From Eledone cirrhosa (lineage: Eukaryota), in assembly GCA_964016885.1 (NCBI GenBank), contig OZ024742.1, positions 200,322,001-200,386,000 of the forward strand: 64,000 nt of DNA, in the 5' to 3' direction. Below, one piece after another: positions 1 to 64,000 of this stretch (positions are counted from its first letter, which is position 1; each line of letters begins with the position of its first letter). Under the pieces are notes generated by a model that worked only from the letters and a program-made list of their open reading frames with translations, did not search any database and was not told the origin of the DNA. The translations under genes and the position numbers were made by a program.

Positions 1-122
1 TATGTTGATAAATAAAAAAGTTAGAGTTGTTTAATGAAACCAGACTAAATTTATGATTATGTTAGAAATTAATTGAAACACATAAGGGGTGTACTTTGGT
101 TAGAAATATGGTAACGAAAGGT
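1..122 (+). mobile_element. Right end of another copy of the same piggyBac-type element
   Basis: Near-identical to 12047-12171, ending TGGTAACGAAAGGG. Confidence 0.85.
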
Positions 123-222
123 TACAGCCGGTGAGAGAATTCTGGCTGGATACAGCTGGTTTAAATGCTAAAGGGTTAATACAAAAAGAGTTAAGCACCA
201 ACATTAACAAATAATACCATAC

Positions 223-363
223 CAATATGTGTTGTTTTTCCTCCTGGTGCTGCAGCCATGTCCAGAACAAACTCATTCTCTTGTGGACTTAATGCCATGA
301 CTGGTATAAGACTGGATCCTCCCTGGATTAAGTATTGGCCAGACAGGTACTCAGGTGTGGCTC
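223..363 (-). CDS. NOP2: NOP2 coding exon 11 ([15 protein letters not shown]...[17 protein letters not shown]-binding motif I)
   Basis: Inside ORF 191-373; CAG acceptor, GTATGG donor. Confidence 0.97.
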
Positions 364-3300
364 CTGAACACAAACAAAGAAAAACATATAAATCTCCTCT
401 TCTTTTTAATCATTAGGTATTTTTTTTTAAATCACAATTTTTTTTTTAGTCCTTTTATTTTCAACAAGAGGTTAGTCAGTAAAGGAAGGGCTAGTTTTCT
501 TTTAGTTCAATTATTTTCCACAAGATAACAGCCTCCTGAGGACGGGATAACTTTCTTTCAGCTCAATTCTGTCTCACGGAAGGCCAGCATGCTGGAGAAA
601 GGATAGCACCATCATTTTTTTCAGTGACAGGAAGCAGGATTTGAACTCAGAATGAAATGAGGCAGGACAAATGCTACAAAGCATTTGTCCAACACACTAC
701 TGATTTTCCTAAACCACCACCCACCTTAATAACAATAATAGTTTCAAATTTAGGTACAAGGTCAGAAATTTAAGTGAAGAGGAAATTTGATTAAATTTAC
801 CCCAGTGCTCATCTGGTAATATATTCCATCAATGATGGAAGAATGAAAGGCTAAGTTGGACTTGGCAGGATTTGAACACAAAATATAGAGGTCGATAACT
901 AAACACTGCAAGATATTTTATCCACAGTAATAGTTATTTCTAACATAGGCACAAAGCCAGCAATTTGAGAGAAGGGGAAAATCGATATCGACCTCAGTAC
1001 TTAACTGGTATTATTTTATTGACTAGGGTGGTGGATTGGCAGTATCGGTAGAGGGTCTGACGCCATGCTTTGCAGCATAGTTACGTCCCTTTACGATCTG
1101 AGTTCAAATCCCGCCAAGGTTGACTTTGCCTTTCATCCTTACGGGGTCGATAAAATAAAGTACCAGTAATGCACTGGGTAATTGCTGGCCTTGTGCCTAA
1201 AGTAGAAACAATTATTTTATTGACTACAAAAGGGTGATGGCAAAATTGACCGTGTCAGATTTTGAACTCAGAATGTAGAAAAAGTCAAAATGAAATACAG
1301 GAAAGCATTTTGTCTTACAATCAATCTATACTGCCAATCCACCACATTTTCACAATAACAATGGTTTCTGATTTAGGCAACAAGGCCAACAATTTTGGGG
1401 GAACGGAAAGTTGATTAAATCAACCCCTGTAAGGATGAAAGGCAAAGCTAACCTTGGTGGGATTTGAACTCAGAACATAAAGAGCAGTAAATCTGCCACG
1501 AAGCATCATGTCCAACGCTCTACCCATACTTCTAATTCACTGCCCTTTTCACAATAATAATAATGATTTCTGATTTAGAGACAAGGAAGTCGATTATATT
1601 AATCCCACTACATTACTGGTACTTTATGTTATCAAACAAAGTTAACCTCGGCGGGAAGGCCAGCAATTAAACCAGTGCATTACTGGTACTTTATTTTTAT
1701 GACCCCGTAAGGATGAAAGGCAAACTTAACCTCGGCGGGATTTGAACTCAGAACGCAAAGGGCCATAACTCCACGCTGCAAAGCATGGTGTCTGAATGCT
1801 CTACTGATACAGCCAATTCAAAGTTTCCAATTTCAGCAAAAGGCCAGCAATTATTTTGATAGAGTGGGAGCCAAGGAGGAAGTATTTGTATTTTATCAAC
1901 CCCAGAAAGATGAAAGGCAAAGCTGACCTTGGCAGGATCTAATCACAAAGTAAACAAACACTGCCATGCATTTGTCCAACACTCTAGTGACTTTGACAAT
2001 TTACTGCCCATAATAGTTGATTCTACTTTTGGCACAAGGCCAGCAATTATCCCAGTACGTTATTGGTACTTTATTTTATCGACACCATAAGGACGAAAGG
2101 CAGAGTTAACTTCAGGTCGTAAAGGGACGTAACTCTATGCTGTAAAGCACGGCGCCCGATCTTCTACTGATACTGCCACTAATGGTTTTTAATTATGTGA
2201 GCAAGTTGACTCTTGTACTACATGCCTGGACATCAAAAGGACGAAAGGTAAAGTTGGGATTTGAACTCAGAACATATAAAGAGCTGGAACAAATACTGCA
2301 GAGTATTTTATACAATGTTCTAATAATTCTGCCAAGTCATTAGCCTGATACTACTATTACTACTACTACTACTAATAATAATAATTGTTTCTACTTTTGG
2401 CACAAGGCCAGCAATTATCCCAGTGCATTACTGGTACTTTATTTTATTGACACCGTAAGGATGAAAGGCAAAGTTAACCTCAGCGTGATTTAAACTCAGA
2501 CCACAAAGGGGTATAACTCTATGCTGCAAAGCATGGCGTCTGATGCTCTACCGATACTGCCAATCCACCACCAATAATAATAGTAGTTATTTCATACCAA
2601 AATGAAACAAAAGACAAAAATATTGTTTTAATACTTACCAATAGGAACTTGGGAATCATAAACCACTAAACCAACTTTGGTCCACTTTCCTAAGGGATCC
2701 AGATTAACTCCTCGATTGATTAATGCCTAAACAGAGGGAAAAACAAGAATCGGTTAAGTCTCCACAAACAAAACCTTTTCTAAATATTCTTCCATAAAGC
2801 AAGAGATAAGACATGGTTCTTGGACATTTAGCAGCATGGTGTATAAATGTTATTGAGACACGAGTAACATAATAATGATGTCAACAGCAGAAATTAGAGA
2901 TGAAATGTATGTTTATTTTTGTTGTAGCACAAATAATGTTTGTTAACTTGTATGGTTGAAGTTACACATAAAATGAGGTTACAAAAGGGAATGTGCCATT
3001 GTGCCGGAAAGCCGGCAGGCCAAAGTGCAAAATCTCACCGTCACATGTTGTACGTGTTGCTGGTTCGAAGTTCCGGGTGCGAGAGAGAGAGATTCTTCAA
3101 ATCTTCGCGGGGATTTTCTCCCTCAGGGCGCGTAGGGATACATCCTCTTCTACTGGCGCTGATTGGCTGAGCTGAGCCAAATCACGCACAGAGAATGTAT
3201 GTGAACCCGCGGAATGTAGGTCACTACAGACACATCAATGAGGGCAATAACTCTGATTGATAATTAACTTGGACTGTGAGAACCAACCCAATCTATGCAA

Positions 3301-5712
3301 GCAATAGAGAGGGTGGAGGTGGGGTTCCACCTCACATGTATGTAGGTTTAGCTGGCCCTTTAAGAGATTGTTGGGTGTTTCACTAAGGATTTAGAAAAAA
3401 TATTTTGAAATTCACTAAAAGTTTATGCAGATCTCAGGTATCAGGCAGATTCGGTGTAGAAAAGGTTGAGTTGTAATGATTTAAAAGAAAGTATCTAAAA
3501 ATAAGTTTGTTAATTAGTGCTGGTGACATAAAAAATGCACCCAGTTCAACCTGTAAAGTGGTTGGTGTTAGGAAAGGTATCCAATCATAGAAAAGCTGCA
3601 AAACAAAGGTTTGAGAGGACTCTTCAGCTGTGTCAAAGGCACAACACCACCACTAGTGATTCTGCCACAATAAGAAGCATTCAGCAAAGGATGGGAACAT
3701 ATATAAACAAGATGTAGGCACCTGGCCTGTCTGGGAATGTCTGTAAGCGAGATGCTAGTCCTTGGTTCGTCTGATAGGTCTGTAGCTCCGCTTGAGTACT
3801 AACTTGTTAGCAGGGAAAACAGACATTAAATGATATCTTCATTAAAGGACGGTTCATTGTGAAAATATAATGTAAACCAAAGACTTGAATTTTCAATGTG
3901 ATGAAAGTCTTAGTAATGTAGTTTCATGTGGTACAGTACAATAACCCAGGTTCTGGGTTATTGTTGATTGGCATATTCATCACTCTACAATGGTACCAAC
4001 TCAATGGTACAATACAATACCTATTTTATAAAGAATTCTCAATAAATCTGGCATAGAAGATAAGACTAATGCTCACCTGAGCCAAATTTCTTCTGCGTGT
4101 TTTCAAAGTATTGACACGTATCGTAACTGGACGTTCCACCTCACTGGCTTCCAAAAATTCAATGATCTATGGAGAAAGATTACAACATTAGGGCTTTACA
4201 TTATATACATACAAACACACACACACATATATATATAGATATATCAGGATTGAAACCATTATTCAACAGAGTACTCAATACTTGGCATAGTAGAATGTGA
4301 CTACATTAGAAAAAGTTGGGGCCTGACGGCTGAACTCTTGCCATTTCAACAGCTAGTTCCTGACTCTGGAACTAGCTGTTGAAAAGGCAGGAGCTCAGCT
4401 TTTGGGCACATACTCTTTCTTATATATATATATATATATATAAACGCACATGAATATTTATATATATATACACAATTGGAAATAAAATGATAGATGAAAC
4501 AAGTATATAATACAGGACCCTATGAATAATCATATAAAGGAGATATTTCTTCTGCTTATGTATGTATGAAAAAAGAAATGCAGCTCATATATTTCTCGGG
4601 TGCTTTTATGGTAGGGACACTAGTCAACAAAAAATGAGAAATAAAGTGTCTTGTTCAAGAACACTGTGTGAACTGATCCAGGAATCAAACTCATAACCAT
4701 GACTGTGGGTCTAGCACCCCAACTACTAGGTCACACACACACACACACAAACAACAATTGTTTTAAGGCCACCTTCCTTGTTAAAGCAGGGTTTAACTTT
4801 GTGAACCCTATGATAGTTTTCAGTCTCATCATGGGGTCCTTTCTGATACAATGTTTTACAACAGAATACTCTTCCTGTACCAACCCTTTCAGGTGCCTCT
4901 TATGTCATGCAGGGATATAGTGTACCTATTCTTAAGTTAAAATGGTAGAGCCCATGTCACAATAAAATGCTCCCAGATCTAGAAACCATGTTTCTAGTAA
5001 TGTATTTGGAACTACGAAGGGTCCAGCTATAGAAACCTAACCAAAATAAAGTGTACTAGCTGGACCTAGTCACCTAACCAGTCTGGCCTCAGCCCATGCA
5101 TTGAATGAAAGACTCACCTAGTCACTTTCATCATTCAACACACGACCTAACCATTTCATTCCATTTCTCTTCACAACATCCATCACTCTCAGCCAGTTAT
5201 TTATTTGTCTTCCTTTCTCTCTGTGATACTATACTCATTCACTGAACCATTTTCATCCCTATTCTTGGATTTTCCATTTATTCTTGAGCATGAAACCGCG
5301 GTAAAGGTACATATAGTAAGAACAGTGAATTTTTTTTAAACTTTTCCTCTATTTGCTAGACCTTGATTTTATATGTTCTGGCTTGTTAATTTATTAACCC
5401 GCCATAGAACCACATTGGCATACGGTTGGATAATACCTGTTTCCCTATATGTATTTTTTACACATAGGAATTCATACTTTATTATATATATATATGTATG
5501 TATATATGAGTCCCAGGTCCATTGGGGGTAACCCCAGTAAGTAAGGTACAAAATACATTAGTAGAGTGTAAACATCATGTTTAATATAGAAATGGCTTCT
5601 GCAGATCTAGGCCTAGAACTGTTTCATTCAAAAGAAATAATCAGGAAGGGCTTTCCTGATGATTTCTTTTGAATGAAACAGTTCTAGTCCTGTAGAATCC
5701 ATCTATATTTAT

Positions 5713-5743
<31 letters not shown>

Positions 5744-8700
5744 AAGAGAGAGAGGGGGAGTTACCTGATGTGGGAAAATCTCCATTAACTTCATCATTAG
5801 GTATTCGTTATAATTATAATATTTACATAAATCTTTCCTCAATCTGGCTATATATTCATATCTACTCCTGAAGATGATAAGATGGTGGAGAGCATGTAAA
5901 CAGATTAGTAACTGGTATATGGTGAGACAGTGGTGGTGTTCAGTAAGGGCAGAAAGTTGTGGTGGTGGTGGTAGTGGTAAACAACCAAAGAGAGAATGTG
6001 GGTGATGTAAAGAAGATATAGTGGCAGTGAGTGATAACAGAGAGAGAGAAAGAGAGAGCTTGTGATGAGAGGGTTCTATGGTGGTTGTGACTGATGACAG
6101 AAAAGTGTTGGTGAAGGATGGAAGAGAGAGAGAGAGATGAAAGAGGAACTAGGTGGTAGTGAGTGATGACAGAGAGGTACTGCTCAGGAATGGCAGAGAG
6201 AGAAAGAGCTTGTGATGACAGAAGAATATTGGTGAGAGACGGGAGAGAGAGAGATGGTAGGGGTACATGGTGGTAGTAAGTGACGAGGTAGGGCAGTGGT
6301 GAGTCATGGCCACTGTTCATTACTATAGAAATTGTTTTTTCTAACACCTGTCAGTTTTCCTATTGCTGACCTCTAAACTAGTATTAAGGTAGAACCTGTT
6401 GTCAGTCCGGCAGACCTATGTATCTTGCTGAAGGTAAGACAGTAATTAGTTAAGTTATTAACTTGTATGGTAGGGTCATTAGAGCGTTGGATTAATAATA
6501 TCTCAGTACTTGTTTCAGCTAGCTGTGTTTTGAGTTCAAATCCCACTAAGGTTAACATTGCCTGTCAAAGTTGATAAATAAAGTATCAGTCCATTATTAG
6601 GGTTCATCCTTCTATCCCCCTTTATCACTTCTCTGGAAGAAATCAGCTGTTTCGAGATGGAGAGGAATAGGACTAGCCATGTTTAAAAATGTCCAAAATG
6701 TGTGTCAAGCCGGTGCCCCCATGATTCCATCGGGTGTTAAGGAACAATTACCTTAGCTTACCAACTTGTATGTAAACAATGCAGAGTACTATGTACTTAA
6801 CATTGGCACTATCACTTTACAGAGTGTACAGGGTGCATTTTATTGTGGGACCATCACTAGAGAGGTTACCAGATCCTTAACAACAAGACTAAAACACTCT
6901 CTTTATTCTACTGTATAGTATTTATTCCTAGCAGCCAGATCTAGTATCTACTCTCAAATACAGAGCAGCCTATTGTTGCTATGATTTGTTAGAATTAGCT
7001 GCCAAATTTTGATCAAATCACACCCTACCATTTTGAAAACAGGAGGACATGTTGGAGATGGGATAGTCATGGCTGGAATGCCTTTCATCTAAAGTCCTGC
7101 AACATTAGGGATGATGGAAGGTAGAAAACTGGTTGAATTCCACCTAGGTCAAGTTTGCCTTTCATCTTTTTGATGGTTAATAAACTAAACTAGCAGTCCA
7201 GGAGCAGTAGATTGAGAGAACTGTTAGAACACCAGATGAGTTGCATGCAGTATTGGTTCCAACTGTTTGTGTTTTGAGTTTAAAACCTGATGTGGCCTAC
7301 TTTTGTGGTAGACATAACCCTTTAGCATTTACATTCCTCTATATTTACCACTATATTTTATTGGTAAAGGCTTTACCTCACATAATATCGAATCTATGAG
7401 ATTTTGATATTATTTATTTTGAGAACAATACTTTAATGTAAGCATCAGCAGCCGGTGAGAGAATTCTGGCTGATACAGCTAGTTTAAATGCCATGGGGTT
7501 AATCAGTTACTTGGTATAACACCAAGATCAGGCTTTTGGCTACTTTTAGTGCAGTATTCTATTGCAAATAAGCAAAAAAAAAAAAAAAAAAAAAAGAGAG
7601 AAACTGGTGGTAAACAACAACAATAAAATGAGATGAAGTAAAAATAAATAAGAAATACAAAAAAAAAAGCAAATAATTCTCTACTTACTTCTCATCCTGT
7701 CGTCTCTCTTTGAAATTTGACAAAACATGAAGAATTTCTCGGATTCTATGTTGAATAATTATCAGGTCTGGTGGTAGTTTTTGTGTGTAAAGTTATAGAA
7801 AATAACCAACAAATAACACATGGCATCAATAAGTGCCTGACTATAAAAAAACAATGGAATAAAAACTGGGGTGGATATAATTAACTAAAATTCCTTCAAG
7901 ACATTGCTCCAACATCACCTTAGTCTAATGACTAAATGAACTCTTGGGTCTCGAATAATTGTTCCCACTGCTTATTAATTTTTCAAGAACCCCCCTCCCC
8001 TCACACTTTATTAAATATTGCTAATCTATCTCTGGCGAAATTTTATTTTAAGTGGTAACATTCCTGCAACAATTTTCTTTATACATTAAAAAACATTATA
8101 CACGACAAAAAAAGTACATTACTAAAAATCTCATATGGGGGTGTCAATATGAAAACTAAACAACAAATTCTGGTTTTTAAAAAAAATTACTGATTTTTCA
8201 GCTCCCGCCACCTATTATTTGGAAATATGAGAGTAGTTAAATGTAAAGAAGAAAGTCTCAAAGAGGAAACTTTTTAACACCTTACTCCTAAAAATATTAT
8301 TTAACTCTTAACATCCTGTAATGGTTTAACATAAAATGTTTACAAATGGGTTTGTTAAGTCAAATGTTTACGGTAGTTTTACTAGTAAAGGTACAAAACA
8401 GCACTATAACTGAAGCACAAAGTTTTTATTTGAGTTTACTGCAAATTTTCACAAGGATTTGTGATGGAGCTATACTGCTGTTTTATGCCTTTCGTCAAAC
8501 ATCTTCCTAATGTAGCTTCATGTGGTAGAGGACATCAAGTGTTCATGTAATACATGAGAAATGATACTACTAATAATGATTTCTAGTATAGACACAAAGC
8601 CAGTAATTTGGGGGAGGAAAGTCGATTAAATCGACTAAAGTGCGTGACTGGTAATTTATTTTATCGACACCGTAAGGATGAAAGGCAAACTTAACCTCGG

Positions 8701-11700
8701 CAGGATTTGAACTCAGATCATAAAGGGCAGTAACTCTATGCTGCAAAGCATGGCGTCTGACCATCTACTGCCAATCCACCACCCTCCAATGATACTATTA
8801 ATAATAAAAAGGATATCTTCAGCTTCTATTTCTTGACCACTGGGCAGAAGAAACTTCTCAGTTTTACTGATGTTGGTCATCAATTCTTCTTCACCAAGTT
8901 TACTGTAAAGAAAACATTTTTAATGTAGAATACTGTTGTAATTAGAATTATTAATGTATGTACTGGGTCCTTAACTCCAAATGAAGTCTACCTTAACCTA
9001 AGAGTCCTGTAAACAATCTAAGTCAATATATACAGTACATAGCATGAAATACAGGATTACAAGTTGCTGCATGCAGTGCAGCTTGTCGTTAGTGTGCCAC
9101 ACTAGACATTTGACTGTGAGTCCATCATAGCATTTCAGTGGGCCATAGAAATGTCTGGCTGCCCATCGCCCCTCCAAGCGTCTTGTCTCTCACTAAGTTT
9201 AACCTGACAGCAGAAGCAGTAGACAAATAAGGTTTCTTTAAATTGTTTCACTCTACTTTCAAAGAGGCAGTGCATAATGGTATATGTTTTTGAAACAATG
9301 ATTTTAAAAAATCCTGGATGACATCATGTCTGGTGTTGATATAAGGTTTCTTTAAATCACTTCACTCTATTTTTAAAAGATCATTGGATAATAGTGTGTT
9401 CAGTACTAAATTAACATTTCTTGGAATCGTTTTACTCTACTTTCAAACAAAGAGACAGTGAGACATCTGGATTTAAAATAACACATACACACATTTATAT
9501 CATCATCATCTTACGTCCGCTTTTCCCTGCTTGCAAGGGTGGGACGGGTCCTATTCAGCACAGCATCTCTCCATTCGTCATCTCCTCCGTGAGCTCCAGT
9601 GATCTGAGGTCTGCTCTCACCACCTTCGCCCATGATTTTCGTGGTCTTCCTTCTACTGGGTTTCTTGGCACTTCTTTACCCAGCGGTCATCCTCCATGTG
9701 CATCACATGTCCATACCAACGCGGTCATCCTCCATGTGCCCCACATGTCCATACCAACGCAGTCGTCTCTTCCGCAAACTACAGCTTATCCCTCTTATAC
9801 ACAGTTTCTCTCTCAACTCGCATATGCAGGTGTATTTGTAACAGCTAGCCCCGCCCCCCCCATATGCAACAAGACAATATAATTGTTTATACTTTTTGGC
9901 ACAAGGCCAGCAATTATCCAGTGCATTACTGGTACTTTATTTTATCGACCCCCGTAAGGATGAAAGGCAAAGTTAACCTCGGCAGGATTTGAACTCAGAA
10001 AGGCAAGGGTCGTAACTCTATGCGTCAAAGCATGGCATCCGGCCTTCTACCGATACTGCCAATCCACCGCCAATATAATACAATCAACAAGACAATATAA
10101 TACGAAATAAACTCACGCATCTCTTTCCTCTTTCTTCCGTAGCTTAGCAGCTTTCTTCTCTATGGGAAGCAACTGTATGAAATAACAAAAGAGAAGATAG
10201 CAAAACATGAAGTTAATATAAGATTTGTTAAATACCTGGTCAAAAGACAGAATTGTTATACACCTATATACAACTTTTAGCTATTTCAACCCTCTTTGTG
10301 ATCATATTTCCAATGAAATACACTCTATTTCAAGTGAGAGATGGGGAGGGCAAGAGAGATGGAGGCAGTAACAATGGGAATTTGATTCTATTATGTTCAG
10401 TCCTTGTTAGGAACCTTTCTTTCTTCTTGTTTACAACCTTTATAAGCTTGTATGATTAATGAAGAATTTTGAGGGATTTACTAAAATTATTGATTATTTC
10501 ATAACTAAGATACTAACTTAATTTAAATAGTAGCCCTTTAAAATAGGTGGATTTTGTTTCAAAGAACCAGAATCAGTCCTGGCCAGGTAGCAGTACCATG
10601 GTATAGCAGTACTTTCTTTTTTATTGGTTTAGCTAAAAATGGAAGGGCAGTGTTCATGAATATTTTCAGGTCTTCCATAACAGGTGTGAAGGAGATGTCC
10701 TCAATCTGGTCTCACCCAAAAACTTGCCACAGAATGAACTCTATTAACACTTTCATTACCATATTTTTAATGAAATGTACCTTTAATCAATGAGCTTTAC
10801 AAAAATTATAAATTATTTCATTATTAAGAAATTTGTAACAAAAGTTTCTTATATCAAATTATGTTTGAAAATTTTAATTTCATAAGACCCCTTTAAAATC
10901 AGCAGCTTTGTTTCATAAAACCAGTGGTGGTTTTGGTTGGCTGGTATCAAAGGGATTAACCCTTTTGTTACCAAACCGGCCAAAGCCGCCCGAAAAAAAT
11001 TTTGGTTCATATGAAAACACGTGATTATACAGCGTAAACAATTGAGCTACAGATTGACATGTTATTTTAATTCTGTGAATTTTGGGAGATTTTTTTCCAA
11101 ATTTGTTCCTATTGTGTTTTGAAAATTTGTAATTCTGACAAAAAATGGGTAGCAATTTCATTCAGTCAAGCAGCGAGTCAGAATTCGAAGGATTTTCCAC
11201 TGAAGACCTTGAAAAATCTAACTCTATAACTGAAAAAAAAAAAAAGCACGTGGTATTTGATAATGAATCCGATGTTTCATTTTACAAAAGTGAAAACAGT
11301 GAATCCGAGAGCTCCGATGACAGCGATAAAGAAAATGAATTGGCACCTGAAAATTTAAAAACTGTTTCTTTCAGTGATTTTTTGTGTCGTGAATGCATTT
11401 CATCAAAAAAGGAAAGCTCCTAGTGGAAGGTCTGTTGAAACAACTTTCCAATGTGCATTCTGCAAGGTTGCATTATGTAGAACAGTGTGCTTTACACGTT
11501 TTCATGATAGGAATATTGTTTGATTTGTATATATGTGTGATTTTATTTTATTAATATTTTCAAATTTACTTTGTTTTATTTTTCTTTGTGTAATTTTAAT
11601 TTACCTGTAAGGTGAGTGACGAGTTTTGATTAATTTCTTTTGTAAATCATTATTGTATATTTCTGCGTATCTATGTATGTGGGAGAGCTTATTTAATCTA

Positions 11701-14700
11701 GTTGATGGTGTGTGTGTATTTTGTTTTCTAGTTTTCTTCACAGACAAATTCCAGTCTTTCGTTTTATTTATACCTTTATGGTACACCTGTCTTTTGTGTG
11801 TTTAAATTCACCTGATAAATCCAGTAATGTCCACAACTCTTCTATAGTAAAATTTTGTTGTATACCCAATTGAATATTAGCTAATAACCCATTTTCTATA
11901 GCAATGTTTGAACAAAATTTTAATAATTTCATATTTTGTTGAATTTACCTGTATTTACCTGTAATTAGAGTCACTTTGAGACAAAAATTATGGAATAGAA
12001 TTGGTTGAGAACCTTTCGTTAAATTTTCTTCCAAAAATCACATTAATATGTTGATAAATAAAACAGTTAGAGTTGTTTAATGAAACCAGACTAAATTTAT
12101 GATTATTATGTTAGAAATTAATTGAAACACATAAGGGGTGTACTTTGGTTAGAAATATGGTAACGAAAGGGTTAAACATGAAAATTAAGAATATTTACTT
12201 TTTATCTCTTATATATTTTTATTCATTTTATATTTAGTATTGTTGTTTAGCCTCAGTTAGAAAAGGAAGGGCAGTGCTCATTCAGGGCTCTCAAATTACA
12301 TGGTAGGGAGAAAGGTACCTTCACACAGAAGATCTGCCACTCAATACTTGCAATAGAGAGGTTTCCACTAAAAGCACCCAAAGGCCAGGTGACGGTGTTA
12401 AACTGGGTGACTGATTGATTAAGTTTACCACCCAAGTAAGCCACAATGGGATTTGAACCTAGAACCCAAAGAACCAGAACAAATACCACAATACATTGTA
12501 CTTGATGATTCAACAACCCTGTCAATCAACTGCACTGGATCAGTACTTTGACTTCAAATGTATGAAAGGCAGAGTTAATGTTGCTATGATTTGCAGAATC
12601 TCAGAACAAATGCCACAAAGCATTTTGTCAATATAAATATAAACAGAAGGCTGGACTTTCACCAGCTGAGGCCCTAGGCTATACAAAATATGAGATCTTT
12701 CTTTAAAAAATATGTAAATTTATACATGATTTCTAACTTTTATATTAATTTTAGATCCTTGCTGTTAATAATGAGAATAGTGTTTAATTTCTGGCGTACA
12801 GGATTGGTATGCCATATACACCAAGATTACAGGACATAACCATCATACAAACAGGGAAATTTGTTTTGATAAATGTCACTGAGTAACTTTGGAGAAATAA
12901 GTATTTTCAAGGAGAAATGTAGGATTAGAACTCGGGACCTTGTGACTGAAAAAAGAACTTCTTATTGTAGCAACATGACTGATAGGAAATGCATTGTGTG
13001 TATGCGTATGTTTGTGTGGGTGAATTAGAGATATATCATAAATACACAGGGCATATTATGTTTGATTCATCGCCATATCATTTAATGTCCATTTTTCCAT
13101 GCTTGCATGGGTTAGATGAGTTGTCTAAATGTGAGCTAAGCCAGAGCAGATGACCGCCTCCAGCTCACACTGGACTGATTTGGGCTTGGTTTCTATGGCT
13201 GGATGCCCTACTTAACGCCAACCACATTTACAGTGTGGACTGGGTGCTTTCTGTCGTGACACCTACACAACCACATTTATAGTGTGGACTGGGTGCTTTT
13301 TGTTGTGATACCTACACAACCACTTTATTGACTTCAAATGTATGAAAGGTGTGGGCTGGGTGTTTTTTGTTGTGACATTATATTAAAAAAAGCAAACAAT
13401 CAAAAAGCCTAATGACACTATGGACAAATACTTTCCATTATAGTCATGGCTTGACAAATTTCTTGTGGGTGGAATTTGGTAGACAGAAACTGCAGAAGCC
13501 TGTCTTGTGTGTGTGTGTGTGTGTGTTAATTTGAGTGCCTCTGTTCACATCCTGTAACTTAGTGGTTCGACAAAAAAAGAAATCAATAAAATAAATACTG
13601 GGATTGATATGATTGATTAAAATCCTGGTGGCCGAGCATGGCCACAGTCTAATGACTGAAACTGGTAAAAGAGTAAAACCATAAATTTAAACTTACATCA
13701 TCATCACCAGCCTCATCATCATCATCATCATCATCATCGTCGTCGTCATCATCATCACTATCACTACTGCCATCATCTTTCTCCTTCTCATCGTCGTCAT
13801 CCTCCTCATCTTCCTCTTCTCCGTCATCATCATCATCATCATCACCTTCTACTTTATCCTCTCCATCTTCTTCCTCTTCACTGCTGCTACCTGAAACCTC
13901 ATCATCAAGGGGCTCACTGTCATCACTCTCAGCATCTTCAAACAGAGGTTTACGTTTGGTTTCAGGGCTAAGAGTCTCTCCAGCTTCATTCTCTGAGGAT
14001 GCCTCCTCCTGTATGATAAATTATACTATACTATATATATATACATAAATGAAGTAATTCCGTCGGAAAGGTCCAGGAAAAAAGAGTGCTCTATGTAGGT
14101 TACAGAGCTTATTAGTTATGTAATAAACAACATAAGATAATTATTTCATTTACCAGTGGTTTCTTGAAAGCAAACAAATTTGCTTTCAGTCATCAGAATG
14201 AAAATATCCTGGTGTATTTATTGACAGTGGAATTGAAAAACGGTTTTTCAATTCCACTGTCAATAAATACACCAGGATTTTTTCATTCTGATGACTGAAA
14301 GCAAATTTGTTTGCTTTCAAGAAACCACTGGTAAATGAAATAATTATCTTATGTTGTTTATTACATAACTATATATATACATACACAGAATACCATATTT
14401 CCCAGACTGGAAGATGCTCAGGACATCACCAAATTTTTGGGGGATAAAAAAAAACCGCTGGCTTATTTTGGGAAAAGAATAGCATCTTCCACATGGGAAA
14501 TATGGTATAGCATCATCCTCATCACTGATTTATGCCAATTTTCCATGCTTATATGGGTTAGATGGGTTGTCACATTCTGTGACCAGACAGGTCAGATGAC
14601 TATGTTTTGCTCATATGTTCCATTTTGGCATGGTTCCTACAAATAGCTGTCCTTCCTAATGCCAACCACTCTACAGTGTGCGTTGGGTGCATTTTAATGG

Positions 14701-17700
14701 GGTACCAGCACTACCACTTTTCAACATTATATCCTCAGCCAAGCTGGGGAAGTAGTGCTATAATAATCCCTGCAACACTATCAAGCCCCTTACCCCACCA
14801 AAATAAACCAGTTAATCATCATTACAATACTTATTCCTAACATAGCTAACAAAAAACCCCAAACTAGTTGATTATATCATCCCCAGTATTTCACTGATAT
14901 TTTATTTTATCAATTATGGAAGAATGAGAGATAAATTAGACCTCAGTTACAGTAAAAAGTCATAACAAATACTGCAAAGCATTTTGTCTGACATTCTAAC
15001 AATTTTGCAAAATAATAATCGTCATCATACATCAAAACTAGCGAAGTTGTCATATACAACATAATGAATACTTGTTACCCTATGCTGTATCCATTTATTT
15101 GCAAACTGCTTTACAGAGTGTACTGGGTGCATTTTATTGTGACATCAGCACAAAGTATTGATGCCCTCAACATGACTGTATTCATAAAGTAGTACATTTA
15201 TTTTTCAATAAATTAATTAATTAAGAATGTTGAGTGATTTATTAAAATTACCAATTATTTTGTTACTTAGCTAATATAAAATTATCGAAAAATTTTCATT
15301 TAAATAACAACCCTTTATGAGTGGTTTTGTTTCATAGAATCAAAGCCAGTTTTAGCTGGGTTTGAATCAAAAAAGTTAAAACATCACTAGCTAAGACTGA
15401 ACATTTACCATTCGCCCTGCCCTAGACATTGAGCCAATCACTCTCTTTTTCATCTGTGGCCTAATAGTCCTTGCTTTTTCCCTACCTTTCCTTTCATTTA
15501 TGGCATTTATAATCCTTTCCTCAACTTCATATACAGCCAGATCTGCCCTTCTTCACCTCCTCCCCCTCTGTTCATTACATCATTTTGTTTTATTCATTTT
15601 TTCTCGTATTTCCATCATTGTATAATTTCTTTTTTGTAAAATTTAGTTGATATAATTTATTTATGCATAATTGATTAAATAAAAAAAATATATACATATA
15701 AATTTAATGCCCCTATAGTTTCCTCTATCCAGGGCATCTCCTTTGGCATTGTAACAGTTGACGATGCTGCTGCTGCTACACCAGTCATTTGGTATGACTC
15801 CATTCTGTATTGCTTGGTTTACTATCCGGGTGACCATAGTATGTCCCACCATTCCAAATATATATATAAAACAAATCAATCAACAAAAAACAGAACTTAC
15901 ATCATCTGACTCACTGGAACTTTCTTGAACTAGCTTCTTTTCTTTTGGTTTCTGCTTTACCTTCTCTTTTTCTTTTGGAGTTGTTTGTTCTTGTTTCATT
16001 CTCTTCTTCTCAACTCTTTTCTTCAATCTTAAAACATGATTAATCATAAATTATATTAAGCACATCATACACACAGCAAACATTATCATTTGAAATCTGA
16101 TTTCTCTGCTAGTAAGTAAAGCTAAATCAGTCTCAAGCCAGGCTCGTTAGGCAGGTGCCTCTCCTGGCATGAAGCGACTGACAGTACATGACTTCCCGCT
16201 GGACAGGAAGCCAGTCCATCACAGGGTTAAACCTCCAGCTGTTACTGGTACTCATTTTTTAGCTGAGTATACTGGAGCAACATGAAATGAAGTGTTTTGC
16301 TCAAGAACATAAAACGCAACCCAGCCCAGGAACCAAACCTATGACATTACGTTCATAAATCCAACACCATTACCACTAGGCCTCCACAGTAAGGATTGGA
16401 CAAAAAGGTGTAAATATTCTATACAGCTATACATAGTTTCAATGTATATATTCTATTTAATGTGACTTTATTCTCACCAGAAAACAAGACAGGTAGATGG
16501 CCATAAATGCTAAAACTTTACTTCAACACATGTTAGTGATTAGTGACTTTAGAGTACTAGATAGATGTACACAGAAGCTTAAGTTGTTCTGGAGAAGAAA
16601 GATATAGACGCTTAGAGAACCATCAAACAGGCAAAGGTTTAGAGACATAATGGAAGACTGGAAAGTCCTGCAAGTCAATATACTGAGAACCACAGGTGAG
16701 TGCTGTGGATTGGGAAAGGTTCCAAACAGAAAGAGGGTGGTGTGATGGAACTGTACTGTAGCCATAAAATCTAAGAGACAGTAAAAGACAAACCAGTAAA
16801 AGAATTTTTAAAAAAATAGACATACAAAGAAAGACAAAGCAAAATGATAGATCTACTTACCTCTGTCTTTGACGATGGCTTAATTCATTGAAGTCTTTTT
16901 TTTCTAGAAATTATATAAAACAAAAACAATCCATCAAAGACAACATTAAAAAAAATAAATAAATATATCATCATTCAATACAGTTTCCACATCTCCAATT
17001 TCATTCAGAAGCAATTTGAAGCTATGGTAAAAGAGACTTGCTCAAGATGCCATGCAGTGGGATTGAACCTGGAACCTTGATAGTGCTCGGCCATGACTGT
17101 GGCCATTCATATATATGTGATTATAGTAGAGTACTTTACTATTATCTTTGATAAGGTGAGAAAAGCTCTATAAACAATACAATCCCCGGTCCAACAGGAG
17201 TTTAAAACGGATGACTAAGTCATCGACAGATAAAGTTGTTGAAGACAGCTCAGGTAGCAGAGCATTAATACCCATGCTAGCGTGGAAGATAGACGTTAAA
17301 TGATGATGATGATTTATTATTACAAAAGTGGATAAAGTGTTGATCGTATGGTCATAATGTCATGGGTGGGATTCGTGGACCAGATGGCAGTGTTCTTGAG
17401 CAAAATATTGCTCATGTTGCTCCAGTACTTTCAGCTGAAAATGAGTACCAGCAGTAACTTGATGCCAAAACCAAAAGATAAGCAAAATGTGGCCCACCTG
17501 ACATGTCCAGTACATACTAGCATGGAAAAACAGACATCAAATGATGATGATGACAATATATATCATCATCATCATTTCATTTTACGTCTGCTTTTTCTCT
17601 GCTTGCAAGGGTGGGACGGGAACTGATTCTGGCTTGATTTCTACAGCTGGATGCCCTTCCTAACACCAACCTCATTTACAGTGAGTGCTGGGTGCTTTTT

Positions 17701-20700
17701 TGCCGTGGCACCTCCACGACCACTTTGCAGTGGAATGATATGGACCCCAGTCCCTATCATCTCATTTCTACAGCTGAGTAAACTGGAGCAATGTGAAATA
17801 AAGTGACTTGCTCGAGGAAACAACACATCACCTGGTCTGAGAATTGAACTTACAAGATTTCGATTGCAAGGCCAATGCTCTAACCACTAAGCCATATATT
17901 TATATATATATATTATTATAATTGTAAGCTATCGCCGTATTTTGACTAAAGAAATTATTTAGCCTGATAGTGGGGTTAAGAACCCTCGGAGAAATGGAAA
18001 AAGATGAGTATTGACATACATGGGAGTCGAACCCATGTCTTTGGTTATCCGGACCACTGTGCTACCTTAGAAGCTATAAACTTAACGACTGTAATGTCAA
18101 GTAAGAATATTTTCCATTTCTCCGAGGGTTCTTAACCCCACTATCAGGCTAAATAATTTCTTTAATTTCTTTAGTCAAAATACGGCGATAGCTTACATTT
18201 AAAATAATTTCAAACCCACTCGCTGTTTCGAAAATATTCTTACTTGATATATATATATAGTAATAATAATAAATTAGAAGACTAAAATCCAAAGCGGGCT
18301 CGATAAGGATAAATATATATATATACATATGAATGTATATACAACTTGTCTGTGATCTATTTATTGTTGTTTTTGTTATAGGATGGAGAAAGAGCAACAA
18401 TTGTGAAATTAAAAAGACTCAACAGAAAGACCACCTACTGAAGTTGACAGGTAATTAGCTGAAAGGGTGATTAATGATATGAAAGTAGTATAATCATTGA
18501 GACTAAAGATAACTAGTGATGTAAGACCGATACTAGTCATTCACAGAGCCAGCATTAGAGAAAGATCACTGAACTATAAGTCTTAACATTCCTTACTGTA
18601 TTACATAAAAAAGTTTAGTTAACTACAAATTTTCACAATGATCTGTCCATTAGTAAAGATACTGTAAACAATTGAATTAACAAACCCATTTTTATATATT
18701 TTCTGCTAAATCTATACAGGATATTAAGAATTAAAGATATTTGTATAATCAAATAAAATACATAATTTCTTGTGTTCAACAAATTCATTGCCAAACAACT
18801 TTGCTGTATTGCAGCAGTGGGGAAATATTGAAAATGGTGGACAGGCACATATGATGTTATGACCTGTTACATAATTTGGTGTGGGTGAGTGTGGAATATG
18901 TAGTGGAAAATGCAGATTTAGAAATTTTCTTAGTGTGGTCAGAGCAATAAGTGTCTAAAACTAGGTTTGTCAGCTTTCCAAACTATAAATCAAAACTATT
19001 TCACTTGGGAGAATGTTTAAGTGGTATCATGTCTGGCAGGTGTAAAATCAGTCGGCTGGAAACAGACGTGATATTACTTAACTCGACAGAAGGTGACCTC
19101 CAACTTGCACTTGATACGTTTGATGCACAGTGCACTCTACATATGAATGGAGTTCCACTGAAGCAGGTGGAAAAGTTCAAGTATCTTGGGACTGTGTTCA
19201 TGAGTGATGGAAGGCAGGAGGCTGAATTAAGAGCAAGAATTGCAGGAGCTGGTGCAGTAATGTGCCAACTTCAACATTTGGTAATCTGAAGGGTGGTAGG
19301 TGTAACAGCCAAACTCACTATCTTCAATTTGGTATTTGTGCCAACCCTTACCTATGGTCATGAATATTGGGTAATGACCGAAAGTAAACGATCGGGAATA
19401 CAAGCAGCTGAAATGAGGTTCCTCCGAAGTGTCTTTGGAGTAACGTTACTCGATAGAGTCTGTAACTTGGTGATCAGACAGTCACTCCAGGTAGAGCTGC
19501 TATTTCTCTGAATTGAGAGATCACAGCTTCGATATTACAAGCATGTGATTAGAATGTCTTAGGACAGATTTTTATGGGCAAAACCAATTGGCAGGATACC
19601 CAGGAGTAGACCCCCAAGCAAGATGATTAGATAACATCCATGAACTCAGCTGGTTTCACTTGGGGATCCAGCTGGATGAGTTGGAGATGGCTGTTTCTGA
19701 CAGGATCCGCTGGAAGGAGTGTTTGAAGACTCTGCCCCCAGACCCACTCAGGAATCAGTGGGCGAAGGACTAAGAATGTGGCACACATCACAGGGCTAGT
19801 CTGGTACTAAATACCCAGCTGCTGGATCTGGTCATTCACATAATCAATGCAAGTGTCACCCTGTATGTCTGGTGTTTCAGTATTATCATCAACTGCTTTA
19901 TTTCTTCTTTCTTACCTTTAAAACCGGGAACTGTATAGTTGCCATCTCCACACTCAGTGTATCTTGGGTATTTTAAACCTGGTGAAGCCCATACCTCATT
20001 TGGAGAGAGTGAGGGAAGAGCATGAAAAATCGACCCCAGTACTGGACAAATTCTTTTATTATCCCTGAAAAGCAAAGTTGACCTTAGTGGGATTTGAACT
20101 CACAACAATTACTAAGGTATTTAACATGACCATATGACTGCCAATTCGCTGCCTCTCATCAACTGCTACAAAGGCAAAATAGATGCATCTACAGAAGTAT
20201 CGGACCAGGTTATAAAAGTAACAGAGTTATAGCACAATCAATTAGTTTGGATTTGTGCCAATGATTTCTTACTAGAGCTACAATTCTTAGACACAACACC
20301 TAACAATCATTAACCATTTTGTCATCATATTTCTTTCTAACGAAAGACAGACTTTGATTTTCAAATAATTTTGAAAATAACCAAGAATTTGGAGAGATCT
20401 AGTAATATAATTTTATCATTATTAAGCTAGGTTCCTATATAATATTACAATGGAAGAATTAAATTTAGATATTAACACTTTAACTGAAACATTCTCTGCT
20501 CCAGTTTTTCTCAGTCTTCCTCTACTGTAGCTTCCCTCCATTAGCATCTAACTCTTTTTCATCCAACAATCAGCTTCCATGTGCATCACCAGCACAGTTT
20601 TGTCCCTTTTGCAAACTACATCTGATTCCGCTTAAACCCAGTTTTTCTATCAGTTCATCCACGCTGTTGCTAATGCATACTAACACCACATTAAGAGGAA

Positions 20701-22206
20701 GCTCGATTCAGTTCTCTCATCATTTACTGCCATGCAACATCACACTTCTTGTACAGATACAATCTACCTTTCACAACGTAGAAACAATCCTCTTGTTATT
20801 AACAGAGGTAATAACCCCTTAACACCTTTTTCTTCCACTACTAATGAGGTCACCTAAGTAAAAGAAACTATAAACTACTTCTATGGTACTTTCTGGGATT
20901 GGAAAAAAAATTATTTCACTGATGATCTTACTACCCACTATTTCTTTGCATCTGCCACATGCAAAGCCTATTTTTTCTGTTTAGCCTGCCTATCTTTCTA
21001 TATATCATCACCATCATTTAACGTCCGTCCATTTTCCCTGCTAGCAAGGATTGGACGGGTCGACACAAAATCAGTACTTAATTGGCTACTGATCGCACAG
21101 ATGGGTCGGTGGCCGAATCTCGTTTACATTTACAGTATATACACACGCACAATTCTGCGAGAGAACCATATCACCCTAACGTAATGAATCCAGTGAATCA
21201 GGCGAGATATTTTCGTTTTTCTTTTATTACGAGATCTATAGTCAGGGACTCACATTGGATGTGCGACTGCATGTCCAGTAACTTAGTGGTTCGATATCAG
21301 CTAAGATGTTCAACATGCTGGCAGTGTAATGAATGAAACCAGTTAAATAATTCATCATACCGTGTGTGTACAACATTAAACGATTTAAAACAAGCGCCAC
21401 TAGGCGATATAATCTAGCAATGTGGCACCTTATATGTTAAATGTATATTTATGAATGAAAATATTTTCGAAGGTGTAAAATACAGTTATATAGATGAAGA
21501 TTTATAAAATATAAGAGGTAACAAGTTTTTTCTCAGTAATTTATAGCTGTGGAAATGAGATTACGTCTCGGTATGAAATCTGATATTGGTCGCTATCAAA
21601 CTGAAATTGAACGAACTTACTTTTAATCGAATAAAATTTAAAAAAAACATCTATTTAAAACGAATAAGTTTTTGAGAGAGAGAGAGAGAGTCGTTTATAT
21701 AAATACAGCAATAAATAAAAGTTGGATCAAGACACCAGTAGGGTGTGATGTGGTGGTGGCCATGCCGATAGTTTAACCCTTTGCAATCCAAACTGCTTGA
21801 AACCAACTTTAGTTTTTTATGATACGAAGCTGTTTATTTTAAGGGGTTCATGTTTATCTAAAAACACGCCATCATAATTTAACGTAAGAACATTTAAGTT
21901 TCAAACAGCTTCAAAACGAAAAAGTTACACAACTAAATCCCACCAAATTCTTGATTATCTTTAAAATGGTTTGAAAATTAGACGACAAGTTATATTAGGA
22001 ATATAAGAAATGTGTTAAACGAAATATGATCTACGAGACACAATCAGTTAAAACACGTGGTGTGAAATGAGACAAAATCCTCACGTCTGTTTAATGTAAA
22101 TTATTCTTTTACCTCGTAAAGCTTTCTGAAACTTCGGTTCTGACTGTTTCCTAGCTTTCCTTCCAGGTCCTGATTTTGGCCGTTCTAAATCTCTTTTTCT
22201 TCCCAT
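223..22206 (-). CDS. NOP2: NOP2/NOL1 (p120) 28S rRNA cytosine-C5 methyltransferase; 5' part, 11 coding exons (1234 nt) in window, gene continues beyond position 1
   Basis: Exons 22113-22206, 16861-16903, 15901-16027, 13697-14008, 10117-10172, 8817-8902, 7689-7782, 5765-5867, 4077-4166, 2639-2726 and 223-363 splice in frame. The peptide matches recalled NOP2 motifs ([13 protein letters not shown]; [15 protein letters not shown]; [10 protein letters not shown]; GATPEYL; [11 protein letters not shown]). Confidence 0.97.
620..2580. mobile_element. Cluster of about 10 tRNA-derived SINE copies (family A, about 190-230 bp), both orientations
   Basis: A-box TGGCAGTATCGG, B-box GAGTTCAAATCC, core GCCTTTCATCCTTACGGGGTCGATAAAATAAAGTACCAG, (ATT)n tail; good + copy 1025-1215, good - copy 2380-2575. 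Confidence 0.9.
2639..2726 (-). CDS. NOP2: NOP2 coding exon 10 ([30 protein letters not shown])
   Basis: Near-identical to the recalled human segment; AG acceptor, GTAAGT donor. Confidence 0.97.
4077..4166 (-). CDS. NOP2: NOP2 coding exon 9 ([30 protein letters not shown])
   Basis: Hallmark [15 protein letters not shown] motif; AG acceptor, GTGAG donor. Confidence 0.97.
5765..5867 (-). CDS. NOP2: NOP2 coding exon 8 ([34 protein letters not shown])
   Basis: Conserved SR.EY...L.KDL..YY.Y motif; canonical AG/GT. Confidence 0.95.
7317..7502. mobile_element. Short TTAA-type MITE (relatives at 125-180 and 42672-42875)
   Basis: Ends CCCTTTAGCATTT…AAATGC(T/C)A..GGGTTAA. Confidence 0.65.
7689..7782 (-). 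CDS. NOP2: NOP2 coding exon 7 ([32 protein letters not shown])
   Basis: Matches the PDL..RI..I..VL..F motif; AC acceptor, GTAAGT donor. Confidence 0.92.
7783..8816 (-). other. U12-type (minor spliceosome) AT-AC intron of NOP2, 1034 nt
   Basis: 5' end ATATCCTTTT; branch-site-like TTTTCTATAAC (7792-7802) about 9 nt before the terminal AC; the junction G|AA restores frame. Confidence 0.9.
8572..8786 (-). mobile_element. SINE family A copy inside the U12 intron
   Basis: Reverse complement of the family A consensus. Confidence 0.85.
8817..8902 (-). CDS. NOP2: NOP2 coding exon 6 ([28 protein letters not shown]), ends at a U12 AT donor
   Basis: CAG acceptor; followed by ATATCCTTT; FxLP motif. Confidence 0.9.
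9880..10072 (-). mobile_element. SINE family A copy
   Basis: Reverse complement of the consensus. Confidence 0.88.
10117..10172 (-). CDS. NOP2: NOP2 coding exon 5 ([19 protein letters not shown])
   Basis: LLPIE motif conserved in NOP2; CAG acceptor, GTGAGT donor. Confidence 0.92.
10960..12171 (+). mobile_element. Non-autonomous piggyBac-type element (internal deletion derivative)
   Basis: TTAA on both sides (10956-10959, 12172-12175); TIRs CCCTTTTGTTACCA / TGGTAACGAAAGGG; acidic N-terminal ORF 11145-11423 and Cys-rich C-terminal remnant ([18 protein letters not shown], about 11452-11505). Confidence 0.85.
13697..14008 (-). CDS. NOP2: NOP2 coding exon 4, acidic D/E-rich tract (104 codons)
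   Basis: CAG acceptor, GTAAGT donor, 312 nt open frame of GAT/GAA/GAG codons typical of the NOP2 acidic N-terminal region. Confidence 0.9.
14144..14203 (-). ncRNA. Mirror copy of the hammerhead motif on the NOP2 sense strand
   Basis: Exact reverse complement of 14281-14340. Confidence 0.72.
14281..14340 (+). ncRNA. Minimal type-I hammerhead ribozyme motif
   Basis: TTTCATT-CTGATGA-[CT GAAAGCAAA TTTG TTTGCTTTC AA]-GAAA-CCACTG-GTA/AATGAAA: 7-bp stem I, 10-bp stem II, near-palindromic stem III, GUA site. Confidence 0.75.
15700..15852 (-). mobile_element. Short internal fragment of the 58938-61890 RTE family
   Basis: [11 protein letters not shown]…YRGIK, near-identical to 60805-60960. Confidence 0.8.
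15901..16027 (-). CDS. NOP2: NOP2 coding exon 3 (K/E-rich: [22 protein letters not shown]...SSSESDD)
   Basis: AG acceptor, GTAAGT donor, open frame, phase consistent. Confidence 0.85.
16861..16903 (-). CDS. NOP2: NOP2 coding exon 2 ([15 protein letters not shown])
   Basis: TTTCTAG acceptor, GTAAGT donor; phase 1 in and phase 2 out fit the neighbours. Confidence 0.85.
17923..18197. repeat. Inverted repeat (about 80-nt arms) enclosing a tRNA-like segment; related fold-back at 27701-27812
   Basis: TGTAAGCTATCGCCG…GGAAAA versus TTTTCC…CGGCGATAGCTTACA. Confidence 0.9.
18990..19775 (+). mobile_element. 3' fragment of a second RTE-type LINE family
   Basis: [31 protein letters not shown] peptides; related copies elsewhere in the window. 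Confidence 0.85.
22113..22206 (-). CDS. NOP2: NOP2 coding exon 1 ([31 protein letters not shown])
   Basis: ATG at 22206; N-terminus resembles human [21 protein letters not shown]; donor GAG|GTAAAA, phase 1. Confidence 0.93.
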
Positions 22207-22709
22207 GTCTGTTTGTTAATTTGATTAAAATAAATTAAATTAAAATCGATCTGAATAATCAACACGTGTAGAGTGTTGAGTTTTAAACAACTACTTCCTT
22301 TTCAACCCGGATATTATCAACACGATTACCTCCCTTAGACGAACCACCGAGGCAGCGCCTCTTCTAGGTTGCTTGATTTGCTAGAAATAGCAGTCACTCT
22401 CACTAGAATAACATCCTTGGCTATTAAGCCCCAATGGAGACATTGGGGCACCGACGATGTCAATATCTTGGGAATTTAAACATGGCAGAATCCTTGTACA
22501 GGTCGGAACAAAGCCATTTCTTCCACAGAGAGAGAGAGAGAGAGAGAAAGACTGGGATAAAGAGAGAGAGAAAGAGAGGATGAATCAATTCAGTACTAAG
22601 TTGGTATTTTATTTATCGACCTCGAAAGGATGAAAAGCAAAGTTAAATGTGGTGTGATTTGAATTCAGAGTGCATAGAGCCAGAATGAATATCGTGAATC
22701 ATTCTCTCT

Positions 22710-24355
22710 ATTAAAGTTTTATTCATAGTTGCACAAACAACATTACAAATCGTTTGCAATTCCTTCAGAATGAAAATATAAACAGAGCATATAAATAAAT
22801 TTACAGTAAAATAACATAACAAATATGTTTTAAATATATACATAAATAACATTATAAATGCTACGGTAACACTATAAAGGATGATACAATGAAAGATATA
22901 TTCTTTTAATGTTACAATATTAAAGAAAATGTAAAGGAAGGGATGAATAACGGAGCCAACACCAGAGCAAAAGACAGCAACGTCGCGAGTACTGGGCAAC
23001 CTCTCTAATGATTTTTGAGGCAAGCCAGCACACTCGCAGCGTTGCCTCGGGTGATGACGAGGCTGATGCGCTGAAACAGCCAAGCACCCTCGCGAGATTC
23101 GCCAGTCGCCTCTATTAGGCGAGCCGCCAGTGAGGAAAGGAACCTCGCAGTCAGCGGCCCGACTCCCCCAAACGTCTCGAAAGCCACAGACTGAAAAATG
23201 TAGCTGGCCGACAGATCAGAGTATTTGAGGGATTTACTCCGCTCGGCTGCAGAAGCTGTGGCCCTCGTCCTAACCGCAGCATCCAGGATGTGGGCAAGAG
23301 CAAAAGAGTCATTAACTGTGACGTCCCAGACAAGGCACCTGCCTCTCGACCAGGGGTACAGGGTAAGACCATCAGGTCTTTTGCCGTCACTTCTGGACAA
23401 CCCAGATGGTTCCAAGACTGAGGGGATATTCGTCCGGGCCAAAGCTCTCTTCAGAATGAGGTTTAGCTCCGTGTGACGCGCGAAGCGGCCGGCATTCAGG
23501 TGGCCAGAACCTGTGAAGTCAAGGAGTTTGCCGCATCGGCACCTCAAACCCATGCAGACGTCAGCTCCCACTCTGAGGGCGATGGAGACACGAAGTTCGT
23601 CCAGGCTGAGTAGGCCACCAACGTTGGCCACGGGTAGGGCATAGACCCAGTCGCCTGAGTATTTGGCGCTGGCAGATAGTAAGCGGCACCTTGCAAACTG
23701 ATCTGACTGGACGAAGAGGGAGTCGAAGGTGGCCTTCGAACTTATGCTGTCCCAAGCTCTCTGACTTCGACTGTCCTCCACCTTCTCAGGAGGAGACAAA
23801 CCCAACTCACTCCGTTGCTGGAGAGCTTCACCCAACTCCCTGTTGGAACTAGTCCATGTTGGAGAGGAGAGGATGCTGCTCACCAGGGTGGAGCAAGCGT
23901 GGGTGGAGGAAAGGAAGCAGGGGAGAGAGAGGGACGAACACTTACGAAGACTAAGACCCCTAAATCGCTTGGGCAACGCAGTCTGATCGCGAGACTCAGG
24001 AGAGAGTCTAACATTGATCAGACACTCGAGTCTCTCGAAGATTAGGTCGTCGAAGCGTTGGAGGCAGGACGGAAATCTAATCTGTGAGAGGGGCTGACCC
24101 TGAGCAGATACAGAAGCTTAGGAATAGACAGGTAGTTCCTGAGTATGAAGAAACCTTGATGGGGTTCGATAACTTCGATATTCCTCAGCAGCTGCTCAAG
24201 ACCAACCATCTTCGATTGGAAGGTTGACTGGAAGGCCAGGTCTGTGATTGGGGCTCCTAAGGAGCACACAGCCGACGGGGGAGGGACCGCGATGGAAGGG
24301 AAGGACTCTGCGAACAGGTCGATCAGCTGTTGAGAAGCCGGGTGGTTGAGGATCC
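22710..24355 (-). mobile_element. 5'-truncated CRE-like non-LTR retrotransposon (end of RT/thumb, Zn-knuckle remnant, restriction-like endonuclease), frameshifted
   Basis: ORFs 24042-24269 (LGAPI…SIPKLLYLLR) and 23005-23976 (CRCG…RHTELN…KRPDG…WDVTV…AAERSKSLKY…AFETFG…ITRGNAASV); AT-rich 3' UTR with AATAAA near 22720; GC-rich relative to flanks. Confidence 0.85.
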
Positions 24356-25295
24356 AGTTAAAGACTTTACCACTTCGTCGGCTGCTTAATTACATTTAAC
24401 TGTTAAAAAAAAAAATGTAAACACTAAATGATGTTGGATCCTCTGTTTCGACGAAGAATGTTCCAGTTGTCCGATTAATTAAACGTTCCATACATGTACG
24501 TGTTTGAGTATTCTACATGCACGGTTACTCCTATAGTAATACTTGGGAGATTCAGACTCACAGTCCAAGGATGGACAATTGAATTATAGGTATAGTCCAT
24601 CTTGTATTATAGTCAAAGTGACTGAGTATTCCACATACGTGTACCCTTAAAATAATTCTCAGGGAGGTTTAGCATCACAGTGTTATTTTAAATTATGGAA
24701 ATGTCTGTTACTTTAAGACGAAAAAAGTCTAAAGTCAGTCTCGAGTCCATAAGCACATCAGGCCAATGCTTATCCCGCTTTCCGTGGCATTAAGCGACTG
24801 AGAGTCTGGACATCACGGCAGTCCATCGCAGGGTTAAATCCCCAGTTATTGCTGGTACTCATTTCCAGCTGTGTATACTGGAACAACGTTAAATGAAGTG
24901 TTTTGCTCTGGAACACAACACAGAACCCTGTCTAGGAATCGAACCTACGACATTTTATTTTAAAAAATATGGATTATTAAGAAAATTATGAGGGAAAAAA
25001 TATCAGGCGGCAGTACTGTTATGTCACAATTATCACAAACACCGCAAAGTCCGGATTATCTATAAAGACAGAACAACTGTACTGTTTACACCGTTTCCGG
25101 ATCCAGTGACACGTTTTTTGTTGTTGATCTTCTCATTTTGTTTTATTTAAATATTATTATTTCTTCACCTTCCTTTTCTTGCTGACATGTGCCTACGTGT
25201 TCGTGCTCTCACCCGCTTGTTGACATGACTCCAGAAAACCACAACTTGTCTTTATAGTATAGTATTTCTTCTCACACCCGCAAATTGTTACAATT

Positions 25296-25320
25296 ATGGG
25301 TGTTTTGACTGTCAGACGTG
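25296..25320 (+). CDS. GLT8D1: GLT8D-like coding exon 1 (MGVLTVRR)
   Basis: ATG followed by strong donor GTG|GTAAGT, phase 1; places basic residues before the TM helix as in type II Golgi enzymes. Confidence 0.75.
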
Positions 25321-28300
25321 GTAAGTTGACAAACAATCCATGAAAAGCCCATCTTTCGCAAGTGGTGGAAGGAATGTAAACAATGAAATGGTTTGGAACA
25401 GGTAAAATAGCGTACATATATATATATATATATATATATAATCCCATGTATACATTTATACCCACATATATTTAATCTCATATATACGTGGTTTATATGT
25501 GTGTTAATTAAGAGACGAAGCTTATCGAATAGAATGGACACAGCTTCGGTCGTTCTCTCACTCGCTCAATAATCTAATTAAGTCCGTATTATTAAAATTC
25601 AAACCCAACTGATCAAAGCGCACACATACGTTAATCACTGAGGAATCGACTTCATGTGAAATCCAGACAGGACTCGATAAAGTTGTATGTATATATACAC
25701 AACTATATCGAGTCTTGTCTGGCTTTCAATATATATATATATATATATACATATATATCAACTTCACTGTTTACATTCCGTTTACTGCTTAACGAAATAT
25801 GGATCATGAAACAGCTGTTTGAATATTTACATTTACATTTACACCTTGCGTACGTTTTCTTTTTCATTATATCTATATATCTCTCTTCCCTGTCTTCCCC
25901 TTAGTTATCTTTCTATCTCTTCTCATTTGTTTTCCATTTCGTTTTGACACCCCCTCCTTTTATTTCGTTTATATTTTTCTCCTTCTGACTCTCGTTAAGC
26001 TTAATTTTCTCGATAATTCCACACAATCACGCATTATAATATTCACATCTCTCTCTCTCACACACGGACACAACACCTTTCTCTCCCTCTCGTATACCTT
26101 TATCTATAACTCTCGCACATACACCCGTCACTCCCTCTCTCTCACACACAGATATAGTTACACACATCCTCTCTCACACACAAATATAGTTACACATACA
26201 TCCTCTCTCACACACACATATATAGATACACATTTCTCTCTCTTACTTTATATAGCTCTCACACATACACCCTTCAAACTCTCTTTCATACTCACATACA
26301 CAGATATAGTTACACATACATCCTCTCTTTCTCATACTCACATACAGATATAGTTACACATACATCCTGTCTCATACCCCCTCCCCCCGTGTCAGCTCAT
26401 TGCTTGAAATGTATATACATATGCATAGTCAATACATAATGGCTTCTTTATTTTACCTACCCCCTTACAGATGAAAGACAAAGCTAAATTATAAAATGGT
26501 CCATATATTTACTGTCAATTTGCTTTGATGACAATCATAATGTCAGTCTGGTTTTTGATATTTTCTGGGTGTCAGCACATGTAAATTATGTCACAGCCTT
26601 TATAAACATGGTTTAGAACGTGCAGTGCACGACTCACAGAGAAAGTTCCTGTCAACTTTTCTGAAGTTTAAATTAATCTTTTTAAACCCGAGTGCGTAGC
26701 TCGGAGATCAGAGAGTCACTCCAGGTAGAGCCGCCGCTTCTTTCAATTGAGAGATCACAGCTCCGATACTATTGGCATGTGGTTAGAATGTCTCGGGGAA
26801 AGAATCGCTGGATATATTTTACGTGTAAAACCAACTGGCAGGATATCCAGGGGTAGACTCCAAGCAAGATGGTTGGATAACATCCACAAATTTGGCTGGT
26901 CTCGCTTGGGAATCCAGCTAGATGAGTTGGAGACGGTTGTTGCTGGAATGAGTGTTTGAGGACTTTTCCCCCATGACCATCTCAGGAATAGGTGGGCGAA
27001 GAAGAAGAAACCCAAAACATGCGTTTATACTGAAAATGTTTGTGTAAATTTTTTAGGATGTCCTTTACAATTGATCTCGAAATAAGAAAATGAAAATATT
27101 TCTTTCATTTCAAATGCTCCGTTCACACACATACGCCCGTATGCGAATTGTCGAGCGAACCTTAATTCTAACCAACCCGAACTCTAATCACAACCTTCAA
27201 CATAACTCCAACTTTAATCCTCATGTATATACACGCAATGAATCATACGAGATTTTTACATTTTCTTTATTCGAGGTCTATTGCCATTGATAGCAAGGGC
27301 TGGATTAACCATAAAGCAAATTAAACACATGCCCTAGGGCACGAAGAGAAAAGGGCATTTTATTAAAAATGAATGTATGTCATTCAAAAAAATTATATTT
27401 TTGCAGACTTTATATATATGTGGTGGTGGCAGTTTAAGAACGACTGATAAATACGTCAACGAAGGTGCTGCCTCTAAGAATGTAGTTGAGACGCTTGGCC
27501 TGCATATTTCTCCTATCACATTCTGGAAATAGGGGCAGTGGTTTCAAATATCATTTCTACAACTATCAATTGCAATTGTTGTAGTCTTCATTGACATAAT
27601 CGTAGTTTTCGCACTGGAAAATGTAATTCATTTAAAAATATAGATTATTAAAAATTACTGCGTGTAAAAGTCATTTTAACTACACAAAAACTGTTAACTT
27701 TAGCTTGATAGTGGGGTTTAGAACCCTCTAAGAAATGGAAAAAGATGAGTATGTACGTCAATACTAATCTTTTTCCATTTCTTATAGGGTTCTAAACCTC
27801 ACTATCAGGCTAAAATTTCTTTAGTAAAAAAAAAAAAGAATACGGCAAAAGCTTCTATTTCTAATTTCAAACTCGCTCGCTGTTGTAAAACATACATACT
27901 TGTTAACTTTACTTTTTATTTCATGGCGTCAACCTGGTCACTCATACTTGTTCACTACAATACATTATTATGCATGTTATGTCGTAACTAAAATCTGCTG
28001 CAGTACTGTTTCTTTAACATTTACATGGTCAGGCTTTTAACGAAATAAACTTTATTTTAATTAATTAATACCCAATTTCGAGAGGTTTATTTAAATTCTT
28101 CTTTCATTACTAAGATATGGTTGTTATATAAAATTATTTTGGACGGTTTTTATTTAAATATGAGCCCTTTAAAATAGGTGGTTTTGTTTCATAAGACCAG
28201 AGCCAGTTTTGGTTGGGTTGGTACCAAAAGGGTCTCCCTTCAGATAAACCTCTCTGTGAATCTAAAAATGACTGGAAATAGTTGAAATAACGATTAAAAA

Positions 28301-30673
28301 CAATAACAAAAACTATGGTGGAAGTTCCGTTAAATGCACCGCTCGTCCAAGCAATTAATGTTGTCTAGTGTGTCAATGGGTACAATAGAGAAGCTAATTG
28401 TGATCTCATAACCAAAGCAAGACATCTGACAACAGTGTCAGATGTCTTGTTTTACATGATATATATAGAGAGCTAGCGAGAGTAGAAAACAGGGATACAG
28501 AGAGAATTAACCTGTAGGCTGAAGGTGGAGTACATATACTGACTGAAGTGGCAGATAAATAATGAGATATTTAAAAGAACACTGGAGCCATGCACACACA
28601 TACATACAAGTAAGCATACACACACGCATACAGACAAATATATATATCATCATCACTGTTTTACGTCCATTTTTCCACGCTAGCATGCGTTAGACGAGTT
28701 GTCCTGTTGTGGGCAATGCTAGGTCAGGTGACCATGTCTTGCACGTACAGTTCTGTAAATATTTTTATAACTGATATAAAGCACTCGACAAGTATTTGGA
28801 GTAGATATACGATATATATATATACGATATTAACAAATGGAAACTATTTATAAAACCATATTTATTTCATTATACATATTTCAAGGATACCAAGTTAAAT
28901 TATGGTATGCCTTCATCAGACAAAATACAATATATACCAGTTTTATAAATAAACATTGACGTACCCTTTTCAAAATGCCACCGTTAGTTTTGGCATATGT
29001 ATAATTAAATAAATATGGTTTTATAAATATAGTTTCCATTTGTTAATATCGTATATCTACTCCAAATACTTGTCGAGTGCTTTATATCAGTTATAAAAAT
29101 ATTTACTTGTTGTATCCCAACAATTTAAATAGAACTTTTGCATATATACTCACACACACACATTTGTATATATACCCATATATACCTACACAGACATGTT
29201 TATATACACACACACATATATAGAGACATAAGTAAATATTTGATTATAGCAGCCATGGGCAAACTGCGGCCTGTGGGCTGCATGTGGCCACTGGCATTCT
29301 GAATGGCCTGCTTAACTTTAAAATTGCCTTGAATCTTTTAGTAGTGAAGACCATCTTATGATGAGGCACATCCTATGTGGCTCACTACTTGAAAAAAAAG
29401 TTGCCCATGCCTGGTAGCATCGATACAATTTCTTGTAAAGACCCCCTTCCGTCACAAATGACTATGGGATTTCCACCTAGAAAGTTACCCTTCCGAAACA
29501 CAAGTCTGGGTAATGTTGTTTGTGAAAGAACAGTAGTCACCCATGCATATCAGTCTCCTTTCTCTGTGCCACTGATGTTGTCCAAGGGAAAGGCAATGGC
29601 TGATACAGTTGAGTACACTGGAGCAACGTGAAATAAAGTGTTTTGCTCAAGAGCACAGGGCATTGCCCAGTTTGGGAATCAAACTAACAACCCTTTGATT
29701 GTGAATCCAACATTCTAACCACGGAATTAAATAAACATATATGAAAATATATTATTTTTCTCAAATTACTTTATTTTAATACTAAGAAAAAATAGATTGA
29801 GAAGAAAGAAATGTAAAATAAGAAAATTTAAGAAAACGGAAAAGGAAGGGACAGGCAAGGGTTCTAGTGTCACAGAAGAATGGGGAGGGCTTGGCGGTAT
29901 TGGGCTGCACCCCACGGACAAGACGGCAAAAGCACACCCCCGGACAATGCTCAGTGACACCTGTTGCCTGTTGCAACAGCTATCCCACCTCATTGGGCTC
30001 CTACCTCAGACGGGCTGCTGACGTTCCGATTTTGTGGAGGAGCTCAGCAGTATGGGTTCCAATTACACCTGAGGTCTCGACAGTGACAGTGCGAAGAGGA
30101 ACGGCTGGACAATCCCCTATATTTGTTTATCTTCCTTTCCTCTGCATTGTAGGCCGCAGTACCAGGGTTACTATGTTTGTAGTCTATATTAAATTCATCA
30201 TTTCTTCAATCTATGGGGAACTACGTAGATTTGACATGTTTATATACTCAGTGTGTACAGCTTACAAACAGATATGTCTTTATTGAGGCGTAGTGAATTC
30301 ATTTATTTTAATACAGTTAAACAATTTATTTACTTACCTGCTGTTACCACAGTGGTAAACATATACTTCCAAATTTACTTGCCATGTGACAGATAACACT
30401 AATATAATAATTGTGCAGCCTTTCTGTCCGTCTGTCACACATAAACACTGTTTCATCAAAAATGTAAAAAATTTTATGCACAACTTATGGAACACGTGTA
30501 TGACAAAAATTACACATTATTAAGAACCTAACTTTATGCCCTTATTTTTACATTGTTCAACATTTTATTTGACACTAGTTTGAATACATATGAAGGGATC
30601 ATTGTACCACAGAACCAGATGGCATTCTATCGATTGAGTATTCATAATCAAAGCATCTGTGAAAACATTAAGT

Positions 30674-30717
<44 letters not shown>

Positions 30718-33700
30718 AAGGCACATGGCTTAGTGGTTAGAGCATTGGGCTTGCAATCGAAAGGTTGTGAGTTCAATTCTCGGACCGAGTGATGTGTTGT
30801 TTCCTTGAGCAAGACACTTTATTTCACATTGCTCCAGTTTACTTAGCTGTAGAAATGAGATGATAGGACTGGGATCCCTATCATTCCACTGCAAAGTGGT
30901 CGTGGAGGTGCCACGCCAAAAAAGCACCCAGCACTCACTATAAATGAGGTTGGTGTTAGGAAGGGTTTCCAGCTGTAGAAATCAAGCCAGAATCAGTTCC
31001 CGTATGATCAAGACAAGGTCAGCCGACCAGACACTGCCTGCAACAGGACAACCCGTCTAACCCATGCTAGCGTGGAAGAACGGACGTAAAACAGTGATGA
31101 TGATGATATATATGTATAAATAAGGATATGACAGCCTCCCTAGTGTTTGGTGACCTACACAAATAAACAGACCCAGTACAAGCTGTAAAGTGGTTGGTGA
31201 TAGGAAAGGTATCCAGCCATAGAAATCTTGCCAAATAAAAGGATTGGGAGGACCATCAGTTGTATCAAAGACATGATCAACCTCTCCTGTGCACTTGGTG
31301 GAGCATTGATCATACATAAAGCAAGACACAATTCCTTGGCCTGCCAGGAAGATCAGTGGCTCTACTTCAGTACTGACTTGGTCTATGTAGACCCGTCCAA
31401 CCCTTGCTAGCAGGGAAAGCAGGCATTAAAATGATATATTTGTGTGTGTGTGTGTATATATATATATATCGAGAGAGAGAGACATTACTAGTTAATACTG
31501 GTAAGATCACTATTCAACTTAGTACTCCATATATACTTAAGGAAATTAGGGTGTAGATATGATTATAGGATAATTATCTATCTTATCTATGTATAAAGTA
31601 TAACATAACAATGTTTCATATTTTTACATTGATTATCGACCTGTTATGTACATTTCACAAGTGATTGGCTCAAAGTTCATATTTGTGTTATAGACCCAAC
31701 TCCAGCGTCTACCGGCTGATCAGACATGTTAATCAAGCTAAAAACAAAATTCTATCCAATATTGCATGGAATATATCATCATCATCACCGTTTAACATCC
31801 ATTTTTCCATGATACATGGAAAAATTTGTTGTGAGAAATGCCTGGTCAGGTGACCATGTCTTGCTCATACAGAACTGATTTTGGCTTGGCTTCTACAGCT
31901 GGATGCCTTTCCTTCAAGCCAACCACATTTACAGTGTGTGCTGGGTGCTTTTTGTCATGCTACTTAACTGTGTACGACCACTTTACAGTGTGTGCTGGGT
32001 GCTTTTTGTCACGACACCTACACAACAACTATACAGTGTGGGCTGGGTGCTTTTTTGCCGTGTTGCCATTAATATATACATACATACATATACCCACAAG
32101 CATTTAATGTGGCTATGTTTGCGCATGTATGTGGTTGTGAGATGTGTGTGTGCGCAGTCTGTGAATGACCATGGTCTTCTCTTATGACCTGCTCATCTTT
32201 ACTTTCTTGGGCTTAGGGCAGGACATGTGCTTCCACTGGTCATTCTGATGTTTGCTCTCAGGGTCATAGGAGAATATCCAACTCTCATCACGAATCTATT
32301 CAGAAAACCAAGATCAGCCTCTACCATTGAGAATGTCAGTGCAACATTCCATACGAAGCTGCCTCTGGTTATCTGAAAGGATCTTTGGCATGAACTTGGC
32401 ACATATTTTGTGGAGCTCCAGATCTTTGGTCGGAATTGTTTCCACTGTTCCAGTACTAATACCAACAGCTTCAGATATCATCCTCACAGTTGGTTGAGGG
32501 TTTTGTTTCACTAATTTTCACACTTCCTCAATATTTTCTGCCTTTCATGTGCTGTTTGGTGCTCCAGATCTGCGTTTATCTTCAACCAGTTCATTTTCTT
32601 TGGAAAATCGTTTAAACCACCTGTAGTAATTTGCTTTGCACACCAATTCACTCCATAGGCCTCTTCTAACATTCCATAGGATTCTTATTTGTTTTTCTTA
32701 AGTTTAACATAAAATTTGATGGCGTAATGTTACTCCATGTTTTCCTGCATTTTGCCATGTGTTGACAGATCAGCAAATTGGATCACACTGGTTCCTTCAT
32801 GTACACTGCTGTGCTCCAGCCTAGGTAGATAGCAAGTTGCCAGTTAGTGACTTTATACATTATTTATAAATTCACTTCTCCATGAAGTAACATTCTAGTT
32901 GAATGATATTTAATGCCACTCCTGAAATGTTCTCATTACTTATTAAACATACTTCGTGTGTGTGTATAAAATCCGCAAACAGTTTGTAACAATCTGGTGA
33001 AGAAGCCAAATTTTATTTTCTCCATAAAACAGTGGGTTATGTAGTGGAGTCTTAAAATTTAATGAACATTGCTCATTGCTCTTCTTTTCTATATCTCTAT
33101 TATCTTCTGCCTAATTATTGTTTAGACGTTCTATTTGCGACCATCATCACTTTTTTTCAGCTCTAATATCCTTGACTACATTGTTCAGTGAATTATTTGT
33201 TTTTAAATGGTAGGCTGTAATCTGAGGTAGTGTGGTCCTGTGTGCTGTCTATTTGCAGCATGGGTTACAGCCCTTTACGGTCTGAGTTCAAATCCCGCAG
33301 AGGTTAACTTTAACTTTCATCCTTACGAGGTTGATAAAATAAAGTACCAGTAATGCACTGAGGTAATTGCTGGCCTTGTACCAAAAGTAAAAACAATTAT
33401 TATTTAGTAGATTCCTTAGAATATCAGATAAAGTGTTTTGTGGTATTTGTTCCAGCTCTACAATTTGTAAAGAGAGAAAAATCACTCAAATCAACTCCAG
33501 TACTTGACTGGTACTTTTAGCGGCTCCCAGAAGGATGAAAGGCAAAGTTGACCTCTGCAGGATTTAAACTGGCAAGATTTAGAACATAGCTAAATCATAT
33601 TTTTCTTAAGTGTAGTGGATTGACATTTAGTTATGGCCCTTTATGTTCTAAATCCTGCCAATTGAAATCTTTTATTATTATTATTTTTTCGTGGATTGGC

Positions 33701-36700
33701 AGTATCGGTAGAGGGTCGGACGCCATGCTTTCCAGCATAGTTACGTCCCTTTACGATCCGAGTTCAAATCCCGCCGAGGTTGACTTTGCCTTTCATCCTT
33801 ACGGGGTCGATAAAATAAAGTACCAGTAATGAACTGGTGATTGCTGGCCTTGTGCCTAAAGTAGAAACAATTATTATTTTTTACATGTTTGTAATGTATC
33901 ACCAGGCTGTGTGCTGCCTATTTGCAGCATGGGTTACGGCCCTTTACGGTTTGAGTTCAAATCCTGCAGAGGTTAACTTTGCCATTCATCCTTACGGGGT
34001 CGATAAAATAAAGTACCAGTAATACACTGGGATAATTGCTGGCCTTGTGCCAAAAGTAGAAACAATTATTTTTTTACATGTTTAATTTCTACTATAGGCA
34101 CAAAGCCAGAAATTTGGGGAGAGGGGAAAGTCGATTAAATCGACTCCAGTGCATTACTGGTACTTTATTTTAATGACCCTGTAAGGATGAAAGGCAAAGC
34201 TAACCTGGCAGGATTTGAATTTTACATTCTGAGTTCAAATCCTGCTAAGGTTAGCTTTGCATTTCATCCTTACGGGGTCGATAAAATAAAGCACCAATAA
34301 CGTACTGGGGTTGAAAATGACTTTCCTCTCTCCTTAATTTCTAGCCTTGTGCCTATATTTGAAATCATTATTTTTTACATGTTTGTTGGTTTTGTTAAGC
34401 AATTTTTACATGCAGAACCCTGTCTTGTTCCGTCATTAATGTTTTCTTGCTGTAAGCCCTGTGTGGTTAATAAACAAATCATTATTAAATAATTATTATA
34501 TTTATCTATATTCTCCAGTTGGCTTCATTATCTTCTTGGTGTGGTTACTAACTTTGCTATATCTGTGGTTCCCTGCAATCAAAGGTACCAAAGGCTGGTC
34601 ATGGATCACCTACAAAGGTAACCTCCTTGTATTTTGACTTGATATGTCTGTTGATGATACATTACATTGTAGCTGAGTGACTGTGGTGATGGTGGTAATG
34701 GCAGTGTGTTTGGTACAACATCATATTACGGCTGAGCAGCTGTGATGATGGTAGGGGTGATGTCTTAGGAGTTGTGATGGTGTGTTTGGTAAACACAACA
34801 CTATATTATGGGTGGTGGTGGTGTGTTTAGTACAACATATGGCTGAACAACTGTGATGATGGTGTGTTTAGTGGTAGTTATAGTAGTGATAGTGTGTTTG
34901 GTACAACATTACAGCTGAACATCTGTGATGGTGGTGGTGTATTTGGTAGATTACATTATGCCTGAATATCTTATGATGGCGGTGGTGGTGGTTGAACTGT
35001 GATGTTGGTGCTATTTATTGTGGTGGTGGTGGTTGAACTGTGATGTTGGTGCTATTTATTGTGGTGGTGGTGGTGTGTTTGGTATATTACAGTACATTAT
35101 AGCTGGGCATCTGCGATGGTGGTGGTGTTTGGTATATTACAATACATTACAGCTGAGCATCTGTGATGATGGTGGTACAATACATTATGGCTTATATTCT
35201 GTGGTGGTGGCGGTGGTGGTGGCAACAGCAGCTCTATATTATGGCTGAATGACTGTCACATTGCCCATGTATGGGTTATGGTGGTGTTAGGGATGGCAAT
35301 GGTGATGTTGTTTAGTGGTAGTTGTGGTGGTGAGGTAATGATGTGTTAGTGGGAATGTTGTTGATGGTTTGTTTGATTTGTTATTAAGGGTTAGTGAGTG
35401 TCACTGTCTGTGGTGGTGGTGATTGTGATAGTGGTTTAACACTATATTAAGGAAAAGTGGCTGTGTCATTGTCTGTTCACATTATGTCTCATATTCCACA
35501 ACTCACATTCTATACCCATATTCTACAACTCACAGTCTATACCCATGTCTTACAACTCACATTCTATACCCATGACTTACAATTCATATTCTATACCCAT
35601 ATCCTACAATCCACAATCTGTCTCATATTTTACAATTCACATTCTATAACCATATTCTATCATTCACATTCTATGGCTATATTTCACAATTCATATTCTA
35701 CATCTCTTATTTAACAATTCATATTTTATGCCTCATAATTTACAATTTACATTCTTTGTCAATATTTTCTAGTTCATATTCTATGACAACTTTTCAGAAT
35801 TCCCAAACCTTAACTGGTCATATTCTATTGCCTTATTTCACAATTCACATTCTATAAGCCACATTTTACAATTCACATTCTATAAGCCACATTTTACAAT
35901 TCACATTCTATAAGCCACATTTTACAATTCACATTCTATAACCCACATTTCACAATTCACATTTTATACCCACATTTCACAATTCACATTTTATACCCAC
36001 ATTTAACAATTCACATTTTATACCCACATTTAACAATTCACATTTTATACCCACATTTAACAATTCACATTTTATACCCACACTTCACAATTCACATTTT
36101 ATACCCACACTTCACAATTCACATTTTATACCCACATTTCACAATTCACATTTTATACTCACATTTTATACCCATATTTTACAATTCCACATTCTATGGC
36201 TGGTATATGTTCTGTCTATACAGTTTAGAGTACATCATATACTTGCATGCTATGTCTACATTTTACAATTGACAATGTTACCCATATCTTATAATTCAGA
36301 TTGTATATCCATCATCATCATATCCATATCTTACAATTCACATTTTATACCTCATAACCTCCATTAAACAATGTAAATCTACATTTTACAATAGACAATC
36401 TACCTTCTCCTCCTCACTTATTCTTGAAAGGGTTGGGAGGAAGAGTCCTTAAACACCACTTCCAGCAGGAAGCAACCATTTCCAATTGATCTGGCTGGAT
36501 CCCAAAGTGAAACCAGCTGAGCTTATGGGTGTTATCCAGCCATCTTGCTCAGTGTCTACTACTGGGTCTCCTGTCTGTTTGTTTTGCCTGTAATATCTGC
36601 CAAGCGATTCTTTCCTGAGACATTCTAACCACATGCTTGTAATAGACAAGTAGCAGCTCTACCTCGAGCTACTCTGATCGCTGAACTATGCACTCTGAGT

Positions 36701-39700
36701 AATGTTGCTCCAAAGACCCTTCAGAAGAACCCCGTTTCGGTTGCTTGTATTTGCGATTGTATTCTTTCAGTCATTACCCATGATTCATGACCATAGGTAA
36801 GGGTTGGAACAAATACTGAATTGAAGATAACAAGTATGGCTTTTACACCTACCTCGCTTCTTCTGAATGCTGAAGCTGGCACATTACTACACCAGCTAAT
36901 GCAATTCTTGCATTTAATTCAGCCTCCTGCCTTCCATCACTCATGAACACAGCCCCAAGATACTTCAGTTTCTCCATCTGCTTAGTGGAACTCCATTTAC
37001 ATGTAGAGTGCACTGCGCAAGCTTCCTTGAGGGGATGAGTGTCTTAGTTTTTACAGCACTGATTTTCATTCTAGCCATGCACATCTTATAATTCACATTC
37101 TATGTCTATATTTCACTATTCTCAATGTAAACCTCATATCTTACATTAGACAATGTATACTCATATCTTACAATAGACAATGTACATCCACTTCTTATAA
37201 TTCACATTCTATGTCTATATTTCACTGTCCACAATGTAAACCTCATATCTTACAATTGTCATTCGTTTGTAGGTCTGCAGAACAATAATAGGAAACTGTT
37301 CAACAACTCCAATACAATTCATGTAGTACTGGCATCTGATGAACATACCATTGGAGGTATGATAGCTACCATGAACAGTATTCACTTAAACACTAAACAT
37401 AATGTTAAATTCCACCTTATTGTTGCTGAAGACAGCCTTGATCACTTGGTGTGAGTATTTCCTCCTATTTACATATACACTGGTATCTTTAGTTGCTTCT
37501 GTTGTGAAGACTTGTGGCTTAGTCATTAAGTTGTTTGACTCACAATCAAAAGGTTGTGGGTTCAATTCCTGGACCAGATAGCATATTGTGTTCTTGAGCA
37601 AGACATTTCTATTCATGTTAATTTTTATGACTGGATCCCCTATCATTAAAAGGTTCAAGAAACCTCTTTTGAGATACAACATCATAGGAGGCTAAGTAAA
37701 CCTGTATAGGTGCTAGCTGTAAATTTCTTTCTTCTAGTTGTTATTTAGATTAAGTCTAACAAAGAAAACACCTATATTCAAAGACAATCAAGATGACATC
37801 CCTATCTTTATGTAACAGATTCTGAGAGAGGAATCAATCCTGTACTTAACTGGTATTTATTCTCTGTAGAAAGGACATATTGGATAATGTATCTAGGAAT
37901 ATATTATCAAATGTCCACTTTATGCTTAACCATATTTCAATGAAACAACCTGCTAATTATTTTCTAATCATTTTGGATATAACAAAGGATTTGGAGGGAT
38001 TTAGTAATATAACTTTCTCGTTAAGCTGGTATCTGGAACATAACTCAACAAAGTTTCCTACAAAAAATTATGATAGAAGGGTTTTAGATAAATATAAACC
38101 ATTTTATACCATAGAACCAAGGGCAGTTTCAGGTGCTTAACAAAGTTTTCTACATAAAATTGTGATCGAAGGGTTTTAGATAAATATAAACCATTTTATA
38201 TCATAGAACCAGAGTGGTTTCAGGTGGTTTGGTATCAAAAAGGTTAAAAGACATTATATTGTGATTTAAAGGAGATTTGGCTGTTATGTCTTGCAGTGTG
38301 AGCAACTGTGTAGGGGCTCTCTCTCAACTTGAATAAGTTGTTTAGCTCCAGGTGAGTTCTCATCTAGTAGACCTATGATCAAAGATATTCCAAATGTGAC
38401 CATCCAAACATTTATTTCAGATTTAGTGAACATAGCACTACATTATTTAATATCTTTCCTCTTTCAATAAGGTAACATGCAATTTGAAGGAGATTTGGCT
38501 ATTGTTTCTGGCAAGCTAAACGTCTGCAACACACCTATGGTCAAAAACTTTACAGTCACGACCAACCTATCAGATATAATGCATCTAGTCATAATTACAT
38601 TATCTAATGTGTCTTTTCTTTTCTAAACGTGTGTGGTATGCGGTATATTTGGCTACTATTTCTTGTAGGTCATGCAACCGTTTAGTGGCTTTCGTTCGTT
38701 CGTTATTATACACACTCTCGGGTCACAAGTAATAGGGGAAGGTGGAATAAGTGGAGGTAGGGGTGGAAATGAGTAATTTTTCTAGGTTGTCTTCGTTGAT
38801 TTAAAAAAAAAAACAGAATTACTTGTATAGTTTACATATTGAAACTCCAACCCGTCCTATTTATTTTATAACCTATGGTATGTCTAGTAATGTACTTTTT
38901 TTATTATGCATAATCTTTTTTTTTTAATATCTAAAGAAAATTGTCGCAGGAATGCTTAAAATAAATTTTGTCATAGATAGATTAGCAAAATTTAATAAGC
39001 GCACGGGGTGGTGGCGGTGGGGATCTGAAAAAATAATATACGGCGGGATGATTGTTCGAGACCCGAGAGTATGTATATATGATTGAAAGAAAGCTGCAAG
39101 GAAACAACATATAAGCTGAATTATCTCCCTTGTAGTATGCAATCTTAAAAGGGAGCTAACTCTAAAAGATAAATTTATTGTTACTTTTTAAAATTAAATT
39201 TTTTCTTGGGACACGAAATTAATAAACAATTAAATATCTTATCAGAAGTCATCAGTCACATGTCTAATTGTACGTAGAGTTGTCAGAACTCAAATATATT
39301 TCAAAGCTAAGAATTGGTAGAGATTTATTTGGGTTGACCGAATATAGAGTTTATCAACTTTTCTTTTCATTTAGTAGTCTGAAAGAGAAGACACTCTCCA
39401 TGGCCTTCACGGGTTCTCTGAGGTTGCAGAGATCAATTAATGGTAGACACGGTAGAGAGAGAAGACAGCATGTCTGTGGGCCAGAGACTGGAGTGTGTTA
39501 GTGAAAGATTTTATACTGTGATGTATTCGTCCTTTATTTAACCGCTCTGATACCAAGCCAACTAAATCTATCCTGGTTCTGTATTACAAAACTGTTTATT
39601 TTAAAGTGTTTATATATATCTGAAAACTTTCCATCATAATTTGATGTAAGAAGTTTTGTTATGCTCCGTACACCAGTTTAATGATGAAAAAATTAGTTAT

Positions 39701-42700
39701 ATTCCTAAAACCTTCCAAATAATTATTTTCAAAATGATTTGAAAAACGTAGGCAATGTCCTTCATTAGAAATATGTTAATGAAAGGGTTAAGACAGTGAC
39801 AATGTGATTTTGAGAGAACTTGGCTGCTATTTCTGATTTTTTTAAGCCCAGGTCAGCTCTGATTGAGGAAAGAGTTGGGAGCATCTGATCAAGGGTTTTC
39901 AAGCTGAGGCTATCCTATGACTTTGTATATCTAGGACTGCTTTGGCCTGTTATTTGAGCGAACTTGGCTGCCATTTCTATCAGGTCAAGAAGTTCCACTT
40001 GTCTGTTGTTGTTGTTGGTAAAATAGCTAGTTGATATCGTAGAGTTGTTAGACCATTAGATATTTGTTCTGCATCTTTGTATTCTGAGTTCAAATCCCAC
40101 CAAGGTGCATTTTGCCTATGAGGTTGATCAAGTATCAGCCTTCTCTTCTTCAGGCTATTACATCCTGGATGTTCTACTGGACCAAGACAGGGAAGATTAT
40201 GAAGGTGTCTGTGTTTGCTTGCGACTGCATGGGCACCTAAAACCCTACTAAGTCATACTCAATTGTGAGTGATGGCTGTAGTATTTTGTTGTTGTTGTTA
40301 CAATTACTAAATACATCAGTTATATAACAGTTTACATACATGTACTATTTTACTCCTAAAGCTTAACTTTTACAATGCTATCCCACCTGAAACTGTCGTT
40401 CACTCTATGATACAAAATCTCTCATTTTAAATTGAAATCTTTCATCATGTAAAAATGGAGAAAACTAGTTATATTAATAAATTCCTCTAAATTCTTATTT
40501 TCAAAAGTATCTGAAAATCAGAGTGTCTATCATTACAAATATGATACTGAAAGGGTTAAGCTATTTTCTTTTCTTTTGAGATTTTAGTGATTTTGTTATC
40601 AAGGTGCTGTTCAAATTTTAAATAAGGGCAAGAGTTTCTCCATCCCAGATGAAGATGATCAGTGGTTCTCAGATATATTTTATCATAGCAAAACCCTTAA
40701 ACAATTTTCTAAAAATTGCAGAATCCATACTTATATTTTATGGAAATCCCGACCACTCTAGTTTTAATCAGGCACTAAATCAAACAAAAGTTGTTTTAGA
40801 GAGAACATTTTTTTAAACCAATGATTTCCAAATTTATTTTATCGTAGAACCCTTAAACAATTTTCCAAAAATTGTGGAACCCATACCTATATTTTACAGA
40901 CAATCTCTACCATTGTAATTGTAATAAGACATTAAATGAAATAGAGTAAGAATTTATTCATAACAAAAATAAAATATAACAATCTTGATTAAATTTTATT
41001 AGAAATGTTTTATCTCATGGAACACATATTAACATATCCCTTTCACTTTAATTTTAATAACATATTGAATGAAGTGTAGTGTCCTATGCAGATGTCCAGT
41101 ATACAACAGTTTGATCATATTTTTTCCAAACCATAGGAGGAACAATAAACAAAAAATAAACACTACATTTTTTATTAAATTTTATTAGAAGACATCTCGT
41201 ATTGTAAAAGTCCAGAATTGTTTTCCTTAGAACTCATTTTTGGAAACACTGCAACACTAAAAGTAACATGGTGAGAGACTAGAGGCTTACAGTGTTTGGT
41301 AATTAATTGGAAATAATGTAAGGTTTGAGAGGATTTTGGGGTCTGGCCTAGCATATGACAGCTTCTCTAGTACTAGTGCCATGATAAAATTCACCCTGTA
41401 CACCTTAAAAAATGTTAATTATGGTGCCATGTTGAATATATTCAGTCTACTCTGTAAAGTGGTTGTACTGGTGTCATGAAAAATATATACAGTACATACT
41501 GTAAGGTGGTTGACATTAGGAAAGTCATCCAGCTGTAGAAACAAAGCCAAATATGGAATGTAAGATGGCTCACTTCAACAAATCTGGTCTTGGATTATGA
41601 CAACTTGTCCAACCCATACCAACATTGTTAGCAGATGTAAAATGAAGATGATGGCAATATAGAGGCTCTCATTTTGGCTCCTACAGATTGTATTTTGTTT
41701 TGACTTTTAGTGTTTGGTTGACTAAAACTAAGCTGCAGCAGACAAACTATGAGGTGAAACCATTCCGTGAAGAATGGGTCAAGGGTAAAATTAAGATACG
41801 TTCAGGAAGGAAAGAACTCTCTAACCCAGTGAGTATTAAACAAATTTCCTCCTTTCTTTGTTCTTAACATGCTGTATATACTCAAATATAAGCCAAGGAA
41901 TATTCAGGGTCAATATTTCGATGATTTTCAGTAACTTGAAATTCTACCGAAATAAAGTGCTAAAAATATCTGGAGTGATTATTTTATAATGAAATATTAT
42001 TTTTCTACATTAACTAGATCGTTGTTGGTGTTAAGCATTTCCTTGAAAATATTTCCAATAAAGTTTCATAATTTTTAATATATAAATATCAAATACTCAT
42101 GCACACACACGCATGTACACGTACACACACATATACATATTTTTCCCTGACAATATTTTTTCTTGTGATTTTATTTTATTCTCTGTGTTACTTTCGTCAA
42201 GTATCTCCTACTATAGTCTTAAGTTGACTAATGCTTTATAAGTGAAATTTTTTAGATAGAAACTGTATGGAAGCCTGTTAGATTTAAGTGTTTGTGTGTG
42301 TCTATGTTTTTGTTTACAATTTGTTTATGCCTTGGAACTTAGGGTTTTGTATGTAGTGGATTTGTGAAACAAAAACTATACTCTAAATGACATTTAAAAC
42401 ATTTTAAATATCAAAATATTGAAACATTGAAAATATTTTCTCCACTCATGAGAATTTCAAAACCATGCCATAATGTATTGATTACCTGCCTTGGCTTATA
42501 AACGGCGTTTGGATTTTTGCCCATTTTTCAAACATAAAATGGAGGGTGTCAGATTGGCTTATATTCAAATCAGCTTATATTCAAGTATATACAGTAACTC
42601 TTAACATCCCGTTATGGTTTAGAAGAAAATGTTTGAAAATAGGTTTGTTAATTCAAATATTTATATCTTTAGTCCTTTAGCATTTAAACTGGCTGTATCC

Positions 42701-45700
42701 GACTAGAATTCTCTCACATCTTTCTGTTCAAACCGGTTGCTCATACTGATGTTAAGGTATTGTTCTCAAAATAAATAACATCAAATTCTCATAGTTTTGA
42801 TATTATGTGAGGTATAGCATTTACCATGAAAATACAATAGTAAAAATAGAGTAATTGTAAATGCTAAAGGGTTAATAGTAGACTGATCATTTGGAAAAAT
42901 TTCATTATAAAAAGTAAAGACTAATTTTTAATCTGATGTAATAATATTGCTGTTTTGTACTTTTCATGAATGTCTTGCCACTGCAGTTTTATGCTGACTG
43001 TCCAGTTTTATGCTGACTGTCCAGTTTTATGCTGACTGTCCAGTTTTATGCTGACTATCCAGCTGATATCTCGTCATTTTTATATTTTCAGCTCAATTAT
43101 GCCCGGTATTTCCTGCCAAAACTGTTTCCTAACTTGACGAAGCGTGTTATTTATATGGATAGTGACTGTATAGTACAAGGTAAGATGCACTCTCACACAC
43201 ACACAGACAGATATACACCCACATATATAGACACACTCACATGCATACACACAGGCACATCAACATGCATACACATAGACACACCCACATCCATACACAA
43301 ATGCATACATGCACACACACACATATTGATACATCATCATCACAATTATCATTGTGATCATCATGTTAATGTCAAATTTTTTATGGTTACATGTGCTGGA
43401 TGAGTCTCTACTCTAGCACAACTTCCCCACACTTGTTCCATCCCTTCATCATCTCTGTGATGTTCACCATTTTGAGACGTTCACCATTTTGAGACCATTT
43501 CTCACCAGTTCTGTCAGGCTTTTCTCAGTCTTCTTCTACAACTTCTTTCCACGGAAAAGACTTGGCATTTCTTCATCTAACAATTATAATCCATATACAT
43601 TACATGGCTATACCAGTTTAATCTTATCTTTTGTATTCTGCATCTGATTCTCTTATGCCCAGTTTTTCTCTTAGCTCATCTGTGTCTTTCTTTTGTCATC
43701 TTTTTTGTGAAGTTCAACTTCCTGAGATCAGCTTTCATGAACTTCCCCAAGTCTTCCTAAATTTGCCTCTACCATTGAATCCCTTCAGTCGATACTTTCT
43801 TTTGCCATTTCTTTTGAGTGTCCAATATTCTGAGGTCAGATCTCAATATTTTCACCCAAGTCTTCTTTGGTCATTCTCTCCTCTACTTCAGCTTCCTTCT
43901 GTTTTAGAACTCTTGGCACTTCTTCCACCCAATGATCATCTTTATACATGTTTGTTGAACCCTTTTGATACCAAACTGCCTGAAATCGTCATAGCTCTAT
44001 AATATAAAGTCGTTTGCTTTGAAGTGTCTATTTTTGTTTAAAAACCTTCCTACATGATTTTATGTAAGAACCTTAAGTTATGTTTCAAACAATAACTTAA
44101 TAATGAGAAATTTAGTTATTTTACTAAATCCTTCAAAATCTTTGATTATTTTCAAAATTTCTTGAAAATCATAGGTTGTGTCTTTCCTTAGAAATATGGG
44201 TTAAATAATATTTGGTATTTTTTCAGGAGATATTTCTGAACTGAATTCCATGAAGTTCAAGCCTGGCCACTTTGCTGCTTTTTCTGAGGAATGTACGGGG
44301 ATTTCAAAGAGACTTACTTTACTAAAGGTATATCTATCATTGATAATCCATTGCCTGAAATATATTTGCACCAATAAAAATTATTTACTTATTTATTTTT
44401 GTAGCTTAATCCTTTTGGTACCAAACCATAAGAAAGTGCCTCTTAATATGTGATACAAAGCTGCTTGTTTTAAAGTGTTTATTTATTTGTCTGTTTGGTG
44501 TTCATATTTATCTAAAAACCTTCCATCATTATTTTCTGAATTGGCAGTATTGGTAGAGGGTCGGACACCATGCTTTGACACGTAGAGTTACGGCCCTTGC
44601 CATTCTGGGTTCAAATCCCACCTAGGTTAACTTTGCCTTTCATCCTTACGGGGTCGATAAAATAAAGTACTAGTAATACACTGGGATAATTGCTGGCCTT
44701 GTGCCAAAAGTAGAAACAATTATTTTATGTTAGAACCTTTGAAAGTTATGTTCCAAATGCCAGCTTAAAAATGAGAAAATTATATTACTACAGCTCTCCA
44801 AATTCTATAATTTCAAAATTAATTGAAAATCATAGGCAGTGTCTTTCATTAGAAATATGGTAACAAAAGATGAATAGAAGAAGGGCAGCATTCACGATCC
44901 CTTTTTTTTACAGAACCAACACCCCGGGACTTACAAATATATACATCATACAGAAAATAGCACTACTAATCATTGCACACACATTACAAACAGTATTCTC
45001 AATGCAATAGAAACAACACCTCCAAAATCAACACTGCAGTGACGATTTGCAATAACAATAAGACTAATAATAATAATTGTTTCTACTTTTGGCAAAAGGC
45101 CAGCATTATCCCAGTGTATTACTGGTACTTTATTTTATCGACCCCATAAGGATGAAAGGCAAAGTTAACCTAGGTGGGATTTGAACTCAGAATGGCAAGG
45201 GCCGTAACTCTTTGCTGCAAAGCATGGCGTCAGACCCTCTACCGATACTGCCATCCACCGCCCTTTAATAATAATAATGCTTTCTGATTTAGACACAAGG
45301 GCAACAATTTTTGGCGGGAGGGGAAAGTCGATTAAATCATCCCCAGTGTGTAACTCGTACTTATTTTATTGACCTCGAAAGGATGAAATGCAAAGCTAAC
45401 CTCTGCAATATTTAAACTCAGAATGTAAAGGGATGTAACCATATCACACAAAGCATGTTATGTGATGCCCTAACAATAATAATGGCTTTTGATTTAGGCA
45501 TAAGGCCAGCAATTTTTGGGTAGGGGAAAGTTGATTAAATTGACCCCAGTGTATTACTGGTACTTTATTTTATCGAACTTGTAAGGATGAAAAGCAAAGC
45601 TGACCGTGGCAGGATTTGAACTCAGAACGTAAAGGGATGTAACTATATCACGCAAAGCATGTTATGCGACACCCTAACAATAATAATTGCTTCTGTTTTA

Positions 45701-48700
45701 GGCACAAGGCCATCAAAGTTGATTAAATTAACCTTGGTGTATTACTGGTGTTTAATTTTATTGATCCTGTAAGTATGAAAGGCAAAGCTAACCTCAGAAT
45801 GTAAAGGGATGTAACTATATGTTGCAAAGCATGTTATCTGACACTCTAATAATAATGGTTTCTTATGCAGGCCAGCAATTTGGGAGGAGGGGAAAGTCGA
45901 TTAAATTGACCCCAGTGCGTGACTGGTACTTTATTTTACCGACCCCGTAAGGATGAAAGGCAAAGTTAACCTCGGTGGTATTTGAACTTAGATCATAAAG
46001 GGCCGTAACTCTATGCGTCAAAGCATGGCGTCCGACCCTCTACAGATACTGCCAAATAATAATAATAATGATTTCTTTAGTATTTCTTTTTTCTTTCTTT
46101 TCTCATTTATGTATGTATGTATTTATTTATTTAATAATAATGCATTTCTTCCTGTTGCAGAACAACTATGTTGAATATATTGACTTCAAGAACAAACATA
46201 TAAAAAAGCTTCACTTAAGTCCTAAAGCTTGTTCCTTCAGCACTGGCTTGATGGTTACAGATTTAGCCTTTTGGAAGAAGAAGAACATTACATCTCGACT
46301 AGTGTACTGGATGACACTTAACACTAAGTAGGTATACTTGGAGTGCTGTTCAGTGGTGATGGTTGTGGTGGTGATGATGGTAGTGGTTGGGGGCTATTGA
46401 TGGTTGTGGTAGTTGTGGAGGTGGTGATGGTAATGGTGGTGCTGGTAATGGTGTTGGTGGTGGTTGCAGGGAGGGCTATGATGGCGATAATAGTAGTGGG
46501 GATGGTAGTGGTTGGGGGGTTGGTGGTGGTGATGGTGATAGTTGTAATGCTGGTGGTAGTGGTGGTGGTTGTGATGTTGGTGGTGATGGTTAGGGTGCTT
46601 GGGAAGGTGGTGGTGCTGGTGATAGTTGTGATGGTAGTGATGGTGATAATAGTGGTAGTGGTGGTGCTGATAGTTGTGGTGGTAGTGGTGGTGGTGGTGG
46701 TTGTAATGATGGTTGTGGTGGTGATGATAGTGGTGAGAATGGTAGTGGTTGGGGGTTGGTGGTGGTGGTGATAGTTGTGATGGTGGTGGTGGTGATGTTA
46801 GAGATGATGGTAGTGATAAAATTATTGTAATGATCTTGAAATATTGCAGATGAATCTGGATGACAGATAAAGAGTGTATATGAGGTGGGGGAGGGTCTTT
46901 ATGCTGGAGCTGTGAATGGAGACTCCTGTTTTTAAATATTAGCAAGTTGTGGGAGGAGTACATTTATTGAAAAGTATTAAGAAAAGAAATTACTTTACTG
47001 TTAAGTCAAAGACAGAAGCGCAGCATTCAAGAACCTTTTCAAGGCCCCTGAGACTGGTAGATAGATGAAGAAATGTATCCTGAAGTTGGAGATCTAAGGC
47101 CAAGTGGGGGTGTTAAACCAGTGGTTGACGTTAGGAAGGGCACCAAGCTATAGAAAACTTACCAAAGGAACCAGAGGCCTGTTTGGCATCATCTGTAGAG
47201 CTAGTGTCGTGACAAAACACATTCAGTTCACCTTGTAAAGTGCAGAAAGGAATCTGAGAGATTAGTGGTACAAATTAAGTACTGACGTGGTTTGTAATGA
47301 CTCATCGAACTTTTGTAAGTAGAGAAAACGGACGTTAAATGATATATATATATTATACAGTAAAATGACAGGAGGCTGGACAGTTTGAGTTCCCTTAATT
47401 ATTTATTTCTGCAAACACTATGCACATTTTAGTGGCCAGGTTGCATATGAATCTGGTGACATAATCAGGTGTATATTGCATACTAATTGTATACGAAAGG
47501 AATGATGGTAAACACATTCCAAAAGTCTTTAAGGAAAAAGGCAAAGAAAAACGTATATATATATATATTTTTTCACTAGCTCTGACAGTTGGCAGGTGAA
47601 CAGTGAGCTGAACTGATGAAGGGTGATACCCCAAAACATTAGTGTCTGCAGTTCTGTTTACATGCCAACACAAGAGCAAGAATGAGGGGCTCACATTCTA
47701 CTGACATGGCTTTAAAAATGAGGCTTGTTTGCATAATTGCAAACGAATCGAATGTTATTATTAATATTCAAAAAACTCATTTATTATATTCGGCCATGTA
47801 GAGCAAACATTTTTTTTTTATTTGAATGTAGCAAAGCCAGCCATTTATCGATCGTATATTGGAAACTGACTGGCCAGTCTGCTGATATGCAATTCTGGCT
47901 GATCAGTGGATCTGCTAATATGCAGATCAGACTGATCAGCTAGTCTGCTAATATGCAAATCAGGCTGATCAGTCACTGTATATTTCCACTAGCTCTGACA
48001 GTTGGCAGGTGAACAGTGAGCTGTGCTGATGAAGGGTGATACCCCAAAACATTAGTGTCTGCAGTTCTGTTTATATGCTAACACAAGAGCAAGAATGAGG
48101 AGCTCATTCTACTGACATGGCTTTAAAAATGAGGCTTGTTTGCATAGTTACAAACGAATCGTATGTTATTAATATTCGAAAAACTCAGATTACACTTATT
48201 ATATATATATATATATATATATATTTAAAAGAATAAAGGTGTAACACACGAGTTATGATATATTGGTAAAAGGAAAAGAAAATGCTGACAAATTGTTCCC
48301 AGTGAAAAATAGTTTAATTAGGAATAAGTAAAAATTAGTAATAGTATTGGTTAGTAATCAGTTTTAATTTTAAGATTTTACCAGTTGCGCATTTCTAATG
48401 CTTTTCAAAAATAATTTTGAGATAGAGTGCCCGTGATGTTTGCTCTAATCAGATTAGAGCAAACATCACGGGCGCTCTATCTCAAAATTATTTTTGAAAA
48501 GCATTAGAAATGCGCAACTGGTAAAACTTAAAACCAAAACTGAATACTAACCAATACTATTACTAATTTTTACTTATTCCTAATTAAATTATTTGTCACT
48601 GGGAACAATTTGTCAGCATTTTCTTTTCCTTTTACCAATATATATATATATATAGTAGTAATAGGTAGGTAAACAATTCTAATGTGTAGAGCAACTCAAG

Positions 48701-50829
48701 TCCGTAGGGCGTGTTTGAATATAATTATTAAGGCCAGTTACTACAATGGTGTCACACCAGGTACGTACGTTTCGTTGGCTCTGCGATTAATTGTCATTGG
48801 TTGAACAAGTTGGTTCTCAGCACCAACGAAATGTATGTACTTTGTATGTCGCCCTTGTAGTAACTGGCCTTAATAATGTGTGTGTGATCCTTTTCTATTC
48901 TGTGTCCCTGCATAGCCGCAGTTCAATGATTGAAATTAGTAGAATAAAAGAAAATACAGGTTGATTTTCTAAAATTTCGGCTAATTTTAAAGCAAGATTT
49001 TTTTTTTTTTGTAATTCTAACATATTAGTCGTTTAGAGTGATCTCCCTTGCATAAGCGATTACTAACATTTACCGCTTTATTTTCTGACCCTAGTAAAAT
49101 AGTTTGGAGTTATTTTGTTGTCCTGCTACATGCTGGGTCGGCGCTACCATTAAGGCCAACCAGGTACCCGACCAGGGCACAGACCTCAGTGAATTAGTCG
49201 TTTAGTTTACATATTGAGACCTCAACCCATGCTATTTATTTTATAACTTATGGGATTTCTAGTAATGTACTTTTTTGTTATATAATTGTTTCTACATTAG
49301 GCACAAGGCCAGCAATTACCCAGTACATTACTGGTACTTTATTTTATCGACCCCGTAAGGATGAAAGGCAAAGTTAACTTCGGTGGGATTTGAACTCAGA
49401 TCGTAAGGGGACGTAACTATGCTGGAAAGCATGGCTGCCGACACTCTACCTATACTGTATAAAGAAAATTTCGCTACTAAAAATAAAATTTCGCTGGAGA
49501 TAGATTAGCAAAATTTAATAAGCTGGGGTGGGGGTTGTAGCGCCGTTGTGGGATGGGGTGGGGTGGAAAACCCTGGAAAATTAATGACAGTTTGGATGTA
49601 TATTTGAGCATTGTTTTAAAAAAGTTTAAATGTTAAAGTCTGTCCCAAGCCCAGAGACTCATCATGCTGAAGCTTATTCCTGAGGTCACTGAGAGCACAT
49701 TGTTCCCTCATCACATGGTTAATCCCCCAGTTGCTCCTAGTACTTTTTGACAGCTGAGTGAACTAGAGCAATGTAAAATGAAATGTTTTACTCAAGAATA
49801 CAATGCTCCACCTGGTCCATTTATCTCTCTTACATCACATATCTCTGTTGCTATCCATTACTCACTCTCTCCTATCATGACATCCCTATTGCTATCTCAT
49901 CATTTTGCTTTTCTACTTAACCTCCTACCCACTGCATGTGTGAGTTATGTGTTTCTATGTGTATATATATATATATATATATCAAAAGTATATGTTAAGT
50001 CGAAAAACTCACAGCAGTTCCCTATAATCAAAGTAGTTCAAGGGAAAAACATTTCCGAGCCTTGTGATACAGTAAGGAGAGACAAACACAGCTATATAAC
50101 TATATGTGTTCAAATCACAAGGGACAGAAACTGCCAGGGTGAAGAAAACGCTGACTAAAATAGTATGGTTCACAGAACTCAATCAAAAGGATAAATTGAG
50201 ATATACGAACCTACCATCATAACTATCATGTACCCGGCCAGTTTATGGGTAGAACTGTTTCGCAAAATTCAGTGAAGAGAATTACTGGAGTGGTGCTTTT
50301 CAACAGGTATCCATGGCAATATTCATCTCACTACTAATAATAGAAGACTGAATAACACGATTAATAGAAAACTTAATAACACGTGAGTTAAGAGAGAGAG
50401 CACATGGTTATAAAGTGCCGGGCGAAACGAATAGGATTGGGTTCTGTGAATCATACATTTCTGTCCCTGTGATTTGAACACATATAGTTATATATCTGTG
50501 TTCGTCTCTCCTTACTTTATATATATCTAAAGTCTAAAGTCTGTCTTAAGCCAGAAGGCTCAATTGGCCGGTGCCTATCCTGGTTTCATGGTGTGAAGCA
50601 ACTGAGAGTACAAGACTGCCCCCTGGACAGGACGCCAGTCCATTGCAGGGTTAAACCCCAGCTATTGCTGGTACTTATTTTCAGCTGAGTATACTGGAGC
50701 AACGTGAAATGAAGTGTTTTGCTCAAGAACACAACACGCAACCCAGGAATTGAACCCATGAATTATGATCTTAAGTCCAACACCCTTACCACTAGGCCAT
50801 GTGCCTCCACATATGTATGTATATTTATG

Positions 50830-50879
<50 letters not shown>

Positions 50880-51046
50880 AGTCCCAACAGAAATGGCATT
50901 ATGATATCGAACATTCTAAATAATAGTTGAGAAAATTAGGTAAAGTAACTCCAGAGACGGAATAAATGAAAGAGAGACACATGAGAGGAAGTGCCTTCTT
51001 TTATTTTATATCAAAAGTTTCACTGTATATATACATACTGTATGTA

Positions 51047-51123
<77 letters not shown>

Positions 51124-54100
51124 CAGAGGATGCCTGTCTGTAAATCCCTAAAACTTGCGAAGTACATGACCAATATTTTTCAAACTTTACACATGCGTTA
51201 CTTATATTTTTTGAGGTGCAATGGGCTAAAAAGAATTTCAACCTTTTCTGCCCTAGGGTTTGCATTAGCCGAAAAAGCACATTTTTAGGCTTTTTTGAAG
51301 CCTAACTTAAAGATAATCCAGCCGATTTCCTTGAAATTTGCAGCACACATTAGTTAATCCCCTTGCATTGCTGTGGACAAAAAATTTCTGATTCCATTAA
51401 TGGTTTCTAGGAAATTTACGAATTAGCATTGGGCATTAACATCTCATTTTTCATTTTCAATATAAACGCTACTTAAACATCGTAAGTAGTATATAATATT
51501 TTGTTAAAAATTTGGTTTATTTAACAGAGGACACGACACTTACTTTTAAGCAGGACTATTTTTGGGAGATTGAGCGAATGAAGAGGACCTTAAAATTTTT
51601 GTTAGTGCCCTGTTAACACTTTGTGCTTTCATCAAATCCGGACCCTGTGTATGTTGCTGTGTTATTGACACCGTAAAACTCATGTCTGTGCTACTTCTAC
51701 TAAGACCCCCTTTTGTTGCACCTACACCGCAGTATGAACGCCTTGCGCAAGTACGCCGAACAGCGGGTGTGCTAATTCCGCAGTGACACCCCCCCCCCAC
51801 ACACACACACACACTTGAAATTGTTGATGGTGACCCCAATAGTAACTCTGAAGTGTTCGGCATCCAATATAACAGTTCGGTCTATATCAGATTGTGTAGA
51901 TTTACAAAGAGGCTATGCTCTACTGTGGAGAAGGCCCAACATGCTGTACGGTTGCACGATATGTCTTACTCAAGCATTGCAGGCTTTACAATATGCATGC
52001 AGGTGCAATAGACATAACTGATGATGTCTGTCCGGATGACTGGGTGCGAATCTATAAAACTCGAAAAGTACCTAACCGATTTTCTCCAAATGGAAGAAAA
52101 ATCATACTCTAAGATTTAGTACGCTTAAAGAGTATCCAGCTGATTTTCTTCAATTTTTGCACATGCATGCAGATGTTTCACGACTCGGGCCTGCTGGTGT
52201 TCTACATTTCCAGTAGATGAACAATCATTACCTGAAAATAAGGGAATTCAAAAAGTACACAGCTACATTCCTCAATCTTTGCATATGCGTATTACTATTT
52301 CACATTTCCTACCCTGTGCAATGCCGGGTCCTGCTGCTAGTATATATATAAAGTGGTTGTGGAGGTGTCACGACAAAAAAAGTGCCCAGACCAAACTGTA
52401 AAGTGGACATGTAACACCCAACACTCACTGTAAATGAGGTTGGTGTTAGGAAGGGCATTCAGCTGTAGAAATCAAGCCAAAATCAGTTCCTGTATGAGCA
52501 AGACAAGGTCACCCAACTTAACATTGCCTACAACCCGTCTAACCCATGCTAGCATGGAAGAATGGACGTAAAATGGTGATGATATATATAATTTATTTAT
52601 GTCAATACATACAAGGCCCAAATTTGACCATACCTCCAGAATACACACACATATATATACATTTATGTATGTGTGTGTGTGTGCATGTGATATATAGTTG
52701 TTGTCCCTGTGCCCTCTATCACAGCTGTCCCATGACACTATTAATGTGTGACACACAGTCAAACTGGCAGACAGATATAGAATCTTCATTGATTTTATAC
52801 AATTTAATGAGAAACTTAGAGATCAAATAAACAACTGCTTTTCACCACACACTTTCAGCACCTCCCTTCACTCAGACATTGAGGCAATGAGGGAGCTACT
52901 ACATGGGCGCACAACTTGCTAGAAATAGCAGTCAAATCTCATTCAAATCATGCCCCACCTTCTTGGAAAAAGATATCTTGAATAATGTGGGTTTCCTGCA
53001 TGAAGGAAAAAAATAGTTGGTCATGATTGGAAAGCCTTTGATCATAGGTCTGCTCAATCAGAGCTGTTAAAACAATAACAATGACAACAGTAATATGTGC
53101 ACACACATAGGCCAATGATGAGGCAGCATCCACGTGGTCACTCGCATTGCTAGAAATAGCAGCCAAATGTCCCTTAAATTGCACTGTACTGTTTTAAATA
53201 AAATAAGGACACATTAGATAATGTAATCCTCTAAAATGACATGATGGTCACAGCTGGACTGCCTTTGATTATAGGATTACTTGATCAGGATTGACAGTTG
53301 ACAGAATCATTAGAGCATTGAAAACAATTTGTTTCAGCTGTTTATATTCAGTGTTCAAACCTCACCACCTACTTCTATCCATTTAGGGTTAATAAAATGA
53401 GCTATTAGTCACATACGGGGGTCAATTTAATCAACTATTCCTTCTTTCCTGACTTGCTGGCCTTCTATCTAGCTTGGAAACTATTGTGGCATAGAGTTAT
53501 GCCCTTTATGTTCTGAGTGCAAACCTGCCGAGGTAGTTTGCCTTTCATCCTTACGGGATTGATAAAATAGAGCACCAGTAATGCACTGGGGCCAATTTAA
53601 TCGACTATCCCCTCCCCCCAAATTGCTGGCCTCGTGCCTATAGTACAAATCGACTGCGGGGATATCTTAAAAAGCATATTCCAATCAACAGGTACTGCCA
53701 TGTCTATCAATAAGCACATTATTTTTATCTTTTATTATGATATCTGTTCTTTTGGCTTTTGTATTTAAATCCCTGGCCTGGCAGTGCTACTGAGGAGCTT
53801 TGCCAATTCGAGATAAACTCTACAGTCATAGAAGTGCCAACAGCTGGGCCAGTCCGAGATGCACGCAGAGTGACGAAACTCCTGAACGCATGAGTGCCCA
53901 AGTGTTGATGATAGGGTTTATGTCAAATACCTTCCGTTATGTGTGGGATGGGTCCAACTAGCAACTGAGACCATTGTGAAGATCACCCTGCTGTCTTCCT
54001 TTAAAGGGGAAGGACAGGCAGCTTTTATCTGCCTGGTGGCCATGGCAAAAGAGGTTGTGTGGTGGATGCATTTGAAAGGGTAAAAGGCAAACACTTTTTT

Positions 54101-57100
54101 TTTTTTTTCGGCAAAGCTCTGATTAACTTTTTCAGGTTTCACCTGAAGAGAAAAACGGGGTAGGGAAATGCTGCCTTCCAACCAGTTTCTTGAAAGGTGG
54201 AGGAGAAAGCATGGTCCAATTGAATAAACTTGCTCTGAATATGCACCTGTAAATTGGAGGTGGACAACTGGGAGAGGGCAAATGCCCTAGTGGTTAAGGT
54301 TACTGTGTTTTTTTGTGGGCTTTCTCCATGCATGACCCTTGGAGGTATACCCACTTTTGGGGAATTAATTTTTGATTTTTTAAATCTATTTTTTAGTCTT
54401 TGTTATAAACCTTTCTTTCACACAAAAAATGCACACTGTAATGTCTTGTATCATCTTTGTCCTCTCAATGTAAACCCTGTGTGGCTAATAAAGAAACCAT
54501 TATTATTATTATTGTTGTTGGCAAAATCGGTAGAGCACCAGACACCATGCTTCATGGCATAGAGTTATGTTCCTTTACATTCTGAGTTGAAATGCTGCCA
54601 AAGTTAGCTTTGCCTTTCATCCTTATGGGGCCGATAAAATAAAGTACTAGTAACGAACTGGGGTCGATTTGATCGACTTTCTCCCTCTCTCAAAATTCCT
54701 GGCCTTGTGCCAAAATCTGAAACCATTATTACTATTATTATTATTATTATTATTGGCAGTTAAGGTGGTGGATTGGCAGTATCAGTAGAGAGTCGGACGT
54801 GCTTTGTAGTATAGAGTTACGTCCCTTTTCGGTCTGAGTTCAAATCCTGCCGAGGCTAACTTTGCCTTTCATCTTTACAGGGTTGATAAAATAAAGTACC
54901 AGCAACGTACTGATTCGATTTAATCGACTTTCCCCTCCCCCCCCCCCCCCAAATTACTGGCCTTGTACCTAAACTAGGAATCATTATTATTATTGGCAGT
55001 GGATTGGCAGTATCGGTAGAGGGTCGGACGCCATGCTTTCCAGCATAGTTACGTCCCTTTACGATCTGAGTTCAAATCCCGCCGAGGTTGACTTTGCCTT
55101 TCATCCTTACGGGGTCGATAAAATAAAGTACCAGTAATGCACTGGGTAATTGCTGGCCTTGTGCCTAAAGTAGAAACAATTATTATTATTGGCAGTATCG
55201 GTAGAGTGTCGGACACCATGCTTCTCGGCATAGTTACATCCCTTTACGTTCTGAGTTCAGATCCCACTGAGGTTAGCTTTGTCTTTTATCCTTACGGGGT
55301 CAATAAAATAAAGTACCAGTAACACGCTGGAGTCGATTTAATCGACTTTCCCCTTGCACAAATTTTTTGGCCTTGTGCCTATAGTAGAAATCAAGAAATC
55401 ATTATTATTATTGTTTTGTTGTTTCTGACCTGTTTTTGTTGTTGTTGTTGACAGAGAAGAGGTGTATGGCAATGAGAAAGGCGGTGGTGGCTCTCAACCC
55501 CCTATGATGATTGTCTTCTATCAGAACTACACCAATATTGATCCAAAATGGCATGTAAGACATCTGGGTAAGTACAGCAGTCTCCTATCTGCCTCTAGTA
55601 GTATTTCCATGGAGCAGAAGTAACTACAGGCAAAGCATACACTCATATTTAAATAAAGGGGACATTGGATTAGATGACACTTGTTCTGGCTCTTTGCATG
55701 CCATGGTTGACTTTATTGTATAACGTTTGGTCCCTTGGCTTCTGAGTTTTGCTTGTGATATCACTAATGCCATGTTATATTGTTCCTTCCCATTCCCTAG
55801 GACTACATCATATATAGTGTATATGTAGTGTGAATATATGTGTATGTATATGTGTGTGTGTATGCATGCGTATGTATTTATTTGTATGTACATATATATA
55901 TTTGCGGAGTGGGGAGACCCAAGAAGACCTGGGATGAGGTGATAAAAGCCGACCTGACCCAATTACACCTCTCAAAGGCGATGACACACGACCGTGACCT
56001 CTGGCGTCAAGCAGTAATACAGAGTACCCGACCTCCCATGGGTACAAGCTGAAGCATATAGACAATATGCCCCCACACCCTCCCACTGCAAAGTGGTCGT
56101 GGAGGTGCCACGGTAAAAAAGCACCCAGCCCACACTGTAAAGTGGACGTGTAGGCGCCACGGAAAAAAGCACCCAGCACTCACTGTAAATGAGGAAGGGC
56201 ATCCAGCTGTAGAAATCAAGCCAAAATCAGTTCCTGTATGAGCAAGGCATGGTCAGCCGACCAGACACTGCCCACAACAGGACAACCCGTCTAACCCATG
56301 CTAGCGTGGAAGAACGGACGTAAAACGGTGATGATGATGATGATGATGATGATGATCATCATCATCATCGTTTATATGTGTATATGTATGTTTGTACATA
56401 CACACATACATACATACATATATGTATGTGTGTATGTATGTACATATATACATGTAGAGTCGTTAATGTTGAATAGAATGTTTTGTAGTATTCAATCTGG
56501 CTCTCTGCTCTTTCTGAGTTCAAATCCAGCTGGGCCCAACTTTGTCATTCTTTTGTGCTTGATAAATAAAATCACCAGTCCAGTACTGGGGTCAATTCTT
56601 CTATATTTCTTTCTCATTTCCTCTCTCACTCTTTCTCTCCTGGAGAGGGGATGGGCTTCAGTAGGTTTAAAGTGCCCAAGGCATGCTATATGTCATGACA
56701 ACACCCTCATGACTTCATACACTGTACATACTGTGTATAAATGACTTGTGATGAAACTAGTGATAAGCTGTATTGGTCTTTGCTTTTATTTTAGACACTA
56801 TTGGTAGTGTGAAGAGAATATCCATAGGCAGCATGTAATCTTCCATAATAAACTTTGCTCAGCCCTGGGTATTGGAGAGGAAAGATAGATGGTTTCATGA
56901 GATATACGGAGGCTGTATATATGTGTGTGTGTGTAAGTGTGTGTGTGTAGGTATCATTAAAAACAAGAAAGCGATTCCATTGTTCCATCTAGCGTGCATG
57001 ACTGCACTGTCACTGTATTGGTGCCATGCACATCAAATGTTGTTGCTCTGCAGCTTTGAAATATTGCTGCTTAGTAACTTTGAAATACTGGCAGTCATTG

Positions 57101-57929
57101 CATTCATACAATGCACTTCAAAATATTGCTGCTCAGAAGCTTTGAAATGTTGCTGCAAATTAGCTTTGAATTTGAAATATTTTTGCTCAATTCATCAAAC
57201 ATTGCAAATACAAGCAGCCGAAATGGGGTTCCTCCGAAGGGTCTTTGGAGTCACATTTCTCAATAAAGTGCGTAACTTGGAGATCAGAAAGTCACTCCAT
57301 GTAGAGTTGTACTTCTTCGAATTGAGAGATCACAGCTCCAATAGTATGGGCATGTGGTTAAAATGTCTCAGGAAAGAATCGCTGGACAGATTTTACAGGC
57401 AAAACCAACCAGCAAGAGACACAGGGGTAGACCCTGACTAAGATGGTTGGATAACATCCATGAGCTTGGCTGATCACGCTTGGGGATCCAGCCAGATCAG
57501 TTGGAGACATTTACTTCTGATGTTTGCTGGAATGAGTGTTTGAGGACTCTGCTGCCACGGCCCTTTCAAGAATAAGTGGGCGAAGAAGAAGCATGAAAAG
57601 CATTCCACTCAGTGGCTGGGAAAAATTAGAGGGAGTGTTGACACTAGTAAAAGAATATCATATTGAAACTAAAATTTCAGTAAATTCTTCTTATTTGATA
57701 TTTTAACAACATAACTGACTTTCCTGTGTTTATTTTTGTGTCTCTTTCTGCAGGAATGACATCAGGAACAAGTTACTCTAAACAGATTGTCCAGCATGCC
57801 AAGTTACTGCATTGGGACGGACACTTCAAGCCATGGGGCCGCGTTGCTCAACATTCTGCCATTTGGGACAAGTATTTCATACCAGATCCAACTCACAAGT
57901 TTAAGCCGGTCCGTAAAACAACTGTATAG
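25296..57929 (+). CDS. GLT8D1: GLT8D1/GLT8D2-like glycosyltransferase family 8 protein, type II membrane; 9 coding exons, 1065 nt, about 354 aa
   Basis: Exons 25296-25320, 34519-34617, 37273-37450, 41711-41828, 43092-43179, 44227-44327, 46161-46327, 55455-55567 and 57754-57929 splice in frame. Motifs: YARYFLP, IYMDSD (DxD), AAFSEEC, WHVRHLG, LLHWDGHFKPW, YFIPDPT. D1 versus D2 cannot be resolved for an invertebrate gene. Confidence 0.94.
26690..27010 (+). mobile_element. RTE-type LINE extreme 3' fragment with (GAA)n tail
   Basis: Similar to 19460-19775 and 57270-57590. Confidence 0.75.
28755..29106. repeat. Inverted repeat, about 110-125-nt arms with about 115-nt spacer
   Basis: 28755-28879 versus 28995-29106. 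Confidence 0.9.
28863..28927 (-). ncRNA. Minimal type-I hammerhead ribozyme motif
   Basis: TATTTTGT-CTGATGA-AGGCATACCA(TAATTTAACT)TGGTATCCTT-GAAA-TATGT-ATA/ATGAAATA; stem I 8 bp including 2 G-U pairs. Confidence 0.7.
29250..29413. mobile_element. hAT-like MITE
   Basis: Ends CAGCCATGGGCAAACT / AGTTGCCCATGCCTG; target-site duplication not recognisable. Confidence 0.6.
30717..31105 (+). mobile_element. Full-length tRNA-derived, CORE-like SINE (family B) with RTE-type tail; similar - copy at 17565-17893
   Basis: A-box TGGCTTAGTGG, B-box GAGTTCAATTC, CCTTGAGCAAGACACTTTA core, tail GGACGTAAAAC..(TGA)n. Confidence 0.85.
32207..32957 (-). mobile_element. Degenerate mariner transposon, 5' part
   Basis: HTH peptide PTVRMISEAVGISTGTVETI…KICAKFMPKILSDNQRQLR; mariner-like TIR CGAAGTATGTTTAATAAGTAATGAGA near 32930-32957. 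Confidence 0.8.
33240..34375. mobile_element. SINE family A cluster, including a head-to-head inverted pair (34085-34375)
   Basis: Repeated consensus blocks on both strands. Confidence 0.88.
34519..34617 (+). CDS. GLT8D1: GLT8D-like exon 2, transmembrane helix (VGFIIFLVWLLTLLYLWFPAIKGTKGWSWITYK)
   Basis: TTCTCCAG acceptor, AAG|GTAACC donor, hydrophobic stretch. Confidence 0.88.
34665..35435 (+). repeat. Degenerate GT-rich minisatellite (about 45-50-bp unit with CTGTGATG.TGGTGG..GTGTTTGGTA)
   Basis: Repeated motifs. Confidence 0.7.
35480..36400 (+). repeat. 27-bp minisatellite (ACCCACATTTCACAATTCACATTTTAT)n; resumes at 37080-37260
   Basis: Clear 27-nt periodicity at 35840-36190, degenerate flanks. 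Confidence 0.9.
36405..37075 (-). mobile_element. RTE-type LINE 3' fragment (same family as 18990-19775), inserted into the 27-bp minisatellite
   Basis: Reverse-complement similarity to 19030-19770. Confidence 0.8.
37273..37450 (+). CDS. GLT8D1: GLT8D-like exon 3 (…IHVVLASDEHTIGGMIATMNSIHLNTKHNVKFHLI…DHL)
   Basis: Matches the GT8 N-terminal strand/helix; AG acceptor, GTGAGT donor. Confidence 0.94.
38715..39071. mobile_element. TA-flanked MITE (relatives at about 7940-8235 and 49210-49590)
   Basis: Inverted ends ACTCTCGGGTC / GACCCGAGAGT; internal similarity to the other copies. Confidence 0.65.
39538..39791. mobile_element. About 250-bp TTAA-flanked MITE family (other degraded copies near 10285-10955, 21774-22020, 37925-38247, 40370-40560, 43957-44203, 44406-44870)
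   Basis: TTAACC..TGATACCAA start and GAAATATG.TAA.GAAAGGGTTAA end shared among copies. Confidence 0.65.
40659..41251. mobile_element. hAT-like non-autonomous element with internal duplication
   Basis: CAGTGGTTCTCA … TGGAAACACTG ends; about 180-bp internal tandem duplication. Confidence 0.5.
41711..41828 (+). CDS. GLT8D1: GLT8D-like exon 4 (VWLTKTKLQQTNYEVKPFREEWVKGKIKIRSGRKELSNP)
   Basis: TTTTAG acceptor, GTGAGT donor, phase consistent. Confidence 0.92.
41872..42594. mobile_element. Tc1/mariner-superfamily MITE
   Basis: Inverted ends CTGTATATACTCAAATATAAGC / GCTTATATTCAAGTATATACAG, followed by TA. Confidence 0.7.
42984..43062 (+). repeat. 4 x 19-bp tandem repeat CAGTTTTATGCTGACTGTC
   Basis: Direct reading. 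Confidence 0.95.
43092..43179 (+). CDS. GLT8D1: GLT8D-like exon 5 with DxD motif (LNYARYFLPKLFPNLTKRVIYMDSDCIVQG)
   Basis: GT8 signature; CAG acceptor, GTAAG donor. Confidence 0.96.
44227..44327 (+). CDS. GLT8D1: GLT8D-like exon 6 (DISELNSMKFKPGHFAAFSEECTGISKRLTLLK)
   Basis: KPGHxAAFSExC motif; CAG acceptor, GT donor. Confidence 0.94.
44538..46070. mobile_element. SINE family A: one + copy (44538-44725) and a tandem run of about 5 - copies (45065-46070)
   Basis: Consensus blocks separated by (AAT)n. Confidence 0.9.
46161..46327 (+). CDS. GLT8D1: GLT8D-like exon 7 (NNYVEYIDFK…CSFSTGLMV…WMTLNTK)
   Basis: CAG acceptor, GTAGGT donor; aligns to GLT8D NY.GYLD…CSFNPG. Confidence 0.94.
46345..46820 (+). 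repeat. (GGT/GAT/AGT)n low-complexity tract
   Basis: Direct reading; source of the spurious poly-V/H/G ORFs. Confidence 0.95.
47574..48187 (+). mobile_element. Retrozyme/Penelope-pLTR-like element: two about 200-nt direct repeats, each with a hammerhead motif whose GAAA reads AAAA
   Basis: Repeats 47574-47779 and 47987-48187; GAGCTGTG-CTGATGA-AGGGTGATACCCC-AAAA-CATTAGT-GTC/TGCAGTTC; flanked by (TA)n. Confidence 0.65.
48258..48643. repeat. Long palindrome, about 193-nt arms with a 1-nt centre (48451), between TA runs
   Basis: Arms are reverse complements with a few mismatches. Confidence 0.95.
50527..50812 (-). mobile_element. CORE-like SINE (family C); other copies at 16118-16388 and 24725-24950
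   Basis: Shared core GTGTTCTTGAGCAAAACACTTCATTTCACGTTGCTCCAG; distinct 3' tail. Confidence 0.8.
51055..51118. repeat. (TA)n microsatellite, about 32 units
   Basis: Direct reading. Confidence 0.95.
51110..52341 (+). mobile_element. Non-autonomous Helitron-like element embedded in (TA)n
   Basis: 3' end CCCTGTGCAATGCCGGG (hairpin-like) followed by CTGCTGCTAGT; no TIRs; starts after a long TA run. Confidence 0.55.
54515..55410 (+). mobile_element. Tandem run of 4 SINE family A copies
   Basis: Consensus blocks joined by (ATT)n tails. Confidence 0.9.
55455..55567 (+). CDS. GLT8D1: GLT8D-like exon 8 (EEVYGNEKGGGGSQPPMMIVFYQNYTNIDPKWHVRHLG)
   Basis: PP..IVFY…IDP.W.VRHLG motif; CAG acceptor, GTAAGT donor. 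Confidence 0.95.
55905..56355 (+). mobile_element. 3' end of RTE LINE (GVGRPKKTW, 3' UTR, (TGA)n tail)
   Basis: Similar to the reverse complement of 58950-59540 and to the SINE tail at 30885-31105. Confidence 0.8.
57205..57590 (+). mobile_element. RTE-type LINE 3' fragment with (GAA)n tail
   Basis: IQAAEMGFLRRVFGVT peptide; similar to 19395-19775. Confidence 0.8.
57754..57929 (+). CDS. GLT8D1: GLT8D-like terminal exon 9 (…AKLLHWDGHFKPWGR…YFIPDPTHKFKPVRKTTV*)
   Basis: HxxGxxKPW motif; CAG acceptor; TAG stop. Confidence 0.96.
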
Positions 57930-58175
57930 CCACCAGCTCTTCCATCACTGCCACCACCATCACCACTATGACTTGAACAACAACAGTACCATACTCACAC
58001 TTCACTATCCCAACCACCAGCTCCACTAGTAGAACAACACCAACACTACCACATACACACTTAAAGATTACTACATTGCTACTAGTACTACTATAGTACT
58101 ACACACTACTACCACTTACAGAACTAAGACCTACACAATTTTACAACCCTACATCACTACTATTACTACAGTACC

Positions 58176-58209
<34 letters not shown>

Positions 58210-58494
58210 ACATACTACTAGTAGTAGTAGAATAACAACAGTACCACACTCACATTTCAAGAGACCTACATTATCACTTTTTCTGCTGCTGATAATACTC
58301 AGTTTTGTTTAAGATGATTAATATTATTAATTAAAATAATTACAATTATTCCATTTTCTAAAAAAAAAAAACATGTATTGCTTTTTTTGTTATTTATTTA
58401 ATTTTCAAAGGTATTGGTTTCATTGTTTTGACTGAGAATGCTAGGTCACTTATGCCTTGAAGGCTTTCAAACAATTATATCAAATCCAGTAAGG

Positions 58495-58830
58495 GTAAAG
58501 ATCCTCTTCGGTCACGAATGACCATGGAATTTTGCACCTACAAAGTTTCCCTCCGAGGCACAAGTCCAGGCAAGGTTGTTTGGGGAAGACCACCAGTTGC
58601 CAATTTATACCAGCCTCCCTTCTCTACGCCACCGATGTTGTCCAAGGGAAAGGCAATGGCCGATACAGCTTGACACCAGTGATGTCGTAACTCATTTCTA
58701 CAGCTCAGAAAACTGGAGCAACGTGAAATAAAGTGTCTTGCTCAAGGAAACAATGCATCACCCGGTCTGAGAATCGAACTCACAACCTTATGATTGCAAG
58801 CCCAATGCTCTAACCACCAAGCCATGTGCT
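58495..58830 (-). mobile_element. CORE-like SINE (family D tail); relative at 29420-29725
   Basis: Same head and core as family B with a different 3' part. Confidence 0.7.
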
Positions 58831-58937
58831 TTCACAGTACTTTACCTCATATAATAGATGCATATTATCCTCATCGTCATCACCGTTTAATGTCCATTTT
58901 TCCTCACTAGCGTGGGTTAGACAAAAGTATATACAAT

Positions 58938-61890
58938 ATCATCATCATCATCATTTAACGTCCATCTTCCACGCTTGCATGGGTTTGGATGGGAATTTTC
59001 CCACTTGAGGCAAGATTGGTTGTCTTGCTCGTATAGGACTGTCTTGCCTCAAGTGGGAAAATTCCCGTCCAAACCCATGCAAGCTCGTATAGGACTGTCT
59101 GGCGGGTTTTCTACGGCTGGATGCCCTTCCTAACACCAACCACGTTTACAGTGTGGACTGGGAGGTTTTTACCGTGTTACCTACACGGCCACATTACAGT
59201 GTGGACTGTGTTTTTTTGTCGTGACACCTACACAACCTCATTTATTTCGGACTGGATGTTGTGGTACCAACATAACTTTACATTGAAAGGGGTGGTGTGG
59301 ATGGGGTGGGGGTAGTGGGACGGGGGTTGTTGTTGTTGCTGGTGTTGGTGTTGGTGTTGTTGTTGTTAGAGGTGCCTACTGACTATAGGTTTCGCTTTGT
59401 ACTTAGGCAAGGCGGGTTTTCTGTATTACTGTGTAGCGCCAAAGATCTCGGTCCAGTGACATTGTCTTGGAGAGGTGTAAGTGTGTGAGGTCGGAATTTA
59501 TCAAGTCGTGCCAGGTTTTTCTGGGTCTGCCTACTCCGTGGCTACCGTCTATTTTTATCGCCCTGCACTTTTTTATACAGCTGTCGTCTTTCATGCGCAT
59601 CACGTGATCGTACCAACGTAGTCTTCTCTCGAGTAAACATCTGATCCTCTTATTCCTAATTTCTCCCTTAGTTCGTTTATGCTTTGCCGTTCACGTATAT
59701 TACTATTACACATCCAGCGGAGCATGCAAGCTTCGTTCCTCTCCAGTCTGCGTATATCCTCTGCACACAATACCCAAGTCTCACTGCCATGTAACATTGC
59801 TGTTCGTATGCAGGCATCATACAGCCTGCCTTTTATTTTTAGAGAGAACCCTTTAGCGACCAATAGTGGTATAAGCTCTCGGAACTTTTTCCATCCCGTT
59901 CTGACTCTAGCTACTGTACTTTTAGAGCACCCTCCACCACTGCTGATTTTGTCACCCAGGTAACGGAAGGTGTCCACTGTTTCTATAGAACCATCTGTGC
60001 AATGGAATGAGCTAGTATTCTGTGGGTACTTGCTGCTACTTATTGCACCAGAGTACCGGCCACATAAAATCTATATTCTTAGTTAGCTTACCTGTGATCC
60101 CACTACATCTTTTATGCACCCATACTTTGCATTTGGGACGTAAAATGGAGTTTCTGCCTACTTCTTTCCTACACACTGAGCATGGCCATTTCCCAGATGG
60201 GACCAGTGCCCTATTTTCCTTCCTACAAACTAGAACTTTAGTCTTAGACAGGTTAATTTTAAGGCCTTTTGATTCTAGGCCATGCTTCCATGTTTGGAAT
60301 TTCTTCTCTAGTTCAGCCATTGATTCAGCTATGAGCGTTAGATCATCTGCGTATAGGAGTTTACATGGGCAGCCGGTCTTGAACTCCTCTGTTATAGCCT
60401 GAAGGACAATAATAAAAGGTAGGGGGCTAAGAACGGAGCCATTATGAACACCAACTTTTACGCTAAACTCTTCACTATATTCGTTGTTAATTCTAACCTT
60501 TTTGACTGTTTCTTTATACATGGCTTGTATAGCTCTCACAAGCCATTCATCAACACCTAGTTTTCTAAGAGCCTACCAGATAATGGAGCGGGGGACTCTG
60601 TCAAAGGCTTTCTCCAAGTCAACAAAAGCTAAGTATAGGGGTTTACTTTTAGCTAGGTACTTCTCCTGTAGTTGTCGTACAATGAAAAGAGCGTCTGTGG
60701 TACTTTTACCTGACACAAATCCGAACTGCATTTCATCTAGATCAATTCGCTCTCTGATTAGTTGCGCTATTACTTTTTATGTGACCTTCATGACCTGGTC
60801 GATTAATTTAATGCCTCTATAGTTACCTCTATCTAGGGCATCTCCTTTATTTACCCTTGTAGCAGTTAATGATGATGCTGCTACGCCAGTCCTTCGGAAC
60901 GACCCCATTCTGTATGAATTGGTTTACTATCCGGGTGACCATAGTGTGTCCCACCGTTCCAGATGCTTTCAGCATTTCAGCAACTATTTCCGAAGGCCTA
61001 GCCACCTTACCCGTCTTCATATCTTTGATTGCTTTACTTAGCACTGCTGGTCCCTCTATTGGATCGATGTGGGGGAGACTGTCTTTCTCCCATTTATTCT
61101 CCTCATTTAGTAGCCTTTCGTAGTGACACTTCCAAGCTACCTTCTTATCAGCGTCAGTGATAGCAAGTACACCATCATCATTAAGTACACACTTCTCCCC
61201 GACAATGTCACGGTTTTCCTTGACACATTGCCTAGCAATCCTGAACACCTCACGTTTTTGGTCCTCGCGTTGTAGAACATGCTTGAACTTTCTTTCCTCT
61301 GCTTCCCTTCTTACGAAGTACACTTGTCTCCTAGCTTCCCTCCTGGCCACTTGATAGTCTTCTCTACTTCCCCCATCCTGCCATACTTTCGAAGCCTGCT
61401 TTTTGGTCTTAATTGACTCCTCCACCTTACTGTTCCACCATCACGTTACTCTCCTCCTGCCTATAGGTCTGCTCCAGCCACAGACTTCATCTGCTGCCTT
61501 CAGCAGGTTAGCTTTCAGGAATTCCGACTGTTCCTCTATATTGTATGACTCTAATTGCTCTTCCTTACTGTCAAAAGCATCAAGTATTATGCTTTTAAAT
61601 TTATTACTGGTTGTGGAGTCCTTTAACTTCCAGATTTTTCTCTTGAGGATAGTCGCCCTCTGTTGTCGAGTACGTCTTGTCCTGACTATGAGGTCGCTGA
61701 CTATGAGTCTATGTTTGGAGGTGCATTCTTCATGGGGGAGGGATTTAGTGTTTACAACGTGTTTATCACGTCTTCTGGTAAGGATATAATCTATCTGACT
61801 GGCGTGTTCCCCTGATCTATAGGTGATCAAGTGATTGTCTCGTTTTTTGAAGTTAGTGTTACAGATAGTTAGGTTATTTGCGTCAATATG
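58938..61890 (-). mobile_element. 5'-truncated RTE-clade LINE (end of APE, RT with YADD, Cys-rich insert, 3' UTR and (TGA)n tail), several frameshifts
   Basis: ORF pieces: ITYRSGEHASQIDYILTR; GVHNGSVLSPL..LLYADDL; CSVC…CKVWVHKRCSG; FRYLG; LHGSETW; GRPRKTW; tail GGACGTTAAA(TGA)n. Confidence 0.93.
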
Positions 61891-61901
61891 TTTATGAATA
61901 T

Positions 61902-62124
61902 TGGTTTCTGATTTAAGCACAAGGCCAGCAATTTTGGGTGGGGAGTGGAATGTCGATTTAATCGACCCCAGTGTGTGACTGGTACTTATTTTATCGACCC
62001 TGTAAGGATAAAAGACAAAGTTAATTTTGGCAGGATTTGAACATAGAACATAAAGGGCCATGACTCTATGCTGCAAAACAGGGCGGCTGATGCTCTACCG
62101 ATACTGCTAATCCCCCCCCCCCAC
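61902..62124 (-). mobile_element. SINE family A copy abutting the LINE 5' truncation
   Basis: Reverse-complement consensus; explains the chimeric N-terminus of ORF 61441-62076. Confidence 0.85.
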
Positions 62125-63063
62125 TAATATATTTATGAATAATAACCATTCCTAAGTTTTGCTCATAAACATTCATAAGTCTTGCTTATAAGCATTCATA
62201 AGTCTTGCTTTGGGTATTTTTGCTTCAATAACCAAAGTGTAACTGACATGATCACAGCCTAAAATACCTACAGTGAGACTTATATATGTTTATTATACAT
62301 AAACATATTGTATATGAAAATTAGTATTAGTACTCCAACATAGCATTAAACACATATATATACGTGTTGTATTTCGGATAATATAGAGGGCGTTTATGAA
62401 AAACTTTTGACAGCCATCTGCCATGAATTTTTAAGGTTGTGACCACTGTTGTACATCCTTAGGCTCAGCAATAACAAGGGGAAGTAACTGACAACGTTGT
62501 TTCTCACTTGTTTGCAGTTGTTAAAGCTACATATCCACCTAGTTTTTGCTGATACAAAAATTAGCTAAACTCTAATAGATTTCTCGTTTATGTATATGAA
62601 CTGACGAAGCTCATTTGCATCTGAAGCAATTGGAGTTCGAAATGACAGCTGTAGAAATCAAGCCAAAATACAAATTCTGACTTGTCTCATAATGTGACAA
62701 CCCATCTAAACCATACAAGTGTGGAAAAATAGACATTAAATGGTGATGATGATATATTTATATATGGCGAATTGACAGTTATTAGGATGTCGGATAGAAT
62801 GTTTTGGGGGTATTCGTTCCAACTCTGTGCTGTTCAAATTTGGCCAAGGTCAACTTTACTTTTCATCCTATTCGAGGTCAATAAAAAAGTACGAGTCTAG
62901 TACTGGGGTCGATTATTCCTTTATGTCCTTTTCTCAATTCCTCTCTATCACTCTTTCTCTCTGGAAGAAATCAGCTATGTTCAGATCTGGAGAGGAGATG
63001 GGCTTTGTCAGGTTTTAAAATCAATGGCCAAGAAACTCTACTGAATATCATCAGTTGTTTAGG

Positions 63064-63550
63064 ATCTATTTTTCATTACATGCCACAATGCGATCAAGAA
63101 ATGGCCTGTTTTTGTTGTGCATAAAAGGGGTTAACGTATGTTGATGCCCTAAGGACAGACACTGGTCTGTTGGAGATGCGGGACATGGCAGCGATAATGA
63201 GGGACAGAGACCGCTGGAGAGAACTCGTCCATGGATCTCGGGAATTTTACCCGCCTTAGATAGATAGAAAAGGGGTGAAAGAGCAGACATAATAACAGCA
63301 ATTTATCTGGTTTACGTTTAATTCGTGTAGCACACATTTTTCAAGCTGCTTCGACTTTCCAATTCGGTTCAAATGTTCAGAAATTGTATCTAGCACTCCT
63401 GCAAGTCTTGAACAGTTGTGTGAGGATTTGCTTCCACCAAAGTCTTCAATTAATTGTCGTTAATGGCAGAAGGACGTCCACAATGTTTCTCATCTTCAAA
63501 GGTGAATTCACCACAGCAGAATTTTTTAAATCAATGTTACACTGGGTAGA
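63064..63550 (-). mobile_element. Degenerate mariner transposase fragment, interrupted by a short LINE-like piece (about 63130-63290)
   Basis: PFLDRIVACNEK (mariner FLxRIVTxDE motif); upstream LEDEKHCGRPS-like segment. Confidence 0.7.
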
Positions 63551-64000
63551 ATATTTTCATACACACACACACACACAAAGTATACAAGCACATGCATACA
63601 TATATGGTACAAACAATGTCATTTTACCTGTACAAGTTAATATAAAGATAACTTTTCACATAAATTTTATTAAGATAAATTTTATTACAGTCATACATGA
63701 TCAGGTTTTAGAAAGGTCAGGGGAATCCACCGAATAGAAATAGAACCGAATTATATTTTAACTTAGGGAATGTTTTAAGCTATGGTCTATTTACAAGGTT
63801 CAAGTAAATCCCTTGCTGGAATGTTGCACATATAACTGCTATACCAAAAATTATTAGTTAGTTTTACCATAAAAGGCACTCAATACATGGGTAGAAGTGA
63901 TGTCCGAATGAGTATCTTCCATTACCAACTAACTTACACTCTGCCCCTGGGTACCGGCTGACAGGGTGGATAATGCATTGCCCATTTGATATTACCAGAT

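Follow-up and report, generated by a model that had tools for sequence, protein, structure and literature searches.

An almost perfect palindrome that spells a putative hammerhead ribozyme on each strand lies in an intron of NOP2 in the window (the whole 64,000-nucleotide stretch of Eledone cirrhosa DNA analysed here), which raises the question of whether it controls that gene or is only carried by it. The original prediction was that the NOP2 pre-mRNA transcribes the antisense arm first and locks the ribozyme in a duplex, and that ADAR editing of this duplex could modulate cleavage or splicing. We conclude, with a probability of roughly 0.9, that the locus is an inverted, 5′-truncated end of a Hydra-clade Penelope-like element (PLE), likely formed in two short rounds of reverse transcription, and that the ribozyme it carries is predicted to show no activity there. 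The insert is likely to be an ordinary one, with the ribozyme as its passenger and not as a regulator of NOP2.

The host gene can be recognized from the exon at 194–409 on the minus strand, for which NOP2 structures are the best match (E values of 2e-18 to 6e-16). A spliced contig from run X4 joins 22286–22113, a 43-nt piece, 16027–15900 and the sequence from 14007 onward, and this exon order places the insert in intron 3 (Table 1). The predicted position near the exon-4 acceptor was therefore correct: the palindrome ends about 105 nt away from it, and a tail that belongs to the insert reaches to about 40 nt. Owing to the target duplication, the last 38 bases of the intron are unchanged from the state before insertion. 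Exons 3 and 4 are spliced normally in the run X4 contig, which comes from an animal that was either a carrier or a non-carrier of the insertion; contigs of this run behave like RNA and mix all copies of the family, and hence hold no information on editing.

Repeats of other kinds also occur in the gene. In exon 4, (GAT)n repeats underlie a long encoded tract of Asp and Glu. Intron 1 contains an inverted repeat at 17912–18208, between TA tracts and around a tRNA-like stretch, which is possibly a MITE, and a decayed fragment of a non-LTR reverse transcriptase at 19000–19700, which we take to be RTE-like.

Table 1 Features of the insert and of the surrounding part of NOP2 (positions in the window)
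Feature	Position	Strand	Remark
NOP2 exon 1	22113–22286	-	Start MGRK... at about 22161; from spliced contig
NOP2 exon 2, 43 nt	16861–16903	-	Position inferred from splice signals and a gap left by the spliced contig
NOP2 exon 3	about 15901–16027	-	From spliced contig
NOP2 exon 4, acidic tract	13695–14008	-	Lower boundary read from the sequence
Target-site duplication, left copy	14034–14047	.	Same 14 letters as 14370–14383; (TA)n tract
Tail, 3′ extension of the pLTR end	14048–14112	-	Common to many copies; in full-length parents continues into the 5′ leader and ORF
5′-truncated pLTR arm in sense orientation on the NOP2 strand	14113–14241	-	
Type-I minimal hammerhead, sense copy in NOP2 pre-mRNA	14144–14203	-	Predicted cut 14151/14150; complete pairing with the other arm predicted
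Head-to-head junction, centre base 14242	14227–14257	.	Unique in the genome
5′-truncated pLTR arm without tail	14243–14371	+	First arm to be transcribed in NOP2 pre-mRNA, in antisense orientation
Second hammerhead, sense only in a plus-strand transcript	14281–14340	+	C10.1 at 14295, A11.1 at 14320; predicted cut 14333/14334
Target-site duplication, right copy	14370–14383	.	First two letters overlap the arm end

The structure of the insert is compatible with a recent arrival. The palindrome has arms of 129 nt each, 1 nt longer than first described, with a 1-nt gap between them and 99% complementarity; they mismatch at 1 of 129 positions, a difference that fits a young insertion and not an old regulatory element. 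Folding of the palindrome is predicted to yield −200.8 kcal/mol (z = −35.8). The complete insert (14048–14369) is larger than this palindrome and includes a 65-nt tail, present in many genomic copies, on the left arm only. It is bounded by a 14-bp target duplication with identical letters in its two copies, which lies in (TA)n sequence of such low complexity that the exact length is uncertain. A search allowing at most one mismatch found the head-to-head centre at a single locus genome-wide, so that each palindrome appears to have been built at its own site. Both outer junctions are present, without any difference, on short-read contigs of run X1 (13850–14061 and 14356–14582), a run that is possibly the assembly’s own source. 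The palindrome centre is spanned by none of the reads and contigs listed, and no empty-site allele was found among the joints listed.

Within the palindrome, the 60 nt at 14281–14340 on the plus strand are identical to 14203–14144 on the minus strand. As originally predicted, each strand can be read as a complete type-I hammerhead, with a 7-bp stem I (UUUCAUU/AAUGAAA), CUGAUGA, a 10-bp stem II, GAAA and GUA; stem III is ACCA-C-UGGU, and the expected C·A base is formed by C10.1 facing A11.1. The designation ‘twin’ is apt for the DNA and fails for RNA, in which each strand has one sense hammerhead. A search with the hammerhead covariance models of Rfam gave no match in the whole window (E ≤ 1) or in a 91-nt stretch (E ≤ 10), and the call consequently rests on motif, covariation and context. 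Covariation among genomic copies, which had been proposed as a test, was present: 5 of the 10 pairs of stem II change on both sides, 93.5% of cells are paired and 0 of 500 shuffles reach the score, in a set of 30 from 98 distinct copies that was hand-picked to span subfamilies and represents few independent events. Because stem II covaries between subfamilies, the motif is likely to be a genuine hammerhead of the source element.

The columns of the core (CUGANGA, GAAA and NUH) are 92–100% conserved, except N7, across about 112–127 arms. Position 10.1 is variable (C in 69, U in 28, A in 14 and a gap in 1 of 112 arms) and faces a nearly fixed A (120 of 124) at position 11.1; the C·A base is thus a subfamily variant, and the canonical G10.1–C11.1 pair is not a feature of this family. 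Other hammerhead families have A-U, G-U, G-C or A·G at these positions, and those found at the same loci share the layout with different palindromic stems III, in a scan that selects for pairing. We left out a MAFFT alignment across distant families, in which stem III was misaligned. The predicted energy of the dimer (−34.6 against 2 × −12.8 kcal/mol) favours dimerization by about 9 kcal/mol and supports the view that this is a minimal hammerhead of the dimer type.

The element is abundant. One arm returned 1,230 first-look candidates from the genome and the homolog search 1,732 relatives, and a 26-nt piece of the 3′ half of the ribozyme had 2,291 exact genomic matches (0 for a reversed control). 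The first 100 of these 2,291 matches include 13 head-to-head pairs within 400 nt, and extrapolation from them gives an estimate of roughly 300 close inverted copies in the genome. The family is also contained in run X5, from another organism, which does not cover the NOP2 flanks.

A Penelope pLTR origin had been suggested for the arms, and the search for RT- and GIY-YIG-encoding parents was successful. Full-length parents at two loci (L062 and L064) are partial tandems in the order pLTR, tail, leader, ORF, long microsatellite-rich 3′ UTR and pLTR. A match to the arm or the tail lies upstream of the ORF start at 28 of 30 loci (L081–L110), and the stretch from tail to ORF gave 483 first-look candidates. 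None of the 10 longest candidates that were fetched has an unbroken parent ORF, and all copies seen are broken. A Pfam search with the RT and EN pieces gave no RT or GIY-YIG match; the motifs that we read are, for the RT (L090), MRWKA (RWK), SDKTKN (DKT in place of DKG) and YRDDG, and, for the C-terminal EN (L148), CSCRKPDEC (a CxCX5C linker), a VVY..YVG core without cysteines, NCSLC (CxxC) and CPH (CxH). The Hydra clade is defined, in the part of PMC8557442 that deals with it, by RWK and DKT in the RT and by a C-terminal EN with a CxCX5C linker, no CCHH, and CxxC and CxH near a conserved E and N. We dropped Neptune as the parent clade because CCHH, which marks the EN of the Neptune and Poseidon clades, is absent and the Hydra motifs fit. 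The (TA)n target preference and the canonical hammerhead by which Hydra elements are also recognized are both found here, the former in the flanks of copies, as are the traits of EN+ PLEs (5′ truncation, inverted copies and an optional tail at one end). Judged by its motifs and by a by-eye comparison with a published protein, the parent is a Hydra-clade PLE (EN+).

How such an insert forms is suggested by its single tail. The ends of copies fall into two classes that are about equally common, pLTR ends (52) and tail ends (53), and head-to-head pairs combine one of each. In the first set of 38 pairs, 7 could not be classified and the other 31 all join a tailed arm to an untailed one. Further loci, which comprised 60 rows with 1 duplicate dropped and 8 unclassified, show the same pattern in 49 of 51 distinct classifiable pairs, the exceptions being one tail–tail and one short–short pair. 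The rule therefore holds in 80 of 82 classifiable inverted copies, with 15 further pairs unclassed, and it extends to inversions of several kilobases that include the ORF. The arms within a locus differ by 4.3% (26 pairs), compared with 8.3% between loci, and share rare variants. A one-sided tail is described qualitatively in the relevant parts of PMC8557442 and PMC3846280; we found no study that counts it in the open-access literature searched, including the supplements of PMC8557442 only. Another PLE is reported to nick and extend both strands in vitro, with two internal RT start sites that bound its tail (PMC11167929, in the sections used here).

We hypothesize that the RT/GIY-YIG protein of the parent would nick both target strands about 14 bp apart in the (TA)n tract. 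The opposite target strands would then give rise to one cDNA each, the first starting from the tail end and the second from the pLTR end; both would stop after 130–195 nt and be joined head to head at their truncated ends. The antisense arm would then come first in any transcript that runs over the junction and would zip up the sense arm, and the resulting hairpin would probably be edited by ADAR like other inverted repeats and removed with the intron. Whether the one-tail rule is the footprint of an asymmetric two-primer reaction, with a fixed start site for each target strand, we would put at even odds. If it is, the hundreds of independent events in one genome would make this family a ready means of testing in vivo the second-strand step in Penelope transposition, which is unsolved. 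With the tails counted, what the literature mentions qualitatively becomes a constraint on the completion of integration that can be tested.

The RNA that serves as template may be considered in the light of where copies are truncated. A scan for truncation at the predicted cut site, which would be a trace of past cleavage, gave 86 pattern matches, against 58, 71 and 120 at three control sites; among inspected loci, 14/30, 12/20, 11/20 and 9/30 were classed as truncations by script, and 18/30 by eye for the cut site. The resulting estimates of 5′ truncations, about 52 for the cut site against 35–39 for the controls with patterns of unequal stringency, show no clear spike, which is in line with uncleaved RNA as the main template. 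Six loci (L111, L117, L118, L125, L127 and L131) have mini-palindromes in which both arms start at most 2–3 nt from the predicted cut, and the controls are biased against symmetric cases of this kind.

We also considered the tail as a built-in anti-ribozyme strand and rejected this idea, as its duplex is no better than that of shuffled tails (p about 0.12). In 4 of 5 parent copies, the tail is predicted to take the 3′ strand of stem I (probability near 1); a helix between tail and ribozyme is not general in other families (p = 0.06–0.83). At the NOP2 locus, the tail end at 14048–14060 is complementary at 11 of 12 positions to the strand of the cut site (14139–14154, minus strand) and ends at the predicted helix base, a match that is not significant against shuffles.

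What remains of the regulatory proposal is the masking itself. The ‘antisense arm first’ duplex is predicted, with a cost of about +77 kcal/mol for folding the ribozyme within the pre-mRNA, but it is not specific to NOP2, as any head-to-head copy has the same order of arms, whichever strand is transcribed. ADAR editing might open the duplex and let the hammerhead cleave the NOP2 pre-mRNA, given that the core is intact, the stems covary in the family and the duplex is in principle an ideal substrate. We consider this close to negligible in probability: in a model in which an edited A cannot pair and the ribozyme’s own A residues are spared, the predicted penalty is +49 kcal/mol at 50% editing and still +24 kcal/mol at 100%, so that, with an opening cost that persists when every other A of the duplex is edited, editing cannot plausibly switch the ribozyme on. 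Editing would moreover hit the core adenosines, with a modelled chance of 0.03 that all five escape at 50% editing. In cis, the one sense copy lacks a partner for dimerization, and related PLE hammerheads are described as weak cleavers even as dimers (PMC4209133) or as cleaving only with the protein of the element (PMC11167929), in the passages of these papers that concern cleavage. The estimated 300 or so close inverted copies have the same geometry, which argues against a NOP2-specific switch. A milder effect, in which an insert of the same origin modestly affects NOP2 splicing through a TA duplex over the branch region and is tuned by editing, seems to us unlikely. It is favoured by a model in which the duplicated TA tracts pair to within about 15–25 nt of the acceptor, and by the account in part of PMC5625713 of long intronic hairpins as prime ADAR targets, heavily so in octopus. 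However, the preserved last 38 nt of the intron, the normally spliced contig (whether from a carrier or a non-carrier), the youth suggested by the single arm mismatch and about ten other inverted-repeat matches of at least 60 nt in the NOP2 introns of the window all speak against it.

The origin of the palindrome could also be read differently. Hundreds of similar palindromes, several of which have arms cut at similar places, might be copies of a non-autonomous mobile unit that resembles a MITE or a retrozyme and spreads in hairpin form; yet the centre at 14242 occurs once in the genome, centres and truncation points vary from copy to copy, and the one-tail pattern extends to the ORF-bearing inversions of several kilobases. 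Non-LTR retrozymes are defined, in the section of bioRxiv 10.64898/2026.07.22.740005 used here, by a tandem array with a hammerhead in each unit, whereas this locus has a single head-to-head pair and no head-to-tail tandem array, and we regard a mobile unit as very improbable. An assembly or chimeric-read fold-back would account for a centre that no listed contig spans. It would also mirror the tail and the flank, but the tail is one-sided, the flanks are repeated in direct orientation, the two arms mismatch at a single position and both outer junctions are found unchanged on contigs of run X1 (the possible assembly source); an artefact is hardly credible. We therefore retain the reading of an inverted, truncated PLE end, for which a role in the control of NOP2 is most likely nil. 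The hairpin itself is likely to be an ADAR substrate, on the general rule given in PMC5625713. The locus is a clean example of the way in which Penelope elements would provide this AT-rich genome with perfect intronic hairpins, by the hundreds, which are probably a source of double-stranded RNA for ADAR.

Other inverted elements lie in the window and at the loci inspected. A second Penelope family with a hammerhead is represented by an inverted copy at 28755–29106, with stem III AUAUGUAU and a core at 28919 on the minus strand; tail sequence lies beside both of its arms and is partial on the left. A 387-bp, 96% palindrome between (TA)n tracts (48258–48643) has no CUGANGA core that we could see and is also found inserted into the 3′ UTR of one of the full-length parents (L064); it is a different TA-targeting element. 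Hammerhead PLEs of at least five families are nested within one another’s (TA)n tracts (L004, L010, L017, L044, L051, L063, L079 and L117). The tails of these families start with a hairpin that ends in GAG(U/C)(G/A)CU, with ACUC/GAGU in some families and GCUC/GAGC in others, and this hairpin is a candidate protein-binding or initiation signal.

We compared the insert with known systems as these are presented in the portions of the cited papers on which we drew. The palindromic Harbinger repeat of Xenopus (Porath et al. 2017, PMC5625713) is likewise a self-folding repeat, of roughly 200 nt, and an ADAR substrate, a property that is only predicted here; unlike the insert, Harbinger is a DNA transposon without a ribozyme. 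The minimal hammerheads of PLEs (PMC4209133) resemble ours in their type I fold, long helix II, short palindromic helix III and dimer design, and opposite-strand pairs of motifs about 100–700 bp apart were already known among them. They differ in having G10.1–C11.1, where the present family has a variable N10.1 (C, U or A) facing an almost invariant A, and in the central C·C mismatch that stem III would have in the dimer. Hydra-1_Obim of Octopus bimaculoides (Craig et al. 2021, PMC8557442) has stem III acca-a-tggt, from which ours differs only at the central base, and (TA)n targets; it is a different family, with a leader, stems I and II and a protein that differ by eye. Compared with the Hydra clade as a whole, the tail is 65–67 nt rather than 30–40, the 3′ UTR is long and rich in microsatellites, with about 3.4–4.6 kb between the ribozymes of parents, and the cleavage site is read as GUA.

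PAc, a Poseidon element of Anolis (Frangieh et al. 2024, PMC11167929), has in common with this family two start sites that bound the tail, AT-rich targets and a likeness in its main template, which is uncleaved RNA. It belongs to another clade, and in vitro its two start sites were used without a preference for either strand, unlike in the inverted copies here, almost all of which have one of each. Penelope of Adineta vaga (Arkhipova et al. 2013, PMC3846280), for which self-priming on an antisense template was proposed, has target duplications of 8–10 bp compared with about 14 bp here, where the insert carries no ORF; it is alike in its head-to-head inverted pLTRs, its optional one-sided tail and the palindromes at its junctions.
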